Shown here: one piece after another, positions 1 through 64,000 of the stretch
Layout: each line of letters begins with the position of its first letter
Numbering within the stretch: position 1 is the stretch's first letter
Assembly: GCA_009103225.1 (NCBI GenBank)
Contig: RHPI01001043.1
Span: 102,056-166,055, forward strand
Length of the DNA: 64,000 nucleotides
Origin: Chlorokybus atmophyticus
Lineage: Eukaryota > Plantae > Mesostigma and Chlorokybus algae
Reading direction: 5' to 3'
Position numbers and translations under genes: made by a program
The notes under the pieces: generated by a model
The model's database searches: none
Seen by the model: the letters and a program-made list of their open reading frames with translations, nothing else
Told to the model about the DNA's origin: nothing

Positions 1-3000
1 CTAGCACACAGCGACTCAGCCTCCGCAAAGGTAAGCACGCTCACACGCAACCATACAGGTTCCAGCTAGTTCCTGCTTTGTTAGTCGTCGATTGGGGTTA
101 ATTGCCCTATATATGGCAGGTGTTGCCAATTGTGGGCAAGAGTGAACCTGGACCAGATCAGCAGAGGCTGGCTGCGAGCGTTGATGAGGCGCAGGCGAGT
201 AACGATCCGGGGTTCGTTACTGCTCGGGACCTATCAGTTGCGGCTCCAGAAGCCTCGGGCGCCGTGCTCAGCGCAGAAGACAGTAAGTGGCCTGTATCTG
301 CATGCTTGCGGGGGGGAGGGGGNNNNNNNNNNNNNNNNNNNNNNNNNNNNNNNNNNNNNNNNNNNNNNNNNNNNNNNNNNNNNNNNNNNNNNNNNNNNNN
401 NNNNNNNNNNNNNNNGCTGACCAATTGCTGGCAAGTTGACTGCTTACAAGTTGTTCACTGCTTGAGCGGTTAGTAGCGCTCATTGTTGCATGAACACGTT
501 TTTCTCTGCCTGCATACATATCTTTCTGGTTTGCACGCCGCTTCATTGTAGTGTGCAGTACCTTAGTACTACTTATGTTAATTGCTTGTATGTACATGTC
601 TATCTGTTGCAAGTGGGTTATCACTCGAATTGGAAAAAGGAGCAGTATATGTCTATGTCGTTGACTGTGGCCCAAAATGTGCTTGCCTTACTGCTTGTTC
701 TTACAACAGTCGAGCTATGTAAACATTTATGCGAATGTGTGTTAATCAGATGCTCTCATTTCAAGACGTTTGCACTCACGCTGGTGTGTCTGCAGGTTTT
801 GACAGCAGCACCTATCATGACGCCGAGGCCTCGTTCACATCAGGAACAGCAGACACAGCAGGCAGCACTAGCATGAACAACACTGACGATTCACACTCGC
901 ATTCCCGTGGCCCGGGCGGGTTTCTCCGCTCTCTGAGGCAATTATCATTTGATGCGAGAGAACGTGAGCAGTATAAAGTGGACCCGGGCGGCAGTTTGGA
1001 CCGGGAGAGGAGGCACACTGTGACTGGGGACCATAATGTCCAACCTCATGTGGCGGGCTCAGATGATGGCGCGCATGGTGACAGATCGCATGCGAGCTTC
1101 CGGGATTGGCTGAAAGTGAGCTTGTGTGGCATGCATTGTCTGTTGGTGCTCTGTTAGATGTGTGCATGTTCATGCTTTCCAGCATTGTTGCACTCAATAG
1201 GCATCTACACCATTGACTCCATGCATTGGCACACGTATCAAAGCCAATATTCGCATGCATGCATTTGGGTGACACCAGTTGTGTTGGCCAGCATGTTGGC
1301 CAGCATCGCCGGATTCAGCAGGCATACAAGCGATAAATAATGACAAATGTGCGCATGCTGTTGTGCGATGGCACTGCGAACAGTAATATTGGAAGCGCAC
1401 TTCTGTAATAACCAGTGTCATGCATAACACTGTACGTACAGGTGCAGTCGTTGCTGGTTGTGTTTGATATGGATCTTCTTGCGTGCAATCCTGTCAAGAA
1501 GATAGCTGTGCATACGTATCCTGGTATATGCAATACTGTAGTAGCGGGTTTGGATCTGGAGGCTAGACTCAAAGCTTGTGCACAACATGCATATACAATT
1601 TGCACACATGACTGTATGCCAAGGGCTTGTATGTTTGTGTATTGATATACTCTCAAGTAATGTATCTTCCTTCTTCCTGCACAAACGCACACAACTGTGC
1701 ACATTGTTATCTTTTCTGATATGCAATCTCATGACGCTGATGGCACTGCTTGCAGGCCATCTCCCTTCCCAAGTCCAAACGCCAACTGCAAACTATACAC
1801 TCCGAGCAGCCAGGTAGCCACTTACTGCATGCACGCAAGTGACAACTTGCATTGCCATTTGCTGCTAAAAGTGTGTGTTGCAGCACATGCATACAACATC
1901 AATACTTGACTGATTTCGTGATGATGATGATTATGATTTGGTGCAGTGCTGCCGCTGCGATTGGTGCCCGGAAGCACGCTCGCTGGTGCGAGTATTACCG
2001 GCCATGCGGTTGAGGTAACAGAGCCGTTCGATGTCCGAGGACCCAAGTACTTCAAGTAAGTGTTGTTCAACAACAATCCATACAGGCTCCTCGCCATGTA
2101 GAGTCTGTCAATGCGTATAAATTCGTGTTGTCAGCATGCATTCTCCTCCGTTATTAAATAGTTAATGTACTTTTGCACATCAATTGCTGCTGACCGCAGA
2201 CCTTCGTTTTGCCTAACTGTTACTTTTTTCTTGGACTGTGCTTGTGATTGAACCTTTTTGGTTCAGGGACAAGAAGAAGCAGCCCTCAGAACAGCCAGTC
2301 TATCAATTGCTAGCCGCAGGTACTGTTAGCCTCTCAGCTTCTGATCCAGTCTGATCCAGTGTTTGGTCCAACACATGCTTCTTAACATTTGGCGGCATTA
2401 CAGACGCACTGAAAAGCCCCAGCAAACTGTACCACATTACTCAGCATTTTGAGCTCGCACAACCGAGCCCGATGGTCGCCCGCAACCCAGCCGGCCTGCC
2501 GCCTTACTTGGTGGTGAATGTCCAGCTGCCGGACTACAGCCCGCCGTTGTGGGCGGGCGAAGATGCGGATGGCCCGAGCATTCAGCTGGTGTTCTTCTTC
2601 GCTTTGCGGGCAGAGTTTGTCGCGAAGCCCACCGATGCCACTCTCAAACTGCTGCAGGTAAGTTGTGTCTGATCTCGTCACAATGATTACAATTGCAGTG
2701 ATGCAATGACCACACCTGTGTTATTTTACAGCGGTTTGTGCAAGATCATCAGGAGCCTCATACCCGCGGTTTGTTTGGAGGAGGAGTGGACAAGTTCAGG
2801 GAGAGGCTAAAGCTTTTAGCGCGCATTGCCAACCCTCCTGAGGTGTGTGCAGTCTTTGTCTGGAGTGTTGTGCTTTACTTGTTGTCGGCTGTCGTCCATG
2901 TGAAGATCACCAGTACTCTAAGCAGTGGCCAGCGTGCTGCTCATACAGCATTGTCGTTAGTAGTGGCACAGAGGCTGTCATTGATGTGTGACTGATGTGT

Positions 3001-3699
3001 GCTTGCCAGGTGGAGATGAGTGCTGCTGAGCGCAAATTGGTCACATCCTACAACGGAAAGCCCGTGCTGACGAGGCCACAGCACACCTTTCATCAGGTGC
3101 GACGTTGTGTCCCACTGGTCAAGTAGGCAAGCTTTATGTTGTGTCCCATCGTCCAGCATAAGTATTCATTGTATTCATTGCGTGCGATGATCCATACGTC
3201 AAGTCTAGCATGGCATTAATGCCTAAAAAGTAATTGGTGAAACCTTCCATTGCAGAAATAAGGCTGGATGTGCATATGGTTGAAATGGACATGGTGACGT
3301 TCTCGTACTGCCAGCTGTTTATGCATGCCAAGGTTATTGATGTTACATGGTGGTTGCTGCAGGGTGACACCTACCTGGAAGTTGATCTGGACGTGCACAG
3401 ATTTAACTATCTTGCACGTAGAGGTCTGGAGACTTTCAAAACACGTTTTGAGCAAATGGTGCTGGACATCGGCTTTGTACTGCAGGTTGGTATGGAACAT
3501 TCTTGTATGCGCCCGTCAAAATCTATTACAGTGCACAGTTGTGATACCATGTTACCAAACACGCCTTGTGGTGCAGGGCAACGCGCATGATGAGCTTCCC
3601 GAACAGCTGCTCGCGTGTGTACGGCTCAGCAAGTTGGGGCATGGCCAGGTTCGCTCACTCGAGGACGTGCTGCATGCATCCCACCACGCTGCTGAATAG
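1..3699 (+). CDS. EDR2 C-terminal (DUF1336) domain protein, multi-exon, 5' end outside the window
   Basis: Spliced exons give [11 protein letters not shown](K)[17 protein letters not shown]...YLVVNVQLP...SIQLVFFF...RERLKL...[12 protein letters not shown]...[19 protein letters not shown]...[26 protein letters not shown], the typical DUF1336 motif series. GT-AG borders; stop TAG at 3697-3699. Confidence 0.85.
323..415. other. Assembly gap (N run) preceded by poly-G
   Basis: N run seen directly. Confidence 0.99.
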
Positions 3700-4457
3700 G
3701 TGAATCTAACGTGACTCCTTCACTGATGGCTGCAGCATGGCATGCTTATTGTTCCAACAGCAGTAGATATATTGCTTTTGCACTTTGATTCAGTGAGTAA
3801 GGTTGGTAAGCTGTCCTGCGTTTTGTGTATACAATCATGACGACAACAGTGTGTTGGTGCGCAATACCTAACCGTTGGACAAGGCAGTCCTGAAAAGTTT
3901 GTGTCACACCTGCGGCATGAGATGTGCAATGGGCCACATCCCATGGTACATCATCGTGTACACGTCCTAGCCTTCTGTTGGTGCTGAGCTGGAGGATTGC
4001 CTGAGGGAAAACTTTTAGTCTTCACCTTTCCACACCACAGAACTGGATGGGAATTGATTGCATCACATGTTAGGTGGGTACAGCAAGAGTTGTTCTGGTC
4101 ACAATGTCCGTGACTTCCTTGTAAAGTGTTGACCGCAGAGTATATACACTGCTTATGTTTTTATTTGGTCCAGTATCCGCGACATTCTGCACACAAAACT
4201 GCTTGCCATGTCACGACCTGCCTGCATGCAACATCTTGATGGCACAATGAGGGCTTTTTGACAGAGGTGACTACGATATTCGCACTGCTGCTCATGTAAC
4301 CAAAACGTGCCAGCTGGAGCTCTCTGGGAATGGTTTTCCACTGTAGGCGACGTGGCTTGCAACTGGCAACAGCAACTGACCCTGTGATATGCACCTCCAG
4401 CACACGCAGCAGGAACTGCATACACGCGGCGACAACGTACATGCTCCACGGTGACGC

Positions 4458-7210
4458 TTATGGATGGTCATCATAGCCTGAGACCTGCAAGAAGGCCGCA
4501 CAGCCCAATGTTGTGTTCAAGCCAATGACCTTTGTAGCACGCAGAGTGCTTGTCACTGTGTTGCTGATGAATGGCTGTGTGGTTTGGGGAGGAACGGGCA
4601 AAAGTGAGCTGGTTTTACACCATGCGGGCACGTTAGGACCACAAGTGTGCACACCTGCCAACAGGCAGCTACAAAACAGCGGGTTACCTGCAATGCATTC
4701 GTTGACTAGCGCCCGCCTTGGCTACACAGTTGTTGTAGCTTGTGTGGTGTTTACTGCAATCAAGAAGAGAAGGAGCAGTGAGTCGTGCTATGCTATAAAC
4801 TAAAGTTTGCAGGTACACACTTGTGACACTGCATGTTCACGCAGATTGGCATGTGAGAGTTCCCCTTTGCATCTTTTGTACACACTGTGAAGGTGTACAA
4901 AAGTGGGTGTGTTTGAGCAAACACAGGCACTGAGGCAATGACAGTACCTGGTTGCTGTGCTGCAGGTGCTCCGGGTGTAATAGGTGTCACCTGGGATTTA
5001 TCGTCAAGTTGCTGAAGGCCTCGATTTCTCAATAGAAGACGCTTTCCCAGATTATCAAGCATCGGGTTGAAGACAAGACGCGTCTCCACCTCTTTGCTTA
5101 CAAAGAACATAAAGAAGATGATGCCGACAAAGCTCCACGCGCCACCCTGACCGAAGATGACACAACTGATAAGTTCACCACACACGTTGTATCGAGACAA
5201 CACGCTGTGGTCAGCGGATGTAGCTCAACGCACCACGTTGCCAATGATGCCAAAAAGGGGTGCATTGTCGTCTATGTGGAGCGTTCCTTCTGGAGACGCG
5301 TAAAGCCACATGACGAGCGCTTGATTGAAACTCGCTGGAGGTAGGTACGCTCCGGACCTTTGCGTGCCATTATATTGCATCTCGGAGGATGAAATGCTTT
5401 GCACGGAATACAGATTCAACTGAACAGAACAAGAGGAAGATGAGTACGCTCGTCACCATCAGTAACAACACCTTACAACAGCTTGTAACAACCACAAACA
5501 AGAGCGCACCGGCTCTCCCAAACTGATGGCGCCATCCAAGCGTCTCCTCGCAGTTTTTGCAACTGTCACCCTATTGACCTTCCTAACCGGCAGATATGCC
5601 GAGCCTTGTACATCCGTCTGGATGTCATAAAACCACCGATCGCTGCCAACAAACAGGTGTACAACCAAGGATATGAGACATGCTCATGTGTCAGAGATAT
5701 GTCACACAATGTACGTACTCGCGCCTTGATGCTGTCTCAGGCAGGTTTGGGGGCGTGTCTGCAAATGCAACTAACAGATCGGCACCCATGACATCCACAA
5801 AGGTCCCGTTAAACCAGAGGTGGAAGCCGAAGCCTGTTTGGGGATCCATCGGTGGCGTGCTAATGAAGTCATAGATTATGCACCAGTCATCTGGTGCAGA
5901 AGTGGAGTTGCGATAGAAGAATGTGAAGGATAGTTCAGTGGTGGTTTGGATTGTATGATTGGTGAATGCGAGCCCATTCCCAGCCTGACTGCTTGTTACA
6001 TACGAGCATCGTTGCTGCACACGGAGTTTTACAAAAAAATCTGAGAACAGCGTTCACTGGCAATGAAGGCTGACGGGGTCACTCCATGCATGACAGCAAC
6101 CAGCTTATGCACTGTTGAAGCGCGTGTGTGTGCGTGTGTGCTTGCGTGTGCGTGTGTGTGCTGCTACACATCTGTGCACGTCTGTCCGTCTGTGCATGTA
6201 CATACTGACACACACGCACGCATGCATGTCACTATACACGCACCCATGCATGCTCATCCACCTGTTCGCGCGTGCCTTGTGTGAGCCTCACAATGAAGTA
6301 ACAAGTATGCACATACAGTGAATGAGTGAGGTTTGGCTGACCTGCACAAGATTGGCTTCTGGTTTGAAGGGAGGTCCAGGGTACATGCTGGCGGGCTCAC
6401 ACGCGCCTTTGTCAAGTCCGGGTTGTGTAGCCGTTCTTGGGAAGAACCGCGGAAAGATGGTACTGGTGTCCACAGCAATCTGTGCACGAGCATGGTTGAT
6501 ATGTGTCCAATATCTCCTGCTTGCAATGACCATTAAGACCCAACATGCTTGCCTTTCCGTATGAGCACAGCAGAACGCTAGGCAGGGTAATCGCCTCCTC
6601 CCTTGGGATGTTAAATGTAATGGTCACGGAGGGGTCCTTGTAATCACTAATCAACTGCAAGAGCACTACTGTTATTGTGTGCTCTTATAGTGCGCAGCAG
6701 GTAAGCAACACTGAACTGCAGACTTCATGTAGCGCAACCATCGTTAAGCATGGCACTGTGTCATGTAAGCTCAACATGCTTTACAGTGAGCTGCAGTTTG
6801 TTGAACATAAGGGCTCCTTACCTGAACAACAAGGTAAGCGCAGTAGGCTACGAAGGCGACGAGCAGTAGGCCGTATATGAACCAGGCGCGCTTGCGGTGA
6901 TGCTCCTCCACCTCCACCACGTTGATGCCGCCGATAGAGCTCACTGCCGCAAGCGCTTTGGGCAACTGAACAGAGAGCAGATCACACAACAGAATACTTG
7001 TCGACTGAGCGCAACACACCATCCCAGCTCTACACAATAGTGCACAACAACACAGCAACTGCAGTATGGCAGAGCCAAAGCAAATCAGATCTTCTTCTGT
7101 TATGCTCGTGCTGTAAAGCATGCACTGCGTGCCAGGTCAGACACGGGCTTGCTAACAAACCATGTCCTCAGTATATGACAGCAGATCAAGCTCACCTTCT
7201 TCGTTGCCAT
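4458..7210 (-). CDS. Two-transmembrane protein with DEG/ENaC (ASIC/ASC)-like sequence signatures, about 9 exons
   Basis: ATG at 7210. Joined exons: MATKK|LPKALAAVSSIGGINVVEVEEHHRKRAWFIYGLLLVAFVAYCAYLVVQ|LISDYKDPSVTITFNIPREEAITLPSVLLCSYGK|...|...HIDDNAPLFGIIGNV|GGAWSFVGIIFFMFFVSKE...|VSGYDDHP*. TM1 and TM2 flank a large loop. The gene model is well supported; the family call is an inference. Confidence 0.65.
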
Positions 7211-7718
7211 TGCGCCTCAACTCCCTAAAGGCGGATCTGGGTCCCGGCCCACCTCCAGATCGATTGCAAACTGAGCACCTTCCTGACACCTTTCTGTCCT
7301 GCTTGTGCTTAGCTGACCTGCCCTCAGCAGCAATGCCGTCTCACACCACCACTTCAGAAGACAGCTTCAGCTACAGCAACAAGTAAAACAAGCTCGAACA
7401 GATCGACAAGCTTGCACCCTAACCACCTGGCCGCCGCCACCGTCGCTGACAAGCAGTGCTTGTCACATTGTGTTTTTGTCGCTAGGCCTAGGCCTGCATA
7501 TAACACGCGGCTGCGCACAGCAGCACTGTGACTGCTCGTGAGGCTGGTCTAGACTGCCGTGCCACTGCAGTGCCACACTAGCAGCGTTACAACGGATATC
7601 ATCAAGAGCGTTTTGGGCACTGGGCTTCCTGCTTCCATTGGTCCAGATGGTCCGGTTATTGGCATATATGACAGTCTTTATCAGGTAAACTTCTGCTCAG
7701 AGTGCGATCGTGGCAGTC

Positions 7719-10527
<2,809 letters not shown>

Positions 10528-12779
10528 TTGTGGTAGTGTGCAGGAGTGGTGTGGCAGTTTTGTTGCTGAACGGTAGTGTTGCTGTAAATAAATACCATTG
10601 CTTATTGCTTGCAATAATGATCGAGGGTAGTTGCTGGGTTGGGACTCTGCACCTTAGTCATGTGCGGAGTTGGTTTGGTCTGACACTATGCTACACTTAC
10701 CAGACAGGCATTACACATTTGTGGCGGCGGTTGTCGGTGGGTCATCATGCCATGTTGTCGTTATGTGATGGGGCCGTATTGAGTCAAAAATAAACCTCAA
10801 CAAAGTGAGACATAGCGGCAAAAATCTTCCATGTGCCCATGGTGTAAACGGGCCGTATACAAAAATTACGCAATACGTATGCATATGCACGACACATGCA
10901 ATGGACTCAGCATCATGTCCACATGCAGTCCACACCGTTCATATAGACCACCGGCCTACTGTCACTAGCTCACTTTACTACCTACTCTACCAACAATGTG
11001 TTGCGGATGCAAAGGATCACAACATGGTATACAGAAGATGCACGGAGGAACTCGCACATGCAGAACTGCGTGAACATGCAATGCCACAACCCCTCACCAA
11101 CTTGACCAGCGGGCTAAGCTTAAGGCATGCGCCTGCATGCCATCTCCAACTACCTACCACCCACCCATATCCCCTATCCATATCACTATTGCCCCCTCTC
11201 ATACATGCATGCATGCATGACAGTTGCAGTTAACTAGACTCTAAACAAGCGCTATACAGGGAAGGTGATTAATTACCAAGGTTGATGTGCCTAGTTCGTT
11301 GACAAATGATTGGGTTTATGGTAGATCCCACGATAGGCTCTTGAATTGAATATTGCAGTTGTGGTTGGTCCACAAGTGCTATAAATAAAACCATTGTGCA
11401 GCATGTTGTAGGCATAGTAGTTGAGATTGCCATAGCATGCAGAATGTGTATGCGAGCACACATGTCACTCCCGCACGCAGTCACCACTGAGCATACAAGC
11501 AACCCATGTACAAACACAACAATCCCCTTAAAGAGTGACTCGTAACCAACTCATTTCATCAACAAATCAAGCATTGTGCGCATCTTGCAACTTAAGAACG
11601 CCACAAAGCACATGTGTACGCACACAAGATGATGCGAGTATTAAGAGTGAGCACACGGCACTGCATAATTTGCCACGTACTCGTTGCCACTTGAACTCTT
11701 CCTTACCCTACCACACACAATATAGCTGCGGGATGAATCACTCTTGAACCTATGTGTTGTGCAGAGAAAGAGGATGAACGCAGCAGATCAACATGATGTT
11801 AAAAGTTGAAGTGCGCGCGGCAAGTGCTGATAACGTGAAAAAGCCATAGGTAGAGGAGTTGAGAGTTAAAGCACATGTTTCATGTTTACAAGTACTTGGC
11901 GTGCAAGCATTCTATTTTATGATCAAGCTCAAGGCTTTACCTCTTGTCTGCCACCGGCGGGCATACAAAACGTACAAAAAGAGTAGACTAGTTGTCTACT
12001 TTTTGTCATAAACACTTTATGCAATCAACCTCTCAATGATAGTGTTAACAACGTCATACACAAATTCAACACCTTATGCAAACCGTAACTTCATAACTCC
12101 GATAGCATAATAATCGTGCTTTTCAACATGCACAATGTGAGTGTAAGTAACGCATTACATTAAACTTGAATTTTGGCTCAAGAGTGTAAGTATCGCATTA
12201 CATATGTGTTTATGAATAAACCTTGCTCATTTTTAGCATACTTTGCCTGAATTGAAATTTTGCAACTATACTTGGCACATGCTAAGTATACCATTTATGC
12301 AGCATGCCACGCGTCAAGCTTCAGATGTACTAAGCAACCAGCAAGCACACTATTGCAATGCCATAGAATCTCTATAACGGGCACTGGTCAATGTACTGGT
12401 ATTGTTGCTTTGTTAAGGCCTCTCTTAAGCACGGGTGTTATGGAGATGTTTGCATTGCCTTAACTTATCAATTGCAGCGAGTGCGCTTTCATCGATCGTG
12501 TGTTTAAATCATTCATCGCACAATATCTTATAGCACATAATGTCAATGAGAGGATAAGAGCTGCTGAATAAATAGCCGGACAGAATAACAAAAAAGCGCT
12601 CTAGAAGGGCCGTTACAAACTTGATGAGTGGTATAATTCACTACTTCAATTACAAACCATTGTGTGCATGCATAATGTATAAGGCATAGAGCAAAAAAGT
12701 CAACTAGCCACAACAAGTAGCACCACAAGCAGCAAGCAGACTAGGCACACACGTCGCAAATTTTACACGGTGACTGACG

Positions 12780-14290
12780 AGAGACTGAGGGACTGTTGGA
12801 TGCCTGACCCTATCTGACCCTAACGGACCTAACGACTTGGGCCGCAGAGGGACTGAATAAATAAATGCCGGTGCGTATTGTGGACAATAAGTAATTGCCG
12901 ACCCCCGATCGTACAGTACAGTGGACTGTTGCCTACCAGTGATGACGTGACATCAACATATTTTGACGGCCGACCGCCGGTCATACTTCTTCCGTAACGG
13001 CGACCTACCTGTAATGGCAATTAAGTGTATATTCAGGCCCCTAATGGCGGCGGTCGATACCGGTGAGTTGGAGTTGACCCGCGGCCGGCCGTCGGCCGTA
13101 CATAAGCCGCGCCGGCGACTAACCTATATTGGCAAGCAAGTGACCATTCAATCTCAACCAAGTCTCCTAAGAGGGACGAACGATGGCGGCGAGTACCTGT
13201 TAGTCCGGTTAGTTATACTCGGCACACTTAATGGAACAATAGTACCATTGCGATGGTACAACAGTCCCATCAAAGTACCCTATACGGTACTCATCATTCA
13301 ATGGTGGAACGGTGCTGTCGTACCATTTTAATGGTACGACCGTACCATTGAACTTGAAGACGTTGAGCGTTTAAAACGCAGCAGCATTTCAAACGCTGAA
13401 CGGCTTCATTTACGAGGACAGTTGTGCGGCGGTGGCGGCGGCGACGGCGGTGGTGGCGTTGGCGGCGGCGGCGGCGGTTGGTGAGTTTGTGTATATGTGT
13501 GTACACCGAGTAGTTGAGTTGCATGTGCATGATGGCGTTATGTTAAGTGCAACAGCACAACCCGCCCTTCTTACAGGCCAGGTCAGGCCAGGCCAGGGTG
13601 CGGCGGTGGCGGCATGGTAGGTGAGTTTCTTTGTATGTGTGTGTATGATGCCGTTGTGTTGACGCCCTTCTTGCCGACCAGGCCAAGCGGAGGAGGAGCG
13701 GCGGCGCAGGCGCGGAGGAGTGGAGAGTGGAGGAGCGGCGGCTGAGTATAAGGGTAGAGTATATAGGGTAGTAGTAGTAGTAGCTCAATGTAGTAGTAGT
13801 AGTAGTAGCTCAATGTAGTTTACATTGTAGCGTAGTAACATGTTACAATGTTTATTATTATCGAGTTATATGTTTATTATTATTATATTATATTTTACAT
13901 TTGTGAATCAGTCAAGTTAAGACATTATATTATATAAATGTGACTCGCCGTCTCTCACAGTCGACGACAATCACATGCAGTACCTGCTCGTGACTGAATG
14001 GTACCGATAGGTATTGGGGACAGTGACGTCAGGTACCTTGAAGGTAACATAAGGTACCCCAAAGGTACCTGTTAGTTGGGTACCTTCGAGGTACAGTCGC
14101 CGGTACTTAATTGTTAGGTACCGGTTAGTTAGGTCAAGTCCCCTTTGCTTGACTGATGGGTATTCAACAGGTACCTGTTAGTCTAGGTTAGTCCCTTTAT
14201 CAAAACGGCCGCCGACTGATGGTGACGGCCGTTATACTCAGGTCTCTGTATCAACATTACAGGTGGACTGAGGTACGACAGTCAAATTGA
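12780..14290. repeat. Non-coding region dense in short palindromic motifs (GGTACC/GTAC, CGGCCG, GTACCTGTTAG), possible non-autonomous transposon
   Basis: GTACCTGTTAG occurs near 13192, 14065 and 14171. Many GGTACC sites at 14000-14175, GTACCATT/AATGGTAC clusters at 13230-13350, and (GTA)n repeats at 13770-13820. Composition differs from the TGCA-rich introns. Confidence 0.4.
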
Positions 14291-14353
14291 ATATCTTCAG
14301 GTGCACGGCCGTTGCCAATATCTCATCGGCCGGCAGGGGAAACAATTTGCGAC

Positions 14354-14630
14354 GAAGTGAGGACCCCAAAGTGAGGCAACCGCGTGTGCCTTACAAGCTT
14401 CCAGATCATTTATATGTTAATAAAGGCCACAAGCAGCTTCAACACATGCTAGATTTGCAACGTTTCGAGGAGGCCATCACTGATGTGGGCCACCGCGCTT
14501 TAGCTACAAGCTCTCATTTAACCTTATTTTAATCGCAACATAAAGAGGACCTTGTAGCGTTTTCTGAACACCTGTGTTAAAGGTGAAAAGATGCAATTAC
14601 ATGGTTGCCTCACTTTGGGGTCCGCACTTC
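14354..14630. mobile_element. 277-bp MITE-like unit bounded by 28-bp inverted repeats
   Basis: GAAGTGAGGACCCCAAAGTGAGGCAACC (14354-14381) is the reverse complement of GGTTGCCTCACTTTGGGGTCCGCACTTC (14603-14630) at 27/28 positions. No obvious TSD. Confidence 0.55.
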
Positions 14631-15042
14631 AAGTTGTACTCTTTGCCATATTCATTGCGATGAATAGAGAGTCCGCAAACCTTTTGAAGATAGCTTTCAA
14701 ATTTGATCGGCCTATTTACAAAGGAGCCCTTCTCCGCTGCACCGGAGTTCACCAAAGTGCTCCAATGAAATTGCATTGTCATGACATTGCTTGCGCACAG
14801 TGAACAGGCGATCGAGGGACTTTGCCGTCATGTAATTTTTCACTTTAGCTATAAAGAAAGGTAACAAAGCTGCTTCAACCACACAGCTTTATCAACTACT
14901 AATGTAAAGATAGTGTTTTCAACAGCGGTGAACCTCTTGTTAATATGCTCCAATAAACCATGATGCTTTCTAACTGTCGTCATCTTTTGTGCCGTTGTCT
15001 TTGCCTTGCTGTGCCTTTTCCAATGGCACAGCAAGGTACAAG

Positions 15043-15355
15043 CACGGGACGAGTTCTGTGGAACACCGCCATCAGTGGTTTCCACGCGAGGCTCTTAGTA
15101 AAGTGTCAGCATGAGGCAAAGGAATTGCTAAAGCTGCGACCTGCGCGCCCTGGTTTATAGCTCTTTTCCTCCACTGTCACATCGGCGCCCTCAACCACCA
15201 AGCACGAGACGAGCTCTGTGGAACACCGCCGGTGCTTTCTGTGCATGTCTCCTATTGTGTTAGCGTGAGGCAGATCAATTGCTGAAGCTGCGACCTGCGC
15301 GCCCTGTCTTATTGCTCTTCTCCCCTGCTGAAACATTGGAGCCTTCAATCACGAG
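15043..15355. repeat. Diverged tandem duplication of an approximately 160-bp unit
   Basis: Both units contain GACGAG(T/C)TCTGTGGAACACCGCC and AATTGCT(A/G)AAGCTGCGACCTGCGCGCCCTG. Confidence 0.8.
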
Positions 15356-15399
15356 GCTATGGCAGCAAAAGTCGCTGCCATAGGGGGAGTCACAAGTAT

Positions 15400-15426
15400 C
15401 ATATATATATATATATATATATATAT
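15400..15426. repeat. (AT)n microsatellite
   Basis: Seen directly. Confidence 0.95.
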
Positions 15427-16797
15427 CCCCCATCCCATACATATTACATGTCTCACAACCTTTTACGCATTGTCGTCGCCACGTGTTGCCCACGTTACCT
15501 ATCGAGCTCGCCGCGACCTAATTGCGACCGGCAAGTTGCACGCCTGACCCTCGTCCCCGTCCCCATGGGATCAGACCCTCGTTGCTGCGCGTCGACAGCG
15601 AATTATCGGGCAAGCCTGCGATCGCTCAGATAGTCGCAGGTCAAGAATTATCGCCGCTCCAACGGTTTGAGAGCCCGCGCGGCGCTTTCAGCCATTGATT
15701 TGCCAATGTTTGCCTCAGGTTCGAATGCCTCATGAGTTTCGAACCTGGGCTGCTCAGCTTCGTTACCACTACGACATTGGTGCCTTAATCACTAGCCTAT
15801 GGCAGCGTCTTTCGCTGCTACAGGGGGAGCCACATGTCTCACATATGCCTCATCCCGTAAATGTCACACCCGCACAACCTCACAATAGACACAAGCCCAA
15901 GCCACCCGCAATCACCACACTCCTGCGCAAAGACCTAGCTACGCACGCTGACCATGATCACGACAACGACCACCGCCGCCGCCGCCAACGATATCGCTCT
16001 GCATGTGCGTGCCATCGTGAATAGAGGCAAAGGGGGAGGTGTAGTAGAGTAGCACAAAGTGGAGGGACACCATACAAAAGGAGGGATGTACAGGATATGC
16101 GCGAGACAATTGTATATGCCACAGGGCTAAGCGTAGTGCAACCTTGTACTAGCAATGGCAGCAGCAGCGGTGGTGACCGACGCCGGTGCCGATACAGCAG
16201 CAGGACGCAATAATGACGCATGAGGCTGTATGTGTGTACTGACAGCTGACGTATTACTGACTACGCCTTACTCGACAAGGAGCACAAGACAAGGCAGCAT
16301 GCGCATGCTGCCAAGTTACAGTGTCTCCATTGCTGATCAGTGTACAAGTTGCGATTACGTCTCTACGGAAGTAAACCCATGCATTCATCATGGATAACAA
16401 CTACAATCCATCTCGCAATTTGTCTGATACGCGCTTGTATTCGACCTCAAACTCGGCAAGACTAACTCCGCACAATGTTGCAGCCTTGCAATGTGGCATG
16501 TTTAACTCGTACATCTGCGCTGTTATACACGCCTGACACAGTGCAAAAGGTCAAAAGTTAGTCATACATGAGAATCTGCAGCAATATTTGCTGCACTATG
16601 TTGAGAACCTTTAACACATTATTGTCAAAGACATCTGAGCCTACTGATCTGAGTATCTGCAAGCGTCCACAATAACGTGTTGCTATGTTGCAACATGATG
16701 CGTCGCAAGCCCAACGAGTCACTCACGCAGCGCACACGTGCTTACCAGGACGGGGATAGTTGGGTTGCCAAGCTTGCAAGCTTTCTCTCTACATGGC

Positions 16798-19700
16798 TCA
16801 TAAAGGTGGCACAGCTGCACCAATGCAGGCAGCAGTAACTGCTGCACGAGATGGTGTCAAGTCAATAAAGCAAAAAGGTTTTACAACCAACTCATCCAAA
16901 CACAGCAATGAGCGCTGAGGTTGATCACAGACCTGACACTGTAGAAGTTTGAGGCTGTGTGCGGCAGTCAACAACAACTGCTCATCCCATCGGAAGGAGT
17001 CAGACGAGGGACTGCTTTTCTGAGGCGTAGAGCTCTTCACCTTTGCATCATCATCTGACATACCACAGACGGAAACATGAGCGTCACCACCAATCTGTGC
17101 TTACATGCTTGAATGGTAGCCAAGCACGTCACTGAACCGCTGCACGCATCCGCAAACTGTTACCATGCAAACTCACTGCAGATTTTGTGTCAAGTCTCAA
17201 CACTCATGCTGTTCAGATAGTCTCTGCAGTTTTGTTTGACTTATGGTTTGCTGCAATCTGGTGCCGCTAACCGCTAGTGCACTAAGGTGCTGTTCTGAAT
17301 TGTCAACTGATATGTTACACTGACCGCTAAACAACTCAGGCATGACAAATGATGGGGTTGTCTTTGTCACAACATGAGGATATAAATGTGGATGCCAAAG
17401 ACCACCGTCGAGCAGTAGCAAACCTGAATCATCGAAGCTGAAGCACTTGGTGACATTGTTCACGTCCGCCAACTCTTCCGTGGCCAATCGAATGGAGCTC
17501 TGCGCAGCTGCATGCGAGACCACGCGCGTGTCCATATCAGGTAGCTCCAAGTCATGCTCACAATCAATGGCTATTGACTCCACCATGCTTCGTGTTACTC
17601 GCTGTGCAGAATTGCCGGGTGATGGGCTGCGCTTTGCTGCCTGTTGCAGCAAGAGACTGTGACTTGTGTGATTCAGCTGTATAATGTCAACACCTGGCAT
17701 GCGAGCAACACGCAGGTGCATACAACATGCATGTGCGTAATCACCTCTTCTGTTTCATGCTTTCTCTTCTTCTGTGCTGAGACCTCGGTTCGGGCTCTAA
17801 CTTCTTGCGGGCACGGCTGCATAAGACTAAGACACATCAACAGTACATCCATATGTCACCACAGTGGGCAGCGACAACATGATGCACAATGCAGTGGTGA
17901 AGGCAGTGTCATCCTGTTTAGCGACACTGTACCCTCTTGGCTAATTTCTTCTTGGGTGTTGCAGGTTTTGAGACCTTATCCTTCTGCAATGGCTGCAAAC
18001 AGGCTACCGATTACAAGGTCGCTTGCTTTGCCAGAGGGACGCGCGCACACACGCACATGCACGCAGACGTATACACAGGCAGGCAGGCAGGCACGCATAC
18101 AGACACACATAGTGACCTTACATGTTGAATCAGGGATTGGTGGCGACTGCACGCAACAGTGTTCACGTTCGTTTCAATTGCGCAGTCGGGATCATTCCAC
18201 GCGCATGGCCAATGATAGATGGCATTGCAGCCGCGCCCAGCGCACTTAACGGAGGCGCTCTGCCGATGGCAATACGTGCATTCCTGCAGAAAATGTGTTA
18301 TGAATGAAACAATGACTCTGGTCATGATTGTTACGTCATCACCCTGGGTCACCACGACACCATCCAACCCCATCTTACCACACGCTCGACGCGTCGCAGA
18401 AGTGTGCCTATCTCCAGCGCATCCACGTCACCGCGAATGAGCTGATGAACGGGCTGCCGAGAGTATGTGCTGTACAGTATGCATTCATCATGCAACCAAA
18501 TCAGGCGGTTGCTTTCTGGTAGGTAAAATGGCCCCGCCAAGTCAACCTCATTCAAGACACCTGTTGCGCAAGACAGGGCAACGTTGAGTCAAAAGGTAAA
18601 ACCATTTTCAAGCCCTTCCCAGGCTTCCGGTTGCACAGTACCTGGATATTCACCAGCGACAATGTTGCACAGACTGCAGCGGTTCCTGAATTCAGAACCT
18701 TCAACCTATGCAAGCAACATATTATTGAATTCTGAATAAGTGAATAAGCTTGAAGGCCTGCAAACACCAACGCTTTGAGCATGCAAGCTCCAAGTGCCAT
18801 GGGGTCCAATCGGCTACATACCCTCGGCGCTTGAACCCATTTATTATCAACCCATTGCCTTCCTGGGCGCAGCAGATTGAGTGGAGACTCCAGCACATCG
18901 CCTGGTAGTAAGAAAGCCGGTGTTGGACATGCACACACACAATCATAACAAAACACATAATCACATATAGACACAAAATGTGACACACAAGCATGCACTT
19001 GGGCACAAGCATCACGCACACACAGTTCCGCCTCTATAGACAACTCCACATCCATACACATGCGTACGCGCATCAGTATCCACGATGATATCTATGTTAT
19101 GGCAACACTGTCAACCTACCAATGCCCGTGGCAAAGAAGAGCAACGCAGTGTCATCGGCATGCCGCGGTGCTCGCAGGACAATAGCTTCCCACCAGACAT
19201 CCCGCCACAAGTACTCGACCCAACTGCCAACCTCTACATCCAAAGTGGCCACGCGCTCCCTCTCAGGCTCCCTTTTGGGACGCACAGGCAATGTGTTCGG
19301 ACGAACAAGAGCCCCCTAAGAGAGTCACAACTTGTTTGTACGCCAACTTCTACAAAAGACTTGCAGTGATTTTCCCCAATGCAATGTGGTAGTTTGATAA
19401 TTTTAAATCGTGCCATTGTACTCACCACTTGAGCAGCTGTCGGTTTACAAAGCTGTACCATGCCAACGAGTTTGTTGGCTGGGTCTGCATCTGACAGGAA
19501 GTCGCGGTATTCTACTTGGATTGCGCCTGGAAATATTGACTGTACCTGCATACTTTGCATGTCAAGGCGGCTGTGTACACTTGCACCGACACAAAAGCAG
19601 ATCTCTCTAGCAAGGTTGTGCGAGGCATACTACTGGCTAATTGATGTCCCGCATGCAAAGAGATGACCCAATTGTAACTTTCCCAAGCCTACAACAACAA

Positions 19701-20004
19701 CAGGCTGCTCTCTTGTACAATATGGGACTGTGGAATCTAGCCACAACATTGAACTAGCCGTTCCTCGTCTCGCGTCTTTGGCAATGCCAATTATTTGCAT
19801 GTGTGTTCTGATACGAACACTGACTTGTGTTTGGGCGCGAGAGGAGCCTGTGCCGTGCAAGCTAGCCAACGCCAATGCTTGCAATGCAAGTTCGCACACA
19901 CAACGCATGCACACACACACACATACCTTTGCAGTGGCCCAACTCCCATAAAACCCTTCCTCATTGGCAAAAACTTCAACAATGGATCCTCTCCTCCACG
20001 CCAT
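16798..20004 (-). CDS. Tandem Agenet (plant Tudor) plus extended PHD (zf-HC5HC2H) chromatin-reader protein, multi-exon
   Basis: MAWRRGSIVEVFANEEGFYGSWATAK and VGSWVEYLWRDVWWEAIVL are Agenet signatures, followed by GDVLESPLNLLRPGRQWVDNKW. WLHDECILYS and CTYCHRQSASVKCAGRGCNAIYHWPCA...CSRH form the ePHD. C-terminal exons and the stop position are less certain. Confidence 0.75.
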
Positions 20005-20900
20005 GCTGGAGGCGGGCTGTGCATGCCTCGTCATTGCCAGTTCTTATCAGCTAAGCATTTCCTCGAGCCAGGATATCGCTATATTACACGTACTTCAAGC
20101 AATATAGCCACCCCACCGTTTGTCTGTCCACAATGACAAAACACTGAGCTGCTGCAACCTAAACTACGAGCACAGCCAAGGTTTCACAAGCTCAGCAGAG
20201 TCACCTAGTATCATGTTCGCCGTGCAACGCTGTCATGTGCATCGGCACTAACATGGCGAAAGCTCTATAAACGCTGGTTGAGCTGGTAAGTAAACCTTGC
20301 TCAACCGCAGGCATTGCACAAGCAAGCCAGTCCTAGACTTGCTGAACACAGGCTCAGTCCCTTCCGTCCAAGTTGCCTGATATGAGGCCTCCTTTCGTCA
20401 CGAAAGTGCCGCAGGACTTCTTGTACTTTAGCTCACGACAACACCTCCAAACTGCAACACCACGCCCCTGCCCGCCCCAACGACACCGCCGTCTCCGTCG
20501 CCGACAACCACAGCAATAGCGGCGTTGGCGGGAATGAATAACGCTGAGGATTCACCAGCGTTGTTCACTTGCCACTGGTGAATGAACAACAGTCACCACT
20601 GGTGAAGTGGTGCATGAACAACAGCAGTGACAGGCAATTGGGGTCGAAACCCAACGACTAGACGCGAACCTTGGCTTCCTAGACCGGATCGTGTGAACTC
20701 AGGTCGACGAACAAAGTAGGCCTAAAACCCGCAATCTCGAACCGGATGCTGGATAAACTCTGCCGTCGTTTTGCTTATCCAATCAGAAGGCTCTGCCAGG
20801 TGGCGCTTGCCTCTGCCGCCGCCGCCGCAGTGGCGTTGTGGCCGTCGTGGTGGTCATTGTCACTGTTGCTAGACGTCGTGTGGTGACGGAGCTTGTGACA

Positions 20901-23330
<2,430 letters not shown>

Positions 23331-24158
23331 AAAAGGTTTGCATGGTCCCTTTTTCTTCGGCAGCAGCCTCATTGGCTGCCTAGTGTACAGACGGCGCGTT
23401 GTAACCGAAGACATACACTACATAGCATGGCTGACTAATGCATAATAGCTTGCAGCAAGTCCTCTCGAAATTTGTAACTCACTGAAACTATGCGCATGAC
23501 ACCTGGTTCTCTCCAGGGTGTGGCACTGATGCGCTGAGTACACAGCCGTGTTTGGCAACAGCGCAGGGCGTGCGATGCGTCATCAAAACAGCAACAAATG
23601 CTCACTTTGTAGGCGAAAAGGAACCTTGTTGTGCAAGAATGTTATTGTGCAAGCTTGTCACAACAGGGGGGGCCTAGCACACTTGCAATTGCCGTTAACC
23701 AAGCCTGAGATGAGATAGCTGGATTATGTTGTAGACTTAGTGGCCAGCGCCGTCGCGGGCGCCGCAGGCAGCGATGCATGCAAGCATGCCGGCGGCTGCA
23801 GCTCGGCAGAGGCGACGGTGGCAGCAGCTTGCATACCTTGCAAATTGTTAACTTCATAACACGGAACATGCATGCTTAGTCTTTGACTGTGACCTGTGCA
23901 CCCCTTAGTACAAAGTTTGTACTACAACGTCCGGGAGACGTCACAGCGTTTGCCAGTGAATACTTGATAATACTTGATAATCAACTACGTCACTCTCCGA
24001 TATCGACAATCTCGTTCCCCGCAGGTATCCGCTTGCGGGCAGGCCTTAGAATTTAGTTATTGCTCTCATCATAGCGCTCATCCTCAACGTTGTTCGTGTT
24101 GTCGTTGTCGCCGTCCTCCTTAGCGTCTTCGTCAGCGGCGGCGGTGGCTGGCGTACAC

Positions 24159-26142
24159 ATGGCGCCCTCCGCCTCTTCGCCCCAGAAGGTTGCCCTTGTG
24201 GCTGGCGCCTCCGGCATCACGGGGCGCAACCTCATCCTGCACATGGAGAAGGCAGGGGGATGGAGCAAGATATACGGTACAAGCAGACGGCAGGGGCTGG
24301 ATTTCTGCAAGAATGTCACACACATCCAGGCAAGGGGAAGAGTTGCTCAAGTAGTTGTGCATGCATGTAATTGTGTGTCTGTTGATTGATTCCACATGCG
24401 CAGGTGGACTTGTTGAAAGATGATGATGTGAAGAGCAAGCTTGGTCAGCTGAACGACGTCACGCACATATACTTCATGGCTTTCCAAGCCACTGGAAGCC
24501 ACCCCAAAGATGTTGAGGTGACGATTTGTCTGTGAAGTATTGCATGTGTGTAGCACTTGTTGTGTATCGTGAAGCACTCTGATGTGTTGCATGGGGACGC
24601 AAATGTGCAGGTCAATTTCGGGATGATGAAGAATGTTGTTGAGGCGGTGCAGAACAGCTCGTCGTCGCTGCAACATGTCTTTGTGATGTCAGGGACAAAG
24701 TGGTATGGTGAGTGAGATTGCGCACCATGTGCACTTGATCAGTAATGAAGCGTGAGATGAGTAATGCGGCGTGTGGATGTGCGTAACACATGCACCGCAT
24801 TGCATACTTTGTACACACTCGTGCACGACCATGCACGTGCATTCTCTCATGCACAAGCATACGCACGTGCACACACGCATGCAAACGTGCTTGCACTCGT
24901 GCGTGTGCACATGCGTATGCACTATCAGGTTGTCTACTGACTCGCTTCATCACGCATGATTATACTTTGCAACGGCCACATGCGCATGGTTGCCTGCAGG
25001 CCCTCACCTCGGCAAAATGAAGACACCCGCCCGGGAAGATGACCCCAGGCAAGGGCTCAAGTGCCACACCTGCATGCAGGCATCCACACACATGTGCACA
25101 CAAAGTGACATGCAGACTTGCACGAACACACACGTCACTTTACTAGCATCAGTTGTTTGTGCATGCGTGCACCAACATAGAATTTTCCAAACGCTTTATA
25201 GCTCAACAGGTCAATGGCACCGAACTTCTACTACGACATGCAAGACTACGCATCGGAGCCCGAGAGGAAGTACAGCTGGTCCTCGCTGCGGCCGAACCCC
25301 GTGTGCGGGTTCAGCAAGGGTTCGGTCATGAACCTCACCACCAGCATAGCGGTGTACGCCGCCATATGCAAAGAGATGGGACTCCCATTCCGGTACGTGA
25401 TGCATGTTCTGGTGTTGTGTTGGATTGCATGTTCGGTGTTGTGTTGAGTGGCAGTCGGTAACATTCTGTGTGTGTTGTGTCTCTCAGGTTTCCCGGGACC
25501 GATGCTGCGTATTATAATGTCCTGCTCGAAGTTGTTGATGTGGACGTGCTGTCCTCGGCCGCCTGTTACGTGTCCACGCACGAGCAATGCTCCAACCAGG
25601 CGTACAACGTGTCAAATGGAGATGTCTTCCGTTGGTGCGAGGTAAGACGAGACAGTGAGATGCGTGTGCACGTGTGTGCGCGTAAGTCTGCTCATGTACA
25701 CCAGAGTTTACATGTGCGTATGTGTGTACGCGCAGCTGCTGTCACATGTGTCAGCACGGTCATATGCATTACATTGCATAATTTGTACACATGACATTAA
25801 TGTGATATAACTTTCCCTGCATAGGTTTGGCCAAAGATTGGGGCGCATTTTGGCATGGAGGTGCCTCCCCCTCAGCCCTTTTCGCTACTGGAGATGATGG
25901 CAGACAAGGAGCCGGTATGGGACAGGATTGTTGAGAAACACAACCTGAGCAAGATCGCGTACGCGGATGTGGGCACATGGTACTTTGCGGACTTTGTGTT
26001 CGGTCAGCAGAACGACTGGTTCGCCAATGTAAACAAGCTTCGGCGTGCGGGTTTTGATAAAATGTGCGTGGACTCGGACGAGATGTTTCTCAGGCAGATG
26101 CGCGAGCTGCAGGACAACCAAGTGATACCCAAGTATTGGTAG
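24159..26142 (+). CDS. VEP1/PRISE-family (progesterone 5-beta-reductase / iridoid synthase-like) short-chain reductase, multi-exon
   Basis: VALVAGASGITGRNL Rossmann motif, GTKWYG, PARED-x-PR...PNFYYDMQD (catalytic NFYY motif), WSSLRPNPVCG, NQAYNVSNGDVFRW and NKLRRAGF. Stop at 26140-26142. Confidence 0.9.
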
Positions 26143-26896
26143 TGTTTGTTGGGATGTTGCATCCACACACATAGCAGCTCGTTGTGTGCGTTTAAGTAGG
26201 GCTTGTGAGAGATATCCATGTCCCCAGTGTCTTGGCTAGCTGTACGCATTGTGCTGCCAAATGTTCACTGCGGGCTGCCCAGTGCTCTGCCAACAGAGTC
26301 ACTGGTGCAAGAGGTGTGTAAAGAATTGCGATACAGAATTTCTGAAGTTGGTTGAGGAGGCAAAAGGTTTGTACAGTTGCTGTTTGCCTGATCAGTATGT
26401 TTGTTTGTCTTGGCTTCGGAGCGATTTGATTGCTGTGATGTCGCCTTTATGACGAGAAGCAAGACCATCGGTATTGTACGGTATTTGCACAACAGGCACT
26501 GACATACACAACAACAGCGAATATCCTGTACACTGCATGAATTGGCCCGGCAACCATACAGGCAAGCCGAGCGTGCGCATCCACTCTATGTGGGCGGACA
26601 AGATGAGAAGCTATTGAGTTGACATTACCGACCACGCACCGTGAGTATATACGCATTAACCAAGCACTGTCTCTATACATTATTCAGTACTACTGAGAGT
26701 CCACTGTGGTGCAGTTGATGCAAATGCTCGTCAACCATTGGCGTCAACCACCTCTACACGGTAACAGTTGGACACCATCATGTCTATAGTGCATCGCCCA
26801 CTGCGCTAGCCACTGGGGACATATGTGCGTGGCTGCGGAACTGCATCAGCGCATATGCACTTGTTCCCAATGGAAACCGCGGTGGGTAACATTGTT

Positions 26897-28050
26897 TCAC
26901 TTGACCGCTTCAGTGACCGCAGAGTTTAAGGCCCTCATCTTGCCAATGTGACTGCCGCGCATGCGCATGTGCTCACTCTGCCAGCAAGAAGACCGCATGT
27001 CAGTAGCATGCACAACAACACACCAGACAACACGCTCACACTTGACCCACAACAACCTATGTGTAACCCATGTGAAAACTACCACGCAACGCCAAATCAT
27101 CAGAAGTAAGGCACCACTCACCGAATGCAGGGCCCAGATCATAAGGTCCGACGCGGTTTTCTCACAGAATGCGCACGGGCAGTCCGCTGAGCAGTGGCAG
27201 CTGCGGCCAGACTTGTATGTGTCGCAGTAGCAACCCTGAAGTGCATTGCATATGGCTTATGAATGCTGCAGCCGGCCCGCGCCGGCAAGACAGCAGGAGT
27301 AGCTGCATTGTTGAACGCAACACAGCACATGCGCCTTGGCGCCAGCATACACCAGCATACGATATAAACGCAATGGCAAGGGGCTAACAGCTGCATATGC
27401 GAGTGCACTACGGACATGCAGTGTTTGCTGTGCGTGACCATGTCAGCCAGAACAATGCAGTGGTTAACTGCTTTGCAGCGGGGCATGCATGAGTTCACAC
27501 TTGCATAAAGCTCACACCAACTGCTGCAGCAGTGACAGCACTCGCCTGGACGAGTCTGCAGGTGCACGTGCTGAGCTCCCTACTCCTGGTGCATACAGAG
27601 CAGATGCATGCGGAGGCGTCGCAGTGGCAGTGGCGGCCGCAGGCGCAGTCGCTTCCACAACCGCACCGGCTCCTCTTGCAGACAGATGGTTGTCGTGGAC
27701 GACATTGATAACATCAATGCCAAATGCACAAGACAAGAACCAGCAAGAGTGACAAACGTCTATTGGGCAACGTAGCAGATCACACAGTAATTACTCGTCC
27801 AGTGCAACAAGTCAAGTAACGATATCTAACTCTTAAGAGTACAAAGTTTGTACACATTGCAAACAAGCCAATGCGCTAGTTCCTGATCTACATCGTGAAG
27901 TCTGCGAACTGGCTGCTGAAGGAGAGCATACTGAATTGCACTACCGCACGCCTTCTGCTTACTGGGCCGATGGGGGTGGTGTAGTCCAGCCCATAGTTGC
28001 TGACGTGGTTCTTTGGTTGGTTCATCCAGCACCAGTCTTCTCCACAAGAA
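26897..28050 (-). CDS. Unknown multi-exon protein with a Cys-cluster exon; start not resolved
   Basis: Exon-like segments EDWCWMNQPKNHVSNYGLDYTTPIGP|gtaagc, DVINVVHDNHLS...LSLLQQL, GCYCDTYKSGRSCHCSADCPCAFCEKTASDLMIWALHS|gtgagt and SEHMRMRGSHIGKMRALNSAVTEAVK*. The Cys frame shows C/G third-position bias and canonical splice sites. Confidence 0.5.
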
Positions 28051-29221
28051 GACGGACACAACAGTGAGGACGACAACAACAACAACAACAGAAACAACAA
28101 GCACAACAATCCCAGCAGCAGAAGAACAACAGCGAGAACCACAGCAACACCCACGCAGCGCTACTCGTCCACCTTCGACCCTGCACCAAGCAACACCGCA
28201 AGCGCTTGCTTGCAACAGTTGCGTGCAACCCTAAAGACAAGCGTCGAGCAGGTCCAGCTGGCAGGTCGCCGCCACTGCGACGGATAAGCACAGAGATCTC
28301 AATGCCGCCGCCGCCGTCAGCAACCTGACGTCAGTGCTGATGTGGCATCGGCAAGATGGTGTCAGACGAGTGCCGCTGTCACAGGACGGATATCGATGCC
28401 TCGCCTGCTGCGAGATGGATTTGCTCTGGGCGGTGAGAGAGATGTCCACAGCGCGTGGCAATCTTCCCTGCCTCGTGGTGTCAGGTGTTTTGACGTGCCG
28501 TCAACGCAAAAACTGATTGAGTGGATAGTACACATCCGTACTGGCAGTAATTTGCATGCGCACAGCATGACAGTGCAGACTGAAGCGCTGCAGGCTGCAG
28601 CGCAGTGGTAGGCGATGACTTCTTGCCTTACTCTCGGCCTGTAGGCATAGGGTCAATTCACCTAATTTCGGATATGAGCCCTATTTCGGTGATAGGCACT
28701 TATGCTGAGCTGGAGGGCGCATCTTTCATCCGATAGGCTTGAGACTTATGGGCATTAAACTAGGCAATTATAGACTTCGTTTGAGTCAATAAACGCTGCA
28801 AACGGCCTACTATAGCACCAGATTCAAGTTTTCAAGCATGGGTTCATAGGCTGCACTTTCTTGTGCACATGATGGTATAACTTTGTCTGATGATAACTTG
28901 GGCTATACTGTCTCGAATTGGCTGAAAATAAGTGCATTGCAATGCTATAGGTGTGCTTTACTTATTTTCAAATTTTCAGTTCATTTGCCGCGGTATTGCA
29001 AAAGTTATAGAACTCAGTGCAAGTACGTAACGCATAGCTTTTTAGTTAAAACCCTACACATGTGAATAAAGACTAGAAGGTTTGAATTTCAGTTTGGCGC
29101 CTTTCAAGCTGTGTGAACGTTTGGGATGCTGTTGTAATTGATATTTGATGAGGCACCTTGGGGTGTGCTAGTTTGTGTGTTATTCTGGTTGAGTGAGGTG
29201 GGGGAGAGGAGGGGGGGGGGG

Positions 29222-29365
29222 NNNNNNNNNNNNNNNNNNNNNNNNNNNNNNNNNNNNNNNNNNNNNNNNNNNNNNNNNNNNNNNNNNNNNNNNNNNNNNN
29301 NNNNNNNNNNNNNNNNNNNNNNNNNNNNNNNNNNNNNNNNNNNNNNNNNNNNNNNNNNNNNNNNN
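29222..29365. other. Assembly gap inside the transposon, flanked by poly-G
   Basis: N run seen directly. Confidence 0.99.
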
Positions 29366-29409
<44 letters not shown>

Positions 29410-29695
29410 GCCAGGCTGTGCATAGGTGAAGTTGTGTGCATGCATGTGTGCTGGTTATTGAGCGCAAAGGGCAGTGGGTGAGGTTCAACAAGCTGCAACC
29501 TGCAAGTTAGCAAGTACAAGTACAAGTGTGTAGCACAAGACACGTTCTGCACCTCTGCTGCACCTCTACTACTACCTCTACCCATGCCAAGAAGTAAAGG
29601 AGCACGGGTGGGTGATGTTTTGCTTCGGCATTGCATCATCATCCTTGTGGCAATGGTCCCACTCAGACCACCCATGTCCTCATGCTGCTAAGTGT

Positions 29696-31765
29696 ATGCA
29701 GGGCAGCAAGCGCGTAAGAGCAAAGACCCCTCGCAAGCCTGGTGCCAGGGGCAGCTACAAGAGGCACCAAGACAACCTGGAAGACATTAGCAGAGTGGTT
29801 AGTGCTGTGAACGCCAAGTGTATGGATGTGAGCACCGCACTGGCGGAGTTGGACATCCCCTATAGCACTCTTTGGGACTACTGCCGGCACCCGCAGAAGC
29901 TTGACAACTACAGGTAACCAGTGATTAGTTTCAGTTGCAGTAATTGATGGCAAGTGCGCATGTGCATGTGTGTATGCTGAAAGTGATTGTGCGTGCAGAG
30001 GTGCAGGTGCACCTACTCTCTTGACGGATGAGGAAGAAACCGACGTGGCTACCTTCGTAAATGCACGCAACCAAGTTGGGAGAGCATTGACATGGACTGC
30101 GATATGCTTGGAGGTTGGCAAGCGATTAGCACAGGACCAGCGTGCGAAGACTTTCAAGAATGGCATGCCTACCAGAAAGTGGTTTGATGCTTTCAAAGCT
30201 AGGAAGAAGCTTGTGTCACGCAAGGCGGAACCTCTGGACCGCTCTAGAAGGATTGGCCTCAGCAGACCTGTGGTGGAGCATTACTTTAACCTGTTGGCAG
30301 AGGTAGTTAACGACCTGGGAGTGGGGCCTGATAGGATTATCTCCGCGGACGAGATAGGGGTAGAGCCCGACACTGCCATGCAAAACCAAAGAGTCATAGT
30401 AGCCAGGTCAGAATGCTATACTTGTGCATGTGATGCAAGTAGGAGTGCAAGTGCATTTGCTGATATGTTGATGTGCTTGGCAGTGGGTCGAAGTGGGCTC
30501 AAACAGCCACTACCTACAGTAGGGAACACATTACCTTGATGTGTGCGGTAACAGGCGTGGGGTATGCCTTTCCTCCACTTGTAATCCTGAAAGGCAAGAG
30601 GTTGAACGATGATGTGGACGGCTTTGATGTGTGGGGTGCTGGCTTCAAGGCTCAAGAGAATGCCTGGATGACCACAGAGATATTTGAAGATTGGGTGAAG
30701 ATGTTGGTGTTGCACATCCCGGGAGGAGTATCCGCTTCCAAACCAGCTCTGCTCATCATTGATGGCCATGTCAGCCGCTACAACGCGAGCATGATCAGCT
30801 ATGCAAGAGACCAAGGACTGCACATCATTATCTTGCCCCCTCACACCACTCACAGACTTCAAGTGCTCGACGTGAGCTGTTTTCACCCCTTTAAGGAGGA
30901 ATATAGGAAGCTCTACAGACAAAGGCAAGCAGTACGCTACAACTATCACCTGACAAGGAAAGAATTCCTGCGCATGCTTGTCAAACCATTCCACGCCGGG
31001 CTGTCTTCTCAAAACATCATCAGTGGCTTCCGTGCATGTGGACTGTGGCCGCTTAACAAGCATTGCGTGGACAAGTACCTGCCACCTGTACTTCCAGAAG
31101 GCCACCTGGGAGCGTTGCTTGAGGCCATAGATGTTGAAGATGCCACTGCCAACGACGCCACCAACCCAGAAGACAGCGTTGAGAACAACCACTTGCATGC
31201 AGAAGCTCCTCCCAAAAAGAGAAGGGGGGTCACCTGCGCACATATTCTAACAAGTGAGGAGCTGCATAGTATGTTGGTTGAACAAGATAATGAGAAGGAG
31301 AGGAAGCGGCAAGCAAAGCTTCAGAGGCAACAGGACAAGGCAGACAAGGCAGAGGCCGCTACATACGCAGCTGCACAAAAGGTTCTAGCACAAGCAGCCA
31401 AGAAGGCTGCAAGTGAGGAGAAGAAAAGGCAAGAGCAGGCAGAGAAGGAGGAGAGGCTTGCGGCAAGGCAAGCAAAGCAGCAGCAGGCAGCGAGACAGAA
31501 AGCAGATTACAAAGCAGCGCAAGAAGAGGGAGCTCGCCTTGAGAAGGAGCGGAGGGAGAGGACAGCCCTGGAAGCCACTGCTATACTCATGCGCTATGAG
31601 TGGGATCTTGTCTTGTGTGATAACCAGCAAGGTGAGCCATTCGCGGACGTTGCCGAAGACTATGTAAACACGCGCTTTACACCCCACCCAGAGGCGAAGG
31701 CAGCAGGCGCCCGCTGGAGGGCGAGGAGGAGAGCTGCTAGCAAGCAGCCAGAGTCAGTTCCGTAG
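29696..31765 (+). CDS. DD35D transposase (HTH + CENP-B-type HTH + DDE_1) with two introns and a long coiled-coil C-terminus
   Basis: LDIPYSTLWDY (HTH), PTLLTDEEE...WFDAFKAR (CENP-B-like HTH), IISADEIG, REHITLMCAV...PPLVILKG, LLIIDGHVSRY and LPPHTTHRLQVLDVSCFHPFK. 35 residues lie between the second and third Asp. Introns at about 29914-29998 and 30407-30483; no stop codons seen. Confidence 0.92.
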
Positions 31766-32951
31766 GCTAGATACAGCAACAGACCAAATGTGTACATAAA
31801 CAACATCAATATGCTTGGCAACAGTGAGCGCAACGGCTTTACAAACTGTATGTGTGTGCAACCCGTGTGTGCATGTGCATGCATGTTCAACGTGCCATAC
31901 ACACGCACACACCCAAACTCTGCATGTGCAGCGGCCTACACCAGCGCCAACACCAACGCCGCCGCGGCAACACTGCCTAATGCAACAACTATCGTTTAGG
32001 CGCCATGGCTGCAACCTTGCCGCCAAAAAATGACTGTAACAATGCATGCAGTGGCAATAGCTGTCAAGGCAAGCCTTGCAAACCGCCTGCACACCACCAA
32101 CACAGCCGCCACGTCACCCAACCCAACTATAACCTTATCCAAGGCCCAAGCTGCCTATCAGCGCTTGACAGGCAGCTTAGGTACTTACGAAATTAGGGCA
32201 AACTGCACTTTGCAGCAAACCCTAAAACACCCCTACTTTGGCGCGCTGTAGCTCACGGTACACCGCGCCCAAATATGCGAAAAAAATACTGTTGTGTAGG
32301 TAACATTATTAGCTGCCTAGCGTTCATATACATCCCCGCCGAAAAAGCAATGTAGGAAAAGTTATGATCTTAAAACCTTAAAAACCTCCGAAATTAGGTG
32401 AATTGACCCTATATTCAACAAACCCGAGCATACGAAAACTGGAACGATTGTTACTGTTCATGAGCAAAGTCTCTCTCACTAATGGGAAAAATCCAGCCAC
32501 CCGGGGGCACGTGACTAACATCGCATGCACCATTCATGATGTAAATGCATGCAACTTTGCTAGGTCGGTAGGCACTTAGTCACAAGCGCCGCAGGCAACT
32601 GGTTGTCCAGCTGCTGACATGGCGTGCCATCGTCAGCAGTGGCGCGACTGACGCTCAACCAACTGACAGCATTCGATTGACTGCCACGTAAATCTTTCGC
32701 TTTGTACACGATCAAGCACACGGTCTTACAGGCCCCGCTTCCTGTGGCATGGCTCCCAATCCGGTTAAGACCAATCACGTATCAAGCTGCATCAAGCGCT
32801 ATGTATACATGCTTGCGTACTTGCGTTCTTTAGTCCGTAGTGAAGTCCGTAGTCTGCAGCTTTCAGCTTTCAGGTTGTAAGTGGGTTTGCTTGCTGGGTT
32901 GTGGTTGCTGTGAGAGTCGTCTTTGTCGTCGTCGTTATGGAGAGCCATCGC

Positions 32952-33444
32952 ATGGAGGGCGAGACCTACAGCCAGCGCACGCAAGGCACCACCAACATGG
33001 CCGGCCAGAAGATGCAAGAGACCAGAGTGAGCACTTGCCTTTGATTGCTGTTGATTGCTTAGAAGCTCGTAATGTCCAACCCAAAGTGGTTAAGCAGTCG
33101 GATACAGGCATGCTTGCATTGTGGGCTGATCTCTTGGTCCAGGCTATAATGGTATGCCATGCATGCAGTTGCACCATAGGTCTGGTTGTTGCAAGTAGCA
33201 GTGCTTATGCAGCTTGCAGCAAGCTTGCTGATCTTTGAGGTTGTCTGCGTTCATGCAGGAGGCGGCGGGCCAGAAGATGGACGAGATGAGTCAACGGTCG
33301 AGCGAGATGGGGCAGGAGACGAAGCAGAGCGCTCAGAGCATGACCGAGCGCGCCAAGGAGACAGCGAGCGAGGTGGGCGACAAGATGAGCGACATGGCGC
33401 AGAGCGCCAAGGAGAAGATGGGCATGGGAGGACACCAGGAGTAA
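32952..33444 (+). CDS. Small LEA-like hydrophilin, two exons
   Basis: MEGETYSQRTQGTTNMAGQKMQETR|gtgagc...gcag|EAAGQKMDEMSQRSSEMGQETKQSAQSMTERAKETASEVGDKMSDMAQSAKEKMGMGGHQE*. Hydrophilic, no Cys or Trp, group-3-like AKE repeats. Confidence 0.8.
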
Positions 33445-34476
33445 GAGTTCAATTCTTCATGGCTGCGCCACGGACCCCTCCTGACAGGCTAGCACACAGC
33501 AGGCATGCTGCCCACCACCATCACCGCCGTAGATACCTTCCATCCTGTACAGGACCTTTTCTGTGAATACAAACGCCAGACTGTGTGCACGCCAAACAAG
33601 GATGTACCTTGTATGTAAACCGTTTCTAAGTCATTCACGCTTGCAGCGGTACACTACTGCTCTAGTTGTGTGGCCTGCATACTCACATGCAGTTCAACTG
33701 ATCATCAGGCCAGTGGCCTGGTGAAAGCTCTTGCGTTCATGGCATGTTTACGCGAGAAGTGTTGGTGGGGTTGGTTTCGTCAGCTCATCGTAACGTGGTT
33801 GAGAATGTACATCCATCGCTGGTATGTTTTCAACAAGTTGAACTCATGTATGCTCGTCTTCTAACTTATTGCAACCTCATTGGTTACAAAGTGGTTACAC
33901 TTCAGTTTGCTGTACTAACGGTAGATTGACTGCGAGTGTTCACTGAGTGGTGACTATGAGTGGCATTGTGGTAGATCGTGTGGCGTGTGCACAAAGATAG
34001 CATTGCGTGTGGTTGTGCTATGTTGAGGGTGGTACTGCATAATCATTACGTGGCATGTTGTCCACGTGCAAGCACTCTGGTTGCCAAGTAGTACACGCTT
34101 GAGTACGCATCGTTTAGCTCGGTGGTTTCGCATAGAGTGAGGTGAGTGTGATGCATGCTGTGACATGCATCCCATGATGTTATGGGTTGCAAGCGCATAT
34201 GCGCAGTCTGCATTGTTTGTACACTGCACATACCATGCACATGTGGGTGTAGAGATGTACAAACGACATACTACGCTGTTCTGCTGTGCATATTTTTGTG
34301 CTATGCTGCTTCATGTCACACCACCCAAACTATCACACTGCTAGAGTGCGACAACCGCGCTGGTACTCTATGGGCGTGTGTACAAGAGGTGGTATGCTAC
34401 AATTGACACATGCATGGTGTGAAGCACACAGCAACATGCATGGTGTGTGAGACTGCATGATAGACAGAGTTGAGTG

Positions 34477-34618
34477 ATGGTGTGAGGCAGTGAGCAGCGC
34501 AGCGATTCTTAACTGTTGTACACTTGCACATAGAGTTTCAGAGTTTTACAGGATGGTGTGAGGCAGTGTGCAGCGCAGCGACGCCGTTGTACACTTGTAC
34601 ATAGAGGTGTAGAGGTTC
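34477..34618. repeat. Approximately 75-bp imperfect tandem duplication
   Basis: GATGGTGTGAGGCAGTG(A/T)GCAGCGCAGCGA...GTTGTACACTTG(C/T)ACATAGAG occurs twice. Confidence 0.85.
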
Positions 34619-34759
34619 GCCAATAATAATTGTATACATGCAGTAGTGGGTGTCTCCGTATATATATCAGTACTCAGTGAAGTGCCTTGCGCAAGCTGTT
34701 CAACAACAACAAGTTGCACCGTGCTGCCGTGGCGCGCTAGAACCCCCTGCCAGCAACCG

Positions 34760-34921
34760 CATCAAAACAAGGAGGCGGATGCCGCATCCGCCATTGGTTT
34801 GATGGTGGGTATCATACTCAAGATGGCATACGGCACCGTGATAGGTGCCGAGCGTAGGAGAACTTCACCTACGCTCGGCGCCTATCTTGACATTGAGGCA
34901 GGTGACCATCACCTACCTCAA
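34760..34921. other. Three consecutive strong hairpins (structured non-coding cassette)
   Basis: 34760-34804: CATCAAAACAA/TTGGTTTGATG enclosing GGCGGATGC-C-GCATCCGCC. 34840-34886: 19-bp stem GATAGGTGCCGAGCGTAGG/CCTACGCTCGGCGCCTATC. 34893-34921: 13-bp stem TTGAGGCAGGTGA/TCACCTACCTCAA. Confidence 0.85.
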
Positions 34922-36119
34922 CTGTGCACAATGGCATCCATGGCTGCATGCGTGCCACAATAGCAGCACAGTGGTGTGTATGTAGCCTGCAGTGCATGCG
35001 TGTGCGACTTTATGTGATCGCCATGTCACCAAGGCACTTCTACTTACACTGCTGGCGACTGTGGGTGTGGATGTGGCGATTTGGATGGGTGGCTGTGGGT
35101 GGCGGTGTGTGTGCATACGTGCGTGCGTTCGAGTTGGCTGGCGGTATGTGAGAGTGTGGTGTCTTTGGCAAATGTGCCACCTGACATGATGGTGTGCGAC
35201 GTGAGAGGCAGATAACGTGTACGCATGACCGATGATCTACAAGTGGGCGTGGTTACGCTGTATGTGCGTGGCATGCTCGGCTACTGGCCGCAAGTAGCCG
35301 CTAGTAGGTATGGTAGCATACTGCAACACTGTCAGCGCCCGTATCCGGTGTAGCTCAAGCCTTTACACAAGCATGTGCACGATAACCAGCTGCTTGCACA
35401 CGGTATGCGCAGCCCAGCACTACATCGCACACTGAACACCCAGGCAGTACCACTCTCATACTGCACGGCCCGCAGGCACACGTGGGGCCGCGCTGCACAT
35501 GCTCACTGCGCACCCATCCGAGAGACTCTACTACGAATGTATATTTGTCATACGTAAGTGTATCGTCAAGCAGCGCAGCCATCTTTCGCTCGTCACACGG
35601 CTGGCTTTCCATCATCAGGCCGTCGCCAGTACCGCGGGGTTGGATGCAGGGGCTCCCAGCCTGGTATGATGCGTACCGTTGCTGCCGCAAACACACGCAC
35701 TGCGATTGGCAGTGCGCCACATCACGCACAGCACCGCCGCTGTACACTGACAGCACCCACCGTGCGTCACTGCAGTGTGCCACGTACGATACGCATGTGA
35801 CTGCGCGGTTGATTTGCATACACTGTCACAAAGTGTGGCACCCCCTTTTCTCAAACATGTGCACCCTATACCATACTCTACTGTCTCAGACACATGCTTC
35901 AGCCTTCGGCTGCTCTCAGTTGCATGTACTTCAGCAAGCCTCCTCAAGTTTCTCAACACTCACTGCAGACCACTGGGCTGGCAGCCCAGTCACACAGCTC
36001 GGAGAGCAACTACTGCAATTGTTTATATATAAGGGGTATGGTACGGTGGCAGCATGCATGGTGTGGACAATGCGAATGGCATGCATCAGCACAAGCATAC
36101 ACACGCTTTACACATCAAA

Positions 36120-36500
36120 TTTAACCACCGGGCTAGTTCTATGGCTGCTTGCTACACTATACCAATGCTAGCCCGCCCCGTTAGACATACAAGCATGCAT
36201 TCGATTAGTACCTGCTCACATGGGCGCTGGTCAGTCCGTTGTCAACCACGGCCACAGCTGCAACAGCATCAACATGCAGGACTACTCCCCCCTCTCCCTC
36301 CGCTCCCTCTGCCTCCGCCCTCCTCTCAGCCACTACTGCGCGGGCTGCTGCGTGCCACGGTTGTCAACAACCCTTGCCGCGCAGTGCTCACGTCAGCACT
36401 GCGCTGGGTAGGGACCTTTGGGTCGTACGCTGGGGCTGTGCTGCTGTGCTGGTTAGGTGCAGCTGGTAGGGTTGGGTGGTGGGGTTGGTTGGTTGTGTCT
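36120..36500. repeat. Repeat A', diverged homologue of 37680-38050, lying 3' of the Penelope-like RT
   Basis: Shared collinear blocks: ACC(A/T)CCGGGCTA, CCCCGTTAG, GCAGGACT, a C/T-rich tract, CCCTTGC..CAGTGC..ACGTCAGCACTGC and GGGTTGGGTGGTGGGGTTG. Confidence 0.75.
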
Positions 36501-36557
36501 GTGGCACGGGCAAGCTGGGTTACCAGCAGCCTGCTCCCCGTGCAGTGGCTCGTACAG

Positions 36558-37530
36558 TCAGGCCCGGTGCTTGCGCACTTCCGCAAACACTACCTTGTAC
36601 AAGAGCTGCGGTGGTGTGCAGTATACGTAGGTGTTCGCTGTCAACATCTTGTGACGCAGCGTCGCCAACAGGCGTTTCATGGGGTGTCCGTCCTGCTGCA
36701 TGCCCAGGAGCAGCGCGGACATGGCGCTGACAAAGTGAGTCCGGTAGGTGCAAACGCGACTGAATCTTGCGTACTGGGATTCGACGACGCCCAACTTCAC
36801 TGTGCGAGGTAGATTGGACGATGGTAGGGGTGCTCGGTGGCGTGGTACGTTGGCGAAGGCTGGCAGATCACGCTTGCAGTATAGTCTGGTACACATTCCC
36901 AATTCCGTCTGGAACACTAACAGATCCAAAAATGAGACTGAAGTACCGCAGGCAGTGCTGGTCACCGTCAGAATGTCTCGCGGGTATATGCCTCCCCCTG
37001 GGACACCCGGTCCTCTGTACAGCAGATGCTCAAACTCCGGGATGTCCGCCACAAACAGATCGTCTATGTATCGCAGTACACCACGCGAGCACCTTGCTAA
37101 CAGCTGTACGTCACCAGTGCTCTGCAGGTGGTCGGCGAAGTCGAGTTCGTGGGTTAGCAGATACCCATTCGCCAAATGTGCACCAGCGTTGTTGCCCATC
37201 GGCACCCCCACGCACTGTCTGTACAGCTCATCAGTGGCTGTACGCACGTATAGGTTGGCCAGCAGGTACCGTAGCATGGCGCTCAGCAGTGCCGGGGTGA
37301 AAGTACGCCATTGGTGACCGTCGTCGTCTTCATAAGTGGCTGCCGCTGTCCAATAATGTAGCACCGTGCCATCCGATTCCACTGCCAAATGCAGATGCGT
37401 AGCGCGGCTGTGGTTGTGGTTGTGCTGATAGTCAAAAGTGGCAGCTACCAACCTCTCCATCCTTTGCAGTAGATCAGTGTGCTGTATGCGCGTTTAAAGT
37501 GTCGAAAAATCACAAGTCTTTAGCAGCATG
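36558..37530 (-). mobile_element. Penelope-like retroelement RT (Naiad/Chlamys-type), 5'-truncated, with a premature stop
   Basis: LLKTCDFSTL*TRIQH (DFSTLYT motif with Y>stop at 37494-37496), YRQCVGVPMGNNAGAHLANGYL..E, RYIDDL, IYPRDIL, FLDL, LYCKRD and SN-P...VESQYARFSRVC. Confidence 0.88.
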
Positions 37531-40135
37531 CGTATCTGCTTGTCACATGTTGTGCGAGTGGAGTTCACCGCACATTGTATAGGGTATGTGAAGTGCTGTG
37601 TGAGACACACGCATACATATGCCACATGCACACCAACACTCACATGCACACTACCAATTCAGTTTATCAAGTTGTACACCATCACTACCGGGCTAACCAC
37701 TATCACTATGACACTACCGCCCGTCCCCGTTAGCCATGCATGCATGTTGACATGGTGTTACCTGCCCACAGGGCCGTTTCAGTCAGTTCTGTTCAGCGTC
37801 GCAGTTGCTGCAGCATCAAAGACCAGCAGGACTCCCTCCCCTCCTCCCCCTCCTCCCCCTTCTCCGCCACCACCCCCTTCCTCTGCCTCTCTCATCTCCC
37901 AAACCCTCTGCGCGTGAGCCACCCCGCGGTGGTCCTGCTGCCGCTGCCACCCTTGCGCTGCAGTGCCAACGTCAGCACTGCACTGCGCAGGGTCCTTGCG
38001 TCCTTGCCGACAGTTAGGTCTGGTCGGTGGGGTTGGGTGGTGGGGTTGTGTCGCTGATGACGCAAGCGCATGCACGCAATATCTACTAGATAGTACCTTC
38101 ACTATCAACACACAAGTTGTACATCATGATGTACATCTGTGCTCAACAGGTAGGCACATGCAACATGGATGCCAAAATGTGTACCGGATGCGGTGCATGT
38201 CATTGATGTATTTGTCTTGTGTGCGCGGCTGTGAAACGCGTGCATGCGTAGCAAGATGATAAGTGGAAAATGCGCACGCAACAACAACATTGTGCTACAC
38301 ATGCCGCACCACGTTTACGTACACGACTTCCAGGCGTGGATCTTATGATGTTGGCTAGGTATGAGGAATCAACGCATAACCAAACCCACCGTGACCGCAC
38401 TGCCTGTTGTGCACGCATGCACAAGAACTCAGCCACAAACAGTGTCAAGTTGTTATTACATGGTTTATGCACAACGCAACATTACAAAAAGAAGAACATG
38501 GCTCCAGCACAACTTATCCACAATCCACAGCGAAAATCCGTGTACAGTGCACATCATCCAACCCTGTGCTTAGTATCAAAAAGACGTGCACGACCTGACA
38601 GAATGTATCCATGCTGGGTCTGCATGAAAAGCAAGTCAATTGAGCGCAGTTGCACGTGTGACGCAGTCAGCAGCGAGCACAATTCCAAACACCAGACATA
38701 GTTATATACACCAACACATGTGCACAGTCACGCNTAAGTGGCTGCCGCTGTCCAATAATGTAGCACCGTGCCATCCGATTCCACTGCCAAATGCAGATGC
38801 GTAGCGCGGCTGTGGTTGTGGTTGTGCTGATAGTCAAAAGTGGCAGCTACCAACCTCTCCATCCTTTGCAGTAGATCAGTGTGCTGTATGCGCGTTTAAA
38901 GTGTCGAAAAATCACAAGTCTTTAGCAGCATGCGTATCTGCTTGTCACATGTTGTGCGAGTGGAGTTCACCGCACATTGTATAGGGTATGTGAAGTGCTG
39001 TGTGAGACACACGCATACATATGCCACATGCACACCAACACTCACATGCACACTACCAATTCAGTTTATCAAGTTGTACACCATCACTACCGGGCTAACC
39101 ACTATCACTATGACACTACCGCCCGTCCCCGTTAGCCATGCATGCATGTTGACATGGTGTTACCTGCCCACAGGGCCGTTTCAGTCAGTTCTGTTCAGCG
39201 TCGCAGTTGCTGCAGCATCAAAGACCAGCAGGACTCCCTCCCCTCCTCCCCCTCCTCCCCCTTCTCCGCCACCACCCCCTTCCTCTGCCTCTCTCATCTC
39301 CCAAACCCTCTACGCGTGAGCCACCCCGCGGTGGTCCTGCTGCCGCTGCCACCCTTGCGCTGCAGTGCCAACGTCAGCACTGCACTGCGCAGGGTCCTTG
39401 CGTCCTTGCCGACAGTTAGGTCTGGTCGGTGGGGTTGGGTGGTGGGGTTGTGTCGCTGATGACGCAAGCGCATGCACGCAATATCTACTAGATAGTACCT
39501 TCACTATCAACACACAAGTTGTACATCATGATGTACATCTGTGCTCAACAGGTAGGCACATGCAACATGGATGCCAAAATGTGTACCGGATGCGGTGCAT
39601 GTCATTGATGTATTTGTCTTGTGTGCGCGGCTGTGAAACGCGTGCATGCGTAGCAAGATGATAAGTGGAAAATGCGCACGCAACAACAACATTGTGCTAC
39701 ACATGCCGCACCACGTTTACGTACACGACTTCCAGGCGTGGATCTTATGATGTTGGCTAGGTATGAGGAATCAACGCATAACCAAACCCACCGTGACCGC
39801 ACTGCCTGTTGTGCACGCATGCACAAGAACTCAGCCACAAACAGTGTCAAGTTGTTATTACATGGTTTATGCACAACGCAACATTACAAAAAGAAGAACA
39901 TGGCTCCAGCACAACTTATCCACAATCCACAGCGAAAATCCGTGTACAGTGCACATCATCCAACCCTGTGCTTAGTATCAAAAAGACGTGCACGACCTGA
40001 CAGAATGTATCCATGCTGGGTCTGCATGAAAAGCAAGTCAATTGAGCGCAGTTGCACGTGTGACGCAGTCAGCAGCGAGCACAATTCCAAACACCAGACA
40101 TAGTTATATACACCAACACATGTGCACAGTCACGC
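37333..40135. repeat. Near-perfect 1401-bp tandem duplication (37333-38733 = 38735-40135) joined by a single N; probable scaffolding overlap artefact
   Basis: The copies differ at only one position noticed (CTCTGCGCG versus CTCTACGCG), and the junction at 38734 is a lone N. Confidence 0.9.
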
Positions 40136-40739
40136 GCAAACTACCACCCACCACCCACAAGCACACTTTTCAACTTCACAAGTCCCCTCACCCACAACAC
40201 AAATGCCCACCACAGAGCCTTCTCCACATTGCACTCAAACTCCTCAACTTGCGCCTAGAGAGCAGGTTGAAGCAAGTGCCCACTCACACACGCTGCCTCA
40301 CCTGGTAGATAGAATTGATCTAAACACTGCACACACGCATCCACTGACAGACACACACGCATGATGGCGCTGATTGTGGCTTGAAAAGTCAACAATAGAG
40401 TTTCATGGCACTGAAGCAGTAAGCGTAATCGCAACCGAGATGCATTTGATTCAGGCAGTACGGAGTGTATGTGCATGCGTGCATGTTCTCAAACACTTAT
40501 GCGTGTGTGCTCATGCGCAGGTGTGCATGCGCGTAGGTAGGAGTCTTCAATATATGCGATGCAAGGAGTGTGCGAATCATGATGCGCATGATTGAGTGGA
40601 TGCATAGACTCTTGTTGGATCCGATGCATGACTGCGTGCGCGTGTGCGTTTGTGCAGCTTGTTCAGTCTTCTGCATCACTGGTCAACAGCAGGATCACAC
40701 AGACACACACACACCTTCTGTTCCACATGCTTGTCTTCC

Positions 40740-41183
40740 TCATTGCTCCGGCGACTGCTGCGTGGCTTCGCTCTGCATCCCCGCCTTCTGCATGGCCGCC
40801 GCCCCGAGCTCCTTGGCCTTATCCAGCAGGGTGGAGGCGGTCTCCTGCGCCACCTGCGAGGCCTCCGCCGCCTTGCGCGAGGCGGTCTCCTCCGCCTGGG
40901 CCGCTCCGCCCTTAGCGGTGTCGTACGCCTGGGCGGCGACGCCCTTCGCGCCCTCGTAAGCCTGGCCGGTCTTGTCCTTGGCGGCACCAGCGGCGTCCTT
41001 GGCCGTGCCAGTGGCAGCACCAGCGGCGTCCTTGGCCGTACCCGTGGCGGCGCCGGCGGCCTGCTTGGCGGACTCGGTGGCGGCACCGGCGGCGCCCTTG
41101 GTGTGCTCGTAGGCGGCGCCCGCTTGCTCCTGTACAAGCACACACATACACACATGCACTGTAAGACCGATGGCATCAACCAT
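40740..41183 (-). CDS. Group 3-type LEA protein with 11-mer repeats
   Basis: EQAGAAYEHTKGAAGAATESAKQAAGAATGTAKDAAGAATGTAKDAAGAAKDKTGQAYEGAK..., with 33-nt tandem codon repeats and strong GC3 bias. The short first exon (MVDAIGLT) is uncertain. Confidence 0.85.
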   Translation of the reverse strand: MVDAIGLTVHVCMCVLVQEQAGAAYEHTKGAAGAATESAKQAAGAATGTAKDAAGAATGTAKDAAGAAKDKTGQAYEGAKGVAAQAYDTAKGGAAQAEETASRKAAEASQVAQETASTLLDKAKELGAAAMQKAGMQSEATQQSPEQ

Positions 41184-42230
41184 ATCGCCGCAAGGTGAGT
41201 TGCAGTGAGAAGGTGACGAGATCGTCAGACATGTGTGCGTGCATGCATGCACGCACAAGCCTGCTGAGCAGATCAATCATTTGGCTGGTGGGTGTATGCA
41301 AGCGATGGTCTAGTTACTCCCACTGCATGCATGGCTACGGCAAGCAGGCAATCAGAGTGGATGCATGCATCCAGACAGCCCCGCACTCACGCATGCATGC
41401 GTGTGAGCACGTGCATGGAGTGGTGTGACACTGGTATGAGAAAAGGTTCTCTTTCTTTGTGCAGTTCTGTATGCTACGTACTCCTTAACTTAGGCCTCTG
41501 TGACCATGTTCCATTGCATGCAGGTTACATATGACAAGATGCCACTAACGCTTGGACACAATCACTTGCCAAGTTATTCGAGAGCAAGAGCAGCAGTGCA
41601 GCGAGTACAACGGTTGAACTTGCTGCTCTGTCTCATGCATGCATGTGCAAAAAGAGCAATGACGCACCTTGGCTCCCTCCATACTCATGGTTGCTGACGG
41701 CTCAACACAGACTCTCCCCTTAAGGTCGCTTGGCTCAACACGGGTGCGTGCTTCCAGTTCTGCTTGCTCTCGTTTAGCAACTGCGAGCTTCCTACTACTT
41801 TGAAGACTCTGAAGACGAAGACACTGAAGAGAGACACGGCTGCACCTTCACCTCGCCGCACTCCCTAGCAACAAGTATGTATATATGTATGGCGGAGACT
41901 TCTTGACAGGTCTTCAAGCGCCTGCAGCGCCTGTGCCTGTGGTGAAGATCCGCCTGTATCAGAGCATCAGTGACTCCTCTCCTCGACAGCATCTGGAAGC
42001 TAACAGAGTCATGAGGGTCATGTCACAGGACACATCTATCATAAAAACCGTGTCAGGAGTTGCACGGCGGCAAAGCCGAGGATGGGGATTCTGATTTGCA
42101 TACCGGGTTGGGGGATTTGTGGCGGGGGGCATTATGGTATATAGGTAGTGAGCAGTAGAGTGTCGCTTGAATGGTCCGCCAAAGTTGACCCTGAGTACAG
42201 ACCTACTGGATAAGGGCGCAACAGTTACGC

Positions 42231-42231
<1 letters not shown>

Positions 42232-42271
<40 letters not shown>
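42232..42271. repeat. (CT)n microsatellite
   Basis: Seen directly. Confidence 0.95.
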
Positions 42272-42278
<7 letters not shown>

Positions 42279-43097
42279 ATCAAGAGCTCTAAGACACTAT
42301 TCGATGTGTGTGTACAAAAGGGGTGTGCTACTATGCCGGCATGCATCGTGTGCCGAGACATGCAAGCGACATGCATCACACTCATGGGTGAACACATTCT
42401 ATTCACCACCGGGCTAGTATTTTCTATGCTATGCCAACTCTAGCCTGCTCCGTTAGCCATGTGTGTGTGGGTGGGTGGATATGTAAAGTGCTGTGGGGGA
42501 ACAAGCACAGGCAAAGTATCCACTGGAGATCTGGCAAACATACACGTTCTGTGCTGTTGACACAAATGTTCTGACAACTGCATACATATAATGCGCTGAC
42601 ATGTCAGTACACACCTGTACCTAAAGCAGCAACCATTGCAATGCCCGGGCATCAGGGCTCCTTGTGTTACTACACGCCATGCTGCAGAGCTTATTGACCT
42701 TGGAGCCATACACCAAGCTTCACTGGTAGTGTGCATGCATGCAGCACATGCAGCAGAGTGCGCATGTCAACACTGCTTGTACCAGCATGAATGATGGAGC
42801 ACCTCGCACACATGCCGCCTGAGTCCCAATGACGCATGAGATATACAGCCATCGAGCTTAGCGCAGCCATCTGGTAATACACAAACAAAAAGCAACCAGC
42901 ACACGGCTCTTGTGCCCAGGAGCATTCAATGATGCCACTTATGTAAGAGGTTCAGGCATGTTGAGGGGAACGTATACATACGTGATCCAGTACACGCACT
43001 ACATATCACACTATCACAAACGCACACTTTGCAAGCAGGAACTACATACACTTACATTGTACTTACACTATACTTACAGAGTAGGTATCATAGTCAC

Positions 43098-46000
43098 TCA
43101 CACGCGCTCCTCAATCCATGACGCGATGTCCTCGTGCACGACAGAAACATCCGGTTCACTCTCATCAAGGATTGCGTGCCACATGCCAGGATACAGCCTA
43201 AGCGTCTTGTCTGTGCTGCTGCACCCTTTGAGAAGCGCTTCGCAGGATTCACGCCTCGTCACGGTGTCCAAATCACCCTGCATGGCCACACATTAGCAAC
43301 TATGCATAGCAAGTTTACTGAGTGCTGAACCACATGCGCACACCCAACCGTACCTGCATGGCCAGGATGGGTACTGTCACTTCATCAAAATGTGCGCTGA
43401 TGTCCTGCGTGGCTCGCAGGAGCTCCAGTGACATCTTCAACCTTGATCTGCCTGTGCAAGACGAGGGTCATGCTTGAAAGTAACTTCATGACACAATACA
43501 TACGTAGGGTTGAAGATGCAAACACCAGCGCAGACAACACCTAGTTGCCTAATCACATGCTGCTTGTTGTACAAGTCCCTGACAACTGTACAACATCAGG
43601 TGTACTGTAACGTTGTCAATTGGAGACTGGAGCGACTGCCTGGCATTGAGATAGAGAATGAGCAGCTGTCTGGCCGAAAGCTGGACTCATGCATAAACTC
43701 ACATATCACAACCACTGCTGTTCCTGCAGTACCCACGAGTTTCTGAACCGTTGCAATTTACCATGGTAACGCATTGGGTCCGCCAGAGCAACCTCTCTAA
43801 GCTTCTCATTCTTCACAGCCTTCTCAATGATTCGCTTCGAGTCGCCAGGGACCACTGCAGCCTTTGGTGCAACTCTCGCAACCATCTTGAGTGTCTGCAC
43901 AACTGGCTGGCAAAGATGTGCATATGTGGGTTAGCAGTGCGTCCTGTCATCCTGTCATCCTGTCATCTAACATGAGTGCAGATACTGCCAACAGAACCGC
44001 CATAACGGACTGGCATATTGCAAGCATGACACAGCAAGTGGTGCTATACTGGATTTCTTCGGCAACTTAACACCATGTTAACCGTCTGCTTAACAATGCA
44101 CGCAATACCAACAGAGCGTGTTGTTTGTTGGCAAACAAAGTGTGTCACCAAGCGGAAATAATGCAAACGGTGTCAACAAGGCCCCAACACAACCGTTGAA
44201 GCATCATCACCTCACACGGAACTTCTAGGAATGCGTGTCTATACAACCATTGGGCAGAGTGCTCTATGATAACACATAACCAACGGTTTCTGTGCAATGC
44301 GACCAACCTGCGCAGGCATGAGCGATGGGTGTATTTCGCACATGGGCGCCACCAGCAACAGGCCTGTAAAGTCCTTAGGTCGTCTCCGAGCAACCTTTAT
44401 CATGACGGCACCGCCCATGGATTCGCCTATCAGAAACTTGGGCAGGTTGGGAGACTGCTGGGACACCTGGTCTATGAACTGGAGAACAACGTCCTGTATC
44501 AGCTCGCCACACACCTTGGCTGTATTGACACACGCGCGCGCACACGCACACTGGCTGTCACTCACACACGCACACAACCACGCACGCACACACACATTTG
44601 GGTGCGGGGTTGGTAAAAGGAAACAACATAAACAACTACCTAGTCCAAGGCCAACCATACCAAGTTTGAACACATCAAAGGTGACACGCCCAAAGCATTC
44701 AGCAGTCCAGAGTGATAGCCAATGCATGCTAGACAAACTGCAGTCATCTGCTGCGAGGTACCTGCAGCATGTCGTCCACAAAGTAGTCAAACTTCTTTAT
44801 ATGGCAACGCGTGCCTTCGCTGCGGCCATGCCCCTGATGCTCCACTCCAAAACAGCCAAACCCCCGCCTTGCTAGCCTCCTCGCAACCTCTAAAGCATAC
44901 ACGTAGTTCTGCTGCGAGGCCAAGCCTTATCGTGCAAGTTATAGGACGATATGCACATATGATTGGCAAGTGCAACGCGCGTGCTAAGCCTTTGTGATGC
45001 ACAGTGCAACTTGCCAACATCTCAGACACATACGTAGTTCTGCTGCGAGGCCAAGCCTTACCGTGCAAGTTATTGGACGGTATGCACAGCAGGACACATA
45101 TCCTCGGCAAGTGCAATGCGCGTGCTAACCCTCTGTGATGCACAGTGCAACTTGCCAACATTGTTTTGAAAACAATAACCCATGATGTACATGGTTACCT
45201 GCTAAGCCGCCTGGTTGAGAGGGTACAGACTTGAAGTCTGGGTGAGGAAAGCCATACATTAGGGCCGCTACTGCAGATGATGTAGGCAGGTGCAGACACA
45301 CACTTTGCTAGTTGCACTGGGTGTCATTGTTGATCGCTAACACGTGCGCGCATGAACGCACTTGCATATGCGCGTGCTCAAAGACACACACAAGCACAAC
45401 TCCCTGNNNNNNNNNNNNNNNNNNNNNNNNNNNNNNNNNNNNNNNNNNNNNNNNNNNNNNNNNNNNNNNNNNNNNNNNNNNNNNNNNNNNNNNNNNNNNN
45501 NNNNNNNNNNNNNNNNNNNNNNNNNNNNNNNNNNNNNNNNNNNNNNNNNNNNNNNNNNNNNNNNNNNNNNNNNNNNNNNNNNNNNNNNNNNNNNNNNNNN
45601 NNNNNNNNNNNNNNNNNNNNNNNNNNNNNNNNNNNNNNNNNNNNNNNNNNNNNNNNNNNNNNNNNNNNNNNNNNNNNNNNNNNNNNNNNNNNNNNNNNNN
45701 NNNNNNNNNNNNNNNNNNNNNNNNNNNNNNNNNNNNNNNNNCCCCCCCCCCCTCCCTCTTCAAGAGTGTTACATAGCATGCAGGCAACTTCGTACGAAGT
45801 CCTATTGCTGAACTACTGGCATGGCTTACTCCTTGAAAATTTGCAGCCTAAAGCAACACGTCACGCGCCTATGACGTATCACATTGTGGGCATATGCTCC
45901 AACGCACACCAGAGAACGTCACAGTGCAGTCTTGAGACACTGCTGTGAAATCACTGTGTCCAGCATCTTGTCAAGTTATTGTTTATGTCGGTGCCATGGT

Positions 46001-46558
46001 GCTCACTGTTTTGTACATCTTGCTTGTACATAGGCTAAGCGTATGACATGTGCGTTCTCCAAAGGTGAACTTCGAGATCGTATGAGTCAAGCGCAGATTC
46101 CAAAAGTAGAACAACCCTGTCTGACTGTTTGCACACCGGCGGTGGTGCAACGAAGGTGACTGCGTGCTTGGACATAAACGAAACAATCAACTATAAACTT
46201 GTACGTCACGCCGTTAAGCTCGGAATTGCAATTCGCAACAGGTTTAGCAAACAGACACACTATGTCGGCCCAATTGCCACTCACAATCGGCGTAGCCGTG
46301 TGCAATGAACACCAGCGCCTTAAGCCCCTCAACCCCAGCACTCCCCTGCTTCATCCACTGCACAGTGAACAGCTTCTTCCCACGGGCGTTGGTCATAACG
46401 CCGTGTGTAACGTCCAGCCCCGCCTCCAACCCGCCGCCTCCTCCTCCTCCTGCCCCTGCTCCTGCTCCTGAACCGCCATTGCTGTCCCCAACGACACCAA
46501 CAGCACTCCCCGTCTCAATTGTCCCATTTTTACCAGAACTAGAGACCTCCGGAGCCAT
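43098..46558 (-). CDS. Alpha/beta hydrolase, monoacylglycerol lipase/lysophospholipase (Hydrolase_4)-like, multi-exon
   Basis: NARGKKLFTVQW...ALVFIAHGY, GLAVFGVEHQGHGRSEG, PKFLIGESMGGAV (GxSxG), VPILAMQGDLDTVT (catalytic Asp) and LYPGMWHAIL (catalytic His). Stop at 43098. Confidence 0.9.
44899..45160. repeat. Approximately 130-bp intronic tandem duplication
   Basis: CGTAGTTCTGCTGCGAGGCCAAGCCTTA...TGTGATGCACAGTGCAACTTGCCAACAT occurs twice. Confidence 0.9.
45407..45741. other. Assembly gap followed by poly-C
   Basis: N run seen directly. Confidence 0.99.
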
Positions 46559-47401
46559 GGCAGAGCTGCGACACAAACACCGACGACACCGACGACACCA
46601 CCGCCGCCGCCGCCGCGGCTGCAGGCAACGATAAGCCCGAAGCTGATGTCAGCGTAAGCCGACGTGTCAATACAATGCACTGCCTGTGGCACTGATAGCT
46701 TCCGTGACGCTCTACTAACAAACAACGTCGCTGGTGAACTTCCTAGTCGTGCCACTTACATGTTTTATACAAACGCTTCCGTGGCAAACAGCGGCTTTGG
46801 CGCTCAACTGGACGGTTGCTATCATACTCGAAGTCATCATGGCGGAGTTCCCGGGGTATTCTGAACCGTTGATCGCCAAAAGGTCATCGCCAGCGGCTCG
46901 AGTGGTTGCTTTATGCCACGTGGCAAAAAGGGAAAGCGGCACCGCGTACGCAACTGCTTCACCCGCGGCGGCGGCGGCGGCGGCGGCGGCAGTGGCGCTG
47001 GCGGATTTGCAGCAGGTGGGTTATGTTAGAGTGGCTGACGGACGTGTTGTTTGTGTTTCGGGTGTACGTTGAGCTGCTCTGTGTAAGGCGTTGGTGTTTG
47101 GACCGGTTGTCAAGCGCTGGTTGCCAGCTTGAAAGAACTGTGCTTCTCAAAGCTTCTTCGTCCATTTGTGGACTTGTGTAACGTTGTGTGCATCATTGAC
47201 AAGCTTTGTACGGTGTAAGACCATTGTGTATGCATGCGCAAGTTCTTGCTTGCTGTTGTCAAAGTTGAACGCTGTCCTTTCAGCAGACATTCCTAGTTAG
47301 CCTTGCTTCTGCTGCATTGTTTGAAAACCCAATGTCAGAAACCCTAGTCAAGTTTGCTGAACTCGACTATAAGACTGAAATGTCCCTTTGAAGCAGGCAA
47401 G

Positions 47402-50400
47402 ATGACAAGACACTTGCGGCTCGCCGCCACCACACTGGTTTGCCTCATTCACATCGCTGCCGCCCAGACTTCGTCATATACTTTTGAATGCGGCACTGTT
47501 GACCCACCTGAAGGTAAAGAGAATTGCACAAGCTTCATCATGCATGGTCAGTGGTGGGTGCTTGATACACAGCACCTCATTCTGTTTCTCACTTTGTTGC
47601 AGGGTCTTCTTCATGGTTGCGCTGGTCTGATCCGCAAGCATGGCCGGACGGGCAAGTGCCGGGTGATGGGAGTGAAGTGGACATTGCATGCGGGACAGCA
47701 GTACTGCTAGATGTGTCATCAGTATCGCTTGCGGGATTGCGGGTTCACGGACATCTGCGGTTCTTCGATGATCCCAGCGTGGGCGATATCCACCTCTCAT
47801 CCCCATATGTTGTCGTAACTGGACAGCTGTCCATTGGCTCGCCAGACGCGCACTTCTCTCACAATGCCACCATAGAACTCCTCGCAGTAGATGGAAGGCC
47901 CTCGTATGCTTACAACCTCAATGGTGCAACATTTGACGCTGGCTACAAAGCTCTCCAAGTGGTATGCATGCCCTACCATACAATATGCCACTGACATTAT
48001 ACCATGCACATGCGCGCACATGCACATGCACACAAACGCACGCACGCATATAAACCTTTCAGTTTATTCTATATACAACCCTACAGTTGTGTGTAAGTCT
48101 TTTTCTCTTTCTTTTGTCTGTGTAGGTGGGAGGGCAGTTACATTTGCATGGCTTGAGAGGCGGGAGCAGCATGCCGGTGTGGACACGTCTTGCAACCACT
48201 GCAAAGACGGGCGACAGCGACATACGACTTGTCAAGGTGAGGAGAGGGACGCCGGTATATTTGTCTGTCCTTCCAACACGCACATATCGACCTACCTCTG
48301 GTTGGCTGCAGACAGCGGATGGACTGTCTGTGTCAGATTACTGGGTTGTTGGAGACCGCATCGCTATTGCGCCAACCAATTTTGACCATCTGGAAGCTGA
48401 AGACCGCCTTATTACAGATATTACAGGTGAGTGCAACTTGCGCCCTTGCCATAGTCTCATATTGTACGCTTTGTGTATAGGCTTTAAAATTGTTGATTGT
48501 GTTTATGCATGCAGTTGACGGTGATGAAGTGGTTATCACTCTCGACTCGTCTCTCACATACACGCACTGGGGCGACCATGCTGTGGATATCGGCAACGGG
48601 TTTACAATGGTTCAGGCAGCTGAGGTTGCTCTCCTGGACCGCAACATCCTGATTGTCGGCGAAGATGAGGGCGATGTCACTGCCGGCGGTCACGTGTGGG
48701 TGTTTCAAACATCCACTCCACAGTATATTGAGGGTGTGGAGTTTGTCGCTCTCGGCCAGCAGGGAAGCCTTGGCAGATATCCGCTCCATTTCCACCTTTG
48801 CAGGGATGCAAGTGGGACCCAAATTCTGAAGAACTCCATGCACCACACCTTTCAGGTAACACATTGTTGTCAGCACTGCTGAGATTGTACACTTGAGCTT
48901 CACGTGACAAATTGCTGTACAGAGGGGTTATGTGTTGCATGGCACATACAACGTGCTCGTGGATGGCAACATTGCGTACGCCAACATCGGCCACATCTTC
49001 TTCCTTGAAGATGGCATTGAGACAGGCAACGTGATCTCCAACAATGTGGGCATGCTGACCGTAGCTCCACAATTCCTGGTAGGCATAAAAAGCACCTTGT
49101 GTCATAGTGTACGTGTCTGTCATGATACACGCCCACCTGACATGACCCCACCTGACATCACATGCTGTGAAGGTGCGCGATAACGAGACAGATAACACTC
49201 CGGCACTATTTTGGATTTCCAACCCCAATAACACGGTCATCAACAATGTTGCTGCAGGGAGCGGAGGGTTTGGCCTTTGGCTTACAACCAATGGCTCGGT
49301 GGGTTTCATCAAGTGTGTCAATGCAAAGGCACACATGTTGAGTATGCTGCAGCTAATCAACTGGCGGTCTTAGGTTGGAGGGCTTGCCGCTGCCCTTCCT
49401 GAAGCACAAGGCTATCGACCCGCCAACGTTGTGATCCAGAAGTTTGACAAGTAAGCACACACGTCGTGTGCGTGAGTAGGGTAGAGTGGTAAAACTTGTG
49501 CTTGCTTGCATGATTAATACAGAACAAAGGTGAAACCAACATTCCAACTGTCCCATTCTTTCATACCCCCCATGCTTGGGGCACTAAAACTGTTGCATAT
49601 CAACTTTGCGTATTATTCAGCAAGTGATGTGTGCAGTAATGTGGCACACTCTTGTGACATTGGCACCGGCAACTACCCCTCGCGCTATGTGCCGTACTAC
49701 ACCGCCTACATGTCAAATGTAAACTCCTACAAGTGCCGCACGCACGGCGTCCGCCTGCACAAGATGTTCAACACCGTGTTGTCCGGGGTACTCGTGTCCG
49801 ACTCCCAAGTTGGGGTTTCTCTAGACACGGCCCCTGGTGTGACACTGAAAGGTGAGACTAGCTTCTCACTTGCATCCTGTGCGCAAAGTTTATGGTTGCC
49901 AAGATGGTATACCAACTTGTTGTTCATGCAGATTCGGTGATTGCGGGTCTCACCTCCAATGACCCTTATGGCTGCAATGCCAAGTGCGCCGCGGGCGACA
50001 TCAATGGTGGCTGGCAGTATCCCACTTGCCGGTATCCTCACATTTTTGCTCGATACCGTGCTCAGGTGGGCGTCGAGTACACCTGTGTTTGCACCCATGA
50101 TGTCCATGTGTAAGTATGTGCATCAACCAATCTAACCTGTGCCACTTTCACAGGACTGGCAGTATGGCATTTTCTGGAGGCCTGACGAGCTAGGGGACCT
50201 GTTTGGTGCGACGCATCTAGACAACGTGTCCTTTGCGTACTTCTCTTCCCCTTGCTACCCGTCCTCGTACCCGATTTACGTGACCACCACGTCTGGGTCA
50301 CAGAATATCCTCGCCCTCTGGGACCCGCGCAGCAGTGTGCAGGGCCTCAAGTTCCAGAATGTCAACACAAATGTCTTTTTTGGTGACGGGGCTGGAGATG

Positions 50401-52440
50401 TCCAGGCACATGTTGCTATACAAGACCTGGACGGGTCCCTCACTGGGTCAGGTAGGTGTGGTGTGATGTGGTTTGGTGTGCATGCGCGCGCGCACCTGTG
50501 CCCAAGTGCGCCTGTGTACGTATGCGCGCGCGTGCGTGCGCGCATGTGCGCGTGTGAATGTGTGTGCATGCGTGCGTGCGTAGCTGTCCGGCTCACTTGT
50601 GGCTGTCACTCTCAGGTGGGGGATGGCTCTTGTCTAATAATCCCAACATTTTGCCCTCTCCTGACTCAACCTCCGTGGCGACGCGAGCATCGGAAACCAA
50701 TACATCAGGATGGGTTGCGGGTTCCAATCTAATGTGTTGTTTCAGCTCGCTGTATGCCTGCAGCGTGTGCACGGGAGCTCCACTCTGCTACCGCAACTTC
50801 GATGTCAGGATCGTTGACCCTGATGCCATATACAAGATGACGCTCACGTGGGCCAATGGCACAAAAGTTGACACGCTGTCAGGGTGAGGAAACTGGCTGG
50901 GAGATATCTTGGGATCTGTGTTTGCATGTGTCACAGCTTGCTGACGTCTTGTTCGTGTGGTACTGTAGGACGGCAACATCGCGTGATTTAGTGGACTATC
51001 AGTTTGGGGATAAGGCAATAAGAGCCTTCACGGTCAACGTGCTCGCCAATCAATCATACGTTGTGGGCTTCATTGGTGGGCCATTCCCGGCCCAACTCAA
51101 TATCTCATTGGGTGATGACGACCCAACAAGCGTTGCATCCAACTATTATCTACAGCCGGATATCAACTGCGGGGGCTATGTGGACCTCCTGGTTCCCGCG
51201 CCTTCAAGCAAGCAGTGGTCGATATCGGGCAGTGCCTGGCCTCCTGCGTGCGCGGGTTCAACTGACGTGCCTCCTATATCGTCGGGATTTGCTGAAGGCT
51301 CCTATTATTGCAGCAGCTCTCAAGCAGATACCGCTCGCTTGCGGCTGGGCCAGGAACTCATAGGCATCAATCCCTTAGGCAAAGCTCCTCTTTACAACGG
51401 CGAGATTGACGGGACTGTGTATTTGGATATGGTCGATATCAGCACGGGGGTGATATCGGCGTGCAGCGGCATTGCACACGACTGCTTACTGCTTCTGAAC
51501 ACGTCAACTTGGCTTTATGATGATAGTGGCGTCGACACAACAACAGCGACGTCCTATATGCGCCCGCTGTTTGATGACACAACATGGAGCTCAGGCAAAG
51601 CTTTTTTCGCGCAAGGCCTGGCCCCGATGTCGACCAACACTGTACTCAACCCCACAGCAAGCGTGGCATACTTCCGAAGGCTTGTGAATGTGTCGGACAC
51701 GGCGTGTGTTGTGGGTGCCACTTTAGGACTAAAGTCTGCATCTGGTGCAATTATCTACCTCAACGGCATGGAGATTTATCGCGACAACATGCCGAGCGGC
51801 ACTGCAGATGAGTCCACAATCGCTTTGTCAAAGATATACATATCGGACTACGTCAATACCCAATACAACGTGCATGTCATATCGCAACCCAACATATCCG
51901 CCATCATTGTTGAGGGCGAGAACTACCTTGCTGCTGAGGTGCACACGCACTTTCGCGGTGGGACCTCCATCGCCTTTGACATGTGGATGAAGCTGTCTTA
52001 CTCCAACAACTGTGTTGGGGGGCCCGCGCGCAACACCGAGATATGTGACGGGCTGGACAACAATGCGGATGGCTTCATTGACGTGTATACCAATAATGGG
52101 AGTGGCCTGACGAGCACGTGCAGCACGCGATGTGGTGAAGGCACAACCACTTGCTTAGGCGGCGAGTGGGGTGTGTGCCAGCTTCCCCCTCCTGGCCCTG
52201 CAACGTGAGTGACACATAGCTGTTATGAGGTCTCATCCTGGCTTTGATGTTGATTATGCAGTGGTTGTGTCATCATATGTGTGCCTTGACAGGTGTAATG
52301 GAGTGCCTCCATCCTTTTCCCCTGTAACAACATTTCATTCGCCAGGGCTCAGGCAGTCCTCGGCGATATCGCTGCTGAGGCCATTGTTTGTGGCTCTCAT
52401 TTGTGCGCCTGCTGTGATTGTGGCGGTATTTTTGGGTTGA
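47402..52440 (+). CDS. Secreted, membrane-anchored G8-domain / parallel beta-helix protein (TMEM2/CEMIP/fibrocystin-L-like) with extra C-terminal modules
   Basis: Signal peptide MTRHLRLAATTLVCLIHIAAAQ; G8 WSDPQAWPDGQVPGDGSEVDIACG; GQQGSLGRYPLHFHLC; HGTYNVLVDGNIAY..IGHIFFLEDGIE; FWISNPNNTVINNVAAGS. These are followed by a jelly-roll-like module, EICDGLDNNADG, and a final exon with a hydrophobic tail (LLRPLFVALICAPAVIVAVFLG*). Confidence 0.85.
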
Positions 52441-53313
52441 TAAGCATCCGGGAGCTGCTTGCTCCTGTGTACGATTAACGTGGACAGCCATTGTTGGCTG
52501 GGGAGACAGTAGTAAACAATTGACCTGCAGCGCAAGGAGTAGGACTAGGCGTTGAATGCCAGTTTGGGTTAGTTAGGTGTCGAGGCGTATAGGTGGGAGT
52601 AGTGTACAACACATGAGTTAGATAGTTGCATTGATATTGCTTTCGGTTGCAATTGCCATTTAAGCTTGTAACAACAGGCATTGTTCGGCTATCAGGTTGA
52701 GGTTCTCTTATTGCATATCACTTTAGGTGGTGTGACTTGATTGTGTATGTTCCTTGGAATGTTGCGGGATCTTGCTGCGGCTGCTGTGCGCCATCTCCTT
52801 GCAACCTTAACAACCCTGATTGCATGCGAGCATCATTGTGTATGCCGCAGTACAACACAGCGCCAGGATGATTGCTCACAGGGACAGTCATTGGCGACCT
52901 TTATCAGTCGGTACACACGTATTTGTGTCGTGCATTCAAGACTTAATTGACATCTACACAGCTGTAACCCGAACATAATGCAACCGCCAATGTAGACCAA
53001 CCAGTCGCACTGTTCTGCACGACTACCATGCATGCAGACCTTGTCTCCGATTCAGTGTCTACCAACAATCTGAAGACCTTACTTTCAACCGGAAGAAACC
53101 TCAGAACAACAACCTGTACTGATGCACTGTGCCTCACATTCGTTCAGAACAAGCCACATGCTTGCAACGCGCAGTCGTACCCAACCTGCTTGCACAAGTC
53201 TTGATGCAATTACCCCACTACAACCAGCTATACACTATGACTGCAACAAATCGGTGTCTCTGCACATTACAGTTTGCCTACCAGCTGATTTACAAGCATG
53301 CGCATGACTACTG

Positions 53314-54760
53314 TCAACTTGAATGCAGCTTCGGTGACATCGCTGACGCCACATTCGAGTTGTCAACAACCTGCACGACTGTGACCTTCGACTGCTGCGC
53401 TTTAGTGCTGTGCCGCATGCCGCGCCTCAGCAGTATTCGAAACTCTTCGCTGCGCGACCACTGATCGATCTCCCTGGCTCTCAACACCGGCAGCGGATGC
53501 GACAGCTGTCTTGTTTGTGCATTCCTGTATGAGATCTTGAGTGCTCACCAGCGCATCAGATTCCCTTCTTGATCTAATGATACGAAGGCGAACTTGCATA
53601 CTTTCAATTGCTCCTACCTGAGATACCACCCAACTGGTGAAGAAGTAGCTTCGTCATAAGACCTTGCTTGCTGTAAAAAAGCATCTACATTCAGCTCATC
53701 CGCTAATGACTTGCACCCGCCGGCCAGCTTCATTTGCACAGAAACCACTACCTGCCAAGCAACAGCGTGAAGTGAAGACCACGTCAGTAAAGCCTCCAAA
53801 CAATGCGCATGCATACAACTGTAAAGAATTGGCTTTGCTTGTGCACTAGGTTTGGACTGAATGTACCGTGTACTGTACTGAGTAATCGACAAGCATGCTT
53901 GACCTTGGGGTCTTGTGCAACCAGGAGGGCTGCTCGATCGCATGTCAACTCGGCAGCTCGCAACCATCGCAGCAATTGGTCTTCAAGCCCGCTTGCCAAA
54001 AACATACCAAGTCCTGCACCAACACAGTGTCAACCCCTCACCCCGTACTGTTGGTCCCTCCAACCCAGTACTACTGTAACTGCACGCCTTCATTATACTA
54101 ACAAGCTTGCATGTAAGCATGCCAGCTTGCAGGATGCAGCAACGCACACTGACCTGGCAAGCTTGTAGCGTACAAAGCAAGAAGGTTGGCGACCGTGAGC
54201 CAAACACCATGATCACACTTCAGATGACCAAGCTCATGTGCAAACACCGCCTGCAAGCACAGCAGCAGCTCAGCACCAGTAGTGATGTTAATGACGTGCA
54301 TGCAATTCAAAGAAGCTGTCATATTACCTGCAACTCCTTTGGTGAAAGTAATTCAACGAGCGCGGTGTGAACAACAATGAATGGTCGACGACCGGAGAGC
54401 GCGAGCGTGTAGGCATTGGGAACGGGCGATTGCTTTATGTACAGGTCGGGAGCGGGCGCGACACCTAGTATCCTGCATGCCTCTTGCAGCAAGTCGTATA
54501 GAGCAGGAAGCTGTGGATGATAAGGTAGATACTTAGTCAGTCAACATCATGTGACAATTTCTCCACAATGATGAGTTGCAATGCACCTGATATGGCCACA
54601 AGTGCCCACCTGCTTGGGTCCAACTTGAACTGAAGTCCCAATGTTCTCTAACAACATCACCTGCATGAAACATGCCTTGTCTGCATTCATGGTTGTCTTT
54701 GAGGTACGCTTGCTCAGAGCCGACTCAAAAGTGTGCTTGTACACTCAAGGCCTGAAAAAA

Positions 54761-54791
<31 letters not shown>

Positions 54792-55690
54792 TGTGCACGC
54801 ACACACACACAGACGTGACGGGTATACCTGTTCAGGTATGGGGCTGAACAGTCTCTTGGCGACGAGCTCCAACCCTGGCACTAGCTGCAACAACCTTGTG
54901 TTCTGTTTGTCAAGTGGGTGTCGAAATTCGTCTGGGTCGAGGGTGTTGAACGACGCTGATGATGATGATGATGTAGACACCTGCTTTGCAAAGCAGCAGC
55001 TGTCAGTTGCAAAGCGCCGTATATGCTTTCGCAACATGACCACGCACTTCATGCTTTCTGTGCAGGCAGAATGTGACACAGATGGCATGCAACAACCATG
55101 ACAGACCAATGTCTGCGCGACATCACCACAACGAGACTCGTCATGCCGCACAGGCATGCTTGCTCTGCGTCAGGCAGGTGGTACATACACCGATTTGCTT
55201 AAGAGAACTTCTGCAATGAGCACTGCTGTCGACTGCTTGTTTGCAAAGAGGTTGTTTAGCGAAGGCAGCACGCAGCAGCAACACACGAACAGGGTGCAAA
55301 GCTACGGTAGTAGCATGCCCAAAGCTATCCCGCTTGAGTTGCTTGCGACAGGGAAGAGCGCAATCGCGCAATTGTGCTGAGTGACTCAATTGTGCATGCC
55401 AGCAAGCGAGCACTGGCTGGATCAACACAGCACAGCCAAGGGCAGGGCAAACGCCTGTTCACACTCACCGCAGCAGCAGCCGAAACGCCTGCTCTTCGTC
55501 GCTGAAGCCGCAATCGCACAGGCCGCAAGCTGCTGTGCCTTGACAGAGCTTTGAGGCCAACTGGTCGACTGCTAGAACTGCTCCTGCTTAGCGCAAACCA
55601 CACAGGCAAGCACGCTGATCCTGTTGTGGCTACAATTGCTGCTGACAGCGGCACAGTTCGCCCTGCCACCCCCGCCGCCATTGCACCCAT
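53314..55690 (-). CDS. PGM48: Plastid M48 metallopeptidase (PGM48-like), multi-exon
   Basis: Transit peptide, then DEFRHPLDKQNT, LLENIGTSVQVGPKQ, YIKQSPVPNAYTL, AVFAHELGHLKCDHG (HExxH), WLRAAELTCDRAALLV and SHPLPVLRAREID. Stop at about 53314. Confidence 0.9.
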
Positions 55691-58641
55691 GACTGCTCCT
55701 ATACACCTAACCCACTGCGCCCGCTTTTCAACGCCAACGACGCCAACGCCAACAACGACGCCGACGCCGACCACGTCGACTACAACGATGACGATAACAC
55801 CAAACCTTACAATGACTTTATTGCCTTGGTGGCGGTGTCGTTGGCGTGGGCGGCGGCGAAGGTCATTCGCTTTGGTGCACGAGATAAGGCTGTTGTAGCT
55901 GCTTCTGCTGCGCAAGTAAGCAGAAGTACTGGGCTTGCAGCGTGCTTGAAGCTAAGGTGTAGGGTTCTGGCGGCCTGCTTGTTTGCATGCATGGAGTTGT
56001 TGTGTTGGTTAACACTATAGACATGCTGGCTGCGCGCACTCAAGCAGGCTTGCGCAGCTTGCATTTAGCAGAAGACTGAGCTGTGCATATGCACAAGCAT
56101 GCGGGTGCCTTGGCCAACAGCAAGCCAAGTCACAGGCTGAGCACATGCTTGCTGGGTGCTCTCGTTAGCGAGCAAACATGAATTGCCAAGCAACTTGTTG
56201 TACCATGGCAGCTGTCATTGCACTAGCCAGTTTGAGAGGTAGCCTTGCCACTGTCGTGGCCAGCGCAGGGGCGGAGCGGTAAATGATGATAACCAAGTGT
56301 AACAGCATGCAGCGCAGGCTTGCATGTCTCAGCTCAGTTGTAAGCCATGCTGTCCGGCGCAGTCTTCGAGCCAACGCAGACCCTGTCAAGATTCCCTACT
56401 AGAGCATGCCCTTGCAGGGTCCTGAGGCAGTCCATAGATGCTCGTGTAGTCTGTTGAGTTGAATCCATCGTTATGCCCAACCGGCATAACACGCTTACAG
56501 CGCACGCATGCAGAGAGAGGCACACAGAGACGCAGACATGCATAATATTACCCTCGACGTTCTTATGCATGCATGCACAGATGGGCTAACTCAACTTGCC
56601 TCTCGATGGTTGGCAACAATTGGTCTAACTCTGTGCACACTCACACAGGGCAGTAGGAGTACAGTAGGGTATAGAGTAGAGTTGGCCCGGTGGTTGCATA
56701 TGGAACATGCAGGTGCGTCGAATTGTTTGCATGCAGTGGATGTTGTGCAAATGCATGTCGATGTCAGTTGCTCGCATATCCTATACACGCACACACATGC
56801 ACGCAGGAGCGCGCGCGCACGCACACATACACACATACACACAATGGGCATACCCCTATCGCATTTTCTGTACACATGTGTTTGCACACAACAATGGAGA
56901 CGTGCAGGCACAAGCGCATGCATGTGCGACGTTGCTTACGTGTTACATAGCGGCAGCGATGCAGAAGAGTGAGGACCTCCTTGCGAGCATGTTACCAGTT
57001 GAGCAATTGAACATTTTGTCATGGCAGAAGCAACCGCAAGCATTGCACCAGGCTGCAGATAAGTACACACAGCAGCCTAGTGCACATTCTTACCGCAGGA
57101 CTCATAACACACAAGAGTTGCATTGTAAGTAAGCTCAAAGAGTGGTAATCGTGCACGTGCAACAATAGATAGGGCAAATAAGCAACCAAACACACGGTTT
57201 GTGGGGGTCAAGACAGAATTCAACTCTAGGACCATACGAAAACCGCATCACATGTATCCAGTGAAGCACGCAAGCGAAGCATTGAGCTGCACTTAGCTTT
57301 ATGTGGGCCACGATAGCTAAGGCAACGTCCGACGCAGATGTAGCCAGGCCAGGACATAGTGGCTCTCATCATGGCAAGCGCTCCACTGCAGCCACCTCAT
57401 GCTCCAGCAATGCCGAATCCTACGCACGCTATAATGCGCAGCCTATAGCCAAAACCTACACAAGTAGCCTGACATCTTCCGCAATCTGAACTGTACAGCA
57501 AATACCAATTACAACGCAATCCATTGATTTAACATGGGAATGTGCATATTAAGGAGCCTTGCAATGCAACACTTACAAATGCAAGCAATGGTAGTTTCAA
57601 CCAACCCACGCAAGATACGTTACAAGTTAACTGGCCATTAATACATGACGTGTCATATATAAGAACTTGAACTACACAAACAAACAATAGAGTTGCTTAA
57701 CAAGCAAACTCAAAGCAAAGCTGACATTGCAAGCAAGCAGATGTTGAGCACACAAAGCACAGCAGCATAAATTAACATGGGGGCCAAGGTAGAGCTAGCA
57801 CAACAGACCAACCAATCAAGACACTCGCTACACAATTAGACCCTCATAGGAGAGATAGCAGGCAGCAGGCAGGCATGCAGATTATGACGCAAGATGAGCA
57901 ACCTGCAGAGCGCAGGGAGAGAGAGAAGGTAGAGGTCAGGTCCGGGCAGGAGCAGGAGCAGCATGCACGACGATAGACTTGACCAACGCCTAGACTTGGC
58001 CCCCAGCGTCCATCTCTGCGCGGTGTTTGGGCTATGGCGCCGCCACCTCACCTTCAATCTTATAACCCTGTTGCTCAGACCTGTAGGGCAAATAGGCTGC
58101 AGGCTGTATGTTGTTAGGGTTGTAGGGGTTCCACCAACAGTGTATCGGCATACACCGCAAGGCCCACATCATGATGTCATAATATCACAAAAGCATAACA
58201 GCACACAAGTACAACAGCATAACACCAGCACAGCATAGCAGTATGATAGCATGACATCATCATTCACAAAAGCATGACCATAATATACATGCGAGCAAGA
58301 TTCCCTGCTCCCTGCACTTCTCACCTGCAACTCAGCTGACTTACTTGCTTGTTGATGTAGTTGCTGCTAGTTTCTTCACCATCAACTGGAACAAGTAGTT
58401 GTAGCTCATCATGGACGCTGCCGTGATGTCTTACCATCCACCTGCGCAACTTAGCCAACAACGTGTGCTTGTTATAGCCCTATTCTTCATACTTGTGAGC
58501 TGCCTCACCATGTTCTTGATATAGTGCAACCTGTGTGTAGACAAATGCTAAAAGTTAATGCACTGTGACATTACTACCCCCAATTTGGCTTGCAATGAGA
58601 TGTTTTAAAGTGAATGGGGTGCACGTCTGTGTGGGATGTTC

Positions 58642-60010
58642 TCAAACTGTTGCATCCAGCGTGGAATACACGCGAGAACACAAAGTAATATCTTGTATCT
58701 TAAAATTTGTCATGGCCAGAAAGTCAGCCGGCGTACCGGCTGCCAACTGGGTTGGTGTCAATGTGCCCTGCGGATAAACGCCACCTTCAAGCACAGTGTC
58801 CCTCGCATACATGACATTATTCAAATAAGCAACATCAATGATGAGGACGTCATCCACATACCAAACTATGCACTTGCACCACTTGCATAGCTTGTCCTCG
58901 CGGCCCGAGGCCTTGAGTGCACGAACAAAGGTTGGTTTCTTAGAGCTTAAATACAAGTTTGCAAGATATACCCCCGCGTTACTGCCCATAGGGATTCCCA
59001 CTGCCTGCTTGTGCAGCTGGTCCCCTGCACTGTTAACATAATAGTTGTCAAGCAGGTAAGCCAGCAGCACAGTTAAAGACTCAGCTATGTAGAACTTGCA
59101 GCTGTTCGTGTCCCTGTATAGCGCACTGTGCCGGACCCACTAGTGCTGTACAACACCCCTTTCAGACATTTACTTGAGCAACGTATATCCTCTGCAATGT
59201 CGCAGCCAATGTGAACTGTTCAGATAGCAATTGCGACATGCATGCCAAGAGGTCGTGACAAATGTTAGTGTAAAGGTTGATAAGATTAAATGACACCATC
59301 TGCACAGGGACAAGCTTATATGTCACCGAGCGTGTTGTATTGCAGTGCTACAGTAGTCTTTGCGGTTACAACTGGCAGTGCCACATCTCTCGACCATAAT
59401 TGGTCGAACACAGCGGCCACCACCTTGTATGTTCGTGTCAACCAAATGCTCACAACTTGTTGAACAGAATGAGGTGTTGTAGGCCACCACTACAAAGCGG
59501 GGCTTTGGAGGGTTCTTGTGTAGCTTGAGTGTCAAGTACAAATGTGGCAATTTTGCCCGCTTGCTGGTTTGAGTGATAAGCATGTGTGACACAAAAGGTT
59601 TTGTGCCACTGTAGCATTTGATCAGATTATGATCTCTTGGTTCTATCACCAACTCATATATAGGAATTTCGAGTTCATCCCGTAGCAGGCACAGGCAGTA
59701 GGACTTACACAAAATAGCAAAGACTACATTGCATTTATCAAATAATATCCACTTTCGTAATTACATGCATCTTATAGCACGCGTACCATTGGGGGATCAC
59801 AAGCAGTGTAGGTGGGGGCATGGTTGGGTGGCAGCTGTTATGTGTTGATAGTGGCCATAATTGCCCTCACCTCCTGCACCACAGCTTGTGCCCAACAATT
59901 GGACAGACCTGAACACCCCTGTTGCGCTGACAACTGGTCAGAGCAACAGAAAGCATGCACAACTCCAACCATATCATTAGCACACGCATCACCACACAGT
60001 GCTGCGGGCG
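58642..60010 (-). mobile_element. Second, degraded Penelope-like (Naiad/Chlamys-type) RT copy with frameshifts and stops
   Basis: In order: GTKYRPP, FDKCNVVFAILCKSYCLCLLRDEL (DKAxNNxxxVCKxxYxxxLxxEL motif), LPHLYLTLKLHKNPPKPRF, QAVGIPMGSNAGVYLANLYL, WYVDDVL, GGVYPQG and DFL. Confidence 0.85.
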
Positions 60011-60267
60011 GCCTGTACTTGGTGCCTGCAGTGTACAGTGCAACATTGCTGTTTGGAGCACACCATAATTACAGGTCACAACTTGGTGTAACTATGCATG
60101 GATGTAATTGACAAAATGCGCATCACCACACTAGCATTATGTCGTCACCATTGCCTCCGGTTCGTGCATAGTCATATGCAAAGCAATGCGTGAACGATTG
60201 CAGATAACATGGTTAAAGGCTTTCTTGTATCTCCAATAGATGACATGCGCCTGCAGGGCAGATGCAT

Positions 60268-61101
60268 TCAGTCAGTCAGTGTGCATCCGTCAGACCCTAC
60301 ATCCACAAGCTTGGCTGCATGTAGCTGCTTGCTTACACTTTCAGACCGCGTTGCTTTGGTAGACTTTGCTGGCGTTTGTGGAACTGAAGGCTGGCCGTTC
60401 TTCTTGGAGGATGATTCTTGTCTTGGCTTTTTTGCTGGGGTCTCAGCTGCTGGTGGTTCCTCCTCCTCTGATTCCTCCTCATCCGACACCTCCTGCTCCT
60501 CCTCCTGCTCCTCCTCCTTCCCCTTGTCCTTCTGCTCTGATGCAGCTGGATTGGGAGGATGCGTGTACACCCATTTGTGCCCGGTTGAAGTCTTCTCCAG
60601 CTTCCATCCTTCGGGGGGGCCGCTAGGTCCCCAATCTTCCGGTTTTGCCAAGTGCTCACCGTCCTGTATGGGTAGTTACTTCAGCTTTAAAGATACATAA
60701 ACAGACAGAGATGCATAATAGACAGAGATACATACAGCTAGCAGCAGCATACCTACAGCAGCAGCATACATACAGATAGCAGCTTGAACACAGACAATAA
60801 AACTTGCAAAAATGCAGCTATGTAAGCATGAACCAAGCAAGCTCACCTTTATCTGCTGCACAACTTGGTCGGTGAGCTGCTGCAACTCGGAGCCGTGAGG
60901 GAGCTTCTCCTTGGGCGTTGCTCCTGGCAGTTTCTCAAACTGTTCAGGGCCCACACGAATCTTGGTGCAGGTGAGGGAGCCAATGTGCTGCTTGACCTTG
61001 CTGACAACGGACCTCTGCAACAAGACTTGACAATATTTGCAGCGCCAAGGCTGCTCTGCACCAGACTGCCAGTATGCACTAGCCTCTGCCTTGCCCTTCA
61101 T
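60268..61101 (-). CDS. Small protein with a BED-like zinc finger, a WW/MBD-like motif and an acidic tail; 3' end uncertain
   Basis: MKGKAEASAYW...PWRCKYCQVLLQRSVVSKVKQHIGSLTC...|DGEHLAKPEDWGPSGPPEGWKLEKTSTGHKWVYTHPP...EEEQEEEQEVSDEEESEEEE...KKPRQ. Confidence 0.6.
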
Positions 61102-61234
61102 GCTTGCTATGCTCAATACGCTGCAACAGCTCAACGCTTCACAAACCGAGGCCACCAAGCACGCCGCCGCCACACACAGGAATAGCCGTTGTATGTCCTA
61201 TGTATGCTGCTGTGGCTATTTATTACTCAGGAAT

Positions 61235-61263
61235 CCTAACCCTAACCCTAACCCTACCCTAAC
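61235..61263. repeat. Interstitial telomere-type repeat (CCTAAC)n, i.e. TTAGGG
   Basis: CCTAAC CCTAAC CCTAAC CCTAC CCTAAC lies between two divergent start codons. Confidence 0.85.
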
Positions 61264-61499
61264 TTGTGCGCAGCTGACTTCTGCGCAGTAAGACTCCGAA
61301 GAAGCACAGCTGTCCGCAGTGCTTCGGCGGCGGCGGTGGCGGCGGCGGAGGTGGCGGTAGTGAAGGTGGTGGCGGGAGTGAAATCGGTGGTTGACTGTTT
61401 TGCGTCTTGGCGTTTCCGGGCCTACTTGCTAGGTTGCGGTGCTGGAAGCTGTTTCTAGCTGCTACCAAGCTGCAAGGTTGTGTGCTGCTCTCAAGCACA

Positions 61500-63881
61500 A
61501 TGTCAGTGTATAGGATGAGCGTTGAGCTTATCTCCAAACGGGTAGCTAAATTGTTGAGAGGGGTTCCAAGTGCACAAGCAATAGCGGAGAAGTTCAAGGA
61601 GGAAGAGATTGATGGAGAAGCTTACTACAGCCTCTCAGCAGAAATTCTTGCACAGATCACACCTAGGCTGAGCATTGCTTCGCGGATCCTTGAAGACGTG
61701 CAGAAGTTGAACAGGGATGAGCCGAGGTTGCAAGCTGAAGATGAAGAGGAGCAAGACGAGGCGGGAGCACAACCTGGGGACACAGGTGTGCTTGCTTTCA
61801 ACTAGTCTGCTGCCAAGCTGCTGGTGCAACTTAATTGCTCCTGCAGCTGAAGCTCTGCTTGCTCATTGGTGTGCTTTGGTCTACAGCTTCAGTCAAGCTG
61901 AAACTACAACTCAATTGAACCTGCGGCTTGGCTGGAGCTGCAGCTTGAGTAAAAGCTGCATATCGGCTTTCTACCAAGCAGAGCCTCAGCCAAGCCGCAG
62001 CTGCAGTTTAGCTGGAGTGGTAGGTTGGGTGAAGCTCTACTTTTTTGTATTTTGTACGCTTCGGTCTGCAGCTTCAGTCAAGCAACAGCGTTAGCCAAGC
62101 CGCAACTGCAACATAGCTGAAGCTGCAGCTTGGCTAAAGCTCTGCTTGCTTTGCTCTCTTTTGCAAGTGCCATGCGCTGACTGTTGGCCTTGTGCGCAGG
62201 AGCTGTTGATGAAGTTAACTGCGAAGACGAGTCAGAGGCAGTCAAGAAGGCAAAGCTGGAGGAAAAGTGCTTTGCCCCTGTCGCTGACAAGCCTAGGGGA
62301 CTAGAGCTAAATGGGCAAGCTTACTTGAAGAAGAAGGACGAGACACAGTGGAGAATACAGGAGGACAACCGCAAGCTTCTAAAGGAGAAGCTGTGGGCCA
62401 AGTTCCCAGACCACTGTGTTGGCAGGAGCTTCAATCGGGCCGGCCCAGATTATGACATGAGGGAGGAGGTGGTGGCGGATGTAATGCAGAATCACACTCC
62501 GCTGGAGATCAATGGACAGACATTGCGCTGGCCTGCAAGTAAGTAATCTGCGTCTGCCTATGTGCATGTGCGTTTATATGCCACCTGCCAGATGTCTTGT
62601 GCTTCCTGCAGAATGACTGCTCACTGCCTCTTGTTTGCAGAATGGATTCGTGAGCAAATCCGCCGGTTTGTGGATAATGCAAGACGGGGCCATCCATTAA
62701 CGCCAGGCGAAACGGTAGGCTTGACCCGTGAGCAGCGCAAGGAGAAGATGCGCGCTGCACGCGCTGAGAAGCGCGCTGACGCAGAGGAGCCAGCTCCACG
62801 CCGCTCGCGCACAGACTACGGGCTTGGCCCACATTTCACCGTTGCAGACTTTCCCTCCAGCCAAAATGCTGTGCTGCTTGCCTTGTTGACTGCTGAGCCG
62901 CCTTCTCAAGCGCAGCTGCGTGAGGACTGGGTGGCTTTCAGGTACGCCATTTATCCTCTTGCACAAGGCCTTTGCACCCGCACTCGTAAGGAATTCATAT
63001 GCGGCTGGTGCTGCAGACCCGCAGGAGATGCTGCAAGCACCAGCGGCAGCAGCAGCCGCAGGGTTGTGGCTGTTGGGCGCGGTCAAGTACTGGAGGTGCT
63101 TGAGCAAGAGACTCCTTGGCGCAGCTACAAAGTGAAGGTGCTGGAGTGGTACAACGCCAAGGGTATCGGTGATCAACGCGTCTACATGCCAGTACGTGAC
63201 ACGGACGGGTATGCTGGCCAGATGACCGGGGACGAGCACTTGTGCAGCAATATCTTGGTGAGCGTAGTAGAGTGTGTGCTGCGGCACAGCACATTGCAAG
63301 CGTAACTGCAAGGAAGATTATATGCGTGACATGCAATGCGGCTGCTTGAGTGATGCAGGGACGCAGTTGTGCTTGGCCTGCATCCTTGGTAGCCCCGTCT
63401 GCAGTCTGCCCTTGCTCAGACTGCTCTTCAGGCGACTGCATTGCAGAAGTCACCCCAAGATGCGTTCGCGCGCTCGTGGTTGACAAGCGCGTGCAGCCAG
63501 AAGACCAGCATGACATCAATCAGAGGGTAAGAACGTTGCAGTGGGCTGTAACGTGTGCAGCATGCTTGCATGATGCACACTTGTAACAATTCTTGCTTGC
63601 AGATCAATCGTTGCTCTGACCACCTCATGCACTTGGCTGGCATCTGCTGCAATACCTTGTGCGCCAATGTTCCCAACCGCGAGAGCTTGCTGGAGGTGTA
63701 CACTTCCTGGAGGGGGACATACGGGACGCAGATTGGGAGGCTACCGAAGGAGGACCATCTGCTTGCAAAGTTCACTGACTCGCAGATCGGTCTCATGCTT
63801 GTTACATTTGCAGTCAACAAGCGCTGGCTGGTACAGGATGACTCTGGAGAAGCACGCTATGGCTGGCACTGGAATAGTTAA
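61500..63881 (+). CDS. SAM-domain protein with uncharacterised C-terminal domains, multi-exon; possibly transposon accessory
   Basis: IAEKFKEEEIDGEAYYSLSAEILAQI is SAM-like. Further exons at about 62200-62540, 62641-63260, 63400-63527 and 63603-63881 have GT-AG borders; stop at 63879-63881. Confidence 0.65.
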
Positions 63882-64000
63882 ACCAAGCGCCAACCCGGTC
63901 CATAATTGGGTACCAAGGTGAAGACCTTCGCTCAACTTTTTTGCAGCACCCAGTCTAGCTTCCATGCAGCTTCCATGCAGCTTCCTTGCAGCCGCCATGC

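Follow-up and report, generated by a model that had tools for sequence, protein, structure and literature searches.

Does a streptophyte alga encode a relative of the DEG/ENaC ion channels, a family that is regarded as essentially animal? The question is raised by a gene on the minus strand of a stretch of 64,000 nucleotides from contig RHPI01001043.1 of Chlorokybus atmophyticus (hereafter the window, to whose first letter all coordinates refer), for which an initial annotation, made from the letters alone, had proposed a candidate ASIC-like channel in a green alga. The host is indeed such an alga (Chlorokybus, Streptophyta). Non-animal DEG/ENaC members have been given for heterokonts and a filasterean relative (PMC10507113), while land plants are devoid of the family according to a 2022 plant-focused survey (PMC12806904) and DEG/ENaC channels go unmentioned in the Chlorokybus genome paper (PMC7027972); moreover, our literature search returned no paper that describes DEG/ENaC in streptophytes, Chlorokybus included. 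Below, we describe the gene and its product, whose match to ASIC/ENaC is confined to the first 85 residues. The protein is therefore probably a much reduced and very divergent relative of these channels.

Gene Structure and Transcription

The locus is a real transcribed, spliced protein-coding gene of Chlorokybus. It has ten or more exons, of which nine are coding, and each splice joint is seen in RNA-type contigs. The joints were read from the contigs of run X1, which are about 99% identical to the window, and fall at 7196/6965, 6822/6654, 6553/6479 (GC..AG), 6342/6014 and 5719/5642 in the 5' half of the gene, and at 5510/5419, 5233/5145, 4948/4753 and 4686/4482 in its 3' half. The coding sequence extends from an ATG at 7210, preceded two codons upstream by an in-frame stop, to a stop codon at 4722-4724, and encodes a protein of 414 aa. 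The features of the gene are the following:

7211..7500, minus strand: 5'UTR, i.e., non-coding part of exon 1 (X1 contig piece 7196-7500)
7196..7210, minus strand: exon 1, coding portion, MATKK, with the ATG at 7208-7210 (X1 joint 6965/7196)
6822..6965, minus strand: exon 2, N-terminal end and most of the first transmembrane helix, TM1 (6822-6884) (joints in X1, X3 and X4; hydropathy)
6553..6654, minus strand: exon 3, end of TM1, DYKDPSVTITF, LPSVLLCS and C83, which is the first of the conserved loop Cys (joints 6654/6822 and 6479/6553)
6480..6552, minus strand: intron 3, GC-AG, 73 nt (joint "skips 73, CT..GC" in X1, X3 and X4)
6342..6479, minus strand: exon 4, loop aa 88-133, including the conserved C114 (RNA joints and translation)
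5719..6014, minus strand: exon 5, loop aa 134-232, with two conserved Cys (C136, C178) and the block PPMDPQTGFGFHLWFNGTFVD
5510..5642, minus strand: exon 6, a further part of the loop that includes the conserved block DRWFYDIQTDVQG (RNA joints and paralogue comparison)
5233..5419, minus strand: exon 7, last part of the loop and first part of the second helix, TM2 (LFGIIGNV, 5233-5257) (RNA joints, hydropathy)
4948..5145, minus strand: exon 8, remainder of TM2 (GGAWSFVGIIFFMFFVSK, 5093-5145) and basic cytoplasmic tail (RNA joints, hydropathy)
4686..4753, minus strand: exon 9, final 10 codons and TAG (4722-4724), then 3'UTR (X1 joints 4753/4948 and 4482/4686)
4300..4482, minus strand: exon 10, outside the coding sequence in the X1 transcript (X1 contig of 4242 nt)

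At its 5' end, the X1 transcript contig extends about 84 nt past position 7500, and at the other end it runs about 2.4 kb beyond exon 10, which represents either a long 3'UTR or a merger with the next gene. In X3 and X4, a different 5' piece precedes exon 2, and exon 9 departs from that of X1, so that neither the first exon (among strains or species) nor the C-terminal tail is conserved. The coding differences listed with respect to other strains or species comprise 22 synonymous and 10 non-synonymous changes, as fits purifying selection.

The initial annotation had spliced the gene by hand, and the RNA contigs bear out its start at ATG 7210 and the union of both transmembrane helices in a single reading frame. 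Its 3' end has to be revised: the piece 4458-4487 is non-coding in X1, the coding sequence ending instead within exon 9, and the expected size of about 370 aa was too small. The public model of the locus (P0001, from JGI Chlat1; 390 aa) is wrong. It mis-splices the GC-AG intron 3 (donor sequence GCAAGC), is devoid of the eight residues VLLCSYGK and differs from the RNA-supported protein at its C-terminal end, where it takes the same piece, 3'UTR in the X1 transcript, as a coding last exon. The missed GC-AG intron and the wrong last exon have removed part of the motif that links the protein to a known family, and the hand-made splice, which kept LPSVLLCS, is here superior to the public annotation, which skips that stretch.

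A single paralogue, P0002 (Chlat1/5811, scaffold Chrsp4), shares 49% identity with P0001 over 355 aa (E 1e-125) and has the same architecture. Long blocks are identical between the two, among which the block of exon 5 and that of exon 6, and P0002 carries LPSILMCSYGK where the RNA-supported protein reads LPSVLLCSYGK. The C-terminal tail of P0002 is unrelated, and the pre-TM1 motif SSIGGINV is not found in its annotated N-terminal end. In the window itself, a tblastn search with both paralogues recovered no additional copy.

Protein Architecture and Channel Motifs

Hydropathy identifies exactly two transmembrane helices (TM1, aa 33-56; TM2, aa 331-356), which follow a short cytoplasmic N-terminal end and enclose a loop of 274 aa, in agreement with the two helices around a large loop described at the outset. 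Both cytoplasmic flanks of the helices, N-terminal and C-terminal, carry basic residues. The loop contains four Cys, all kept in P0002, and four N-glycosylation sequons (N-x-S/T), of which only N202 is kept. With two helices, both ends inside and a large loop with predicted glycosylation, the protein resembles DEG/ENaC/ASIC subunits.

The hallmarks of the DEG/ENaC family are the His of the HG motif, a Cys-rich thumb and a G/S-x-S (GAS) filter. All three were said to be missing or altered in the candidate, and the corrected sequence agrees. The HG-like site of exon 2 (SSIGGINVV, 6915-6941, in the cytoplasmic N-terminal end along with the basic patch HHRKRAW) reads S-I-G-G-I, i.e., the Gly is retained while the His is replaced by Gly. 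The Cys-rich thumb is absent, with only four Cys in a loop of about 275 aa, compared to roughly 370 aa with such a thumb in DEG/ENaC/ASIC. In TM2, the G/S-x-S filter is absent, G-N-V-G-G being followed by A-W-S-F-V-G-I-I-F-F. Other parts are closer to the family: DYKDPSVTITF (6613-6645) and LPSVLLCS (6562-6585) both lie in the RNA-supported exon 3, and FGIIGNV|GGAWSFVG, which spans the joint between exons 7 and 8, places G-N-V-G-G at the start of TM2, reminiscent of the small-residue motif G-x-x-G-G at the outer TM2 end of the family.

Profile Match to the ASC Family

In profile searches, neither paralogue matches any family other than Pfam ASC (PF00858). P0001, which is near-identical to the 414-aa protein but lacks eight residues of the matched motif, stood in for it in Pfam scoring, and reaches 20.0 bits over its full length and 23.2 bits (E 4e-5) when cut to aa 1-120, just under the gathering score of 23.6 bits. 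P0002, which already carries the PF00858 tag in the database, exceeds this score, with 29.1 bits over its full length and 33.0 bits (E 5e-8) when cut to aa 1-130. The match is limited to profile positions 4-100 of 455, i.e., some 85 positions that correspond to the pre-TM1 region, to TM1 and to the Cys-containing strand that follows it. Residues 13-82 of P0001 align with profile positions 4-72 and residues 16-99 of P0002 with positions 16-100, hence collinearly and with almost no offset. Dissecting the score of P0002 attributes about 10-12 bits to the pre-TM1 region and TM1, and about 15 bits to the TM1 end and the post-TM1 region; about two-thirds of the ASC score falls outside the bulk of TM1, and the match is therefore not merely that of a hydrophobic helix. 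The same pieces score just 8-16 bits against unrelated transmembrane families.

The rest of the protein behaves differently: neither TM2 nor the loop yields any ASC signal, even when scanned alone, and aa 280-390 of each paralogue have no ASC match at E<=10. Consequently, the similarity to PF00858 expected at the outset is found in the N-terminal part of the protein and nowhere else. Likewise, although the three DEG/ENaC-like motifs initially pointed out are all present in the protein, the profile independently aligns the first two collinearly, which goes beyond a chance resemblance, and leaves that of TM2 unmatched. Single exon pieces returned nothing relevant from Pfam, and the NCBIfam scan yielded only noise (10-16 bits).

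Searches for Relatives and Alternative Explanations

Sequence searches beyond the two paralogues were negative. An exhaustive phmmer search of 1.84 billion representatives with the 98 aa of exon 5 recovered only its own protein, word-index searches with P0001, P0002 and their alignment returned these two alone, and scans of metagenome, prokaryote-genome and viral contigs detected no relatives. In the PDB, sequence and two-sequence profile searches retrieved no ASIC/ENaC or P2X chain, but noise-level antibody matches only. AlphaFold2 models computed from the two-row alignment have mean pLDDT values of 37.5 and 35.9 for the paralogues. A Foldseek comparison with the first of these low-pLDDT (36-37) models led to query-normalised TM-scores of 0.05-0.17, values that carry no meaning.

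The language-model neighbours of the ESM-Atlas point elsewhere, and raise a first alternative. For both paralogues, the nearest cluster is a 417-aa "Transmembrane protein" of Mucoromycota (0.96; 222-224 of 256 features), ahead of Y80K_N clusters (0.91; one mostly from Streptophyta) and PAC/TMEM206 (0.85), while the loop alone has the same neighbour set at 0.78-0.84; no ASC cluster is among the neighbours of either paralogue, and these scores are leads that come with no alignment or E-value, values below 0.9 being common for shuffled proteins. The protein might thus belong to another poorly described family with two transmembrane helices and a large loop, either one of the Y80K_N or unnamed Mucoromycota-ciliate-streptophyte clusters or a PAC/TMEM206-like family, maybe remotely akin to ASC. 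It could then be, for example, an anion channel like PAC, and the ASC match would reflect a shared architecture of the membrane-palm junction or a very deep ancestry. PAC/TMEM206 also has two transmembrane helices, and its loop is compact, mostly beta and without a thumb, so that the loop of the Chlorokybus protein, with its few Cys, is nearer to PAC than to ASIC in size. Yet the Pfam profile of TMEM206 (PF15122) is unmatched at E<=10 by whole proteins or parts, and evidence for PAC is lacking at the sequence level. Y80K_N (PF27811, Pfam 38.1) occurs solely as an annotation of Atlas neighbours; it did not come up in our Pfam scans, whose release may be older than the family, and a literature search on "Y80K" found nothing. 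As ASC is the only statistically supported link, we regard this alternative as unlikely.

According to a second alternative, the protein would be a lineage-specific glycoprotein with two transmembrane helices and no channel kinship, for instance at the cell surface or associated with the wall, and the ASC match would be due to chance or composition. The isolation of the two paralogues in the phmmer, word-index and contig searches is in line with such an origin, as is an ASC match that is short, spans a transmembrane helix and, for P0001, stays below the cut-off. However, P0002 lies above the curated cut-off (E 5e-8) and aligns collinearly, position by position, from the corresponding point of its N-terminal end. 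In addition, the larger share of the score comes from outside the TM core, noise on the same pieces amounts to 8-16 bits, and the topology, together with G-x-x-G-G at the start of TM2, is what the ASC family predicts. An unrelated glycoprotein therefore seems improbable.

Finally, a P2X-type ATP-gated channel subunit, i.e., a member of a trimeric family with two transmembrane helices already known from green algae, agrees with the protein in gross topology and size but is effectively refuted, and most improbable, as P2X receptors have ten conserved loop Cys instead of the four found here, and neither a Pfam P2X profile (E<=10, whole proteins or parts) nor a PDB P2X chain was matched.

A Probable Divergent DEG/ENaC-Type Subunit

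On balance, we regard the protein as probably a divergent DEG/ENaC-superfamily subunit, thumb-less and without the G/S-x-S filter, and hence as a candidate rather than an established member. As such, it would be a plasma-membrane-type glycoprotein with both its N- and C-termini inside, and would represent, with its one paralogue, a very divergent branch of ASC specific to Chlorokybus. This branch would have kept the N-terminal module of the family, i.e., the pre-TM1 Gly motif, TM1, the post-TM1 Y-x-x-P...T and the strand L-P-S-V-x-x-C-S that starts the palm, as well as the G-x-x-G-G at the start of TM2, whereas the loop would be compact, with only two likely disulfides. By analogy with the family, three subunits may assemble into a chalice-shaped channel whose pore would be lined by the TM2 helices. 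Owing to the absence of the GAS belt, a Na+ selectivity like that of ENaC is unlikely, and gating might respond to pH, to osmotic or mechanical stimuli, or to a ligand. While the profile match itself concerns the N-terminal third, we infer that homology may extend beyond it, and that the protein may work as a trimeric channel.

More tentatively, and with less confidence than in the family assignment as such, the two paralogues can be envisioned as a private, compact branch of ASIC/ENaC-type trimeric channels, in which the N-terminal module was kept, the extracellular domain is new and the GAS belt is gone. Such a plant-lineage channel would feature new gating and selectivity, and might even form a bridge at the sequence level from DEG/ENaC to the PAC-like families, which have no thumb, or to uncharacterised families of fungi and ciliates that have two transmembrane helices.

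If our assignment is true, the earliest-diverging clade of streptophytes has a transcribed and selected, stripped-down relative of DEG/ENaC, which would bear on the origin of the family, either ancient in eukaryotes or dispersed by gene transfer. It would also illustrate to what extent the fold tolerates reduction, i.e., to a protein without thumb, without GAS belt and with only two likely disulfides, and would provide a small, tractable subunit for working out what, within the family, the formation of a trimeric pore requires.

Gene Structure and Transcript Support

The candidate DEG/ENaC-like gene is real and its exon structure is settled. Four public runs that share one organism label supplied the contigs aligned to 4300–7500; the run type is a guess (RNA), and the contigs skip all introns, as in transcript assemblies. 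Those of run X1 are about 99% identical to the window, and a single X1 record of 4242 nt covers eight of the pieces below, exons 3 and 9 being taken from the X1 joints.

Exons of the gene
7196–7500, minus strand: first exon (piece in the X1 record)
6822–6965, minus strand: exon 2 (X1 record)
6553–6654, minus strand: exon 3 (X1 joints)
6342–6479, minus strand: exon 4 (X1 record)
5719–6014, minus strand: exon 5 (X1 record)
5510–5642, minus strand: exon 6 (X1 record)
5233–5419, minus strand: exon 7 (X1 record)
4948–5145, minus strand: exon 8 (X1 record)
4686–4753, minus strand: exon 9 (X1 joints)
4300–4482, minus strand: exon 10, last X1 piece (X1 record)

All introns are GT..AG on the minus strand, with the sole exception of 6480–6552, a GC..AG joint present in X1 and in two other runs, X3 and X4. 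Splicing from the ATG at 7210, which has an in-frame stop two codons on its 5′ side, yields one open frame of 414 codons (stop codon 4722–4724) holding both transmembrane (TM) helices; the initial annotation, from hand-splicing, had also proposed two TM helices, in a protein of about 370 aa. Downstream of 4300, the X1 contig runs on for about 2.4 kb (spliced length), which is either a very long 3′UTR or an assembler fusion with the next gene. Within intron 4, a GT/GC-rich, microsatellite-like stretch (6100–6230, GCGTGTGT-type units) attracts alignments of some unrelated run contigs through low complexity (a joint that “goes back 42”, loose ends).

When exon 5 was searched with phmmer against 1.84 billion representatives, it returned one protein, P0001 (390 aa, 100% identity across the exon), and no second match at E ≤ 0.001; a word-index search identified P0001 as eukprot jgi/Chlat1/1842, which assigns the window to Chlorokybus (Streptophyta, Chlorokybophyceae). 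This public model is wrong at two places: it is devoid of VLLCSYGK, because the GC–AG intron donor (6480–6552) was missed, and its last coding exon (4458–4487, minus strand) is not used as coding in the X1 transcript. The paralogue P0002 carries LPSILMCSYGK at the gap, which confirms the RNA-based model. Likewise, the RNA joints bear out the segment LPSVLLCS of the earlier hand-splice, but not its 3′ end, which had the same error as P0001.

The X3 and X4 contigs are 90–95% identical and share the internal joints of X1, but diverge from it at the first exon and beyond exon 8. Their exon 2 is linked to another 5′ piece (48 different letters, joint 6967/7247, region 7196–7247), while their exon 8 terminates at 4956 or 4982, with different letters thereafter (region 4736–4982). 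The protein ends are thus variable among strains or species, and within the genus conservation extends neither to the first five codons nor to the C-terminal tail. Listed strain differences inside the CDS (22 synonymous vs. 10 non-synonymous) are compatible with purifying selection.

Head-to-head with the gene lies a class-V aminotransferase of the cysteine desulfurase/NifS-SufS type (7559–9836, plus strand; Aminotran_5 Pfam match of 69 bits on ORF 9480–9836). Its first exon, which begins at about 7710, is rich in Ala, Ser and Arg and resembles a transit peptide. Since the channel-like transcript starts at ~7584, only ~130 bp away from the aminotransferase ORF, the two probably share a bidirectional promoter region. 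Elsewhere in the window, an N run (assembly gap) at about 330–430 appears as X-runs in ORFs 102–473 and 268–675.

Protein Features and Relatives

Hydropathy delineates exactly two TM helices (aa 33–56 and 331–356), and their basic flanks (HHRKR ahead of TM1, a K/R-rich segment past TM2) place both ends of the protein inside. The 274-aa loop bears four N-x-S/T sequons, of which N202 alone is kept in P0002, and four cysteines (C83, C114, C136, C178), all conserved in P0002, whereas the TM1 cysteine is not. P0002 (Chlat1/5811, scaffold Chrsp4, 422 aa; 49% identity to P0001 over 355 aa, E 1e-125) is the sole relative found in all searches: metagenome, prokaryote-genome and viral contig scans returned none, and the 64-kb window holds no second copy.

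Similarity to DEG/ENaC Channels

Only one Pfam family, ASC (PF00858, curated cut-off 23.6 bits), scores above noise, and it is already assigned to P0002 in the database.

Matches to the ASC profile
P0001, whole: 20.0 bits, E 3.9e-4, aa 13–82 to profile 4–72 of 455
P0001, aa 1–120: 23.2 bits, E 4.3e-5, same aligned region
P0001, aa 1–57: 12.2 bits
P0002, whole: 29.1 bits, E 7e-7, aa 16–99 to profile 16–100
P0002, aa 1–130: 33.0 bits, E 4.6e-8, same aligned region
P0002, aa 10–80: 30.7 bits
P0002, aa 1–46 (pre-TM1 and TM1): 9.6 bits
P0002, aa 36–110 (TM1 end and post-TM1): 14.7 bits

The best-supported explanation, which we regard as somewhat probable, is a very divergent subunit of the DEG/ENaC superfamily. 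It keeps TM1, the Gly motif that precedes it on the cytoplasmic side and the Cys-bearing first palm strand, as well as, by eye only, the G-x-x-G-G at the start of TM2; in contrast, the His of the HG motif is absent. A Cys-rich thumb is lacking too, the loop having four cysteines, and TM2 has no G/S-x-S filter, both in line with the initial annotation.

An alternative, albeit unlikely, is membership of a different thumb-less two-TM family, PAC-like or Y80K_N-like, as suggested by ESM-Atlas clusters, the scores of which are leads only. For whole P0001 and P0002, the nearest is a 417-aa “Transmembrane protein” of Mucoromycota (0.96), along with PAC/TMEM206 (0.84–0.85) and Y80K_N (PF27811) clusters of ciliates (0.88–0.91); the loop alone retrieves the same set, including a streptophyte Y80K_N cluster (0.78–0.84). 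With no ASC cluster among the listed neighbours, both proteins might belong to a wider, undescribed thumb-less two-TM set; however, the TMEM206 profile was absent from all Pfam results. The P2X profile was never returned either, which makes a P2X identity highly improbable. AlphaFold2, run on a two-row alignment only, gave mean pLDDT values of 37.5 (P0002) and 35.9 (P0001), and Foldseek with this low-confidence P0002 model matched unrelated proteins at TM-scores of 0.05–0.17, results that speak neither for nor against an ASIC-type fold.

Against DEG/ENaC membership, the loop (P0001 80–330, P0002 90–330) and the TM2 parts (280–390) do not match ASC even at E ≤ 10, and PDB sequence and profile searches were devoid of any ASIC or ENaC chain. 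A further alternative is an unrelated membrane glycoprotein particular to this lineage, its N-terminal ASC match arising by chance. We doubt it: the ASC alignment is collinear and begins at the equivalent N-terminal position, the piecewise scores place the bulk of the signal outside the hydrophobic helix, and the same pieces reach 8–16 bits at most against unrelated membrane families.

In the literature consulted, non-animal DEG/ENaC genes are described from heterokonts and Tunicaraptor (PMC10507113), land plants are stated to have none (PMC12806904), and the Chlorokybus genome paper is silent on such channels (PMC7027972). As several defining features of DEG/ENaC are lacking, we class the protein as a related new variant rather than as a member. 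As a divergent DEG/ENaC-superfamily subunit, it would, by analogy, trimerise into a channel, the selectivity of which should differ from that of ENaC or ASIC.
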